Positions 1 to 64,000 of a stretch of DNA of 64,000 bases are shown here, piece by piece. The notes under the pieces are model-generated. The model did no database searches. It had not been told where the DNA came from and saw nothing but the letters and a program-made list of their open reading frames with translations. Source of the stretch: Octopus sinensis (taxonomy: Eukaryota). The stretch lies in assembly GCF_006345805.1 (NCBI RefSeq), contig NC_043001.1:109740001-109804000 (forward strand). The letters are read 5' to 3'. Position numbers and translations under genes: made by a program. Each line of letters opens with the position of its first letter. Position 1 is the stretch's first letter.

Positions 1-519
1 GTCTCTGTAGGTATGGTGTAGCTATATATAAACCTGACATATATAGCCAGGTTTACGGCAGAAGAGCTTCCGCCATGCAAATTTCATTTCCTTTTTAATG
101 CAGTGACAAATATTTTGCATGGTGTGAATGGCCGCTGTGTGAATAACTTTAGCTAGGACTTTATTTTCTCCTTAACGATAAGATACTGACGCTATTAGTT
201 TAAAGTTTCAGGGTGGGATTTTCAATGAACGTTAAAAATAAATGCAGCGTATGCAAACAGAATTTTTTTTCAAAATTGTTTTACAACAAAATAAATAGAA
301 TCTGACACACAAAATATGATTCACTATTTCACTATTCAAATGTATCTTGGGATAAATAAAATTTTACAAATGATCAACAAGTATATAACAGATCGTAGAA
401 CGAGTATAACAAGTATATAAAATAGAGAAACATTAAGAAGTGTATAATGACTCCGCGATGTTCGATATATGTCCCTTGCGGAAGTATATACTAGAATGAT
501 GAATGGTCAATGTATTTAA

Positions 520-548
520 TGTTGTTGTTGTTGTTATTATTATTATTA

Positions 549-607
<59 letters not shown>
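520..607. repeat. (TTG)/(TTA)n microsatellite
   Basis: Pure trinucleotide run; it explains the poly-Leu ORF 510..719. Confidence 0.95.
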
Positions 608-929
608 TTCCTTCTTTCTTCAAATCTTCTTCCTTTTCTCGCCGAGTGTTTTCCGTACTCCTAGGGCAGAGAAGCTCATTTTATGCATTTCCAGATTACA
701 CACGCAAATTCACAGGTAAGATATGTATTTAGAAAATTAATAAATGAATGAATTCATGAATGGATGTTGTTTTCTCTTGTATCTTGTTAATAATAATGGT
801 TGTGCAGAAGATCGTAATAGCGTGATAGGAATAGGAACTGTAAGTAGAAAGGTAATAAGAGTATTATTGATTTTAGTGGTAGTAATAATTTAGGTAGTAA
901 AGATGGAACTGGTGGTTATAATAATAATT

Positions 930-1810
930 GTAAGAATTTGTCAAGTGGCTTTTAATGCTATTTGTAACATGTAATCCAACGACTAAACCGGCAACCCTAC
1001 CAAGCGCTTGCCTGGTAAGAAGGGTGAATTTTGTTGGACACCCAACAGGACGCAAAACAAACCTGTTAAAGGGTAGATGACACCCAGAGATTCAACAGCT
1101 ACGCAACTGTATGAATTATATATAATGCGAGTATAAATACTGGAGGTGGCGAACAGCTTATGATAAACAGATTAAATGAGGGCAGACAAGTCTCTCAAAA
1201 CTCTTGGGTGACAACGTGTCTTGTGATAATAACACGATATAATTACTGGTTGGTGGTAACCTTAAAACGCATACATCAATTCTAAGAGGAATATTAATAT
1301 TGAGAAGTAATCATAATGCCGGAGCTTTCGGCGAAATTGTCATGTCCTGCAGATATCCTGTGGAATAGCAGCGCAGGCCCGCTCGTCTTCCAGTTACTGC
1401 TGAAGGAGATTAAAATGGATGAAGAAGAACAACAAATTATTGTTCGAATGTTATATTAAGAGAAATCCAAAGAAATGCAGGAAAAGATTGTTAGAGCTCT
1501 GGAAAAAATATTATAAGTATAAAGGACAAAATGTTGTTAGAGATAATGGAAAAAGAGGAGATAATAAAAGTGAGAAATGACGTGCAAGGGACGATTGGTT
1601 CAGAAAAAAATACACATACAACAGACTTGTCAAAGCTGGGACATGGAGAGGGGTCATCAACAATATACAGAAGCCATTTGTCTACCTCCAAGAAGAAATT
1701 AACCCAGGCACCAGAAGAAATTAACCCAGAACAAACTATTCTCCGCGACAGAATTCTGGAATTAATGTTACTTGAGGAAAGGAAAAAGGTTACCATTATT
1801 GTAATCATGT
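930..1810 (+). mobile_element. Decayed 5'/N-terminal fragment of an R4/Dong-like (RLE-type) LINE ORF
   Basis: From 1404 the frame reads RRLKWMKKNNKLLFECYIKRNPKKCRKRLLELW, matching the KW-x-EEN..CY..SNP..RKR...LW N-terminal motif I recall for this clade. Downstream: EEINPEQTILRDRILELM. Contains stops and frameshifts. Confidence 0.55.
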
Positions 1811-2374
1811 GATAAATTGAAAAAAGTATGCCCTTTTGTTATCACTGATTACTAAAATCGTTTTTGTATCATGTGTATATGAATATCTAAACATATTCAG
1901 AAACACACACTCACGACTATGAATACACCCATGTATATAAATGAATCCATTTTATGGATATAATAATGTACACATGAATATCCCGTATTTTGAACCTAGA
2001 TACATAAGAATATTAGGATCTGTTGGTATAGCGAACAAACCGATAAGAAAATGAATGTATGAGGGCTTTTCTAACATATTATTTGCAGCCAATTGAATAT
2101 CCCAGACTTTCAATGTGTTTACGTATATTTTTGCCTACTTAGTGTCATATTGCACTTCCTTCGCGAAAGAACTTGAATAAACAAAGTGAAATTAATAGTA
2201 AGTATTGTAGGACGTTCACCGACTAATATTAATGGTAATAATGATAATATATATAAGAGCAGTAACAACAATGATAATAAAAGTACTGATAATGTCAACG
2301 ATAAGAAAACTTACGTACAAAAAATATATACACACACACGTATATACATGGATTCGTCTGTGCAAAGATATATG

Positions 2375-3270
2375 TACAGTGTGCGATGGGTAAATTGTCG
2401 CCATTTTATATTTTAAAATTTACGCATGCGTATTGTTTTTTCTTGATTTTGTTGACTACACAGTATAGTAGGATCAGTTGGGCACCGTCTGTGAGAAAAA
2501 AAAACAACAGCATGACGCATTTCATTCTCCCAGAAATTTGGAAACGATATGGTGTACTGTTTGGCATTCGCGTCGGAATTTCCAATACGAACATTTCAGA
2601 GTATTTGGGTGTCAATCTGAGGACGGTGTCGTCTAAGGACATGTACCGAGAGTCATAAATATCGAACATCCAGTCAACATCATGATGTTTGGAGTGATTA
2701 CCTGTGACGCAGACGTTATGCTTCCATTCATCTTCCCACACGGCCTGAGACTCAATTCGGAGGCCTTCATCAAGTGCCTGGAGGAGCGAGTGCTGCCCCG
2801 GGTAAAGAGGGTGGTTGCTGGAAGACCTTATGTCTGGCAACAGGAATCTGCACCATACGACACAAGCAGGAGAATTTGGTCATGACTGTCAGAAAATTTC
2901 TGCGTCACATCACCCATAACATCTGGCCATTGAACTTCCCAGACTTCAAACCCCTTGAATAGTATGTCTGGGGTGCAGTTGAGCGAGAGACCAACAAAAT
3001 TCCATGTAACATCAAAGATGAACTGAAGGCAAGGATTATGGCAGCATTCTTCAACTTAAACAAGGAGACCATCCAGAAGAGTTGCAGGAGATTCTGAAGT
3101 CGTCTGGAGGTAGTGGTTGAAGCCAATGGCGATTTTATTGAATGAATTTATTCTATAATATTTCAAGATATTTTTATGGAATTTGCCTAAATATAGATGT
3201 TAAATTGAGATGTCAGTGTCCTTTTCAATTTTGCGTAATTTAGACGACATTTTATTCACCGCACCCTGTA
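2375..3270 (+). mobile_element. Internally deleted Tc1/mariner (maT/DD37D-like) transposon
   Basis: Imperfect TIRs TA-cagtgtgcgatgggtaaattgtcg / cgacattttattcaccgcaccctg-TA. N-terminal HTH piece MTHFILPEIWKRYG..ISEYLGVNLRTV is fused to catalytic/C-terminal pieces MMFGVIT..YVWQQESAP..WPLNFPDFKPLE.YVWGAVERE..RLEVVVEANGDFIE. Confidence 0.9.
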
Positions 3271-3299
3271 TAGGATGTATGCATACATATATATTTTGT

Positions 3300-3361
3300 G
3301 TGTATACATACAAACATACATATATACCTACATACACACACATACATACATACATACATGC

Positions 3362-3421
<60 letters not shown>

Positions 3422-3500
3422 ATATATATATATGCATACATATATTTATATATATATAGATATACAAGTATATATACACACACACGTGTGTGTGTGTGTG
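3300..3500. repeat. Compound (TA)n/(TACA)n/(CA)n microsatellite
   Basis: Direct sequence. Confidence 0.95.
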
Positions 3501-3780
3501 AACGAGTGTTTGAGATTACATGTATTTCTGTTTCTGTAATATAGGATCTCAGACAGAGTTTCCGACCATGCGTTTTCGATCAAGTAAATTAACAGGCATA
3601 TCTAATTAGCGCGTAAGTGGCTTAACGTTTTACTGACACGTGTTGAATATGCATGTATGTATATGCACGTGCGTATGTATGTATGTATGTATGTATGTAT
3701 GTATGTATGTGTGTGTGTGTATGTATGTATTTATGTATGTAGGTGTGTATGTTCATACACACACACATTACATACATATA

Positions 3781-4005
3781 CTCTTTACTCTTTTAGTCAT
3801 TTATTTGTTTCAGTCATTTGACTCTGGCCATGATGGAGCACCGCCTTTAGTTGAGCAAATCGACCCCAGGATTTATTCTTTGTAAGCCTAGTACTTATTC
3901 CATCTGTCTCTTTTGACGAACGACTAAGTTACGGGGACGTAAACACACCAGCATCGGTTGTGAAGCAATGTTGGGGGGGGGGGCAAATACTGACACACAA
4001 ACATG

Positions 4006-4059
<54 letters not shown>

Positions 4060-4225
4060 CATATATACGACAGGCTTCTTTCAGTTTCCGTCTATCAAAT
4101 CCACTCACAAGGCTTTGGTTGGCCCGGGCCTATAGTAGAAGATATTAGCTCAAGGTGCCACGCAGTGGAACTGAATGCGGAACCATGTAGTTGGTAAGCA
4201 ATCTACTTACCACACAGCCATTCCT
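3781..4225 (-). mobile_element. SINE family B (tRNA-like head, CORE-like segment, internal microsatellite, conserved tail)
   Basis: Minus strand gives ggaatggctgtgtggtaag..ggcaccttgagc..gacggaaactgaaagaagcc, then (TA/TG)n, then tail ..ggcggtgctcca..gactgaaacaa. Same architecture at 9058, 28500 and 35300. Confidence 0.9.
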
Positions 4226-4236
4226 ACGCCGATATA

Positions 4237-4305
<69 letters not shown>

Positions 4306-4434
4306 ATATATATACATTTCGTTTTTGGATTTGGTTTGCAACCAACCTTATGTGCGTTCTTGTGTATATACATTATAGTAAGAGTAAGAATAGTGTTGTA
4401 AATGAGATATAATAAAAATAATAAAAGCACTCTT

Positions 4435-4676
4435 TTTTTCAAGCCTGGCCAGACCCTTGGGTCCGGTTTCCCGGTTTCAATGGCATATGTGCTCCCCAGC
4501 TGAACGGGACGCCAGTCTATCGCAGTGTTGCTCATTTTTGCAAGCTGAGTGGACTGGAGCAACGTGAAATGAAGTGTTTTGCTCAAGAACACAACGCGTC
4601 TCCCGGTCCAGGAATCGAAACCACAATCTTACGATCATGATGCTGACACCCAAACCACTAAGCCATGCGCCTCCAC
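4435..4676 (-). mobile_element. SINE family C (gtggaggcgc head, tRNA-derived)
   Basis: Minus strand head gtggaggcgcatggcttagtgg (A box) ..ggtttcgattcc (B box), then gttgtgttcttgagcaaaacact. Related head at 28395. Confidence 0.8.
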
Positions 4677-5818
4677 AATTAGATATAATACTGTCTTTTA
4701 AATGTTGTTTTAATAAGGACTGCGCTGTCACTTTTGTAGAGAAAATAAAAGATTTGTCTTAAAGATTTAATATAAAAAGATTTGTCTTTAAGATAATCTT
4801 CATAACTTTTATCATGGGCAGAACCAGTTTTGACACTCGAAGCAAGTACCGCTTCAGAAGTATCGCTGTCGTCAGCGGCGACATCAAATAGGACATCGTT
4901 GTTAGAGATTAGCTATTACATAGTGAGTTAAAACTTGTCTTTTACGAAATCTTCCTATTTATCGTCATTGACACAAACACACTCAACACATTCTGCTTGA
5001 TGAGTATAACTGTTGTGGCCACGACATCAAGTCATACATCATTATAAGAAATGAACAATTATATAGTGAGTGTCGAGCACTACCACGCTTACTTTACCAG
5101 CGACCTGTACTGTTCACATTAGGTTATTTCGTTGAGCCAGTCTTTCCAAACATCCGGTATACTACTCCTATAACCCGCTAATTTTACAATTTTCACAGAA
5201 ACAATCCATCAATATATTCTTGTTCATTATAAATTTCTAGATTAACCAATTATTTATCGCAAGAAAGCACCAGCCCTTTGAATATATATATATCATCTAT
5301 ATTGTTTTTCATATCACTCATGGCGAAATTTTATAATAGTGACACGTGATATTTTCCGCTTTTTATATATTTGTGACGTAAATTAATTACATATATTGTT
5401 CTATCTTCCTGGGTTTGTTTCATAAACGTAACGATAATTTAAGAATAATTACAAATGATACCCAATTAACGAATATGATTAGAAGTTTGGCCTCTAACAC
5501 TTTTCTGTTTAATTATGAAATGCTTATTAGAAAACATTCGATTCAATGATTACCCGGATGTTATTAACCGGAAGATGCTTTTCTTACAGAGTTAATGACA
5601 GCTCTTGCAAACATTCCTATTATTACTGGAAATACGTACATCTGTACATCCATAGGTCAATGAATGTGTGTGTGTGTATACATAATAGCATACATACGTA
5701 TACACACACGCACACATACGCACAAACATACACACACATATATACAAGTGATTCTGGTTATTTGACAAAACACATGACCATCCCCAACATAACAATATAC
5801 ATATATATATATATATAT

Positions 5819-5851
<33 letters not shown>

Positions 5852-6279
5852 ATATATATATATATTATATAGAGGGTACTATTATTCATAGGTACCGCAC
5901 GCTAGGAGGGACTTTTGCAGTCAAAACTACTAAAATAAACAAATTGTACCGAATGCAAAACTTCAAAGCAAGTCATTTACAAACAGAATTTAGTTACAAA
6001 TCACCTGTGATTTCGCAATCAATGCAGAATATGCATTCTATGCTCTTCAGTGCAACGAACTCAAGACATATAATAAAAAACACAACATATATATATATAT
6101 ATGAAGAAATTGATACATACATGGATAGAGAGGTATATGTAATATAAAACTTACTTGGAAGAGAATGCGTTGCGTTCAATCATATAATGATATAAATAAT
6201 ATATGAATATATGCATATATACATACATATATGTACATACCTACATATATATGTATATATACATGCATATATAGGTACA

Positions 6280-6510
6280 GGACATCAGTAAGACTTTGAA
6301 CACAATGAGAAACAAAAACATAAAAACAAAAACGTAGAAATGAAATTTTTTCGAACATCTTGTTTTTTTCTGCGTATCTTTCTGTAGAAGAGCGTAGGCT
6401 CGAAACGTAAAAGACTTTTTCTATTCCTGGGCGCTATACTAATACATCTGTTTGTTTGTACACTATCTGCTTTCGTCTTTTGTTTATTTTCGTAAACTTT
6501 CCCTTTATAT
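6280..6510 (+). mobile_element. Penelope-like terminal-repeat fragment containing a hammerhead-like motif
   Basis: Contains tctgtagaagagcgtaggctcgaaacgtaaaagac. Homologous copies at 8870-9045 (+) and 53785-53915 (-). Partial inverted copy gtttctcattgtgtttcaa near 6703. The Penelope assignment is inferred. Confidence 0.55.
6377..6414 (+). ncRNA. Minimal type I hammerhead-ribozyme-like motif (variant core)
   Basis: Stem I tcttt/aaaga; core CUGUAGA plus an extra A; stem II gagc-gtag-gctc; GAAA; palindromic ACGU stem III; GUA triplet. Position 6 is U instead of the canonical A. Confidence 0.5.
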
Positions 6511-6835
6511 GTAGGTATGTACATATATATATATATAGATGCATATATTTATATATTATACATATTATTATATGTAATGTACATACTATGTATGTATTTA
6601 TGTATGTATGTATATGCGTATGTATTTATATATATGCGTATGTATCTCGAAATGTATATCCCAGCAAAATTTGCGCACAGAGACTGAACCGACAAAGATA
6701 CTGTTTCTCATTGTGTTTCAACATATGATTTTACACAGAATTTTATAAATCACTTACGGAAATAGAAAGCATATGTGTGTGAGCTTGTGTCTGTGTGATT
6801 GTGTGTGCGTGTGTGTGTGTGAGAGAGAGAGAGAA

Positions 6836-6878
<43 letters not shown>

Positions 6879-7002
6879 TATGCGTGAGTGCATATGTGAT
6901 TTTTTTAAAGAATAGTTTTGAGAGGGACATCGAATTTTCCTTCTGCTCAGCTTTGATGAAATCGTGGCGTATTTCAAATCATCTTGGCGTTATATAGTCT
7001 CC

Positions 7003-7586
7003 CAAAGGCGGCGAGTTGGCGGAAACATCGTCTGCCGATACGTTCTGAGTTCAAATTCCGCCGAGGTCGACTTTGTCTTTCATCTTTTCGGGGTCGATAA
7101 ATTAAGTACCAGTTACGCACTGGGGTCGATATAATCGAGTTAGTTCGTTTGTCTGTCCTTGTTTGGCCCCCTCTGTGTTTAGCCCCTTGTGGGTAGTAAA
7201 GAAATATGTATTTCGTCTGTAGTTACGTTCTGAGTTCAAATCCGCCGAGGTCGACTTTGCCTTTCATCCTTTCGGGGTCGATAAATTAAGTACCAGTTAC
7301 GCACTGGGGTCGATATAATTGACTTAATCCGTTTGTCTGTCCTTGTTTGTTCCCACTGTGTGTAGCGGCTTGTGGGTAGTAAAGAAATAAGAAAAGTTAA
7401 CAGCCGGGCGAAATGCTTAGCAGTATTTCGTCTGTCTTTACGGTCTGAGTTCAAATTCCGCGAAGGTGAACTTTGCATTTCTCTCTTTCGAGGTCGATGA
7501 ATTAAGTACCAGTTGCATTCTGGCGTCGTTTTAATCGACTGGCCCCCTCTTTCAAAATTTCGGGCCTTGTGCCTAGAGTAGAAAAT
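7003..7586 (+). mobile_element. SINE family A, multi-subunit copy with 14-bp TSD
   Basis: Head ggcggcgag..gttcaaattcc and repeated central domain gtcgactttgcctttcatcctttcggggtcgataaattaagtaccag. TSD gttatatagtctcc at 6989-7002 and 7587-7600. Confidence 0.9.
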
Positions 7587-7976
7587 GTTATATAGTCTCC
7601 GATAAGTTTATTTCTCCTGGTGTAAGTGGATTTTGGTTGAATCGTAAATATGTTGTAATTTCAAATCAGATGGAAGAAGAGTATGAATGACTTTTATTGA
7701 CTAAAGTTGGACTTGTGCTGTTATTCAGAATTCAGTGAAGCATAAATCTTTGTAATTACCTTTGTTTCTTTAGGTTTGTCAGCTTCACATCTTGGGGTTC
7801 TCTTTTAGGGTTCACAAAAGTATGTAGGTTGAGTGAAAAGATTAGTCGATCAGCAGATGTGTATCTAGGTGTAGTTTGTGTTATTTGTGCTTTAAGGATT
7901 AAGAATCTTAAAGGTTCGTGGGTCAGATAATTTCTTTATTTTTAGTCGTTGTTTTTGAGAACAATTGTGTTGTTTG

Positions 7977-8215
7977 CAGCGTGGAAGGTATTTATAAGCC
8001 ATTTAAGAAACACACAAAACCGTTAGATTCACTTCAACATTTAAATTTAATTTGTCAAAATATTTTCGTCGCTTTGAGACCAGTGAATCTAACGATTTTG
8101 TGTGTTTCTTAAATGATTTATAAACACCTTCCACGCTGCAATTGTTTTCGTTCCAGCACACGATCTCAGATCAAGTCATTCGCTATGCAAGTACATCTCT
8201 GTAATTGAGATGTTT
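7977..8215. mobile_element. Fold-back (inverted) Penelope-like terminal-repeat fragment
   Basis: Arms about 7977-8032 and 8082-8139 are near-complementary. The same repeat occurs unfolded at 23150-23320. Confidence 0.5.
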
Positions 8216-8593
8216 GTTTTGGGAAAATGGAGGCTAATATTCGGATTTCACTAAAGCAGGTAAGACTTTGAAACTAGATGCGATAATATCGGTGTGCTCG
8301 CTTAAGTTTTATGGTGGTTTAGCACAGATATTCGCTTAGGCAGAAAGGTTAGATGTTAAGAAGATGTCTAAACAGAAGTTAATTGTTTTTGATGTTATTG
8401 GATTACGATTTAGAAACTTTAACCTTTGTGTTTTGCAGAACTAAAATGTATTGAATATGGTTTTATAAATATATACTCTATTCGATTTCTTGCATGGATA
8501 TCAGTAATTATATTTGCAACATATTAATTTGGACCTATCTCTGAATATACGCAAATGTGGGGGCGACATGAAAACATATGTATATTCTTACGC

Positions 8594-8653
<60 letters not shown>

Positions 8654-8869
8654 ACACACATACATATACACATATATGATTAATCAAAGCACATACTTTT
8701 GGGGCCTGCAATCGCCTATATTACTAATTCTGTTATTATCATTTTTAAATTGTTACAATAGATAATAACAGAGTCAATGATATCTACACAAATGATTTTT
8801 TCATGAATTATTTTTACTCGTGAATTATTTGCTCCGTGTATTATATATATATATGATACATGATAGATC

Positions 8870-9045
8870 AGTAGCCACTACACACAATATTTTTCTCTCC
8901 TTGTTTTTCTCTGTATTCCTTTCTGTAGAAGAGCGTAGGCTTGAAAAGTAAAATACTTTTTCAATTCCCTAGCGTTATACTAATACACCTGTTTGTTTTG
9001 AACACCACCTGTCTTGTCTTTTGTTTTTTTCGTGAACTCTCCTTA
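8870..9045 (+). mobile_element. Second copy of the 6280-type Penelope-like fragment
   Basis: ctgtagaagagcgtaggcttgaaaagtaaaatac followed by ..tactaatacacctgtttgtt. Confidence 0.6.
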
Positions 9046-9057
9046 TATATAATATAA

Positions 9058-9508
9058 GGAGTGGCTGTGTGGTAAGTAGCTTGCTAACCAGCCACATGGT
9101 TCCGGGTTCTGTCCCACTGCGTGGCATCTTGGGCGAGTGTCTTCTGCTATAGCCCTGGGCCGACCAATGCCTTGTGAGTGGATTTGGTAGACGGAAACTG
9201 AAAGAAGCCTGTCGTATATATATATATATATATGTATATGTATATATATATGTATATATATGTATATATATATATGTATGTGTGTGTGCGTGTGTGTGTG
9301 TTTGTGTGTCTGTGTTTGTCCCCCTAGCATTGCTTGACAACCAATGCTGATGTGTTTACGTTGCCGTCACTTAGCGGTTCGGCAAAAGAGTCCGATAGAA
9401 TAAGTACTGGGCTTACAAAGAATAAATCCCAGGGTCGATATGCTCGACTAAAGGCGGTGCTCCAGCATGGCCGCAGTCAAATGACTGAAACAAGTAAAGA
9501 GAAAGAGA
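9058..9508 (+). mobile_element. SINE family B, full length
   Basis: ggagtggctgtgtggtaagtagc head, internal (TA/TG)n, tail ending gaaacaagtaaagagaaagag. Confidence 0.9.
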
Positions 9509-9510
9509 AG

Positions 9511-9568
<58 letters not shown>

Positions 9569-10672
9569 ATGGATATGGAATACATTCTCAACGCAACTTT
9601 CATATGAGAATATATGATAATTTTAAAGTATTGTGGGGACATGTTGTGTTAATCTAAATTCACCCTATCATTGGATCAGTTAATCGAAAATATCAAGTTG
9701 ATATTTTCAAGTTACGACTACATCGAGAAAAATTAATGACTTACTCACTACCTTCATAAATCATTCCTTTCTACAAGCAATGTCTAAAACGATTAGTAGT
9801 TGAGATATATAGTCTATAACGGGTGCTATTACTTAGAGATCTGTATGATAAAGCATGGTAACACGATAATCGTAAGTTGCCTTCCTTCAGTACTTAGCTG
9901 TTGCAAATAACTAGTTTGGAAATCTCTTGGACTTGTTTCTGAAAGGAAAAATAATCTTTCAGGAAATAAGACTCTACAGAAATATAGTATAGAACTGGAT
10001 GTGTAACAGTAATGCTTTTCTTAACACGAAATTCCATCATCTAAAAATACTATTGATGCAACAATTCATCGGTTATCATAACATTTGTAATGGGTAATAT
10101 TACAAAAACGAAAGAAATCGATCATAAATGTTTTTGAAATTAACCATTTTATTTCGAGTCTGCCATTACCTCACGCCCACATTATGTGTATATACATTAT
10201 AGAAACTCTCGCCTTGTTTTAAAGCATTATAAACCTCCGATGTAATTTCATGTGTACAACATTAATTAAATATTCCGGAGGACGTCCTAGCAACAATTAA
10301 CGCACCGTCTAGCTTGAAATTCAAATTATGCTATCTCATCCGATCATGGAGCCTGGTTTACGTTAAATGATTAAAATATTGTGTTCTATAATTATATAAA
10401 CGAAGAATTGTTAGATGATGCTTTTCTGCATGATAAAAATATTGACCAATTCTTCCAGAAACAATTATACAAACGATAATGAATTGTAATCTGCGTGGCT
10501 GGAATTGACATTATTGATTCACTGAAGCAAAAATTGAAATAAGCATAGGACATACTAAGGAGGGATGAAAATAGACGTTCTGGTAGAAACATCAGCGTTA
10601 AAAACTGCAGCTTCTGATAGATTATTCTTATATTGTTTTACTCGTGTAGTCATTTGACGAGTGTCAAGTTGA

Positions 10673-11088
10673 AGCGAGCTGGCAGAGACGTTTGCACGCC
10701 GGGCGAAATACTTAGCGGTATTTCGTCTGCCGTTACGTTCTGAGTTCAAATTCCGACGAGGTCGACTTTGCCTTTCATCCTTTCGAGGTCGATAAAATTA
10801 AGTACCGGTTACGCACTGGGTCGATATAATCTACTAAATCCGTTTGTCTGTCCTTGTTTGTCCTCTCTGTGTTTAGCCCCTTGTGGGTAGTAAAATAATA
10901 GGTATTTCGTCTGTCTTTACGTTCTGAGTTCAAATTCCGACGAGGTCGACTTTGTCTTTCATCCTTTCGGGGTCGATAAAATTAAGTACCAGTTACGCAC
11001 TAGGGTCGATATAATCGACTTAATCCGTTTGTCTTTCCTTGTTTGTCCTCTCTGTGTTTAGCCCCTTGTGGGTAGTAAAGAAATAGGA
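10673..11088 (+). mobile_element. SINE family A, two subunits, 11-bp TSD
   Basis: TSD tgtcaagttga at 10662-10672 and 11089-11099. Confidence 0.9.
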
Positions 11089-12023
11089 TGTCAAGTTGAG
11101 GTACCGCTTGGAAGTGCTTAATTGGAGGGATTAATCAAATAAATGGGTACTCATCTTTATTCCAAGTCTGATTCTTATGTTGTTGGTCCATCTTGCAGAG
11201 CATATATGTTAAATGGACGTGCATAAAGAATACCCAGTTGTGAATCAGTGTGAGGATAAACACAAAAACACCCACAAATACGTATATATATATACATATG
11301 CGTGTATAAATGTGTAGGAATATATATACTTTTTTTCTGCAAAATAGCGGTAGCTTATCCTGTTCAAGCTATATTATTTGCATTAACCTACGTTTGAGAA
11401 TTTAAAATTACTTCTTTAAACTTGTTAGACATCTCAACGCTTCTAAAGCAAACCTCGCTTGTTTGTTCACGTTCATCGTGATTTGAATTTATATATATAT
11501 ATATATATTTATAAATTCTGTCCACCAAATTCGATCAAACTATATGAATTTTAAAAATAAACGGAATATCCACTGATAGTTTAGTATTTCACTCACAAAA
11601 GTAGGTGGGTAATATCTGGAGTTTATTTCTTCATAAGTATGCTCAATCAGCGATTTCTTTAAAAATAGCCAATAGCCAAAACAACAGCAACAAAAATAAA
11701 TAAAAAAACAAAGTGACAAAAAGTATATTACACGGTTCAAACTACCACTATTTTAGAACTGGATTAGCAGTTTAATATCACATCAAACGAAGAGGATACT
11801 ACACTCTCGGTTCAAATGTATATTTTATAACAAAATGTTTTGGCAAATTCAGGATATTCTATATTTTTTTTTTGTATATAAGTCATTGGGTTATCATACA
11901 GAAATGAGTCTTAATAGTTTTGAGGAGACAAGGAACGGAGAGAAGCGAGAGAATTGGAGCTGATAAAAACGCTGTTAAAATATACTAAAGTAATAAGAAC
12001 GAACGAAGATACACACACGCATG

Positions 12024-12089
<66 letters not shown>

Positions 12090-12399
12090 TGTGTCTGAGT
12101 GCGTGTATTTCTATATGATTGTATGTATGAGCTGTAAAGGCAGAATTATCTCCATATGAGGCTTTATTTAGAATCTGTTAACGTGTGCTTACGTTTACAA
12201 ATGTGACAGAAAATCGGTAAAAAACCAGCGGCATATGTAGATAATTGGACGTTAACCAACTGGTTGTTTCTTCGCTTACGTCTTGCTAGCAATTCATATA
12301 TTATTTACACACACTCATATATACATATATGCATGCATACATAGACGCACACAGACGCATACACACATATACACATAACTGTATTCATATGTCTGTATA

Positions 12400-12524
12400 T
12401 ATATAAACACATGTATACATGCACACACACACACACACACACATATACATATATAATACACCTACATATATACCTATATATCTATATATACATACATATT
12501 TACACCTACATACATACGTACATA

Positions 12525-12576
<52 letters not shown>

Positions 12577-12810
12577 TATATATACATAATTCATACATAC
12601 GTAAATATATATGTATATATATTATATTTATATATATACACATAAATACATATATATTATATATAAATTCATATATTTATAAATATATATATATGTATAT
12701 ATATATAAACATATATATATATATATACGAATATAGATATATATATATAAATAAATATGTATGAATAAATAAATAAATAAATAAACAAATATATATATAT
12801 ATATATATAT
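12400..12810. repeat. Compound (CA)n/(TA)n low-complexity tract
   Basis: Direct sequence. Similar tracts at 12030-12085 and 13255-13430. Confidence 0.95.
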
Positions 12811-13007
12811 AGTATTATTAGTGAATTGAAGAAATGGAGTTGAACGAAGATTGAACAGAATTCCTTTTATTGCATTCTACACATGTTTCAAAAGCCACAA
12901 TTTTCCAAATTCTGATTAAATAAGGATCCCATATTGTGGCTTTCTTGTGGTATCGGTTAAACTTTTGATTAATCTGCAACAAGATTATTCATCTTTCTAT
13001 TTTACCA

Positions 13008-13043
<36 letters not shown>

Positions 13044-13279
13044 ATTGTTATAGATTCTTCACATTATCAAGAATAAGAAACATTATTCAATATGAGCCAG
13101 CTTAGCATTCTATATGTTTTCGTGGATTTCCTAAATTTTCTTCTTTGACGTTACAAATATTGCCAAATATCTCGAACTCTATGAAACTTCCCAACAGAAC
13201 AAACATTAAGCATCAATCTGATAAGTTTATAATAAACTATGTCGGACTTATGATACATACATACATACATATATATATA

Positions 13280-13431
<152 letters not shown>

Positions 13432-13948
13432 TTGTATAATTCTTTATCATTGCTTTCGTCCGTTTAATTAAAGTCTTCAGATATAATGCACAGAAAATTT
13501 TTTCGCCCGTACATACAACTCATATAGAGGGTACTGTCTTTTTCTTTTAGAGGAGGAGAAAGCGATAAGAGGAAGGATGGAGAGGGAGAGAGAGAGAGGA
13601 AGAGATGGAGAGATATGAAAGTATAAGATATCGTGTATCTTTGGATGGTCTTTGACTAACACGCCGTTGATGCTAAATGACCTCCTAAGTTATGAACTTT
13701 GTGTTTTGGAGAAGGGGAGAAAGAGAGAAAGATAGGAAAAAAGGACAAGAAAGAAAGAGAAAGAAGAGAAATGGGGAAGCGAGTCAAAGCGGAATTTGAA
13801 TTCAAAATGTAGTGGCAAACGAAATATCGCTCAGCTTTTCGCCCGGTGTGCTAACGATTCTGCTACCACGCCGCCTACCATATATAAAAGTAATGAAAAG
13901 TAACTAAATCCCAGAAATAAACAGGGTGCTTAAACATCACAGGTTATT

Positions 13949-14177
13949 GGCGAGCTGGCAGAACCGTTAGCACGCCGGGCGAAATGCATAGCCGTATTTC
14001 GTCTGCCGTTACGTTCTGAGTTCAAATCCGCCGAGGCCGACTTTGCCTTTCATCCTTTCGAGGTCGATAAATTAAGTACCAGTTACGCACTGGGGTCGAT
14101 GTAATCGACTTGATACCTATGTCTGTCCTTGTTTGTCCCCTCTATGTTTAGCCCCTTGTGGTGAATAAAGAAATAGG
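13949..14177 (+). mobile_element. SINE family A monomer
   Basis: ggcgagctggcagaaccgttagc head through gtgaataaagaaatagg. Confidence 0.9.
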
Positions 14178-14689
14178 TTTCAAGTTTTGGCTCAAGACCT
14201 TCAATTTTGAGGGAGGGTTAAAATTGATTTCATTGCCTCCAAAACTCAACTGGCATTTATTTTACGACCGGGAAAGGAAGAAAGACAATGCTGATCCCGG
14301 TGGTATTTGAACTCAAAAGGTGAAGCCAGAAGAAATGCTGCTAAGTATTGTTTTTCTCGCGTTCACGCGTGCGCCAGGTCGCTGCCTTAAAAAATTTACC
14401 GCGAGTCATTCTGTAGGAGGTTTTAACAACTCGGCCATTTTGACAACCCAACGTCACAGCGTATTAAAATTTATTTTAGTGATGTTTGAATAAAAATAAT
14501 ATGTAGGAAAGAAGCTGAACTCTAAACTTGGCGAGATTAATGAAACGGTTAAGACTTTACTAATTTATAAGTTCTTTGTTGCGCCTATGATCGGAACTTT
14601 AGGAAGATTGTTATGCCACTACAGTTTAATTATGATTAATTAATAATCGGGGATTAATTCTGTTTCAATTTAAAATAATACGAAGGCGA

Positions 14690-14880
14690 TGTGTTGTCAG
14701 AATCGCTAGTGCGCTTGGGAAAAAATGCTTAGCAGCATTTTGCTTGTCTTTACACACTGAGTTCAAACTCCACAGATGTCAGCTTTGCCTTGCGTCCTTT
14801 CGTAGTTGATAAATTAAGTACCAGTTGAGAGCACTTGTCTATCTCAAAATTTCACTTCTTGTGCCAAAATTTGAAAACAA
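14690..14880 (+). mobile_element. Degenerate SINE family A copy
   Basis: ctgagttcaaactcc..gatgtcagctttgccttgcgtcctttcgtagttgataaattaagtaccag. Confidence 0.65.
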
Positions 14881-15613
14881 TATATAAGAATAAAATATCA
14901 TTAACGGCGGTGCTCCAGCATGGCCACAGCTATGAGCTGAAATTGATAAAAATTTTGTCGGTCTTGTTTTCGCGATAATTATGATTTCACGGTCAATTTG
15001 TGGATAATTCTTTGCTGATAATCTTTCTACGTGCCTATGGCAAGCGATTATACAGATCAATAAATTTGATAAATAAAAGAAAATACAATGAATTCCAGGC
15101 AACCAATTTTAAATATTAATAAACAACAAAATTATTAATAAGCAACAAAATTTTATCCGACGCAAATAAAATATTAAATCATTTATTAAAAAAGATCAAT
15201 ATCAAACAACTATTTTGCTCCGAATTTCCAATACTTTAGCGAATTATTTCTTTTATGTGTATACGCATATCTTTGGTCATGTTTCCCAAATATATGACAA
15301 GCAGATATAAACTTTTCTCTGAATCATTGAGACCCTTCATGAGAAGAGATAAATGATTGCTCCATTCTGTTTTTTTTCTTTTTGTCTTGTAATTGTTATT
15401 TCAGTTAGAAAACAGATTTAAATGGTTTGTAATATTCCATGACTCTTTCTGTGAGTCATGACTCCTTTTGTGATTCATCTTATCACCCTTTTAAAATATT
15501 GATTTCATTTCTAGATCTGTTTCTTTTCTCTGGACTAGAGAGTTTAATTTATGGCGTATAATTATGTTGAGAACCAAAGATGTCACAGATCAGCGTCCGC
15601 CTAAATCCTAGCA

Positions 15614-15736
15614 TCAGACGGTCGTTATGATATCTGAGGGTACTTGAGTGCTTCCAGCTTTGGACTTTGGAGTCACATTCGCTTTCATCGCAGTGAACAC
15701 AGACTTTGTCATCCTCTGACACCGAGGAACTACCAA
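15614..15736 (-). CDS. Candidate terminal coding exon of an unidentified gene (LVVPRCQRMTKSVFTAMKANVTPKSKAGSTQVPSDIITTV*)
   Basis: Non-repetitive island, locally GC-richer than its flanks. Acceptor-like ttttttatctacacaattatatag precedes a phase-0 frame of 40 codons ending T-T-V-stop. An overlapping alternative frame is also open. No partner exons identified. Confidence 0.25.
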   Translation of the reverse strand: MVVPRCQRMTKSVFTAMKANVTPKSKAGSTQVPSDIITTV

Positions 15737-15949
15737 CTATATAATTGTGTAGATAAAAAATCGTATAATTTTTACAGTACATTTACAAATCATATCTGTA
15801 GGTACAGAATACTTATTAAAGTTATGATGATATATTTGTATCACAATTAAATGAATATAATGGAGTTTCATCAGTAGTCCATTAAAGCTCAATTCAAATA
15901 TTTCGTCTGTAAGACTTATTTTTCATTTAATAGTTGTCCTACAATTTTT

Positions 15950-16870
15950 GCGTGATTGCACCAAAATGTCCACTACGAGTGGCACAAATACCAAAGACAC
16001 TTCTTTTACTATACATCCATGGAAATACCTTTTTTCCTTTTCTGTTATTTCTGAGTGTTCATCTTTCTTGTTCTTACTCTGTTGCCACGTAAAAAAAGCT
16101 GTATCAGTTACCATCCCGTGTTTTATCTTTTTGTTGACAATAAAGATATCTGACATTTTCAGTTCCATTACATGGTGGCTTTGGATACTTAAATCCTACA
16201 TCCGCTTAATGTTCCCATTTCTTTTCAAAGAATTAAGTTTATGTTCATTCTGTTCCGTATATTGCCTCTGTCCAAATTCTATTTTCCATACAACATCAAA
16301 TGAACAATGCTCGTAATATTGTCTTGTCTCATTTCTATTATCTTTCTGCGAAATTTACTGCATTTGCTCACTATATGGCTGATGAAGTCAATTCTGTTTT
16401 TGTTTTTTGCGCTAAATTATCTACATCAGCAATTCCAAGTTTCCATTGCCAAACATCATTCCAGTTCCTACTCCTCTTTTCAACGCCCAGCCACCGACAT
16501 CATATCATAATCCATATTTTCTATGATTTCACTAACGTGTACAAACATGGCTTCGAAATATTTGCGTGTGTGATTTCCCCATTGAAATTTTCTACAAATA
16601 CATTGAAGAAATCAATGTATCTTTAGTTGCAACCCTTCGTTTTGAAATTACTGTTACTCCTCACCAACTCATATCATACCCTCCATTTCTTTCATCGGTA
16701 CTTCCCTGCCCGCACTTCCCAACTCCTTTTGACAATGGACGCTAAATCCCTCCACACAGTCATCATACACAACGACTTGTTCCTTGCAATGAGATACTCC
16801 CTGGACCGTGTAGCGTTGCCATCTCTCTGATTAACAACAAACTCAATCACAACATCACCATTGTGAATTC
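15950..16870 (-). mobile_element. Possible ancient RTE-like LINE remnant (endonuclease/linker region)
   Basis: Scattered degenerate matches only: ENFNG, CLAMETW, KKIKHG..TW..EITEKEKRYF. Many stops. Confidence 0.25.
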
Positions 16871-17234
16871 ATTTCATCCTGGAGAGATGATGTAAGAATT
16901 ATTTTAAGATATCGGAGATTTTGTTTTGCTCCGAGCAATCAAATTGTATTTTCTATATTTATCTTGTACAAACCATCTAAGTCCCACTTGTAACCTACTA
17001 ATACCAAATTTCAATCTACTCACCACAAATATATCATTCATTGATTCTCAGATTAAAGCACCTTTGTTACCTAAAACATTACGTTTATTTTGTACATATA
17101 TGGTTTCGCGCCCCTTTCTAATATATACTCACTCCTTTATCAAATTTGTTGAAATTAAATGATATATCCTCAATGATTAGACCCAACAAAATGTTTCTCA
17201 TAAATATATACATAGGGTTTCATATATAAATGTA

Positions 17235-17455
17235 TATGTTTGTGTTTGTGTTTCTGTGTTTGCGCCCCCAATACCGCTTGACAACCGACAGTGGTGTGCT
17301 TACGTCCCTGTAACGTGGTGGTTCGGCAAAAGCGACCGATAGAATGCGTACTAGGCTTATAAGGAATAAGTCCTGGGGTCGATTTCCTCGACTAAAGTCT
17401 GTGCTCCAGCATGGCCGCAGTCAAATGACTGAAACAAGTAACAGAGTAAAAGAGT
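17235..17455 (+). mobile_element. SINE family B 3' half
   Basis: cgcttgacaaccgacagtggtgtg..gctccagcatggccgcagtcaaatgactgaaac. Confidence 0.85.
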
Positions 17456-17829
17456 AACAGATTATTATACGAACAAATTCTACGTGCTGGAATAAGCACG
17501 CAACAATTTTAGGGTTTTTTCTGTTTCTTACTGGTATTCTTTTATGAATAAATTATAATCTACTTTATCCTTTCTAAAATCTATTTATGCCCAAATTTGT
17601 ATTCTTCTCTTATAAATTCATCCTTATTCTGTTTACTAAATATATCTTTAGCATTCTGTGGAAATGGCGTCGTGCTATAAGCTTCTCTAAAATTATAATT
17701 ACACAAACAACAATTAAAATCATAACATAAGACACTGCTATAATTGTATAATATAATGTAGTATAAGCTATAGAATTATCATATTTGTATTTAACACAGA
17801 CTATAACGTACATATACATACATATATAC

Positions 17830-17866
<37 letters not shown>

Positions 17867-17870
<4 letters not shown>

Positions 17871-18465
17871 TATACACTCTGAGTATATTTAAACCTCTTA
17901 TAGGCATAGTTTTATCCAAGATAACCGAGCACACACACAAACGCATATACACACTCCCTCACATATGTAAGTATGTATGTATATATATCTTATAAAATTG
18001 ATAAAACTAGTAGATTCAAATTTGGGCGATAAGTGAAAAAACCATTGTGTTCAACAGAGGTTTGTACAGCGAAACATTTATTTGTTTCTGTCCAAAACAT
18101 TTTATCTTTCATTCCTCAAGTTCACTCCGCTGCATTTAACGATTTTTAATATATATATATATAATATATATATATATATATAATATATATTCATATACAC
18201 TCTGAGTATATTTAAACCTCTTATAGGCATAGTTTTATCCAAGATAACCGAGCACACACACAAACGCATATACACACTCCCTCACATATGTAAGTATGTA
18301 TGTATATATATCTTATAAAATTGATAAAACTAGTAGATTCAAATTTGGGCGATAAGTGAAAAAACCATTGTGTTCAACAGAGGTTTGTACAGCGAAACAT
18401 TTATTTGTTTCTGTCCAAAACATTTTATCTTTCATTCCTCAAGTTCACTCCGCTGCATTTAACGA

Positions 18466-18470
<5 letters not shown>
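17867..18470. repeat. Tandem duplication of a 281-bp unique segment between (TA)n tracts
   Basis: 17867-18147 and 18190-18470 appear identical. Confidence 0.95.
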
Positions 18471-18519
<49 letters not shown>

Positions 18520-18522
<3 letters not shown>

Positions 18523-20029
18523 GTAAATAGTAATAATAATTATAAGCTTAAATCTTACAAGCATTCACCGTGTGCTACATCACTGAAGCACTACCATCAC
18601 TGAGTTGTAAATATTATTCCTCCAACAATCTCTAGTATGCACTTGCCAAGTTTTCTTTATATCTGTTTTCTGTCACTGCTATCATGACATGTCTGGATTT
18701 GAAATAATGGGCTTATCATCTTCATCCAACTACACAAAACGTCTGAATTTGTGCCACCGTATTTCTTGTTTGTGCAGTCGTATACCACATGTAACCCAGT
18801 GGTCGAAATCTCCCTAGTGTACCCAATATATAAAGCCCAACGTAATCTTAACCACTATAATCTTCCTGATCATTTATTAATTTTATGAATAATTTACGAA
18901 CTTTTGTTAACTTAATATGGAATACGACACCAGTCTAGACTCAACCCAAGCTGAGTTTTTAACGTATGATAAGTGCCGGATTATTAAAACTTTATATATT
19001 TAAATCACTTGACATGCTTGGAGAGGCGAGCAGATAAGCGAAATAAATATTGTCTTCAATTTGACTGGGACTAATTTTTGAAATATTCTTTCGGACTGAA
19101 TCGATCTGAACAGCAATTGTAATAAAATAAAAAAAGCACTATAATATAATTTTATCATTTGTTTGTCGGTACTACACACCTATACCATGTAATATTAAAT
19201 TAACTTGTTGAAACACGATCACAGATACGAACGGAAATGAACTTATGCATAAAAAATATTATTCACTTGTTTAATCCACACATTGATGTATAAAGTGTTG
19301 ATTTAGACAGAAAAAAAGGAAAATACTACCGATAGCAATTGATAATATAACTCTCGTTTGTATATTATAAAATGGCTTCATGGTATTATTTGGGAAATAT
19401 AAAATTATATTTTCTTCTGAATATAATTGAATACCAAAAACACAAGTATTAGAAATCCATTACTGTTTTTTCTCTCTACATCGATGCAGTTTATTTATAT
19501 CACGTTATTATGTTGATAGTTGCTAAATGAAATAAATATTTGATGCATTTATATAACAAAGATGGATAGGATTTATTCAATAATTTAGTCTTCCAATACA
19601 AAATAAACAAAAAGGCAAAAGTCATTACAATAGTTACATTCCAAGGATTTCTCAACTTATGTGGAATTGTTGAATTTCATATATATTCGAGCATAATAGT
19701 TCTTTGAAATATATTTCTATGTATTGCGAATTTAAATGTTGTTCATATCCTGAGCGAGCTGCCTATATATAAGATCGAACTCATTCATGTTACAACCATG
19801 CACTAGTTTTTTTTGGGGTATGTACTCATTTACTCTTTTACTTGCGGCCATGCTGGGGCATCACCTTTAGTCGAGCCAATCAACCGCAGGACTTATTCTT
19901 CGTAAGCCTTGTACTTATTGTATCGGTCTCTTTTACCGAACCGCTAAGTTACGGGGCGCAAACACACCAACAAAGGTTGTCGAGTGATGGTGGGGACAAA
20001 CACAGACACAAAAACATATACGTACATAC

Positions 20030-20060
<31 letters not shown>

Positions 20061-21560
20061 CCGGTAAATAGTAATAATAATTATAAGCTTAAATCTTACA
20101 AGCATTCACCGTGTGCTACATCACTGAAGCACTACCATCACTGAGTTGTAAATATTATTCCTCCAACAATCTCTAGTATGCACTTGCCAAGTTTTCTTTA
20201 TATCTGTTTTCTGTCACTGCTATCATGACATGTCTGGATTTGAAATAATGGGCTTATCATCTTCATCCAACTACACAAAACGTCTGAATTTGTGCCACCG
20301 TATTTCTTGTTTGTGCAGTCGTATACCACATGTAACCAGTGGTCGAAATCTCCCTAGTGTACCCAATATATAAAGCCCAACGTAATCTTAACCACTATAA
20401 TCTTCCTGATCATTTATTAATTTTATGAATAATTTACGAACTTTTGTTAACTTAATATGGAATACGACACCAGTCTAGACTCAACCCAAGCTGAGTTTTT
20501 AACGTATGATAAGTGCCGGATTATTAAAACTTTATATATTTAAATCACTTGACATGCTTGGAGAGGCGAGCAGATAAGCGAAATAAATATTGTCTTCAAT
20601 TTGACTGGGACTAATTTTTGAAATATTCTTTCGGACTGAATCGATCTGAACAGCAATTGTAATAAAATAAAAAAAGCACTATAATATAATTTTATCATTT
20701 GTTTGTCGGTACTACACACCTATACCATGTAATATTAAATTAACTTGTTGAAACACGATCACAGATACGAACGGAAATGAACTTATGCATAAAAAATATT
20801 ATTCACTTGTTTAATCCACACATTGATGTATAAAGTGTTGATTTAGACAGAAAAAAAGGAAAATACTACCGATAGCAATTGATAATATAACTCTCGTTTG
20901 TATATTATAAAATGGCTTCATGGTATTATTTGGGAAATATAAAATTATATTTTCTTCTGAATATAATTGAATACCAAAACACACGTATTAGAAATCCATT
21001 ACTGTTTTTTCTCTCTACATCGATGCAGTTTATTTATATCACGTTATTATGTTGATAGTTGCTAAATGAAATAAATATTTGATGCATTTATATAACAAAG
21101 ATGGATAGGATTTATTCAATAATTTAGTCTTCCAATACAAAATAAACAAAAAGGCAAAAGTCATTACAATAGTTACATTCCAAGGATTTCTCAACTTATG
21201 TGGAATTGTTGAATTTCATATATATTCGAGCATAATAGTTCTTTGAAATATATTTCTATGTATTGCGAATTTAATGTTGTTCATATCCTGAGCGAGCTGC
21301 CTATATATAAGATCGAACTCATTCATGTTACAACCATGCACTAGTTTTTTTTTGGGTATGTACTCATTTACTCTTTTACTTGCGGCCATGCTGGGGCATC
21401 ACCTTTAGTCGAGCCAATCAACCGCAGGACTTATTCTTCGTAAGCCTTGTACTTATTGTATCGGTCTCTTTTACCGAACCGCTAAGTTACGGGGCGCAAA
21501 CACACCAACAAAGGTTGTCGAGTGATGGTGGGGACAAACACAGACACAAAAACATATACG

Positions 21561-21568
<8 letters not shown>
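18520..21568. repeat. Tandem duplication of about 1.51 kb between (TA)n tracts
   Basis: 18520-20030 vs 20061-21568. They differ by a few single-base homopolymer indels and about one substitution. Each copy ends in a SINE-B tail on the minus strand. Confidence 0.95.
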
Positions 21569-21599
<31 letters not shown>

Positions 21600-21604
<5 letters not shown>

Positions 21605-21924
21605 AAAAAGGGTGGAATATAATTAATTTAATAAAATTAATCAATTTCACCTTGTAGATTTATAGGTATGGAAAAGACCAAATTTGGTAAGGGTTATAAT
21701 AATTATAATTAAGGGTTAAATGCAACAAGTTGCTCAAAACCACATACCGACAATATTAGAAATAGCAGCCATTTTTCGTTATTTTTCCTTTTTTGCCATA
21801 TACAGGTTACAAATTCTGTTTGTTTGTGGAGACTTTTTATTAGTAGAGGAAATGGTGATCAATTTTGGCTGCTATTTCTAATATTGTCGGTATGTGGTTT
21901 TGAGCAACTTGTTGCATTTAACCC

Positions 21925-21933
<9 letters not shown>
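21600..21933. mobile_element. Fold-back repeat, Penelope-like terminal-repeat type
   Basis: 68-bp complementary arms 21704-21771 and 21866-21933. Shares aattaatcaatttcacc and ttagaaatagcagc with the element at 63380-63597. Confidence 0.55.
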
Positions 21934-21975
<42 letters not shown>

Positions 21976-21976
21976 T

Positions 21977-22137
21977 ACGACGGGCTTCTTTCAGTTTCCG
22001 TCTACCAAATCCACTCACAAGGCTTTGGTCGGCCCGAGGCTATAGTAGAAGACACCTGTCAAAAGTGCGAAGCAGTGGGACTGAACCCAGAACTATGTCG
22101 TTGGTAAGGAAGCTACTCCTACGCCTAAGCAGCCACT

Positions 22138-22139
<2 letters not shown>
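21977..22139 (-). mobile_element. SINE family B head
   Basis: Minus strand reads ggagtggctgcttaggc..gacggaaactgaaagaagcccgtcg. Confidence 0.85.
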
Positions 22140-22202
<63 letters not shown>

Positions 22203-22789
22203 TAAATAGATAGATAGATAGGTAGATAGATATATACGAATCTGCATGCGTATGAACATTAAGGCCTGCCTACAAGCTCTTTGCTATGATGACATAAGTA
22301 TTACACTGTTTGTGTATCCATCTTTATTCTTGTTTGTACATGTGTTGAAATATTTAATCCCCTTCCACTGAGTTCGTACAAATGCCTTAAATGTTGACTT
22401 TCAATTGCATTTCCATATGCGATATAATGTTTGAAATCTTAGTGTATTTGTCAATATACCTATCAGAACGTAGCATCCTTCAGTTACACAATAAATTGGA
22501 ATCATGCCAGGATCGAATAAAGTGTCATCTCTCTCTCTCTCTTTCGTCCAGTGATTACATTATAGCATCTACAGTAAGCGTTTCAATGGTTTTATAATGT
22601 TTCCGTTTTAAATTAAGTGACCTTCATTCACGGTCACCTGTCAATTTACCAGTGAAATTGCCAATTGGAAACCAGGTTTATTCTAAACCTCAGTTCGTGC
22701 TTGATTTACGATCAACTATTCCACCTGCACGGATCACATTTCTTATGACATAAATGGATTTGGAATAATCTTTACCTTTTATTTGTTGC

Positions 22790-22980
22790 TTCAGTCATAT
22801 GATTTCGGCCGGCCATGCTGGGGCAGCGCCTAGAAGGGTTTTAGTCTAATGAATCGACATCGGGACGTATTTCTTTTAAAGCCTGGTATTTATTCTATCG
22901 GTGACCTTTGCCGAAACTTTAGGTTAAAGGGACGAAAAGAAACCAACACCTGCCGTCAAGCCTTAGAGGGGGACATGCAC
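22790..22980 (-). mobile_element. Degenerate SINE family B tail
   Basis: ttcagtcatatgatttcggccggccatgctggggcagcgcc..tattctatcggt. Confidence 0.65.
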
Positions 22981-23005
22981 ATATAGATATATATATATAT
23001 TACAT

Positions 23006-23037
<32 letters not shown>

Positions 23038-23149
23038 AGTTGCGGTGAGTAAGTTGTCTTAATTACACAAAAATGAAAATAACAGTGACAACTCATTTTA
23101 ATAGATAAAATAGATAAATTAGCCAAAATTACATAAAAATAACTTCAAA

Positions 23150-23320
23150 TATTACGGAGATGTACTTGTATAGCAAGTGACCTGATCTGAGATCGTGTGC
23201 TGGAACGAAAACAATTGCAACTGGAAGGTGTTTATAAGCCATTTAAAACACACAAAAACCGTTAGATTCAGTTCAGCATTTAAATTCAATTTGCCAAAAT
23301 ACTTTCGTCGCTTTGAGACC
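23150..23320 (+). mobile_element. Copy of the 7977-8215 repeat
   Basis: gagatcgtgtgctggaacgaaaacaattgc..ttcgtcgctttgagacc. Confidence 0.7.
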
Positions 23321-23970
23321 AGTTACGCACTGGGGTTGATATGATCGACTTAATACGTTTGTCTGTCCTCTCTGCGTTTATCCCCTTGTTGGTAGTAAAG
23401 AAATAGGTATTTCGTCTGCCGCTAGGGTTCTGAGTTCAAATTCGGCCTAGGTCGACTTTGCTTTTCATCCTTTCGGGGTCGAATATATAAGTACCAGTTA
23501 CGGACTAGGGTCGATATAACCGACTTAATTCGTCTGTCTGTCCTTGTTTGTCCTCTCTGTGTTTAGCCCCTTGTGGGCAATAAAGAAATAAGAAACGTTA
23601 GCACGCTGGACGAAATGCTTCGCGGTATTTCGTCTGCCGCTAGGGTTCTGAGTTCAAATTCCGCCGAGGTAGACTTTGCCTTTCATCCTTTCGGGGTCGA
23701 TTAAATAAGTACCAGTTACGCACTAGGTCGATATAATCGACTTAATCCATTTGTCTTTCCTTGTTTGTCCTCTCTGTGTTTAGCACCTTGTGGGGAGTAA
23801 AGAAATAGGTATTTCGTCCGTCTTTTCGTACTAAGCTCAAATTCCGCCGAGGTCGACTTTGATTTTTATCTCTTCCGGGTCGATAAATTAAGTATCAGTT
23901 GCGTTCTGTGGTCAATCTAATCGACTGGCCCACGCCCCCAAAATTTTGGGCCTTGTGCCTAGAATAGAAA
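23320..23970 (+). mobile_element. SINE family A, multi-subunit copy
   Basis: Three to four repeats of the central domain, ending gccttgtgcctagaatagaaaag. Confidence 0.9.
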
Positions 23971-24073
23971 AGTACGGAAATAGGGTGAAGATAGAGAAGC
24001 ACAGTACTCCCAACGCCCTTCTTTATATAAGTACGTATAAAGATGTGCATTCGTGCGCCTGGATTTGTGTATG

Positions 24074-24483
24074 TACAGTAGAATCTTGCAGTACGAGTGC
24101 TCCATTGTACGAATAATTCGTTGTACGAGCTGAGACTCGTGCCAATTTTTGTCTTGAATTACGAGCGGAAATCTGCAGTACGAGCGAGTTTCATCCAAGC
24201 ACAAATCATTCCATCTTTAATGTTATTCAGTTGATAAAACCAGTTTACATATTACTTTCGCATTCTCTGTTTTTTTTTTATAACTGCCATTTTACTTGTA
24301 ACTACACCATTCCTGTTTTAAAACCCACAAAAATTATTTTTGAGTGGTTTGGGGGGGGGGCTAGAACGGATTAATTATATTTTAATTAATTTCAATGAGA
24401 AAAATTGATTTGTAAAACGAGCAAATCATAAGACGAGCTCGGTCATGGAACAAATTAAACTCGTACTGCGAGGTTTCACTGTA
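24074..24483. mobile_element. pogo/Tigger-like MITE
   Basis: TA-cagtagaatcttgcagtacgagt ... actcgtactgcgaggtttcactg-TA inverted termini. Confidence 0.8.
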
Positions 24484-25194
24484 TTATGTAAGAAATCGAC
24501 GTGTGTTATGTTGAAAATCAGAAGCTCAATCGTTACATTCACAGCTCTTTACGATGGATACCAACTGAACCAACAGCATTTCAATCAACCTGCAACTGTT
24601 CTCACAGTTAAGTTTTTACTACAATGTGTTAGGAATAAAATATATAAAACTTCTCATTTTCAGAAATAACTTTTGAAGTGTGTTAATGCATTGTGTCGCG
24701 CCACTGTCTGGATTTTAAATGTTCTATAGTTACCAATATTTCAGGAAATCAATGTAAAAATAACAAAAAACAGTTAGATTAAATGCATAATGTATACGCA
24801 CGAAAGTAAAATGTAATAAAAGCGATTTTTTTTCAGTGTATAGAAATTGATTCCAAATGCATTTGTCACGATATAATATTTTGCTTGCAGGCAACGCAAA
24901 CTTTACATGAAATAGGTTTTTAAAGTGAAACCTGATAATTCCTAAATGCTTGTAATGGAAAATATTGTATACATCAAGTGTACTTTATATCATTTAACGA
25001 TAGTTACTATTTAACTAGTATAATTTCCCATCTTCACATTTATGATTGTTCTTGAAAGACAGACATGAAGTTTAGCAAAGGAAAATGCATATTTATTAAT
25101 AAAACTGAAGAGACAAGCATAGATAGGTACGGTGTGCTGAGTTAAAAGTTTTATCAAATTTTCGAAGTTATTTGCTTTATTTGTCAAGTTACAA

Positions 25195-25870
25195 CAAAAG
25201 CGGACTAGCATTCAAATAGAGGCTATCGTGTGGCACCGTCTGAATCCAACTTTCTGCCATTTCTTTGATGCCGCCCTGATACCAGTTCTTGTCTTTTGAG
25301 GCGTAAAACCTCTTTACTGACGCTGCCGCCTCTTCTTGGTTGATGAATCGTTGCAAGTTCAGGAAGTGAACCGTGGATCGGAACAAATAATAATCCGTTA
25401 GTTCCGTACTATTTACTGGGCGTGATATCAGTTTGATTCGCTCAGTTTTCTGGGAATTATTCCGGGTAGGTCGAACGATATGTAGTCTTGCATTGTCTTA
25501 CTGCCGAAGAGACCACCTTCCGCTAACCAACGCTGAGTATTTTTGTCGCGCAATGGCATACGTCCATGAGATGTCGAGTTCCCTTGATATTCCGATTGCT
25601 ACTCGCTGAATTTGCCTTTATGGCTTGAAGAATGTCCTTGAAGTCCACGGTTTTATGCCTAATCGACATTGCCTGATCATCGAGGTTCTTGCAACCCGAA
25701 GAAATTTTCTTGAATCATCTGGTTATTGTACTGCGAATAACCTTTACCTTTCGAACAACAAATGGTTTTGGTTGCTCCTGCGGCGATATGGCCCTGTTCG
25801 AACTCGTAAGTCATAAGTTTCCGAATTAGACTGCGTTAGACGTTAATCTGGGCGGTTTTCAAATCACACA
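25195..25870 (-). mobile_element. Mariner (DD34D-type) transposase remnant, internally deleted
   Basis: N-terminal IRKLMTYEFEQGHIAAGATKTIC. C-terminal DYYLFRSTVHFL..RFINQEEAAASVKRFYASKDKNWYQGGIKEMAESW. Confidence 0.8.
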
Positions 25871-26037
25871 TTGAATGAAGCAAGTTACAGCGTGTCAGCA
25901 CATACAACCAACACGATGCTACCAACATCATCGGTTATGTCACGTGATATACATGCCGTAAAGTAGCAGATATGTAAATATTGCAAAACTTTTGACTCAC
26001 ATCAATATAAATCCGTAAAGAGTAAAAAAATCTTTTC

Positions 26038-26410
26038 TACTCTAGGCACAAGGCCTGACATTTTAGGGGAGGAGGCCAGTCGATTAGTACGCAACTGGTA
26101 CTTAATTCATCGACCTCGAAAAGGTAAGTCGACCTCAGCGGAAGTTGAACTCAGAACGCAGCGGCGGACGAAATACCTATTTCTTTACTACCCACAAGGG
26201 GCTAAACACAGAGGGGACAAACAAGGACAGACACACATATTAAGTCGATTATATCGATCCCAGTGTGTAACTGATACTTATTTAATCGACCTCGAAAGGA
26301 TGAAAGGCTAAGTCGACCTTGGCGGAATTTGAACTCAGAACGTAACGGCAGACGAAATACAGCTACGCATTTTGTCCGGCGTGCTAACGTTTCTGCCAGC
26401 TCGCCGCCTT
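26038..26410 (-). mobile_element. SINE family A
   Basis: Reverse complement of the family A head and central domain. Confidence 0.9.
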
Positions 26411-27074
26411 CCAATGAGTAATACTAACCGCATATACATCAGTCGAGCAGTGGTAATAATATTAAATGTTCCAAATAACCTTTATATTTATTTATCCTCC
26501 CAATTCATAATATCAGTTCTTCAGTGTTATCAAGTGTTATAATTGCCACAACTGCAAACACTTGGAAAGGTGAAAGTGACAATTGCATTAATAAATTCCG
26601 TAATATATCAATTAAATATACAAATTTACTCATTTCGTTTAATTTGCTATTTCTTTGAACGTTTAAATCGTTATTTCAGGAAATTTAAACTATTTATTGT
26701 ATCTAATTAATAAAGAGAATTCTATAATATCTGGTACTCTGAAAATGAAACCTAGATATTGACAATATATGCTTAAATTTGACACTAAATGTACAGGAAT
26801 AATTGTGTGCTAGTGAAATTAATTATATGACTGATTATATTTATCATACGTCATCTTTATATTTCCGCTACAATTTACGTACTGTTAATTAATTATGAAC
26901 TGTTACGATTAAATATTAATGCAAAAGAGTTTTAACACATCATAAAGACATTAGGCATACATATACGTATGAACACAATGAAAGTTTGGAAGCGTCGAAT
27001 GTGGTCGGCGTTCTGCAGAAAAGAAAGTAAATTACAAACGCAGTAAAGCTGTTAGTAAAGCAGAAGACGAAACA

Positions 27075-27150
27075 AAAATGCCATCAGGCGGCTACGGGAC
27101 TCGAATCTTTACCCCTCAAGTACGGGCTGGGCGCTCTAACCATTAAGGTA
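27075..27150 (-). pseudogene. tRNA-like fragment or SINE head
   Basis: Minus strand taatggttagagcgcc (A-box-like) ..gattcgagtccc (B-box-like). No convincing acceptor stem. Confidence 0.4.
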
Positions 27151-27309
27151 AATCGTTCCCGATTGCAATTACCCTCAGTTTTAATGTTAAATTGTATCTT
27201 TGGAAAGCAATATTTTATAAAGAAATTTCGGAGAGTCGAATGTGGTTGGTATTTTGTAGGCAAGAAATTAAATTTCGAATGCAGTAAAGCTGAAAATACA
27301 ACTGAGAAA

Positions 27310-27700
27310 CAATGGGTATTTACAAATTACATCGACCCGGCACTCAACTGGTACTTATTTTATCGACCCCGGAAGGTTAAAAAGCAAAGTCGACCTTGGC
27401 AGAATTTGAACACGGAATGTAAAGACGGACGAAATGCCGCTAAACATTTTGTCCGATATGCTAACGATTCTGCCTTAGAAAATATTCTTTACTATTCTAG
27501 ACACAAGGATCGAAATATTTGGAGAGGGCGCCAGTCGATTAGATCGACTCCAGTTTGTAACTGGTATTTAATTTATCGACCCTGAAAGGATGAAAGGCAA
27601 AGTCGACCTCGGCGAAATTTGAACTCAGAACGTAAAGACAGACGAAATGCCGCTAAGCAATTCGTCCAGCGTGCTAACGATTCTGCCAGCTCATTGCCTT
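27310..27700 (-). mobile_element. Two adjacent degenerate SINE family A copies
   Basis: Repeated aaggcaaagtcgacctcggc..tttgaactcagaacgt on the plus strand. Confidence 0.8.
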
Positions 27701-28009
27701 AGAAAACATTACAATATTAACGTTTCTTTTCATGAGCTTAGATATGAAACAGATCAACAATGAATTGAAATATCGGCAAGGCTTCCTTTCCTACCCCGCC
27801 AAAAAAACAATTGGGAGGCGAAGGAGTAAGGTGTGTGGTGGGGGCAAAAAATTTCAAAATTCCAATTATTGGTAATTTTCCGGAATCTCCGTATCCGAAA
27901 ATGTAGGTTTTTTTGGCCCAAAATATTTAACAAAAACAATAATTTGCGCGAAAATGGAGGGTGGACGGGCGGAAATCTTTCCGAGATATCTCTACACACA
28001 TTACATGGT

Positions 28010-28395
28010 GGAAGTATTCCGTCGGTTACGACGACGAGGGTTCCGGCTGATCCGAATCAACGGAACAGCCTGCTCGTGAAATTAACATGTAAGTGGCTGA
28101 GCACTCCACAGAAACGTATACCCTTAACGTAGTTCTCGGGGATATTCAGCGTGACACGGAGAGTGACAAGGCCGGCCCTTTGAAATACAGGTACAACAGA
28201 AAGAGGAAGTAAGAGTGAGAGAAAGTTGTGGTGAAAGAGTACAGCAGGCATCACCACCATCCATGCCGGAGCCTCGTGGAGCTTTTAGGTGTTTTTCGCT
28301 CAATAAACACTCACAACGCCCGGTCTGGGAATCGAAACCGCGATCCTACGACCGCGAGTCCACTGCCCCTAACCACTGGGCCATTGCGCCTCCAC
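28010..28395 (-). mobile_element. SINE family C (tRNA-Arg-like head) with TSD
   Basis: Minus head gtggaggcgcaatggcccagtggttag..gactcgcggtc..ggtttcgattcc. Direct repeat (cac)attacatggt at 27997-28009 and 28393-28405. Confidence 0.85.
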
Positions 28396-28499
28396 ATTAC
28401 ATGGTAATACATCATTATTAATTTCTACAATGGAAAGTTTGAACGCGACTACCATGTTTCGGTTTACACACACAAATACAGTTAACTAATTTATTACTG

Positions 28500-28909
28500 T
28501 TTCTTTACCCTTTACTCTTTTATACTTGTTCCAGCCATTTGTCTGCGGCCATGCTGGAGCACCGCTTTTAGCCGAGCAAATCGACCCCAGGACTTATTGT
28601 TTGTAAGCCTAGTACTTATTCTATGGGTCTCAATTGCCGAACCACTAAGTTACGGGAATGTGAACACACCACCATCAGTTGTCAAGCGATGTTGCGGGTA
28701 AAAACACAGATACACAGAACAAACACACACACATATATATACATATATATGATGGGCTTCTTTCAGTTTCCGTCTACCAAATCCACTCAAAAGGCTTTGG
28801 TCCAACCGAGGCTATAGTAGAAGACACTTACCCATGTGCCACGCAGTGGGACTGAACCCAGAACCATGTGGTTGGTAAGCAAGCTACTTACCACACAGCC
28901 ACTCCTGCG
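28500..28909 (-). mobile_element. SINE family B, full length
   Basis: Same architecture as the 9058 copy. Confidence 0.9.
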
Positions 28910-29346
28910 CCTTTCAATATACAAGACCCAGAATTTTGTGTGCCTATCGATCAAAGATGTTGCCTTTTGTCGTTGATATCTAATCGTATTTGGAAAACTA
29001 ATGAGAACACCTTTTTTGTGGATATACTGTTTTCGATTTTGTGTAATGAAATAGGACTGCATTGGAGATTATTTTGTTTTCTTTTTTTAGTAAGATATTA
29101 CGTTGTTGAAGGATTAACAATGATAATAACATATTTATGATAAGTCACCATTTGTAATAAATGAATGTTATATCGTTTATTAGATTATAACATAAACTAC
29201 GTTCGGCAGATATAACGATTTTGTCATAGGAATTTCTGCCTGAATAGGAGTGATATTTTACACTAATTACTCACGAGAGTACTTTAACTTACATCATAAG
29301 ATGGGTTACAATTACTGTCTGTATATGTGTGAGCATGTCTGACTTC

Positions 29347-29391
<45 letters not shown>

Positions 29392-29856
29392 GTGTGTGTG
29401 TGTGTGTGTGTGCGTGCGTGCGTGTGCGTGTATGTACCTTATGCAATCAACGATGTTTTGCGATTATATGCAATTACTTCCTAAATACTAATTCGGTTAT
29501 ATATTTCTTACGACATCAGAAATCATTTCTCACATTAATGAACTGACACAACTGCTCATGAAGAGGGGGAATAACCGACTGGTCTAAACTAGTCCATGAT
29601 TTATTGAGAAACTTGGTAATAGCGACTCTGTCAAGGTATAGCATAACGTAATAACGTAGGAGGGATAACCTATTACGATGTCATCTAATATTTAGTGCCT
29701 TCCATACAAACTTTGAAATGGTTTAAAATCCACTCCACGTTGGACTGTCGTGACCTAAGCATAAACAAAGAGAGAATTTGTAAATAGTCGTACTGGATAA
29801 ATGAAAAAGCCATCCACATAAAGTTTGTTAGAGCGGAACTGCAGCCATGATGAATA

Positions 29857-30276
29857 CCTATTTCTTTACTACCCACAAAGGGGTAAACACAGAGGGAACA
29901 AACAAGGACAGACAAACGGATTAAGTCGATTATATCGACCCCAGTGCGTAGTTGGTACTTATTTAATCGACCCCAAAAGGATGAAAGGCAAAGTCGACCT
30001 CGGCGGAATCTGAACTCAGAACGTAGCGGCAGACGAAATACGTATTTCTTTACTACCCACAAGGGGCTAAACACAGAGGGGGAAAATAAGGACAGACAAA
30101 CGGATTAAGTCGATTATATCGAGCCCAGTGCGTAGTTGGTACTTATTTAATCGACCCCGAAAGGATGAAAGGCAAAGTCGACCTCGGCGGAATTTGAACT
30201 CAAATTGTAACGGCAGACGAAATACAGCTACGCATTTCGCCCGGTGTGCTAACGTTTCTGCCACCTCGCCGCCTTA
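29857..30276 (-). mobile_element. SINE family A dimer
   Basis: Two central domains. Imperfect TSD agccatgatgaatacc / agccataaggaatacc. Confidence 0.9.
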
Positions 30277-30360
30277 GCCATAAGGAATACCGTTATTATT
30301 ATTTTTTTTCGGTGGCGGCTTCGTGCCTGCAATATATAACGGTTTGGCATAATGCGGCGA

Positions 30361-30680
30361 TCTGGCAGAAACGTTAGCACGCCGGGCGAAATGCTTAGCG
30401 GTATTTCGTCTGCGTTACGTTGTGAGTTCAAATTTTGCCGAGGTCGACTTTGCCTTTCATCCTTTCGGGGTCGATAAATTAAGTACCAATTACGCACTGG
30501 GGTCGATGTAATCGATTTAATACATATGTCTGTCCTTGTTTGTCCCCTCTACGTTTAGTACCTTGTGGGTAATAAAGAAATAGGTATTTCGTCTGCCATT
30601 AACGTTGTGAGTTGAAATTTTGCCGAGGTCGACTTTGCCTTTCATCCTTTCAGGGTCAATAAATTTAAGCACCAGTTACA
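30361..30680 (+). mobile_element. SINE family A, head-to-head with the previous copy
   Basis: ctggcagaaacgttagcacgccgggcgaaatgc.. about 85 bp from the head of the minus-strand copy. Confidence 0.9.
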
Positions 30681-31052
30681 AAATGCTCTCTTCCTTTACT
30701 TCTTTTGTTTATTTTTCTACTTTTGTATCACAATGCTTCAAGTAATCTGTAACACTCTCCTTTATCTTTTTGGTGACACCATCACAATATACGGTTTTTC
30801 GAGAGAAGGCGAAATAATTCGATTTTGGAAAAGTGGGTGTCAATACACATGATTTGGTAAAGAATGGTTTCAAATTTTGGCAGAATGCTAAACATTTGGA
30901 GGAGGGGATAATCGATTATATCGATCTCATTCTCCAACTGATATTTATTTTATCGAGCCCAAAATGTCGAAAGGCGTAGTGCCCCTGCGCCGAATTTAAA
31001 TTCAGAAAGTGAAGACTGATGCAATTCCACATGCCTGGCGTTTTAAAGATTC

Positions 31053-31616
31053 TTTTCTACTCTAGGCACAAAGCTTGAAATTTTGGGGGAGGGGGCCAGT
31101 CGATTATATCGACCCCAGTATTCAACTGGTAATTAAATTTATTGATCCTGAAAGGATGAAAGGCAAAGTCCACCTCGGCGGAATTTGAACTCAGAACGTA
31201 ACTACAGACGAAATACCTATTTCTTTACTACCCACAAGGGGCTAAACACAAAGGGGACAAACAAGGACAGACAAACGGACTAACTCGATTATATCGACCC
31301 CAGTGCATAACTGGTACTTAATTTATCGACCCCGAAAGGATGAAAGGCAAAGTCGACCTTGGCGGAATTTGAACTCAGAACGTAACGGCAGACGAAATAT
31401 CGCTAAGCATTTCGTCTGGCTGCTAATGTTTCCGCCAGCTCGCCGCCTTTGGGAGACTATATAACGCCAAGATGATTTGAAATACGCCACGATTTCATCA
31501 AAGCTGAGCATAAGGAAAATTCGATGTCCCTCTCAAAACTCAGAACGTAACGGCAGACGAAATATCGCTAAGCATTTCGCCCGGCGTGGTAACGTTTCTG
31601 CTAGTTCGCCGCCTTA
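31053..31616 (-). mobile_element. Chimeric SINE family A copy: extra head, 93-bp captured flank, then dimer
   Basis: 31448-31540 is the reverse complement of 6914-7006 (92/93 identical). A second SINE head lies at 31536-31616. Confidence 0.9.
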
Positions 31617-32084
31617 TTAATGAAATTAATAAGAATTTGTAAATATTGAGTTGAAAAATGTTTTGAGATAGAATAATTTCAAAGATGTCCGTGCTATTCA
31701 AACCCACATCCCTCGAAGTCATTACAGGTTTACTTCCGTGGAACAAAGTCTTTCAAATTTCTCTTTCCATTTTAGAAACTTTACACTTATTATACAAATT
31801 TGTATGTTGTTGGCATAATAGCAGTTTACAAACTTTCTGTCATGTCTACGAGTTATGCCATGGCTAGTCCCACGGGTAGTGTTCAACCCTTTCTACCCAG
31901 AATTGTTTTTCAACCTAGTGTCTTCTGGATTCAACGTTCGAAATAAGACTTGTTTATGCATTTGAAGCATTTTTCTGACAGCAGTCAACGATGAAAATCT
32001 GGAGAAAAAGTATGTAGTCAACTGTATATATATATATGAAGAACCAAAATCCAGGAAACACACACACACACACACACTCTTAAG

Positions 32085-32640
32085 GAATACTGGTGGAATG
32101 TCCCAGTGAAACCTCAATAAAATGTAAGCACAATTATCTGACAAAATGATTTGGGATAGAGGAGAGAAACTGTGTACAGTTCTGGAAATTAGTTGCCCAG
32201 CGAATGTTAATATAAAGCTGAAGATCAATGAAAAAGAGAATACCTACGCTGAAGTAGTGAGAAATCTGAATTTATTCTATCCAGATTACAATTTCAGGTT
32301 TATACCTGTAATTATTGGGGTACAGGGATATGTAACACACTGCCTAAATACAAATCTTGAGAAGTTCAACTTCTCAAAGCCAGAAACAAAAAAGCTGATT
32401 CGACGACTATAGATACAAGCCATCACAGGAACAGTGAGAATCTGTAAAACTTTTCGGAAGTTTATCATTTAAATATATATGAGCATGTCTAGACATGTAA
32501 ACATATGCATGGGAATACATAAATAAAACAGAACATACAAATCTGCACATATACATAGATATATACATACGAAAATAGCCTGTTTTTGATGTGGAAATTC
32601 CAGTGAAGGAGCCTTGGATCTAGATTAGGAACCGGTTCTT
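32085..32640 (+). mobile_element. 3' fragment of an RLE-type (R4-like) LINE
   Basis: EYWWNVPVK..MIWDRGEKLCTVLEISCPANVNI..KENTY..FRFIPVIIGVQGYV..QAITGTVRICKTF*, the PD-(D/E)xK nuclease region. A presumed 3' UTR follows, then a microsatellite. Confidence 0.8.
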
Positions 32641-32689
32641 TCTCTGTTGGTAAGAAATATAGAAATAAAACGGAATGACATACATTCAT

Positions 32690-32724
32690 ACACAGAAACA
32701 TACATATATACATATATATATATG

Positions 32725-32759
<35 letters not shown>

Positions 32760-32874
32760 ATGTGTGTGTGAGTGTGTGTGTGTATATATGTATATGTATA
32801 TATATATATGTGTGTATATATATATATATGTATGTATATGCATATATATGTACGTATTTATATCTGTATATGTA

Positions 32875-32923
<49 letters not shown>

Positions 32924-32936
32924 ATGTGTATATATG

Positions 32937-33000
<64 letters not shown>

Positions 33001-33025
33001 CGTATGTATGTATGTATGTATATAT
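32690..33025. repeat. Compound (TA)n/(TG)n/(TATG)n microsatellite
   Basis: Direct sequence. Confidence 0.95.
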
Positions 33026-33686
33026 TTTAAGTATAGAAGTTCTTTTCCTTTTCCCGTCCATTCGACTACTTTCTCTTAATATCTTTTTGACTTGTAATCC
33101 AAGTGATTGTCATTTTTAAAAAATTCTTTTCCTTAAGTGAAATCATACTACATTCGATAGACCATGGGTAAATATGAGTTTCTTCACTTCAAATCGGATT
33201 GCAACGAAATGCAAAGAATCCTTATATGCATTATATGCTTTTCGGATTCTATCACACTTCTTTTTTTAGTTATGTTGAAAGGAGTGGTGGTTGTGCGATA
33301 TCACGTTGTTATACTTAGCTTTACAGATGCATGTGCCGTGAGATGTTATAAATTGTACAACACAACTAATATGTTGTCTATGTAATAGCTATGCGTCTGT
33401 TTACTTGTGTTTGTTCTCTTACCTAGAAGTTCCGATACAAACCTGTACTTGTGGACGTTTCTATACGTCATCTATACGTCATCACACATTCTTGAAATTT
33501 TTACAAGCGCTTGACCGAAATGTTTGTATCAATATAATATCTTCGCTGTTAGGTTGTTACACTCTATGCAAACAAAAATGTCATATCGCTAGTTTGTAGT
33601 GTCGTTTGATAGATAACGTAACGACATCAATCGATGTTGCTAAAAATATCAACCAAATCTTCGTTCACTAACAACATTTCACTGAC

Positions 33687-34199
33687 TACCGTAAATCCGC
33701 ATTTTCCCAAAATTTTAAAGGTCAAAATCCTTAGTGCGTTCTATATACGAGGTTAAAAATTAAAAAAAATATTTTCTAAGCAACGTTCGAGTCTCTATTT
33801 GCTGTCCGACAATGGTTATTCAGACGCATTTTGTGATGTCGGGCGCGAAAATACCTTAAGCTAAGCCTGAAAGAAATGAAGTCATAAAAGAATCATCCAT
33901 AACTTGCAGTAAGCAACATTTATTAAACGTTATTACTGTTATTACTGTTATTTCTTTACTTTCTGCAAACAAAATGCACAAAAAAGCTACACGTTTGCAT
34001 TATGGTATATCTACAATAATAATAAAGGACGTTACCGTATACATTTTTACAAACTAACGACGTTATATAGACTTCCTTGACTCAAGTTAGAGAAGGGGTG
34101 CGTATTATACACAAGGTTTAGGTTTTTCAGGGGTACAGCCCCCCAAAAATCCCCTGCGTATTATACTCAAGGGCGGACTATACTCGAGGATTTACGGTA
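33687..34199. mobile_element. pogo/Tigger-like MITE
   Basis: TA-ccgtaaatcc ... ggatttacgg-TA termini, with subterminal cgtattatac repeats. Confidence 0.75.
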
Positions 34200-34431
34200 A
34201 TTCGATAACGAGTTAGGCACCTAACTTTTGGAAACAGATGACATGAAACCGATTAGATTAAGGTTCTTCATAATTTGTTCCATTGTGACCATAATTTTTG
34301 CATACAAACATTTCAGACGGCGTTGTCACAACTGGAAAATTCCCATTGAACGTTTACTCAATTTGGGTACGACTGTTAGAAACACAAAAATATAAATATC
34401 TTCCTAAGGATATTCTCAGCCTCTGATGGTT

Positions 34432-34961
34432 TTGGGTTGTCTGGAAAGTTCGTGCCGATTTTTAAAGGAAAGAAAAAGGTCAATAAATACTTGCCATTAT
34501 ATTATTAATCAGCCAAATATGAACCATTATGTTGCACAATGCGTCTCTATCTTTCCTTTAACTTGAAAATACCCTCTTCCCAGAGTTGAGGGTTTTCATG
34601 GCAAAGAATTCATCAAGGTATCTTTTTACGTCATCCAAGGAATTGAAATTTTTACCATTAAGACTATTCTGCAGAATAAGTGGAAATCCGAAGGAGCAAT
34701 ATCTGGTGGATATGGAGGGTGGGGAAACACATCCCAGCCAGCTGCAGCAATATTTGTCTGGTTCCCAAAGCATCAAGTGCCGAAAATGAATTTTCTTATC
34801 TTCCATTTTAAAGGGTTACAAAATGAACACAGGTTATAGGAACAAAAACTTTGCTCTAAATGGAGGTGTAGTCAAATCCTATTTTATGGACTCAGCCATG
34901 TTCTAAAATAAATCGAAAGGTAACCTACTATAAATTGGCACGAACTTGCCAGACAACTCAA
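34432..34961 (-). mobile_element. Non-autonomous mariner with 30-bp TIRs
   Basis: ttgggttgtctggaaagttcgtgccgattt / aaattggcacgaacttgccagacaactcaa. MEDKKIHFRHLML is fused to HPPYPPDIAPSDFHLF..LQNSLNGKNFNSLDDVKRYLDEFF. Confidence 0.9.
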
Positions 34962-35299
34962 TATTTTAAACTATTAACTATTATAATCACGACCACCTCA
35001 AACAAGAGTTTTTTTTCCCCTATGCACCCACGTCTTGCAGGTTCTTTTTATTTTAGCTTATTTTTTATTTTTGTGTAACCTATGGCACTCCAGATATTTA
35101 GAACTTTCAATGAAACAAAGTCACGATAATTCAATATAGAAATAGATTTTTAGAAAGCAAAAAATTCTCGATGCCGTAATTAGTATTTCGTTATCTCACT
35201 GTGGATTATATGTTCTGCTCTATGATAACGAAGAGGATGATTTAGGCGTTTTATTTAACATTTGCAAGAAAATAGAAATATTCTCTTTTTTTCTTTCTT

Positions 35300-35516
35300 T
35301 TATTTGTTACAGTCATTTGACTGCGGCCATGCTAGAGCCTCGCCTTTAGTCGAACAAATAGACCCCAGAGCTTATTCTAATAAGGTGATGAGCTGTTCAT
35401 GCCAGACAACATAGACCCCAGTACTTATTCTATTCGTTTCTTTTGCCGAATCGCTAAGTTACGCGGTTGTAGACACACCAGCATCTGTTGTCAAGCGATG
35501 TTTGGGGGACAAACAC

Positions 35517-35583
<67 letters not shown>

Positions 35584-35753
35584 TAATATACGACGGGCGT
35601 CTTTTAGTTTCCGTCTACCAAATCCATTCACAAGGCTTTGGTCGGCCCAAGGCTATAGTAGAAGATATTTGCCCAAGGTGTCACGCAGTGGGTGGGACTG
35701 AAGCCATGACCATGTGGTTGGTAATCAACCTACTTACCTCACAGCCACTCCTG
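35300..35753 (-). mobile_element. SINE family B, full length
   Basis: Same architecture as the 9058 copy. Confidence 0.9.
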
Positions 35754-35959
35754 CACCCATTCAATATGATTAGATATTCTTTCTGTTGCTTTATCTTTTT
35801 ATCTAGTTAGCAAGTTTCCTGATGTGAATTCCTGTGTGGAAACAAACCTTGTGTCTTGGAAGGGTTATTACACCAATACAAATAACACTAGCCCAGGTTC
35901 AATATCACCTCTTCCTTATTAGTCAGTTGTTTAAATATCTATCGAATTAACTAAATTTT

Positions 35960-36070
35960 GTGGGAGGGAGCCAGTCGATTAGATTGACCCCAGTAGACAC
36001 CTGTTACTTAATTTATCGACTCCGTAAGGATGAAAGGCAAATCGACCTCGGCGGAATTTGAACTCAGAAG
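35960..36070 (-). mobile_element. SINE family A fragment
   Basis: ggatgaaaggcaaatcgacctcggcggaatttgaactcag. Confidence 0.8.
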
Positions 36071-36369
36071 ACAAAAGATTACATCCGCTACAGGGAGACC
36101 ATAAAATAAAAAGGTTTTGTATAGAAAAGAGAAAGAGTAACGTATAAACATTTATTGAATGAAATGAATTCACCGTAATTTTAGAAATAGTAAAACGAAT
36201 TTGGTGATGGCCCACATACGTTATATTTAAGAAGATCGCGATACATCCATGTCGGAAGGCGTTTCCTGAAACGTGTATACCCCGGTTGGACTGACCTAAA
36301 AATAAGCAATAATATAAACAACGGCAACTTTACAGAATATTTCGTAGCATCAAATCGTCACGATTTAAA

Positions 36370-36530
36370 CGTGGCTCTTCAAATCCTCGAACTTGAGATC
36401 ATGGATTTAAATCCTGGATGGGAAGGTGTTGTGTTCTTGGACAAAACGTCTCATCTCACGTCGTTCTGTGAATCACTTCGACATCTGACGTGCGATAGAC
36501 TGTGTAACCTTTTCAGGCAACGCCAGCTTG
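36370..36530 (+). mobile_element. Degenerate SINE family C-like copy
   Basis: gttgtgttcttggacaaaacgtctcatctcacg resembles the 4435-4676 body. Confidence 0.45.
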
Positions 36531-37769
36531 ATGGAACGAATGAACTAATGGACAGTACAAATAGTTGATCGCTAAAAACAGATCATTTATGCAGGTTGAC
36601 CTGCAAGGAACTGTAGAACCATCTTCCTCAGACTGCGAGAGACTACGATCCTCATCTCTTGGTAATCAAAATAAGAGCGATATTCTGCGGCCAAGTCATT
36701 AACTGGATAATCTCTTCAATAGATAATTTACCTCGTATACAAAGAACGAAACAAATAAAACAGCAACCAATACTGTCCGTTTTATTTCCTGCGCTGTTAT
36801 TTATATCTGGCTTATATCTTTGCTTTCATGCATTTATGTTTGTCTTCATACTATATCTTTATATATTTATATAAAGTTTTGTTTCGGTGGACATTTGTGA
36901 AAGCTTTTATTTTTTTTGTCGCATCATATATGATAAATTTGCTATTTTGATTTTTCTGTTAATGTTTTACTATATACAGGCTAGTTGCTTTGTTACCTGG
37001 CTTTTTATGACTTAATGTCAGCTTTTCCTGTTGTCACTTGAGTTGCTATCGACAATAGCTGGTATCCACGATTATTAATTTATGTTACATTGATATTACT
37101 ATACGTATGCCGTTTATTACATTAACTTTTCTCTGTCTCTTTGTAAAAGCTAGTTTTGTTATGATGTTCAAAGCTTAAGAGGTATTATCTGCATGTATTA
37201 GATTGGTTGTTTTTTTAATTTGCAATATATTTTCATACTTTACATTAAAGATAGATTAGTATAGCAACAGACTTGAGGTTCTAGGTTTTGTTACCTGAAT
37301 TTCTTTGTTCTGCTATAGTTCTCTCTAAATAGGGGCTTCCCAGTCATGTTATCCAATCATCTTTACAACCACGCTGTCTTGTAGCATGCTCAGGGTGTCA
37401 TGCTCTTTGACATCCTGCCTGTCAAAGTATTCTTTCTGCTTCATTTCTGCATGTATATTCTGTGTACAACCTGTCATGACGCGTGGGGTGCTATGTCGTG
37501 TTCATTGAAATCTGAGGCGTGCAGTAGAATTGTTGGGTGTACCTGTCATAATCGTGGGTTATGACAAAGTCCGACACTTCATGGCTGTCATCATCCATGA
37601 TTAAAATGGCTTATGTACTCAATACTATTGTTGTTTAATAATCTTGTTCAAATGTGGTATCTGTGATTGGTACAGTTTTGATTTTGGTTTCTTTCTCTGC
37701 TTTTCTTATGCACTAACTATACAAATCCTGGCCCAAGACCGTACCAAGTGGCGGTATTTCATCAACATA

Positions 37770-38371
37770 AGGCGATGAGCTGGCAGAAACGTTAGCGCGC
37801 CGGGCGAAATGCGTAGCCGTATTTAGTCTGCCGTTGCGTTCTGGGTTCAAATTCCGCCGAGGTCGACTTTGCCTTTCATCCTTTCGGGGTCGATAAATTA
37901 AGTACCAGTTACGCACTGGGGTCGATGTAATCGACTTAATCCGTTTGTCTGTCCTTGTTTGTCCCCTCTATGTTTAGCCCCTTGTGGGTAGTAAAGAAAT
38001 ATATTAGCTGACGGACGGGGCCGTTGGTATCGCTTTCATTTAATCATTTTTTCGTTTAACAATTCATTTTCATAAAGTTTAATTATAATGTTATATGTCC
38101 CCATGTTTCTTGGTGTCCCTTTCTGTGTCGTCCCTAGTGGGTAATAAAGAAATAAGAAACGTTAGCGCGCCGGACGAACTGCTTAGCGGTATTGCGTCTA
38201 CCGCTACGTTCTACGTTCAAATTCCGCCGAGGTCGACTTTGCCTTTCATCCTTTCGTGGTCGATTAAATAAGTACCAGTTGCGCACTGGGGTCGATGTAA
38301 TCGACTTGATCCGTGTGTCTCTCCTTGTTTGTCCCCTCTGTGTTTGGCCCCTTGTGGGTAGTAAAGAAATA
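37770..38371 (+). mobile_element. Composite SINE family A (unit, about 150-bp insert, unit) inside one direct repeat
   Basis: ggtatttcatcaacata at 37753-37769 and 38372-38388. Confidence 0.85.
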
Positions 38372-39014
38372 GGTATTTCATCAACATAGGAATTAAACAT
38401 CTTCGAAGCCACCTGATATGTCACTTTTCCTCTGTCTTTTCATTTAAATCCTGAAAAAATATATATGTGTGTGTGTGTTGTGTGTTTATGTAGGTAGCGT
38501 GTTTGTGTGTGTTCGTATGACTCTGTGTGTGTGCGTGCGCGCGCGCGTGTGTGCATGTATGTAGTATATTGCTATTATCAGATCAGTGTAAGAATGTCGA
38601 TTCTTCATATCAGTTTTGCTTCATATCAATTTTTGCTGATTTATCGTGTTTTCCTAAGCAACACTTTTTATAGAAATAAATTACTATTAACGCACATAGC
38701 GTTATTATCTGAGTCTCTATCTAATTAAAATTACTAATTAAAAAGTAACTACACTAGCTTTTATAAATCCTACAGCGCTTGTAGATGTGTTTTTCTGTGC
38801 AGCGCATCATATCAACTCAGGTGAAGTAGCTGAATGCTTAATCAATGATACTCAGTTTTTAAAATTTTCTTTTATATATTCATGTTTAATAGAAGTAAGT
38901 AGTCCAATGGAAATTTGAGTGTAATTGCTAAGATATGAACTAACCGCATAAGGGAAAATTGCTTGATTCTGGCATGCAATGGATAGCAACCTTAGCTGTT
39001 TCAGGCGACCTTGA

Positions 39015-39950
39015 ACCGGGCGAAATGTCTAGCGGTATTTCGTCTGCCGTTACGTTCTGAGTTCAAATTCTGCCGAGGTACACATTGCCTTTCATCCTTT
39101 CGGGGTAGATAAACTAAGTACCAGTTACGCACTGGGGTCGATGTAATCGACTTAATCCGTTTGTCTGTCCTTGTTTGTCCCCTCTGTGTTTAGCACCTTG
39201 TGGGAAGTAAAAAATAGGTATTTCATCTGCCGCCACGTTCTGAGTTCAAATTCCGCCGAGGTCGACTTTGTCTTTCATCCTTTCGGGGTCGATTATGTAA
39301 GTACCAGTTATGCACTGGGGTCGATATAATCGACTTAATCCGTTTGTCTGTCCTTGTTTGTCCCCTCTGTGTTTAGCACCTTGTGGGAAGTAAAAAATAG
39401 GTATTTCATCTGCCGCCACGTTCTGAGTTCAAATTCCGCCGAGGTCGACTTTGTCTTTCATCCTTTCGGGGTCGATTATGTAAGTACCAGTTATGCACTG
39501 GGGTCGATATAATCGACTTAATCCGTTTGTCTGTCCTTGTTTGTTCCCTCTGTGTTTAGCACCTTGTGGGAAGTAAAAAATAGGTATTTCATCTGCCGCC
39601 ACGTTCTGAGTTCAAATTCCGCCGAGGTCGACTTTGTCTTTCATCCTTTCGGGGTCGATTATGTAAGTACCAGTTATGCACTGGGGTCGATATAATCGAC
39701 TTAATCCGTTTGTCTGTCCTTGTTTGTTCCCTCTGTGTTTAGCACCTTGTGGGAAGTAAAAAATAGGTATTTCATCTGCCGCCACGTTCTGAGTTCAAAT
39801 TCCGCCGAGGTCGACTTTGTCTTTCATCCTTTCGGGGTCGATTATGTAAGTACCAGTTATGCACTGGGGTCGATATAATCGACTTAATCCGTTTGTCTGT
39901 CCTTGTTTGTCCCCTCTGTGTTTAGCTCCTTGTGGGTAGTAAAGAAATAG
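39015..39950 (+). repeat. Tandem array of five 183-bp SINE-A subunits
   Basis: Units start at 39035, 39218, 39401, 39584 and 39767. The last four are nearly identical. Confidence 0.95.
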
Positions 39951-40678
39951 GTATGTAGCATGCCTTGTTTCAGTGTAAAACTTTATGCAGGTAGCATTCT
40001 AGAGAAAATAGCTGACAGAGGTTGTGTACAAAGTATGATGTATGTTGTCGGCGGGGAAACCAATAGGAGGTGATTCGAGTACATTGATCTATTTTAGTTG
40101 GTGTAGGTAGATTGTTGGACACTTCAAAGAAGCAAAATATTGTAGTATAGATATATTTGATAATTTCCTTTCAACTTCCTTTTCCCCAATATATTTTCAT
40201 TGACTAGACCTTTTCTTCATGTAATTTATAAATATTTAATTTTCTTATGAATTGTCTGTCGTTAATATTTAATGCATACATTTTAGTTATGTATTCGTCT
40301 CCACATTGTCTCAATACAAAGGCTAGCTCATTTTCTCCTTCTAAACAAGTTTTTCGAGAACAATATTTTAAACTAGGACAGAGTATATGAATTACGTTAT
40401 TTTTAGAATTTTCTGGTACTAAAAGACACTTTAAATATTCTATGCCTCGCGTATATAATATTTGTTGTCGTCTATTGTGGTCTTGTTTTATTACTTTTTC
40501 TCCATCCTGACTATATATATATAACTTATTCATTCTTGCATTATTCAAGCAATTTCTTAACTTATGTTTATATAGTTTTGCATTTTAGCACAATAATGTA
40601 CCATAAGAGGTAGCACACAAATTTTCAGATGATCGAAGTAGGTCAATGTGTTGATTCTATAATGTTAAAATAACATTT

Positions 40679-41348
40679 GGATCTTTACCTTTTGACCTAC
40701 AGATTTTAAAATAATTTTTTGTAACTAAACACTTTCAAACTTCGGACACTGGTAGAATGTGTCATATAAAACATCTTTTACTCTTAGCATTTTTGAGAAA
40801 AAAACTTATATTTACGAAGTTATTTCACGTTAAAGTTGTAGTATTTGGATAATTTCAACCAATCAATGACGTGTATTCAGCTGAATAAAATTACTGCTGT
40901 GGTTTGTCAACAACAACTATCAGTGGTGTATGTTTCGTTTGTCAATGTTATTTATGACATCGTTCGTGCATTTGTACTGGATTTAGCTTTAAGGTTTTAG
41001 GGTTAGGTTTTCAGGGTTAGGGTTAGGTTTTTAAGGTTTGGGTCTTAGGGTCAGGTTTTGGGTTTTAGGGTTAAGGTTTTAGTGTTAAGATCAGGCGAAA
41101 AATATACCGCCGGAAGTTGTTATTGACAAACAATGGCAGTAATTTTAGCTGAATACACGTTATTGATTGGTTAAAATTACCGAAATACGACAACTTTAAC
41201 ACGAAATAACTTCGTAAATAAAAACCTTTCTCAAAAACACTAAGAGTAAAAGATGTTTTATATGACACATTCTACCATTGTCCGAAGTTTGAAAGTGTTT
41301 AGTTACAAAAAATTATTTTTTTAATCTGTAGGTCAAAAGGCAAAATCC
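40679..41348. mobile_element. MITE with about 235-bp TIRs and a degenerate (TTAGGG)-like core
   Basis: Arms about 40679-40918 and 41112-41348 are complementary (ggatctttaccttttgacctacag / ctgtaggtcaaaaggcaaaatcc). Core at 40989-41090. Confidence 0.9.
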
Positions 41349-41651
41349 TAGCATTTCTCTTTTACGTGATTGAGAATCATCAATAATTCGAAGTTCAAAA
41401 TTAACTAACAATAATGTGCTTTTTAACTGAAATCATTCCTACGTCTTTCAAAAATACACTTATAAAAAATGATTTATGTCACTGTAACAAATATTTAATG
41501 AACGCAAAATGCTTTCCTCGTGGCACTTATATAAAACCCTTATTCAAATAATCTTCTTCGATTCTTTTCGTCAATGTCTTCTATTTTCCTCTGTAATATT
41601 TAGCATTCTGTTGCCTAGGAATCGTAACAATTGTTCTTATGAAATGTACTA

Positions 41652-41808
41652 GGAGTGGCTATGTGGTACGTAGCTTGCTTACCAACCACACTGTTCCGGG
41701 TTCAGTCTCACTGCGTGGCACCTTGGACAAGTGTCTTCTACTATACCCTTGGGCCGACCAAAGCCTTGTGAATGGATTTGGTAGACGGAAACTGAAAGAA
41801 GCCAGTCG
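41652..41808 (+). mobile_element. SINE family B head
   Basis: ggagtggctatgtggtacgtagc..gaaagaagccagtcg. Confidence 0.9.
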
Positions 41809-41850
41809 TATATATATGTATATATATGTCTGTATATATATATATGTGTG

Positions 41851-41912
<62 letters not shown>

Positions 41913-41924
41913 ATTTATATACCT

Positions 41925-42845
41925 TTTGGACTATTACCAATTTGGTAATAGTACAATGGATAGAGATCTGGTGAATTAGGTAACTAAAAAGTTAGGGATT
42001 ATGTGTTCATGAAAATTTTCAGCCATCTATTTCTGTGTTACTAGAGCCATGTGTGATAGTGCAGAATCCTACTGAAACACATATGACCTTCCATTGTATA
42101 CACTGTCTATACAAGGCATAACAATTATTTCCAGGATCTCAATGTAAAAGTTAACCCTAAGGTCTTGTGGAAAGAAGTAAGGAGGCATCACATGTCCTGC
42201 ATTGCTGACACCCCCTAAAATCATGATAGTTGCAGGAAATTTTGTATGCATAACACTTGGAACTTCAGAAGAGATTGCACATAACCATCTGTCATTTCTT
42301 CTGTTAACATTTTTTCTCGTTTGAGAAAAAAACAAATCAAATCTTCTTCTGCTGGAATTTTCAGTTTGCTTAAGAGCCTTTTAGATCTGATGCAGTGATT
42401 TTCTTTTGCTTTTTCTGACAAATTGACTTTTCATCATCATCTAAGACAACATTTCCGACTGTTTCTTCTGACAAATGGAGATTCTTTGCAATTGACCTCA
42501 TGGACTTTCTGAGATTGTGATCAATGGTTTGTTGAACTTGTTGGATAAATTCAAGTGTTCTGATGATTTCAGAGCGTTTAGAATGCTTTTTATGTTTTTT
42601 ATACTTGTGATACGTTCGAACTTCAGTCTCTACCTCCTTACAAGATCTGGCAACTTTCAAAAATTGTGATGTTTCTAAATCGCTATGCTCAGCCTTTATA
42701 ACCACAATAACAGCATGCCTCTCCATTTCTTGTGTAAGCTGTGGGTCTGCTATTATAATTTCCTGAAACAAGGATTATACAGAGTTAGCAAAAAATGCAG
42801 AAACGACTGAAAAAAGGCATGTCCTCAAATACCTTTAGCACCCAC
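41925..42845 (-). mobile_element. Decayed maT/DD37D-like Tc1/mariner transposase
   Basis: ORF pieces ..RKSMRSIAKNLHLSEETV.., MSEKAKENHCIRSKRLLSKLK, TKFPATIMILGGVSNAGHVMPPYFFPQDLRVN..YVFQ*DSA. Related to 2375-3270. Confidence 0.85.
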
Positions 42846-42858
42846 TCTCTCTCTCTCA

Positions 42859-42894
<36 letters not shown>

Positions 42895-43015
42895 ATATAT
42901 ATATGATTATATACATACATGACTGCGTGTTTTGAAAATGCGAGTGTGGTTTTTAGACGAAGACTATCTCAGTGAAATGAGTAATCATATTGTTTACAGT
43001 GTAACCTACAAGGAA

Positions 43016-43054
<39 letters not shown>

Positions 43055-43816
43055 TTTATACATGTGCTCGTGTCTATGTATTAGTAAGATTGTGCGTGTG
43101 TGTGTTTGTGTATGTGTATAATGCTACATTATTAATAAATCATTCATTTTTTTTTACGCTGTATTCTTCACCAAGACTTTTGATAAATGATCTTTTACGA
43201 TCACAAGGAAAAAGAAGTGTTACATTTGACGTCATATGATCTTATGTGTCAGATTATATCTATTTTTGCTTTCAAATTTTACACAATATTTTTTTTCGAC
43301 TGCGTTGACGTTTTTAGATATATTCGGTTTGTAAGGTTCATATATTTTTTTTTTATTTTCAGTATCACTAAGAATCTTTGTTATGATTTCTATTTGACAC
43401 AGTCACATTTTAACCATATTGGACGTCTGAAATATTCGCAATATCCCTACCTGATAAATATTATTTCACCCTTCGTGACCTTGTATTTATAGAAATGAGC
43501 CGTGGAACTATTGAATAATATTATATTAATAGTTTATCAAATGCGATTATTATAAGACTTCACTGAAATTTAATGAGTTATGTATATAAGTGATACAAAT
43601 ACAACTTCTTCGTGGATTAAAACACTGATGATCTATAATCGATTATTCTACATTTATTTACCTTTATTTCGCTCTCATCAGAGATATCAATATCATTGTA
43701 CCAGTTGCATAGAAATAAAAAGGCAATCTGTTTATATAGACAATAAATCCAGTAGCTTCAAAGAAAAGGGGCTACTAATTTGCATATCATAAGTTTTGAA
43801 CGCATTAATTAATACC

Positions 43817-44050
43817 TATTTGGTTACTACCCACAAGGGGCTAAAAATAGAGAGGACAAACAAGGACAGACAAACGGATTAAGTCGATTACATCGACCCC
43901 ATTGCGTAACTGGTACTTAATTTATCCACCCCGAAAGGATGAGAGGCAAAGTCGACTTCGGCGGAATTTGAACTCAGAACCCTAGCGGCAGACAAAATAC
44001 GGCTACGCATGTCGCCCGGCGTGCTAACGTTTCTGCCAGCTCGCCGCTTT
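43817..44050 (-). mobile_element. SINE family A monomer with 16-bp TSD
   Basis: cgcattaattaatacc at 43801-43816 and 44051-44066. Confidence 0.92.
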
Positions 44051-44509
44051 CGCATTAATTAATACCAGTGACTTGGAAGGTTATAGCAGTTATATTTTCG
44101 GCAGAACCATGGTATACTAAATGGTATCTTTTTGGAATAGTAATTATAGATACGGCTTAATTAGTACCATAATATATGCTATTAGTACTTTATGATTGCT
44201 GTCCATATTATATGCATTTGACTCATAGCATAAACGTTTACAGTGAAGTTATTCATTTCCTAGTAATTTATAAAGTACCTTCTGATATTGTTTCTGAACA
44301 TCTGTGCCGTTATATATAATTGCTGCTCACGATATCGTAGCTTGCCATATACTACTTTTCTAAACTTAATCTGAAGCCTAATGCCTATGTGAATTTAATA
44401 GAAGTAACTTCTTTGCTGAAACAACACGCGAACACATACACTTCTCCCTTTTCATCTGCGCTTACGTGTAAGTGTATGCATTTGAAAGAATATTATCTGT
44501 TTTACTGTC

Positions 44510-44568
44510 AGCGTGTGCATATATACATATATGCATATATGCATATATATATATATATTATATGTATA

Positions 44569-44627
<59 letters not shown>

Positions 44628-44628
44628 G

Positions 44629-44661
<33 letters not shown>

Positions 44662-44902
44662 GTATATATGTATGTATATATGTATGCATATATATATATA
44701 TATGTATATGTATATATATATATGTATGTATATATATGTATATATGTATGTATATATGTATGCATATATATATATATATGTATATATATACATATATGTA
44801 TATATATATATATATTATATATATATATGTATATATATATATACATATATGTATATATATAATATATGTATATATATATGTATATATATGCATATACATA
44901 TG

Positions 44903-44935
<33 letters not shown>

Positions 44936-45065
44936 GTATATATATTATATATATATATATGTATATATATTATATATATATATAATATATATGTATATAT
45001 ATATATACATATATATGTATATATATATGTATATATATATATATGTGTGTGTGCGTGTGTATGTG

Positions 45066-45131
<66 letters not shown>

Positions 45132-45160
45132 TATGTATGTGTGTGTGTATGCATATATAT
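44510..45160. repeat. Long compound (TA)n/(TG)n microsatellite
   Basis: Direct sequence; source of the 157-246 aa Y/I ORFs. Confidence 0.97.
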
Positions 45161-46317
45161 TTTTAAGTCTGCGTTTCTGACATTTGCGAAAATGTCAGAA
45201 ACGCAGACTTAAAAATATGAAATATTAAATGCAAACTCTTATATTTCTGAATACTAATATACCTTCATTATAATATGCTTTGACTTGAGTTTTCTGCTTT
45301 TTATCATAAACTGGATTCCTTTTATTTTATTACGTTGTAGGCGTCCGACATTAAGTCTCGTACTACTATGTGTTAATTTTAAATACATTGATATCAAACG
45401 GATTATATTTAGTCTTGGGTAACACCAAAAACGAGGTGGATTTTATATGTTTGCTGCAAATCGCCTATACGATAACAAATGCTTTCAGCCAGTGAATTTT
45501 ATTGGTGTTTTCAATTTCAAGATACCTTAATGTTTTTGGAAATGTCACGTGATAGGAGGTTACATAATGAATTTATTTAAATTAAGGAACTAAAACATGA
45601 ATAAAATAGACTTACTCTTAGAATTTAGTGGCAGCAAACTGAAGATGACATCAGCATACTCTACTGAGTAACCTGATGTCATCTGGGAACTATTCCTGAA
45701 ACCAAAAAAAAAGTGGACAGGGACTTGTCAATCATAAATTTGCAATTAGCTAATCTATATTTGCATTTCAAGAGTATCCCTTTGCACAGAGTATGCATAT
45801 GCCATCTATGAAACGAACGATCGTGCTTAGATCTTAGAAGTACCTACTTTTGTGTCCTGCATGGCTTCATATAGAAACTGTCGACTTCTTTACAGTGGTG
45901 TCTGAAGTTAACTCTATGTTAAGGCGTTTGATTGACGCGTGAATTTACGATGTGGTTTATTACTCAGACATTTAAGGCAGAATGGCCCATTTTGGAACAG
46001 TGACAATCAGTAATACACCAATCGGTTATGCTCAATGACAATAATCACATGTGTTTATACAACTAAATATTGCATTGCATATAAAGGAACAAAACACTTT
46101 CCAATGAAATATCTTGAGCTTCAGACACAGTGATATCAATATCTTTTCTCTAGTGGAGGAGGGCGTATGGTGTTGAAAAACCCGAAATGCTCGATGATTC
46201 CAGGCACATCGCTGAAAATCCATCCAGAGGCACCAGTCATTGATGTATGCACACAATGAAATGTGATTAATTAATGGAGACGATTTAATATATCCAAAAC
46301 TCAAGAAGAATGTTCAC

Positions 46318-46605
46318 TATTTACATAATTTACATTATCTACATTTGACGGATATTTGTCCTCATCTTGTTTGTTGTTAACACAAATTTCGACTGATATA
46401 CCCTCCAAACTTCATCGGGTGTCTTGGGGAAATTTCGAACCTGGATTCTCATTCATAATGTATTTTTCGATCTTGTTGTTGTTGTTGTTGTTGTTATTAT
46501 TATTATTCAGGTCACTGCCTGGAATCGAACGCGGAATCTTGGGGTTAGTAGCCCGTGCTCTTAACCACTACGCCATATGCCTGTAGTGGTTAGGAGCACG
46601 GGCTA

Positions 46606-46653
<48 letters not shown>

Positions 46654-46820
46654 CAACAACAACAACATTGAAAATTACCTTAGGAATGAGAACCCAGGTT
46701 CGAAATTTCCCCAAGATACCTGATGAATGTTGGAGGGTATATCAGCCGAAACATTGCGTTAACAACAAACAAGATGAGGACAAATATCTGTCAAATGTAG
46801 ATAATGTAAATAATGTACAT
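46318..46820. mobile_element. Palindromic element: tRNA-like head, (TAA/CAA)n, hammerhead-like tail, present in both orientations
   Basis: Outer arms about 46318-46510 and 46605-46820 are complementary. Central 24-bp arms at 46548-46571 and 46583-46606. A box and B box on the minus strand. ctgatga..gaaac at 46720-46752. Confidence 0.75.
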
Positions 46821-47485
46821 ATTTCCTCATCTCTTAAATATAGAACTGTATGAAGAAAAATGTGTTCAGTGTAATAATTTTTCTGAATTACATAATGCCT
46901 GTCACTTAACCAAATGACCGTGTAATTAAAGATGTTGAATAACTTGTGATCCTATTTTATGCTTAGATATGTCTTTCTTATACCTTACAGATTTATGATC
47001 AGCGCCTTTTTAACCTCGAAAGTAACAAATTATTGGAAGGCATTTTCTCAAGTGTTCTTTTGCTCACACGTATATTTAACTAAAACCTTAATATTATTGC
47101 AGTCATTGCAACATAGAGGTTATTGACTGAGTAGAAATAGGGGAAATAAATTGTATATTTGTTCTTGGCTGATAATATGAATAATGAAATTATCACACGT
47201 GGAATAACTCGCTTTCACCTACGCACGTTCACTATGTGGCTTGAGGAAATTTCAGAATAACTATATAATAATACTAAAGACATGTTCATTAAAATATTTT
47301 AATTTTGATCACGATGTTTCTTTGTAAAATATCTCAGAATGAATATTAAATTTCCGAATAGATTCCCCATAGCTCACTTTCAATATCACTTACAAAAGAT
47401 GACTGATTCTTGTGTCACGTATTACTGGCGCTTTCTAGATTTTACACGTAAGATTTTACATAAGATGGTGGAATTTAAAATAATA

Positions 47486-48100
47486 AACAAGAGCACTCAG
47501 GGAGCGCGAACCTTCGCCAAAGCAACACCAACGTTCTCTCAACGATTTGCCAGAGATGCTTTTTAAAATGAGAATATCCGGAAAGGAGGTATTTGTCAGA
47601 GGGTGAGTTTAAAAAACGATGGGTGCGCGTAGCACGCATGTAGGGAGTGAAAGGCCCTGCCTGACCACGCTTGTGAGACTAACAGTAAGTCGGTGTTAAA
47701 GACAGGGCTCGTGGGGTCGGGGCATACCTGTTTCAAACACCTCATTTTTTAAATTTATTGTTTGTAATTTGTTGTTTGTAATTTATTGTTTGTAATTTAC
47801 TGTTTGTAATTTATTGTGTTGTAATTCATTCGACTTCATTATGCACGTAAAATGTTATGATAACATCCGTCTGTATGTCACGCCGATCATGTTGCGTTGT
47901 CCCCTTTACGTTGGCCCGCATGTGTAATAGAAAAAAACCGATCCCAAAATATAATCAGTTCGTGCCAGTCATGAGACCAAACCCCCCTGAACGCTTCATT
48001 CGAATCCATCCAATAATTATTTAGATATCTTGTCCACGGACAAACAAACAAAGGAACATGACTAAAAACAATACCTCGACCGTCACTAAGACGGAGGTAA
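47486..48100 (+). mobile_element. Non-autonomous Helitron/Helentron-like element
   Basis: 5' aacaagagcactcagggagcgcgaaccttcgcc; internal 14-bp tandem (aatttattgtttgt, about 5 copies); 3' acctc..gaggtaa hairpin preceded by acaaacaaac. The architecture is recalled, not database-checked. Confidence 0.5.
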
Positions 48101-50059
48101 CAAATATTATATCTAAACACATATATAAAAATTTATTGACATTTCTAATGCAAATCGTAAGGAAAATAAAGCTATAATGAAGACCATATAATTAACTTCG
48201 ATACACCTACTTAATGTAGCTACACAAAATCAAAAATAATTAAAATTAATTAGCCATTCATATTCAGGCAAACGTAAAAATCTCTTAAATATAAATTGAT
48301 TAAAAATTAAGTGCTGATTTAAAATGAATGGTGAATGTAATCTTGGTTAATTATGGAATGACGTTTCAGCTTCGTTAGTCGCCATCTGCGTGGTAAAGCC
48401 TTAAACTCATTTATTATATCTTATAAAAGTTTCGAGAGGATAGAGATGTTTCCGTTGACAATGTTCAAATGTTTACAACATTTGCACACAACTCAATTTT
48501 TTATGTAGATGATAAGTAAGCCCGAATCTTTTATTTACCTGTATCGTCGAAGCTGAAAGGACATTACAATAAAAAAAAAACGAAAATGAGGAAAGGTTTC
48601 TTCTGAGAATTGAGTATAGCAAAAAAAAAAAAAAAAAATCAGGCCTCAAAAACAAATACTTTAAAAAGTTTCAAGAGATCAATCACAGGAATAATGAAAT
48701 GCGATCATTTAATTATTTTCAATATAGAAATATCCATCAAATTGGGAAAACAATCGAATCGTTTACAGATAAATACACAATCATTAAAACATTTGTTAAC
48801 ATAATTCGTTGTTTGACGATGTGTAAATTTTCCTGGTTTTGTTATAACTTATTTAAATGCTTTTAGAAAATCGCTTCAGAACATTGACATACTGATTAAA
48901 TGATTACATATGTATATAATGCGGCGGGTAAACGGTTGCCGTCAAAATATATGAAGAAGTACTTTGGTGCAAATAGTTTGTGTGTTTACTGTAGTTGTAA
49001 AAATCGACTGATGATTAATGGCTAAATGAATATATGATACTACAGTACTTACATACATCACATTTTATTTTTTGATGGTTTTCTTGGCGAACACTTCAAC
49101 GCATAATTTTAGACATGTCAAAAAGACGAAGAACTAACATAAAATCCACCTATGTATTCGGAGAGAACAGGATATATTTTTGAGTAAATACATTCTTCAA
49201 AGTATCTTGTTTGAATATATGTCTCTTTTAAGAAAGTAAAGAAAATCAATCGAATCTTTTAAACATAGTGTTATGGCTACAAATAATTTTGAGATTCTGT
49301 AAAATCACGTTAAAATATTTGACTACATCTTATTTTAAGAATATGTTGACACCTATATGAATATCGTTGTAAGAAATTCAATAAATAAAAACATTTAAAT
49401 AGAAAAATAAATGAATAAAAAGAGAAAGAAGACAAAATATTCTGTTACTTTTAGAAATCGAAATACAGAACTGTATTTGAGAAAACTTTGTGCCAAACGT
49501 TTGTACTTATATATTGGCAATTTTTATATAGAATTTAATGTGAAATTTGGCAGTAGTTCCTTATAGGCTAGTATTTCGTATATTACAGTTACATGCTATC
49601 ATTCAAAAGCATTGACTCTTATTTTAACTCGTTTACATGTTTGAAGAAATTATATTAAAATGTGAGAGGCAACATTCCGAACTGCATTGGAGTGCAGGGT
49701 GACAATAAAACGAAATATCTAATCCGGTATGTTATGCGGGCACAGGTATGTGTTCATAGTTTCACTGGAGAGATATCTTCCTAAGCGAGATGTATAAGTT
49801 CAATTATTGCCTATATTTATAGGCTTCTCGTGAAAAAGAAAAGGATTAAACAACTGATATATTGCGTCTTTTAAATGTGCTTTCTCTTCAATGTGATGGC
49901 GCTAGCTGGAAGAACCGTTAAAGTACCATAAATGATATTTCCGCTATTGCATCCTGAACTGTACCTTATTTTTTCAAATCCTGTGCAGGATAAATAAAAT
50001 TAAATACATTTCCAGTACGGGGACGATTATATCGTCTGATCTTCCCGATTTTCACATAT

Positions 50060-50458
50060 GCTGGTCTTGTACCTAATCAAAAACATTTATTCTGTTTTAC
50101 ATGGAGAGTGCTTTCTGTAGTATATGGGTTGTACCCATCAAGGTTATCTTTTGTAGTCTACAGAGATTAGAATTACCAGGCAATTGCCTAATATAATTCT
50201 CAGCTTCCTTCTTTATCATTCCCAACGCACTAATTACTCATGGTAGTATCGTAGTAATAAGCTTCCACATTTTTGTGATTTCAGTTAGTTGATCTTTCTA
50301 GTGAGAAAGCTTTTCGTATTCTTTTCTTGAGACGTTTTGATATTGTGGGACAGACATACCTATTAACAGACAAGTTCCTCTACTATATCCCTTGTTTATA
50401 ATATCTGGTCGATTGGAGTCAAATTTTCTTTCTGTGTGTACAGGGAAGTTCCAAAGGA
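50060..50458 (-). mobile_element. R4/Dong-like LINE 3' fragment 1
   Basis: ILWNFPVHTERKFDSNRPDII..LIGMSVP..KEYEKLS..ALGMIKK..LQKITLMGTTHILQKALSM*. Confidence 0.85.
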
Positions 50459-50497
50459 TTATTATTATTATCATTATTATTATTATTATTATTATTA

Positions 50498-50544
<47 letters not shown>

Positions 50545-52145
50545 TAGTTTTATTTTTATAGCGTGCTTTCACTTCACTACCGAGCGCAGCTCTGTGTGCC
50601 TTGGGTATGTGCTGTGATTTGTTGTGATGCTCTGTATTGCAATTTTCTGTATGTTATATGTGTGTTTAAGTCCTGGCGTTTTTGTTGTGTATTTGTCTGA
50701 ATATTTTTTTTATAATGCCTAATGCACCTACTATGATAGGAATTGTTTCTGTTTTCAGATTCCACATTCTGGTTACCTCTATTTCCAGGTCTTTGTATTT
50801 TAAAAGTTTCTCCATTTCTTTTAGAGACACGTTGTCATCTGCCGGTATTCATACATCAATTAGAAAGCATTTTTTTTCTTCGCGATCTCTGACAACTATA
50901 TCTTAATTGGCCTTAATTTCTCTATCTGTGTATATCGGCATATCCCAGAGTATGGTTGCTTTCTCGTTTTCTGTGACCTTTTCTGGTGTGTGCCTATACC
51001 ATCTTTTTTCTGTTGTTATTCCATAATGTTGGCATAGCTTCCAGTGTATGTAGGTTCCAACTCTGTCATGTCTGTGAATATATTCCTTCTTAGCCAGGAC
51101 TGGGCAGCCAGAGATAATATGATTTATTGTTTCTTGTTCATCTCCACATATTCTGCAGTTACTTGTTATATTTCTTTTCATTACATGTTTTTGGTAATTT
51201 CTGGTGGGGAGGCTTTGGTCTTGTGCTGCAATTAAAAATCCCTCTGTCTCTGCTTTGAGTCCTGAGCTTCTCAACCATTTCTTGGATCTTTCTTTGTCTA
51301 TTTCTTTTGCGTTTAGTTTAGTCCAGTATTTACCATGAAGGGGCTTTTCTTGCCATCGTTTTATCATGGTTCGTTGCTGTTCTATTTTTAGTTTGGATTT
51401 CATTTGTTTTATAGCTTTTGTTGTTTCTTCTTCTTCTTCTTCTTCTTCTTCTTCTTCTTCTTCTTCTTCTTCTTCTTCTTCTTCTTCTTCTTCTCTTTCT
51501 TCATATTTGTTAGGTGGTATGATTTCTTGTTTGTATTTGTCAGCTTCCTTAAATACTGAGAACAGTTTTTTGTTTTGCTCGTGTTTTGCCGCTATTTGTA
51601 TCAGTTTTCCTTCCTTCTGAAGTAGATATTTTTGCAGTCCTATGGTGGTTATTTTATAGTAGTTTTCCAGCTGTATAAGGCCTCCACCACCATCTATACG
51701 TTGTATATATAGCCTTTCTATGCCAGATTTTGGGTGATGCATCCTAGATCCTGTCATTATTTTTCTTGCTTTCATATCTATTTTGGTCAGTTCATTTAGT
51801 ATCCAGTTAAGGATATTGTAGCTGTAAATTATAACTGGGACGGCTAAAGTGTTGATACCTATTATCTTGTTTTTAGCATTGAGCTCTGTTTTTAGTGTTG
51901 ATCTAACTCGTCTATAATATTCTTTTTTTTATTTGCTCTTTCATTTGTGTGTGTTGTGTCTTATCTAGTTCATGGATTCCTAAGTATTTGTAAGTTTGGC
52001 TTTGGTCTAATTCTTTTATTTCATTGGTTTTATCTAGTGTGATATTGCTACTCTTAACTAGTTTTCCTCTTTTCAGGGTTACTTTGGCGCATTTCTCTAA
52101 TCCAAATTTCATATCTATTTCTTTGTTAAATCCATGAACGGTCTG
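50545..52145 (-). mobile_element. R4/Dong-like LINE, 5'-truncated (end of RT, CCHC knuckle, RLE nuclease)
   Basis: MKFGLEKCAKV..YKYLGI; WLRSSGLKAETEGFLIAAQDQSLPTRNY; CRICGDEQETINHIISGC..RHD; NRPDIVVRD..CFLIDV. Frameshifts and stops present; TAA repeats on both sides. Confidence 0.95.
51425..51495. repeat. (TTC)n microsatellite inside the LINE ORF
   Basis: In frame on the minus strand as poly-Glu. Confidence 0.95.
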
Positions 52146-52148
52146 TTT

Positions 52149-52207
<59 letters not shown>

Positions 52208-52224
52208 CATCATTATCATTATTA

Positions 52225-52735
52225 TTATTTCTTACTTATTGTCTTTGCACAACTTCTAACGCTGGAGATGTACTGTGCAGAAAGCTGTTCACTACCAGCG
52301 AACTAAGGTAACACCTCGTATCTTTCAGGCACTTTCCGGAGTAGTCGAGCGGTTCCAAGCAGTGCTGTTTTCTGCAAAGGCTCCACTCATATTGCAGCCT
52401 CTATTTCTTCCATGTAGTTCTCGAGATTTTTACTCACTGTTTCCAGGGCTCCGACAGTTTTTGGTACTACTGCCACCTATTTCATCGACCTCAACTGCTT
52501 TACCTCCCAAGCTAACCTGTCATACCTATCGAATTTTCTTTCTTTCTTTTATCGCATACCTTGTTGTCAGCTGGGTATGCTATGTCTATGATCCAGTATC
52601 GTTTGCTTTCTTTCTCAATTAATACTATGTCTGGCTCCTATTTTCTATCTCATGGTGGTGCTGAATCATAAAATCCCACAGGATCTTTGCCGTCGGGTTT
52701 GTGGTCATACCATTTTTTCCTCTGTCAAGACCATA
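52225..52735 (-). mobile_element. R4/Dong-like LINE 3' fragment 3
   Basis: KWYDHKP..KILWDFMIQ..PDIVLIEKESKRYWIIDIAYPADNKV..VGALETVSKNL..LQKTALLGTARLLRKV. Confidence 0.88.
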
Positions 52736-52797
<62 letters not shown>

Positions 52798-52820
52798 TAT
52801 TGTTATTATTGTTGTTGTCG

Positions 52821-52882
<62 letters not shown>

Positions 52883-53703
52883 TTTAAACATTGTTTGTTT
52901 CGAAAACTCTAAATCACATTGCTTGTCGATCTAGAATCACATTAATAAAAGATTACGTTTTAAACAATTTTCTCATTGATTAGAGTGAAGCAAAACGATA
53001 AGCAATTTACACGGTACGCTGAAGTTTCAAGTTGATCAAAGAAACCAAACTTATTCTAATTAATTTCGAAACCAAACTTTGGTTATTGATTTTGTATAAT
53101 AGATTCGTCAAAATGTGAAATATATAACATATAGTAGAAATCAGAGGAGATTAAGAAAGCATTTTCTAAAAAGTTCTCTCCTATTGTCAGTAGACGTAGA
53201 TTTTGTAAGATAGAAAACTAATGTACGTCATTCAATTACAAAGCACCATTGAATTTTGATTAGAAAATTGAAATAAGAGGCGATTTATAAGGTATCAGTA
53301 ACATCATATATATGTAAGGTTCTAAATAATGAGGAATATTGAGTAATTATGATAACTATATTATATCGAAGAAGTCCTGTATACATAATAGAAAGTATAG
53401 TTGTAAAGATGACATACTATTGATAACAGTAGTTTTAATTTGCGTTATACATCTATTCAAATTGAAAATTTGTTTTTCACTTACAAAACGCATATACATT
53501 CATATATTAATGTAATTTTTGAATATAGTCGTACAAGACGAAATCGCTCTAACATTAACTGAAAGAACACTCAATTGATACTATCAGTACATTATAAGAT
53601 TTATTTTTAAAAAGAAAAAAAATTCCTAGTAACTTTCACGCTTATAGAAAAATAAACAGATGCGTAAATGTACATATACTTATTTATGGATATATACAAA
53701 GGT

Positions 53704-53771
<68 letters not shown>

Positions 53772-53784
53772 CAGTTACAAAATT

Positions 53785-53915
53785 ACAGTAAAGGAAAAGA
53801 CGAAAACAGGTGTATGAAAAACAAGCTTGTGTATTAGTTTAACGCTCGGGAAAGTGAGAAAGTTTTTAAAGTTTCGAGCCTACGCACGAATAAGAGAAAA
53901 TAAACAGACAGAAAA
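53785..53915 (-). mobile_element. Third, decayed copy of the 6280-type Penelope-like fragment
   Basis: Minus strand cgtaggctcgaaactttaaaaactttctcact..ctaatacacaagcttg. Confidence 0.55.
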
Positions 53916-54333
53916 AAAATGTGGATTTTATGTTCTGGCTTGGCGACTGGTTAGAGAAATAAGGGTTTGACAGGAGAGATAGAAAGAAGGTGAGACAATA
54001 AAGTATTGGTGCCTATGTGTATATGTCATAATGTGTAAGTGTGTGTCTGTTTATATGGGCTATTGACTGACGTGTGTGTGTGCGTTTGTAATGTGTAGGT
54101 ATGTGAATAATGGTGAGTGTGCGGATTATGGTGGGTGGGTGTATAGATGAGGGTGAGTGGAGTGGTGTGGGGTGGTGTGATGGTGTGTGGTGGTGTGGGG
54201 TGGCATGATGTGGTGTCGTGGTGTGTGGTGTGGTGTCGTGTGGGGGTGTATATATATGCATATATAGATAGATACATATATATGTTTGTATATATATTTA
54301 TATATGTACATATATACATATATAAATATACAT

Positions 54334-54366
<33 letters not shown>

Positions 54367-54526
54367 AACATATAAGAGGTAACCATCATACGATACATGG
54401 CACGCTAGAAGGAATAGCCAAAATCCAAACAACTATTAGGGATAAATTTCGATGGGAATGAATAATAAAAACATTTACCATGTATCTCCTGGACTATGGT
54501 ATCTGAATCAATATTAGCAAATAAAA

Positions 54527-57500
54527 AATTTACATCAGTGGACAGTTGATCGAATTTTCACTAGTGGACAGTTGATCGAATTTACACAAGTGGACAGTTG
54601 ATCGAATTGGCACAAGTAGACAGTTGATCGAATTTACACCAGTGGACAGTTGATTAAATTTACACAAGTGGAAAGTTGATCAAATTTGCGCTAGTGGACA
54701 GTTGATCGAATTAGCACAAGTAGACACTTGATCGAATTTACACCAGTGGACAGTTGATTGAATTTACACAAGTGGAAAGTTGATCAAATTCTCCCTAGTG
54801 GACAGTTGATCGAATTTTCGTTAGCGGTTAGTTGATCGTATTTACACCAGTGGACAGTTGATCGAATTTTCACTAGTGGTAAGTTGATCGAATTTACACC
54901 AGTTGACAGTTGATCGAAATTTTGTCAGCGGTCAGTTGATCGAATTTACACCAGTGGACAGTTGATCGAATTTACGCTAGTGGACAGTTGATCGAATTGA
55001 GACCAGTGGAAAGTTGATCAAATTTGCGCTGGTGGTCAGTTGATCGAATTTTCGCCAGAAGTCAATTGATCGAATTAACTCCAGTGGACAGTAGATCGAA
55101 TTTTCGCTAGTGGTCATTTGATAGGATTTACACCAGAAGACGGTTGACCGAATTTTCACCAGTGGACAGTTGATCGAATTTTCTCATGTGGATAGTTGAT
55201 CGAATTTTCGCAAGTGGACAGTTGATTGAGTTTTCGCTAGTGGTCAGTTGATCGAATCTACACCAGTGGACAGTTGATCGAATTTTCGCTTTTGGACAGT
55301 TGATCGAATTTTCTATAGTGGACAGTTGATCGAATTTTCCCAAGTGGACAGTTGATCGAGTTTTCGCTAGTGGTCAGTTGATCGAATCTACACCAGTGGA
55401 CAGTTGATCGAATTTTCGCTTGTGGACTGTTGATCGAATTTTCTATAGTGGACAGTTGATCGAATTTTTGCTAGAGAATAGTTGATCGAATTTACACTAG
55501 TGGAAAGTTGATCGAATTTTCCCAAGTGGACAGTTGATCGAGTTTTCGCTAGTGGTCAGTTGATCGAATCTACACCAGTGACAGTTGATCGAATTTTCGC
55601 TTGTGGACTGTTGATCGAATTTTCTATAGTGGACAGTTGATCGAATTTTTGCTAGAGGATAGTTGATCGAATTTACACTAGTGGAAAGTTGATCGAATTT
55701 TCGCTAGTGGACAGTTGATCGAATTTCCATAAATGGACAGTTGATCGAATTTTTGCTAGTGGACATTTGATCGAATTTAGCGCAGTGGAAAATTGATCAA
55801 ATTTGCGCTGGTGGTCATTTGATCGAATTTACACCAGAAGACAGTTGACCGAATTTTCACCAGTGGACAGTTGATCGAAATTTCTGATGTGGACAGTTGG
55901 TCGATTTTCGCAAGTGGACAGTTGATCGAATTTTCTATAATGGACAGTTGATCGAATTTTTGCTATTGGACAGCTGATCGAATTTTCTGTAGGGGATAGG
56001 TGATGGCTGATTGAATTTAGACAAGTGGACAGTTGATCGAATTTTCTCTAGTGGACAGTTAATCGAATATTCGTCAGCGAACACTTGATCGAATTTACAC
56101 AGAGTTGAATTTTCTCTAGTAGACAGTTGTTCTAATTTTCTCTAGTGGACAGTTGATCGAATTTTTGCTAGTGGACAGTTGATCGAATTTACACCGGTGA
56201 ACAGTTGATCGATTTTCGCTAGTGGACAGTTGATCGAATTTACACCGGTGAGCAGTTGATCGATTTTCGCTAGTGGACAGTTGATCGAATTTAGACCAGT
56301 GGACAGTTGATCGAATTTTCATCAGCGGACAGTTGATCGAATTTACATCAATGGACTGTTGATCGAATTTTCTCTATTGGAGATTTGATCGAATTTTTGC
56401 TAGTGGACAGTTAATCGAATATTCGTCAGCGAACAGTTGATCGAATTTACACAGAGTTGAATTTTCTCTAGTGGACAGTTGTTCGAATTTTCTCTAGTGG
56501 ACAGTTGATAGAATATTCTCCAGTGGACAGTTGATCGAATTTTCGCTAGTAGACAGTGGACAGTTGATCGAATTTACACCTGTGGACAGTTGATCAAATT
56601 TTCGTCAGCGGACATTTGATCGAATTTCCTCTAGTGGACAGTTGATCGAATTTACACCAGTGTACAGTTGATCGAATTTTCGCTAGTAGACAGTTGATCG
56701 AATTTTCGCCAGTGGACACTTGATCGAATTTCCTCTAGTGGACAGTTGATCGAATTTACACCAGTGTACAGTTGAGCGAATTTCCGCTAGTGGACAATTG
56801 ATCGAATTTGCACAAGTGGACAGTTGATCGAATTTACAACAGTGGACTATTGATCGAATTTTCGCTAGTAGACAGTTGATCGAATTTTCGCCAGTGGACA
56901 CTTGATCGAATTTTCTCCAGTGGACAGTTGATCGAATTTTCGCTAGTAGATCGAATTTAGACCAATGGACAGTTGATCGAATTTTCGTCAACGGACATTT
57001 CATCGAATTTACATCCATGGAGAGTTGATTGAATTTACGTCAATGGACAGTTGATCGAATTTTCTCTAGTGGACAGTTGATCGAATTTTCTCCAGTGGAC
57101 AGTCGTTCAATTTTCGCTAGTGGAGAGTTGATAAAATTTTCGCTCGTGGACAGTGGACAGTTGATCGAATTTACACCTGTGGACAGTTGATCGAATGTTT
57201 GTCAGCGGACATTTGATCGAATTTACATCCATGCAGAGTTGATCGAATTTACATCAATGGACATTTGATCGAATTTCCGCTAGTGGACAATTGATCGAAT
57301 TTGCACAAAAAGACAGTTGATCGAATTTACCACAGTGGACTGTTGGTCGAATTTTCGCTAGTAGACAGTTGATCGAATTTTCGCCAGTGGACAGTTGATC
57401 TATTTTACACTAGTGGACAGTTGATCGAATTTACACCAGTAGACAGTTGATCGAATTGTCGCCAGTGGACAGTTGATCGAATTTACACCAGTGGACAGTT

Positions 57501-58115
57501 GATCGAATTTGAGTTACTGGACAGTTGATCGAATTTTCGCCAGTGGAAAGTTGATCGAATTTACACCAGTGGACAGTTGATCGAATTTGCTTTAGTGGAC
57601 AGTTGATCGAATTTTCGGCAGTGGATAGTTGATCGAATTCGCGCAAGTAGACATTTGATCGAATTTACACCAGTAGACAGTTGATAGAATTTTCGTTGGT
57701 GGACAAATTATCGAATTTGCACAAGACAGTTAATCGAATTTACACCAGTCGAAGTTTCACAAGTGGACAGTTGATCGAATTTTCTCAAATGAGCAGTTGA
57801 TCGAATTTAGACAAGTGGACAGTTGATCGAATTTGCACAAGTAGACAGTTGATCGAATTTGCACAAGTAGACAGTTGATCGAATTTTCACTAATGGACAG
57901 TTGATCAAATTTTCGTAGGTGGACAATTGATCAAATTTGCACAAGTAGACAGTTGATCGAATTTTCACTAGTGGACAGTTGATCAAATTTTCGTAGGTGG
58001 ACAATTGATCGAATTTGTACAAGTAGACAGTTAATCGAATTTACACCTGTGGACAGTTGATCGAATTTGTGCTAGTGGACAGATGATCGAATTTTCGCTA
58101 ATGGACAGTTGATCA
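54527..58115. repeat. 26-bp satellite, about 138 copies (gtggacagttgatcgaattt plus a variable 6-mer)
   Basis: Unit length verified across consecutive copies. Local higher-order periods of 78, 104 and 182 bp. Confidence 0.97.
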
Positions 58116-58133
58116 GATGAAACATATAAATAT

Positions 58134-58343
58134 GAGGCAATCCAGGATTTGCCCCGTGCTTATATATTACAATTTTTCAAATCCACCGCGCAAGCGCATA
58201 TTTTTATCGGCTGTAAATTAAATAATGCCAGACTACGAAAATTTGTCAAAAATTATCTATAATTAATAATAACAGTGTAAGAAAAATGTGCGCTGGTGTG
58301 GAAGATTTAATATATAAACACGGGGCACATGCTGGATTGCCTC
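58134..58343. mobile_element. 210-bp MITE nested at the satellite end
   Basis: gaggcaatccaggatttgccccgtgcttatatatt / aatatataaacacggggcacatgctggattgcctc inverted termini. Confidence 0.8.
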
Positions 58344-58669
58344 CTAACTATATGTTTAATCTATGCGTACGTGTTCATTTAGACTCCACCTAGCAAATGA
58401 TTTTATTTATAAGTATTCAGTTAGAAACCTTTGTCCAGGGTATACATGGTCAATATTTTTACTTTTCATTCCCTTAGAACGTTATCCCTAATAGTGGTTT
58501 GGATCTTGGCTATTCCTACTAGCATGCCAGGTTTCCTATGATAGTTACCTCTTATGTTTTTAAATGTACACTGTATTTATATGAAAAATATATAGTCAAT
58601 TGACTAAATTTTCTATACGCTAAGCCAATGGTAGTAAACATTTCCAGAATTTTTTCTTACCCTGATATT

Positions 58670-59300
<631 letters not shown>

Positions 59301-59764
59301 TAGTTATATATTTAAAAAAATATATTTTGTTTTTTATGATTGGCTTTATGTCTATCATTGTTTGAATTGCATAATAGTGGTTCTCTAATTTATATATATA
59401 TATATATATACATACAATTACACACACGAGCACACAAACACATATATATATATTGCCTGAAGTTGGAGGCTGGTGGTATGAATTTACAAACATTATGTTG
59501 GACAGACAACTCCCCAGAAACAGTTGCTGGACTCGTATAACGTCGTACTCCACCCCTTTAGTTCCTGATATCGTTTCTGTTCTGTGTCAGTCGCACTTTA
59601 ATATATTTATAGATATGTACATTTTTTGTATTAAATGTATTTAATATTTTTTATGTATCGACTTCTCTAACTTGTTTGTCCTTACATTTACTCATCTACT
59701 TGCTCAGATCCAAATCTGTTGAGCACTACGAAGTGTAATCTATACAGAGAATACCTCTCTTTAA

Positions 59765-59795
<31 letters not shown>

Positions 59796-61114
59796 ATCTA
59801 CCTACCTATCTATCTATCTCTAAATGAACGTATATAATATATAATCAATGAAATGCTTGCTATTTATGAGTAAGTCAGTGGTTAACGGGTGCTTCCATCA
59901 TGTATATTTGGGCATATACTGGTGCTGTATGTTGCAGCTCCCGGAACAGAGTATTCAGTGTTGTTAAATCCGGTATGTAGATTGTCAGACAGACACAGGA
60001 GGCTAGCTCGAGAGAAGGTGAGCCGCGTACGTGTTATAGGATTATGTTGGAAGTTAAAAACATCAATTTCGGTGACTGAAAAGCTATTGCAGTGATGTAA
60101 AGTAGGTAAAGAAAAAATAGTGTACAAACCGGTTTTATTGCTTCGGGCATGTTGTTCAATGAACATTCGTGAACTATTTGAATATTATCTTTGAAATTAT
60201 ATGCCCAAGTATTCGATAGAAAATGCTGAAAAAATTAAAATTATATGTCGCTTCCAAATAGAACGATATGTTGGTTCCAATGCTTCCAATTAGCCCAAAT
60301 TTAATACTAATGTTTGCTCCAAAATATCAAATAACACGGATAAGTTTAATTGAAAGATGTTATGCTGCATTCAGTAGAAAAATGTGCTGAAAGAGCGAAT
60401 AGATTATCGAAAATTTCATCTATAATTCAATGACATTTTTAGAGAAAGTAGTCATCAATACTCCGCTATCTCGAATACCATAAAAATGTACGGAAGATGG
60501 ATAACATACAATGATGTCACTGACCAAAAGTAATGTATTAACAAGCAAGTAGAGAAGGAATGTTAACCCTTATCTCCGCCATACTTTGAAGAAATGTTTA
60601 TTTGTGTGACACATATTACTACTCCTTTGTGTTCTTGATAAAAACAATCGTTTTGTTTTAGAAAATGTAATGTACCACAAGAACTTGTTAGAAAAGGAGA
60701 TGTGGAATTATATAGATAATAACGTTTCATGAAGTGATTGTATTTTTTGAAATTAAATCGAACACAACACATACTATTGATCCTCAGGTACCACGATATC
60801 AATCCAGATGAGATTCAGCTTTAATATATATTTGCTCTCAGCTTTCACATAAGGGTATGAGTGTACATTCGTCAATTCGAAACTAAGAGACCCAAATATT
60901 GGCAGCCAAAAGCAAACGGGAACTACCAAGCACCAGTTGTGCGTACATTAGCAAAGAGTTACATAGTGCATGTTATTCTATTGAAAATATAAAAGGATTA
61001 GGAAAACAAATGTGTCTTCCAACTCTTTATATTCTTTGTTCGAATTCTACATGGACATTCTAGATGGACGTTGATTTTCAACTACTTATGGTCAATAAAA
61101 ATTGGTTACAAATT

Positions 61115-61290
61115 TCGGCACAAGGTTAGCAATTTCGGAAGAAGGGTAAGTCGATTACACGACCCTAGTGGTCACCTCTTACTTATTTTATCGACTTCGA
61201 AATGATGAATGGCAAAGTCGACCTCGGCGGAATTTTAATCCAAAATGTAAAAACGAATGAAATATCGCTAAGCATTTTGTACGACGTACT
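61115..61290 (-). mobile_element. Degenerate SINE family A copy
   Basis: gaatggcaaagtcgacctcggcggaatttt. Confidence 0.75.
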
Positions 61291-61608
61291 TAAACAATTC
61301 TAAGCTTCCCATGCACAAACAGAAGTTTTGTTTATTACCACCGGAATATTTTCCTTAAAGGAACCAACAGAATATTTACGTAATCAAGCTGCCGAGATGG
61401 CTAACAACGTCTTACCGTCAGGCAGATTTTAAAAGCATCACACGAATTTCAGAATATACACTATAGAAACGGTAGAAGTTCATGTGTATCTGAATGTCAA
61501 ATTGCGTGGGAACATCATCGAACATATAATACACATGAACACGTAAATAAATATTTGAATGGTGCACACTGGCACACACGTGCACACATAAACACACAGA
61601 CACACAGA

Positions 61609-61647
<39 letters not shown>

Positions 61648-62048
61648 AGGGTTACATGTTTCTATACGTACTGCAAAAGTGAGAGTGACAGAGAAAGAGA
61701 GAGAGAAAGGGAGAAGGAGAAAAAAGAGAGAGAAAGAGTGACGCAGAGAATCTGAATAAGGTGCTTGGAGACAACTTCAATCAATTAAAATTACTCGCTT
61801 AATTATTAGGAATGAGTGTAAACCACTAATGTGGGGCGTAACAGAAAGCGCAGAGTGGAAAGAACCGCTAAGTTAATTAATCAGAATTAGATCCTGTTGG
61901 AATGCAATGATGAGTGAGTGTAATCTATATGTTTGCACTGACATCTACACCGGTTTTACGAAAGTAATAAAACTCATCCATTACTTAAAGTCAAACTTTC
62001 ATTGATTTCAGAACGACAATATGATATAGAATTTGATAAATGGACATA

Positions 62049-62103
<55 letters not shown>

Positions 62104-62164
62104 ATATATATATATATAGATATATATATATATATATATATATATAGATATATATATAATATAT

Positions 62165-62223
<59 letters not shown>

Positions 62224-62253
62224 TATATGTATATATATATATATATATATAAT

Positions 62254-62630
62254 ACTAGCAGTATCGCCCGGCGTTGCTCTGGTTTGTAAGGGAAATAACT
62301 ATAAAACATTTTTAGAGGGTTATAGCCAAAAAATGGAAAAAAAATGATGGTAAATTTTTTTTAGTTAAAAAGGTCGAGTTGCGTCCCCTAGACAGTCTGT
62401 GGTTTGTGTTTCTGATTCTCGACCCCATGTCGAATTTATCGATTTTTTTCAGAACTGGGGGAACTTTTCAAAATTTTCGCTGCGTTAGTTTTGAATTATG
62501 ACATTGAGCTATGTGTGTGTCAAGTTTCATCAGAATCGGTTGAAAGCCGTGCTCAGGGTGAGGGTACAACCTGACAGACACACAGAAACACACACAGACA
62601 AACTGCCGTTTATATATAGAGAGAAGATAT
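62254..62630 (+). mobile_element. Non-autonomous Helitron-like element (Lep1/DINE-like architecture)
   Basis: Starts actagcagtatcgcccggcgttgctc; ends caagtttcatcagaatcggtt..acagacacacaga..tttatatatagagagaagat. Inserted in (TA)n. Confidence 0.6.
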
Positions 62631-62637
62631 ATATATA

Positions 62638-62708
<71 letters not shown>

Positions 62709-62937
62709 AAGTGTGTGTGTGTGTATGAGAGGTATTAGTGTCAAGAAGATTCAAAGGGGACAGTTAATGTTGTGTAAGCGCTATGGACAGACTAAAGTTA
62801 AGCTCCAGGTTCAGTAATGATACGAGTGCGGAGTCCAACGTATGTCGTGTATTAGCAATCATATATATATAAATTAATAGAATGAGATAAAAATATCCCA
62901 GGCTGTGAATAGTTTTCAGAACGTTTATAAAGAAAAG

Positions 62938-62984
62938 GTCTTACAGCTGTTTCCGGCATATTTTATATATCTTTCATCAGAGAC
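62938..62984 (-). ncRNA. Minimal type I hammerhead-ribozyme-like motif
   Basis: Minus strand gtct-CTGATGA-[aagatatataaaatatgccg]-GAAA-cagctg-TA-agac. Stem I gtct/agac, palindromic stem III, GUA triplet; stem II is imperfect. Confidence 0.55.
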
Positions 62985-63379
62985 GGTGCGAAAAATGTTT
63001 AAGTAATAGTTAATATACAGAAGATATAAAATGCAGAGTGAAATGGAGGAATGAAAACAGACGTGAGATACGTAAGGATATTGAATTTGCAGTACCATTA
63101 TTTAAGAAGAATGGCCTATATATGTTTCCTGTATCATGTGTGTGAGTTCCAATGGTGTTTATAATTGGTCATTCCAAGCATGGAGTCTTGTAAACGGTGT
63201 TATTTGATCGATGGATTTTTGGAAGTGGCTTAAAAGTTGGGAATGTATTTGTAAGGTCAAATCAAAAACAGAACAAGAGAGAAAAAACAGGAAGAGAAAA
63301 AAATGTATAGGTATACGTGTGTGTGTGCACGTATGTATTATATATGTATATATATATAAATATAATTTCAACAATTGAG

Positions 63380-63597
63380 GGTAAAATTAATTAATTAATC
63401 AATTTCACCAAGTATTCAGTATGCAAAGGGACCATTTAAGGCGAATTCAAATTATTACATTATATAAAAGGGCTTAGTAAAATAAATTACTTTGCCGCAT
63501 ACTGAACTCATTAGAAATAGCAGCTATTTTAGCTGCTATTTCTAATGAGTTCAGTATGCGGCAAAGTAATTTATTTTACTAAGCCCTTTTATATAAT
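63380..63597. mobile_element. Fold-back repeat with a perfect 68-bp-arm hairpin
   Basis: 63459-63526 is the exact reverse complement of 63530-63597; 3-nt loop. Confidence 0.7.
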
Positions 63598-64000
63598 ATA
63601 TATAAATATATATATGTGTGTGTTTGTATATTTATATGCATATATGTATGTGTGTGTAGGTGTGTAGGTGTGTATTTATATATATATATATATATATGGG
63701 TCAGTGAATACACTCTTTACTACATCTATTTCTACACTGATCTCCCAAACTAATTTTAATATCTTAAACCTTACAAAAGCAGTTCCTCAATAATCATGGT
63801 TGCCTTTATTGTTTGAAAATAATTCATCCAAATAACAGGTGTCTGGAACATTGCATTCACTGTTGTAACTTTTTCCGGGCAATTATACCTACAGTGAAAT
63901 TTTTCCGTCCATCTTTTAATGCTTCTCATCTTAACTGCTTCTCAACTGCAGTCTGCATAATTTGTATCTTTAAACTGGCAGTTTTTTCAGCAGTATTGCC

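What the first reader, a model, noticed from the sequence alone, without database searches (positions are those of the whole stretch)
54372..58555. 3.6-kb satellite that appears to have grown inside an inverted-repeat (transposon-like) element
Seen: the whole 26-bp array sits between two 122-bp arms that are 85% identical inverted copies with no gaps. No transposase is present. Established: some non-autonomous DNA transposons carry internal tandem repeats that seed satellite DNA. Inference: this is a mobile satellite cassette, and the same arms should bracket arrays of other lengths elsewhere in the genome.
Basis: partly seen in the sequence, partly recalled or inferred. Interest (0 to 1): 0.75.

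Follow-up and report, generated by a model that had tools for sequence, protein, structure and literature searches.

The report
Minisatellite array inside inverted-repeat element relic
A 3.6-kb run of about 138 copies of a 26-base unit really does sit between two 155-base inverted arms in an animal genome, and it looks like an old, decayed non-autonomous DNA transposon whose interior ballooned into a tandem array, which is a known kind of structure; whether it ever moved could not be tested here.

Summary
A head-to-tail 26-bp array of about 138 units lies at 54527-58115, all on the + strand. It is bracketed by ungapped inverted arms at 54372-54526 and 58401-58555. No ORF with homologues lies inside.

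Evidence from the sequence itself favours one inverted-repeat unit whose interior grew in place:
- The left arm abuts the array to the base, and no array lies outside the arms.
- Neither arm has termini or inverted repeats of its own.
- The array contains multi-unit duplications up to 97.7% identical, younger than the arm divergence (K2P 0.21).
- An older unit variant is pushed to both array edges.

A 240-bp hairpin element is nested near the right arm.

Only a TA or AT dinucleotide is compatible as a target-site duplication, and it is ambiguous. No second copy of the arms or the 26-mer exists in the window or in any reachable collection, and the source genome is not in them. Mobility, copy number and an autonomous partner are therefore untested.

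Verdict: probably a fossil tandem-repeat-carrying terminal-inverted-repeat (TIR) element. That would be a new member of a known kind, of modest interest.

The parts
54372..54526 (+). Left inverted arm (candidate left TIR), 155 nt. It begins ATAAGAGGTAACC and ends AAATAAAA directly against the first repeat unit.
   Evidence: 127/155 identical to the reverse complement of the right arm, no gaps, E = 2.6e-40. It has no internal direct or inverted sub-repeats and no Rfam match of note.
54527..58115 (+). Tandem array of a 26-bp unit, about 138 units. The consensus is AATTT[ACACC/TCGCT/TCTCT/GCACA]AGTGGACAGTTGATCG. All units point the same way. A 21-nt core is conserved and positions 6-10 are hypervariable.
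   Evidence: Unit subtypes were counted. Multi-unit internal duplications at offsets 78, 104, 130, 181/182, 352 and 493 bp reach 97.7% identity over 130 bp. CACA-type units are enriched at both array ends (permutation p = 0.01).
58120..58357 (.). Nested hairpin element resembling a MITE (miniature inverted-repeat transposable element), about 240 bp. Its termini are AAACATATAAATATGAGGCAATCCAGGATTTGCCCCGTG and the complement.
   Evidence: it matches its own reverse complement at 70% over 261 nt; the single-strand DNA fold is -56.5 kcal/mol, z = -10.2, with 0 of 200 shuffles as good. One search gives only sub-threshold hairpin-type Rfam hits.
58358..58400 (.). Short unique internal segment between the nested hairpin and the right arm.
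   Evidence: resemblance to one inverted repeat unit is weak and not significant (322 of 2000 shuffles score as well; in-register 8/16, p = 0.05).
58401..58555 (-). Right inverted arm (candidate right TIR), 155 nt. It ends GGTTACCTCTTAT.
   Evidence: as for the left arm. It has no inverted sub-repeat of its own.
54373..54374 (.). Candidate TA target-site duplication; its partner is at 58553-58554. It cannot be told apart from the outermost bases of the inverted repeat, because TA is its own complement.
   Evidence: Read. No direct repeat of 3-9 bp flanks the arms.

Best explanation
This is the fossil of a non-autonomous cut-and-paste DNA transposon with long (about 155-bp) terminal inverted repeats and no coding capacity.

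Its interior expanded in place into a 3.6-kb array of a 26-bp unit. Growth was by replication slippage and unequal exchange in blocks of 3 to about 19 units. A small hairpin element later inserted near the right arm.

Steps shown:
- the inverted arms;
- the array confined exactly between them;
- the absence of genes;
- in-place multi-unit duplications that are younger than the divergence of the arms;
- the nested hairpin.

Steps inferred:
- the arms were once bound by a transposase supplied in trans;
- the target was a TA dinucleotide, which would point to the Tc1/mariner/pogo kind;
- the element arrived with few units;
- it is now immobile, given 18% arm divergence and a 4.2-kb length.
For: - The arm match is far beyond chance, ungapped, and sharply bounded at both outer ends.
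- The left arm meets the first unit to the base, and no unit lies outside the arms in 64 kb. Independent insertions at both array edges would be a very unlikely coincidence.
- Neither arm is a hairpin or carries its own inverted termini, so an arm is half of something, not a whole small element.
- There is no larger inverted duplication in the flanks.
- Identity tends to be highest at the outer tips: 88% in the outer 50 nt against about 75% in the inner 55 nt. This is a trend only.
- The array has 130-bp blocks 94-98% identical at offsets of 3, 4, 5, 7, 13.5 and 19 units, while average unit identity is about 78% and arm K2P is 0.21.
- The same rare unit variants sit at both array edges, as expected if the centre expanded.
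- A TA dinucleotide flanks AGAGGT...ACCTCT, and mariner relics occur in the same window.
- The kind is documented (PMC3879986, PMC4079207, PMC6947457, PMC8268682).
Against: - Only one copy is known. There is no second arm, solo arm or stray unit in the window or in any reachable collection.
- The TA or AT duplication is palindromic and lies next to a TA/CA microsatellite, so it proves nothing.
- No autonomous partner was found. The one mariner relic in the window that keeps its TIRs (34432-34961) has different termini.
- The unit is not detectably derived from arm sequence.
- Arm differences are 18 transversions to 10 transitions, which is not a typical neutral decay spectrum.
Confidence: 0.55

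Rival explanations
1. A local, non-mobile inverted duplication, for example from template switching or a fold-back repair event. This would create a 155-bp palindrome with a spacer, and the 26-bp array then arose and grew in the spacer. No transposition was ever involved.
For: Only one copy is seen anywhere. There is no convincing target-site duplication. In-place array growth is equally expected under this reading.
Against: The identity boundaries are sharp at both outer ends, with an AGGT-type tip after TA. Nothing in the flanks is duplicated. A second hairpin element with similar tips (AAACATATA..GAGGYAAYC) sits inside, which hints at a shared transposon-type terminus.
Confidence: 0.2
2. 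A composite. A pre-existing or captured tandem array is flanked by two ends or copies of a cut-and-paste element, and the outer ends could mobilise the whole. This is the 'two flanking transposons' model of PMC6947457, Figure 5A.
For: The review describes this route. The inner ends of the arms show no relation to the unit.
Against: Each arm lacks an inverted repeat or a second end of its own. The arms are therefore single ends, which is the same thing as one element with an array inside. No array remnants lie outside the arms.
Confidence: 0.1
3. Coincidence. Two independent insertions of an unrelated dispersed repeat, such as a SINE with an A-rich tail (both arms end AAATAAAA on the inner side), landed in opposite orientation at the two edges of an ordinary minisatellite.
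For: The window is dense in SINE-like repeats, and inverted SINE pairs 2-2.6 kb apart do occur, for example 23504-23972 against 26032-26360. Both inner arm ends are A-rich.
Against: The arm sequence occurs nowhere else in 64 kb, while the SINE-like family occurs many times. The left arm abuts the array to the base, and the right arm lies about 40 bp away once the nested hairpin is discounted. There is no tRNA or other RNA-family signal in the arms.
Confidence: 0.05

Closest known systems
Tandem-repeat-containing MITEs of molluscs and insects (pearl/CvA of oysters, DTC84 of the clam Donax trunculus; later assigned to non-autonomous Helentrons). Sources: PMC3879986, PMC8268682.
   Same: It is non-coding. 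A central tandem array is held in a 'cassette' of flanking sequences that carry inverted repeats. The host is probably a mollusc too; that is my recollection of the SINE-like repeat, not a tool result.
   Different: Those elements carry up to about 5-6 core repeats of roughly 150-180 bp, linked to a microsatellite module. They have only short inverted repeats and a putative AA target. Here the array has about 138 units of 26 bp, there is no internal microsatellite module, the symmetrical arms are 155 bp, and there is no AA duplication.
Tetris of Drosophila virilis, a foldback-type non-autonomous element whose internal tandem repeats (TIR-220) grew into kb-size satellite-like arrays. Source: PMC4079207.
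   Same: It is a non-autonomous inverted-repeat element in which kb-size arrays originated inside the element. A second, smaller element possibly shares the terminal motif, as DAIBAM does with Tetris (weak).
   Different: In Tetris the tandem repeats are part of the TIRs and so occur in both orientations. Here all 121 core matches are on one strand and lie between the arms, not within them. The unit is 26 bp rather than 220 bp.
Tc1/mariner-type MITEs (Stowaway-like) and long-TIR Tc1-like elements.
   Same: A TA dinucleotide flanks the inverted repeat. After TA the tip reads AGAGGT, like the NNAGGT tips of mariner TIRs (my own knowledge). Mariner relics are present in the same window.
   Different: The TA cannot be separated from the inverted repeat. 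The termini differ from the only mariner relic in the window that keeps its TIRs (TTGGGTTGTCTGG...). There are no paired direct repeats inside the arms. At 4.2 kb it is far above MITE size.
Xstir/T2-MITE of Xenopus and SGM-IS of Drosophila guanche (MITE-derived tandem repeats, listed in PMC6947457, Table 1).
   Same: They link a small inverted-repeat element to a tandem array.
   Different: In those cases the whole MITE, or a large part of it, is the repeated unit. Here the unit shows no detectable similarity to the arms.

Membership tests
Non-autonomous TIR DNA transposon carrying internal tandem repeats | Terminal inverted repeats with sharp outer boundaries | tested here: met
   155 nt, 82% identity, ungapped, E = 2.6e-40; identity starts abruptly at ATAAGAGGTAAC on both sides.
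Non-autonomous TIR DNA transposon carrying internal tandem repeats | Target-site duplication flanking the TIRs | tested here: inconclusive
   Only TA (54373-4 / 58553-4) or AT fits. Both are palindromic and cannot be told from the TIR tip. No direct repeat of 3-9 bp is present.
Non-autonomous TIR DNA transposon carrying internal tandem repeats | Multiple dispersed copies in the genome (evidence of past mobility) | not testable with these tools
   There is no second copy in the 64-kb window. The source genome is absent from every collection reachable here.
Non-autonomous TIR DNA transposon carrying internal tandem repeats | No transposase gene inside | tested here: met
   The only ORFs are minus-strand read-throughs of the repeat, at most 118 aa, with no homologue.
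Non-autonomous TIR DNA transposon carrying internal tandem repeats | An autonomous partner sharing the termini | not testable with these tools
   In the window, the mariner relic with TIRs at 34432-34961 has unrelated termini. TAAGAGGTAACYATCATA occurs only at the two arms.
MITE in the strict sense | Small size (below roughly 0.8 kb) and high copy number | tested here: not met
   The unit spans 4,184 bp (54372-55555... precisely 54372-58555). Copy number is unknown.
pearl / DTC84 / Helentron-associated tandem-repeat elements | Few (up to about 5-6) core repeats of about 150-180 bp, joined to a microsatellite module, with short inverted repeats and an AA (TT) target (PMC3879986, PMC8268682) | tested here: not met
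   The unit is 26 bp in about 138 copies. There is no microsatellite inside the arms, the arms are 155 bp, and there is no AA duplication.
Foldback elements (FB, Galileo, Tetris) | Tandem sub-repeats that are part of both long TIRs, hence present in both orientations | tested here: not met
   All 121 core matches are on the + strand. The arms contain no sub-repeats.
Satellite DNA in the strict sense | Long arrays at many loci, or a high genomic share | not testable with these tools
   There is one 3.6-kb array in the window. By unit size (26 bp) and length this locus is a minisatellite.

The most novel reading that the evidence does not exclude
The arms belong to a still-uncharacterised long-TIR, TA-targeting transposon family of a probable cephalopod or other mollusc genome. 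That family would carry the 26-bp repeat around the genome as a cassette, with different array lengths at different loci, and the small nested hairpin element would share its terminal motif and transposase. The pattern of a conserved 21-nt core and a variable 5-nt block would then reflect binding of a protein to each unit rather than mere subfamily history.
Probability: 0.12. Interest if true: 0.5.

Novelty: new member of a known kind. Interest (0 to 1): 0.3.

Why it matters
If the arms prove to be a real, multi-copy family, this locus would be a clear snapshot of a tandem array being born and growing inside a transposon. The element's ends are still recognisable, and the order of events can be read from the sequence: arms first, then array growth, then a nested insertion. 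That is useful for the long-standing question of how satellites are seeded and dispersed, in an animal group where such elements are barely described. As a single unverified copy it is ordinary repeat annotation.

Tried and rejected
- Searching for other copies. The 20-nt core and a 20-base degenerate arm motif were run against the collections. The core was run on viral, metagenome and prokaryote contigs. The arm motif AGGAATAGCCAARATCCAAAC was run on viral contigs. The arm motif CCAAACNACTATTAGGGATAA was run on metagenome and prokaryote contigs. The only result was one hit in a Bacteroidota MAG, about the number expected by chance for 20 bases in 596 Gb.
- Translating the open minus-strand frame of the array (118 aa) and searching 5.8e9 predicted proteins for other arrays called as ORFs gave no hit.
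- Identifying the genome failed. An exact look-up of a LINE ORF found nothing. Its homologues include one Logan contig (SRR7158634, 93% aa, 87% nt) and one contig of GCA_024449705.1 (73% aa, 75.5% nt). Neither accession appears in the paper library. Sequence strings of the unit, the arm and the SINE-like repeat are not printed in any held paper.
- Deriving the unit from the arms did not succeed. Local alignments of the unit consensus to either arm, and to the unique segment beside the right arm, are not better than shuffles. In-register continuation of the inverted repeat into the first unit is 8/16, p = 0.05.
- Reading the arms as RNA-derived (SINE) was rejected. There are no tRNA genes and no Rfam hit above threshold; the sub-threshold hits are microsatellite or hairpin look-alikes.
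- No larger palindrome exists around the locus.
- A BLAST self-comparison of the array returned nothing usable and was replaced by a diagonal scan.
- I ran no further search on the 33-aa arm translations. The source genome is evidently not in that database, so a hit was very unlikely.
Full report
**What is there**

The window is eukaryotic. It is about 34% G+C and crowded with (TA)n, (CA)n and (TTA)n microsatellites. It also carries a SINE-like 183-bp repeat, mariner relics, a LINE fragment and an interstitial TTAGGG-like tract. It has no tRNA genes and no Rfam families above threshold.

At 54527-58115 lies a head-to-tail array of a 26-bp unit. A fuzzy segmentation finds 136 units plus a few fragments: 126 of exactly 26 bp and 8 small irregular junctions. 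The 21-nt core AGTGGACAGTTGATCGAATTT has 121 matches at 3 or fewer mismatches. All are on the + strand, all lie inside the array, and none is expected by chance.

**The arms**

The sequence 54372-54526 and the reverse complement of 58401-58555 align without gaps. BLAST gives E = 2.6e-40, and a binomial estimate over all position pairs of the window gives about 5e-36.

Identity begins abruptly at ATAAGAGGTAAC on both sides. It tends to fall from the outer tips (88% in the first 50 nt) to the inner ends (about 75% in the last 55 nt); this is a trend only. K2P distance between the arms is 0.21, with 10 transitions and 18 transversions.

Neither arm contains an inverted or direct sub-repeat. Neither occurs anywhere else in the window. 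The flanks hold no larger inverted duplication.

**The interior**

The left arm ends AAATAAAA and the first unit follows at the next base.

On the right, the array ends at 58115. It is followed by a ~240-bp element (58120-58357) that is almost a perfect hairpin. It matches its own reverse complement over 261 nt at 70% identity. Its single-strand DNA fold is -56.5 kcal/mol, z = -10.2, with 0 of 200 shuffles as good. About 40 unique bases then separate it from the right arm.

The hairpin's tips (AAACATATAAATATGAGGCAATCC) resemble the outer element's tips (AAACATATAAGAGGTAACC / AAACATAAGAGGTAACT). I noticed this after the fact and treat it as a hint only.

The only ORFs inside the arms are minus-strand read-throughs of the repeat, at most 118 aa. 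The plus strand is closed by the TGA in the conserved core. These ORFs have no homologue. 'No transposase' is therefore correct.

**How the array is built**

Positions 1-5 and 11-26 of the unit are 82-100% conserved. Positions 6, 8 and 10 each carry two or three common bases. These bases are linked into subtypes: TACACC 29, TTCGCT 22, TTCGCC 12, TTCTCT 10 and TGCACA 8. TRF scores periods of 52 and 78 above 26.

Average unit-to-unit identity is about 78% at every lag. The array nevertheless contains blocks of 100-220 bp that repeat at offsets of 78, 104, 130, 181/182, 352 and 493 bp. Their 130-bp windows are 93-97.7% identical, and 89% of the array lies in some block at 90% identity or more. 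So the array grew where it is by duplication of several units at a time. Some of that growth is much younger than the 18% divergence of the arms.

Units of the CACA type cluster at both ends of the array: 10 of 16 lie within the first 10 or last 12 units (permutation p = 0.01). The left-end block matches right-end blocks at about 90%. This is what central expansion pushing older units outward would leave.

**One unit or a coincidence?**

Several facts argue against two independent insertions of a dispersed repeat at the edges of an ordinary minisatellite:
- No unit lies outside the arms.
- One arm touches the array to the base.
- The other arm is 40 bp away once the nested hairpin is set aside.
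- The arms are not complete small elements in themselves.
- The arm sequence is absent from the other 60 kb, although the window's common repeat families recur many times.

Inverted pairs of the common SINE-like repeat do occur by chance in this window, for example 23504-23972 against 26032-26360, so I checked this rival explicitly.

I cannot exclude a one-off local inverted duplication with an array in its spacer. No second copy is known and the target-site duplication is not decisive.

**Target-site duplication and superfamily**

No direct repeat of 3-9 bp flanks the arms, which argues against hAT, Mutator, PIF/Harbinger, piggyBac and similar superfamilies. A TA (54373-4 and 58553-4) or an AT fits. 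Both are palindromic, so they merely extend the inverted repeat, and the left flank is a TA/CA microsatellite.

After TA the tip reads AGAGGT, which recalls the NNAGGT tips of mariner TIRs; this rests on my own knowledge. Mariner relics are present in the window. However, the one that keeps its TIRs (34432-34961, TTGGGTTGTCTGG...) has unrelated ends.

**Origin of the unit**

I could not derive the 26-bp unit from the arms or from the unique segment beside the right arm. Local alignments are no better than shuffles. In-register continuation of the inverted repeat into the first unit is 8/16, p = 0.05.

It cannot be done with these tools.
- The core 20-mer and arm motifs are absent from the viral, metagenome and prokaryote collections, apart from one chance-level hit.
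- The translated array finds nothing among 5.8e9 proteins.
- The genome of origin is evidently not held. A LINE fragment that should have many close paralogues has a single hit at 90% amino-acid identity or more, a 990-bp Logan contig that is 87% identical in DNA. An exact look-up of that LINE ORF found nothing.
- The accessions and sequence strings are not in the paper library.

I suspect a cephalopod or other mollusc, from the TTAGGG-type tract and my recollection of the SINE-like repeat. That is not a tool result.

**Comparison with what is known**

Non-autonomous elements carrying tandem repeats, and satellites that grew from them, are well documented:
- DTC84 and the pearl group in bivalves, now tied to Helentrons (PMC3879986, PMC8268682).
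- Tetris in Drosophila virilis, where kb-size arrays originated inside the element (PMC4079207).
- Many others listed in PMC6947457.

The present locus works like these but is not a member of either named group. It fails the pearl/DTC84 definition, which requires few long units, a microsatellite module, short inverted repeats and an AA target. It fails the foldback definition, in which the repeats lie within both arms.

A long-TIR, possibly TA-targeting element with a very long array of a very short unit would be a new member of the known kind 'tandem-repeat-carrying TIR element'.

**Verdict**

The most likely reading (about 0.55) is an old, now immobile, non-autonomous TIR transposon whose interior expanded in place. 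The main rival (about 0.2) is a non-mobile local inverted duplication. Interest is modest (0.3): the structure is real and neat, but it is of a known kind and rests on a single copy.

Noticed in passing
window 58120-58357: A ~240-bp near-perfect hairpin (MITE-like) element is nested between the array and the right arm. Its tips (AAACATATA..GAGGCAATCC) resemble the tips of the outer arms (AAACAT(AT)AAGAGGTAACC). No target-site duplication is visible, and there is no other copy in the window.
   Followed up: partly
window 39034-39954; also 7028-7389 and 29853-30225: A 183-184-bp SINE-like unit (…GAGTTCAAATTCCGCCGAGGTCGACTTTGCC…) that is dispersed all over the window also occurs as short tandem arrays. 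One has 5 copies at 97% identity, and two have 2 copies at 90-92%. There was no Rfam match.
   Followed up: partly
window 18500-21580: A ~1.54-kb segment is duplicated in tandem at 99-100% identity. Just upstream, a 323-bp unit is repeated 2.1 times at 98% (17834-18515). Either the duplications are very recent or this is an assembly issue.
   Followed up: partly
window 40989-41089: An interstitial telomere-like tract (TTAGGG / TTTTAGGG variants). It argues for an animal with TTAGGG-type telomeres rather than an arthropod.
   Followed up: no
window 34432-34961: An internally deleted mariner-type element of ~530 bp with 33-bp TIRs (TTGGGTTGTCTGGAAAGTTCGTGCCGATTTTTA, 88% complementary). Further mariner-like ORF fragments lie at about 2409-2882, 25192-25497 and 42072-42774. 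They were recognised by eye; Pfam gave nothing at E <= 0.01 except a sub-threshold helix-turn-helix hit (E = 2.9e-4) at 42373-42774.
   Followed up: partly
window 23504-23972 and 26032-26360: Long inverted matches (56-139 nt, 78-92% complementary) between repeat copies 2.0-2.6 kb apart, around a mariner relic. This shows that inverted pairs of common repeats arise by chance in this genome.
   Followed up: partly
window 50906-51928 (minus strand): A LINE reverse-transcriptase C-terminal fragment with a zf-RVT domain, interrupted by a (GAA)n-encoded run of glutamates. Its closest relatives are a Logan contig (SRR7158634, 93% aa) and GCA_024449705.1 (73% aa).
   Followed up: partly
window 54157-54243 and 58672-59294: A G-rich (GTGGT)n tract and a TA/CA microsatellite lie immediately left of the left arm. 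A 620-bp (TA)n tract starts 115 bp right of the right arm. Whether the element landed in, or seeded, simple repeats is unknown.
   Followed up: no
window 54527-58115: Within the 26-bp unit, one CpG (positions 25-26, in TCGAA) is kept in 112 of 126 units. The other CpG position (7-8) is split between CG, CA and CT. The conserved core also contains CAGTTG (a Myb/E-box-like hexamer) and GATC.
   Followed up: no
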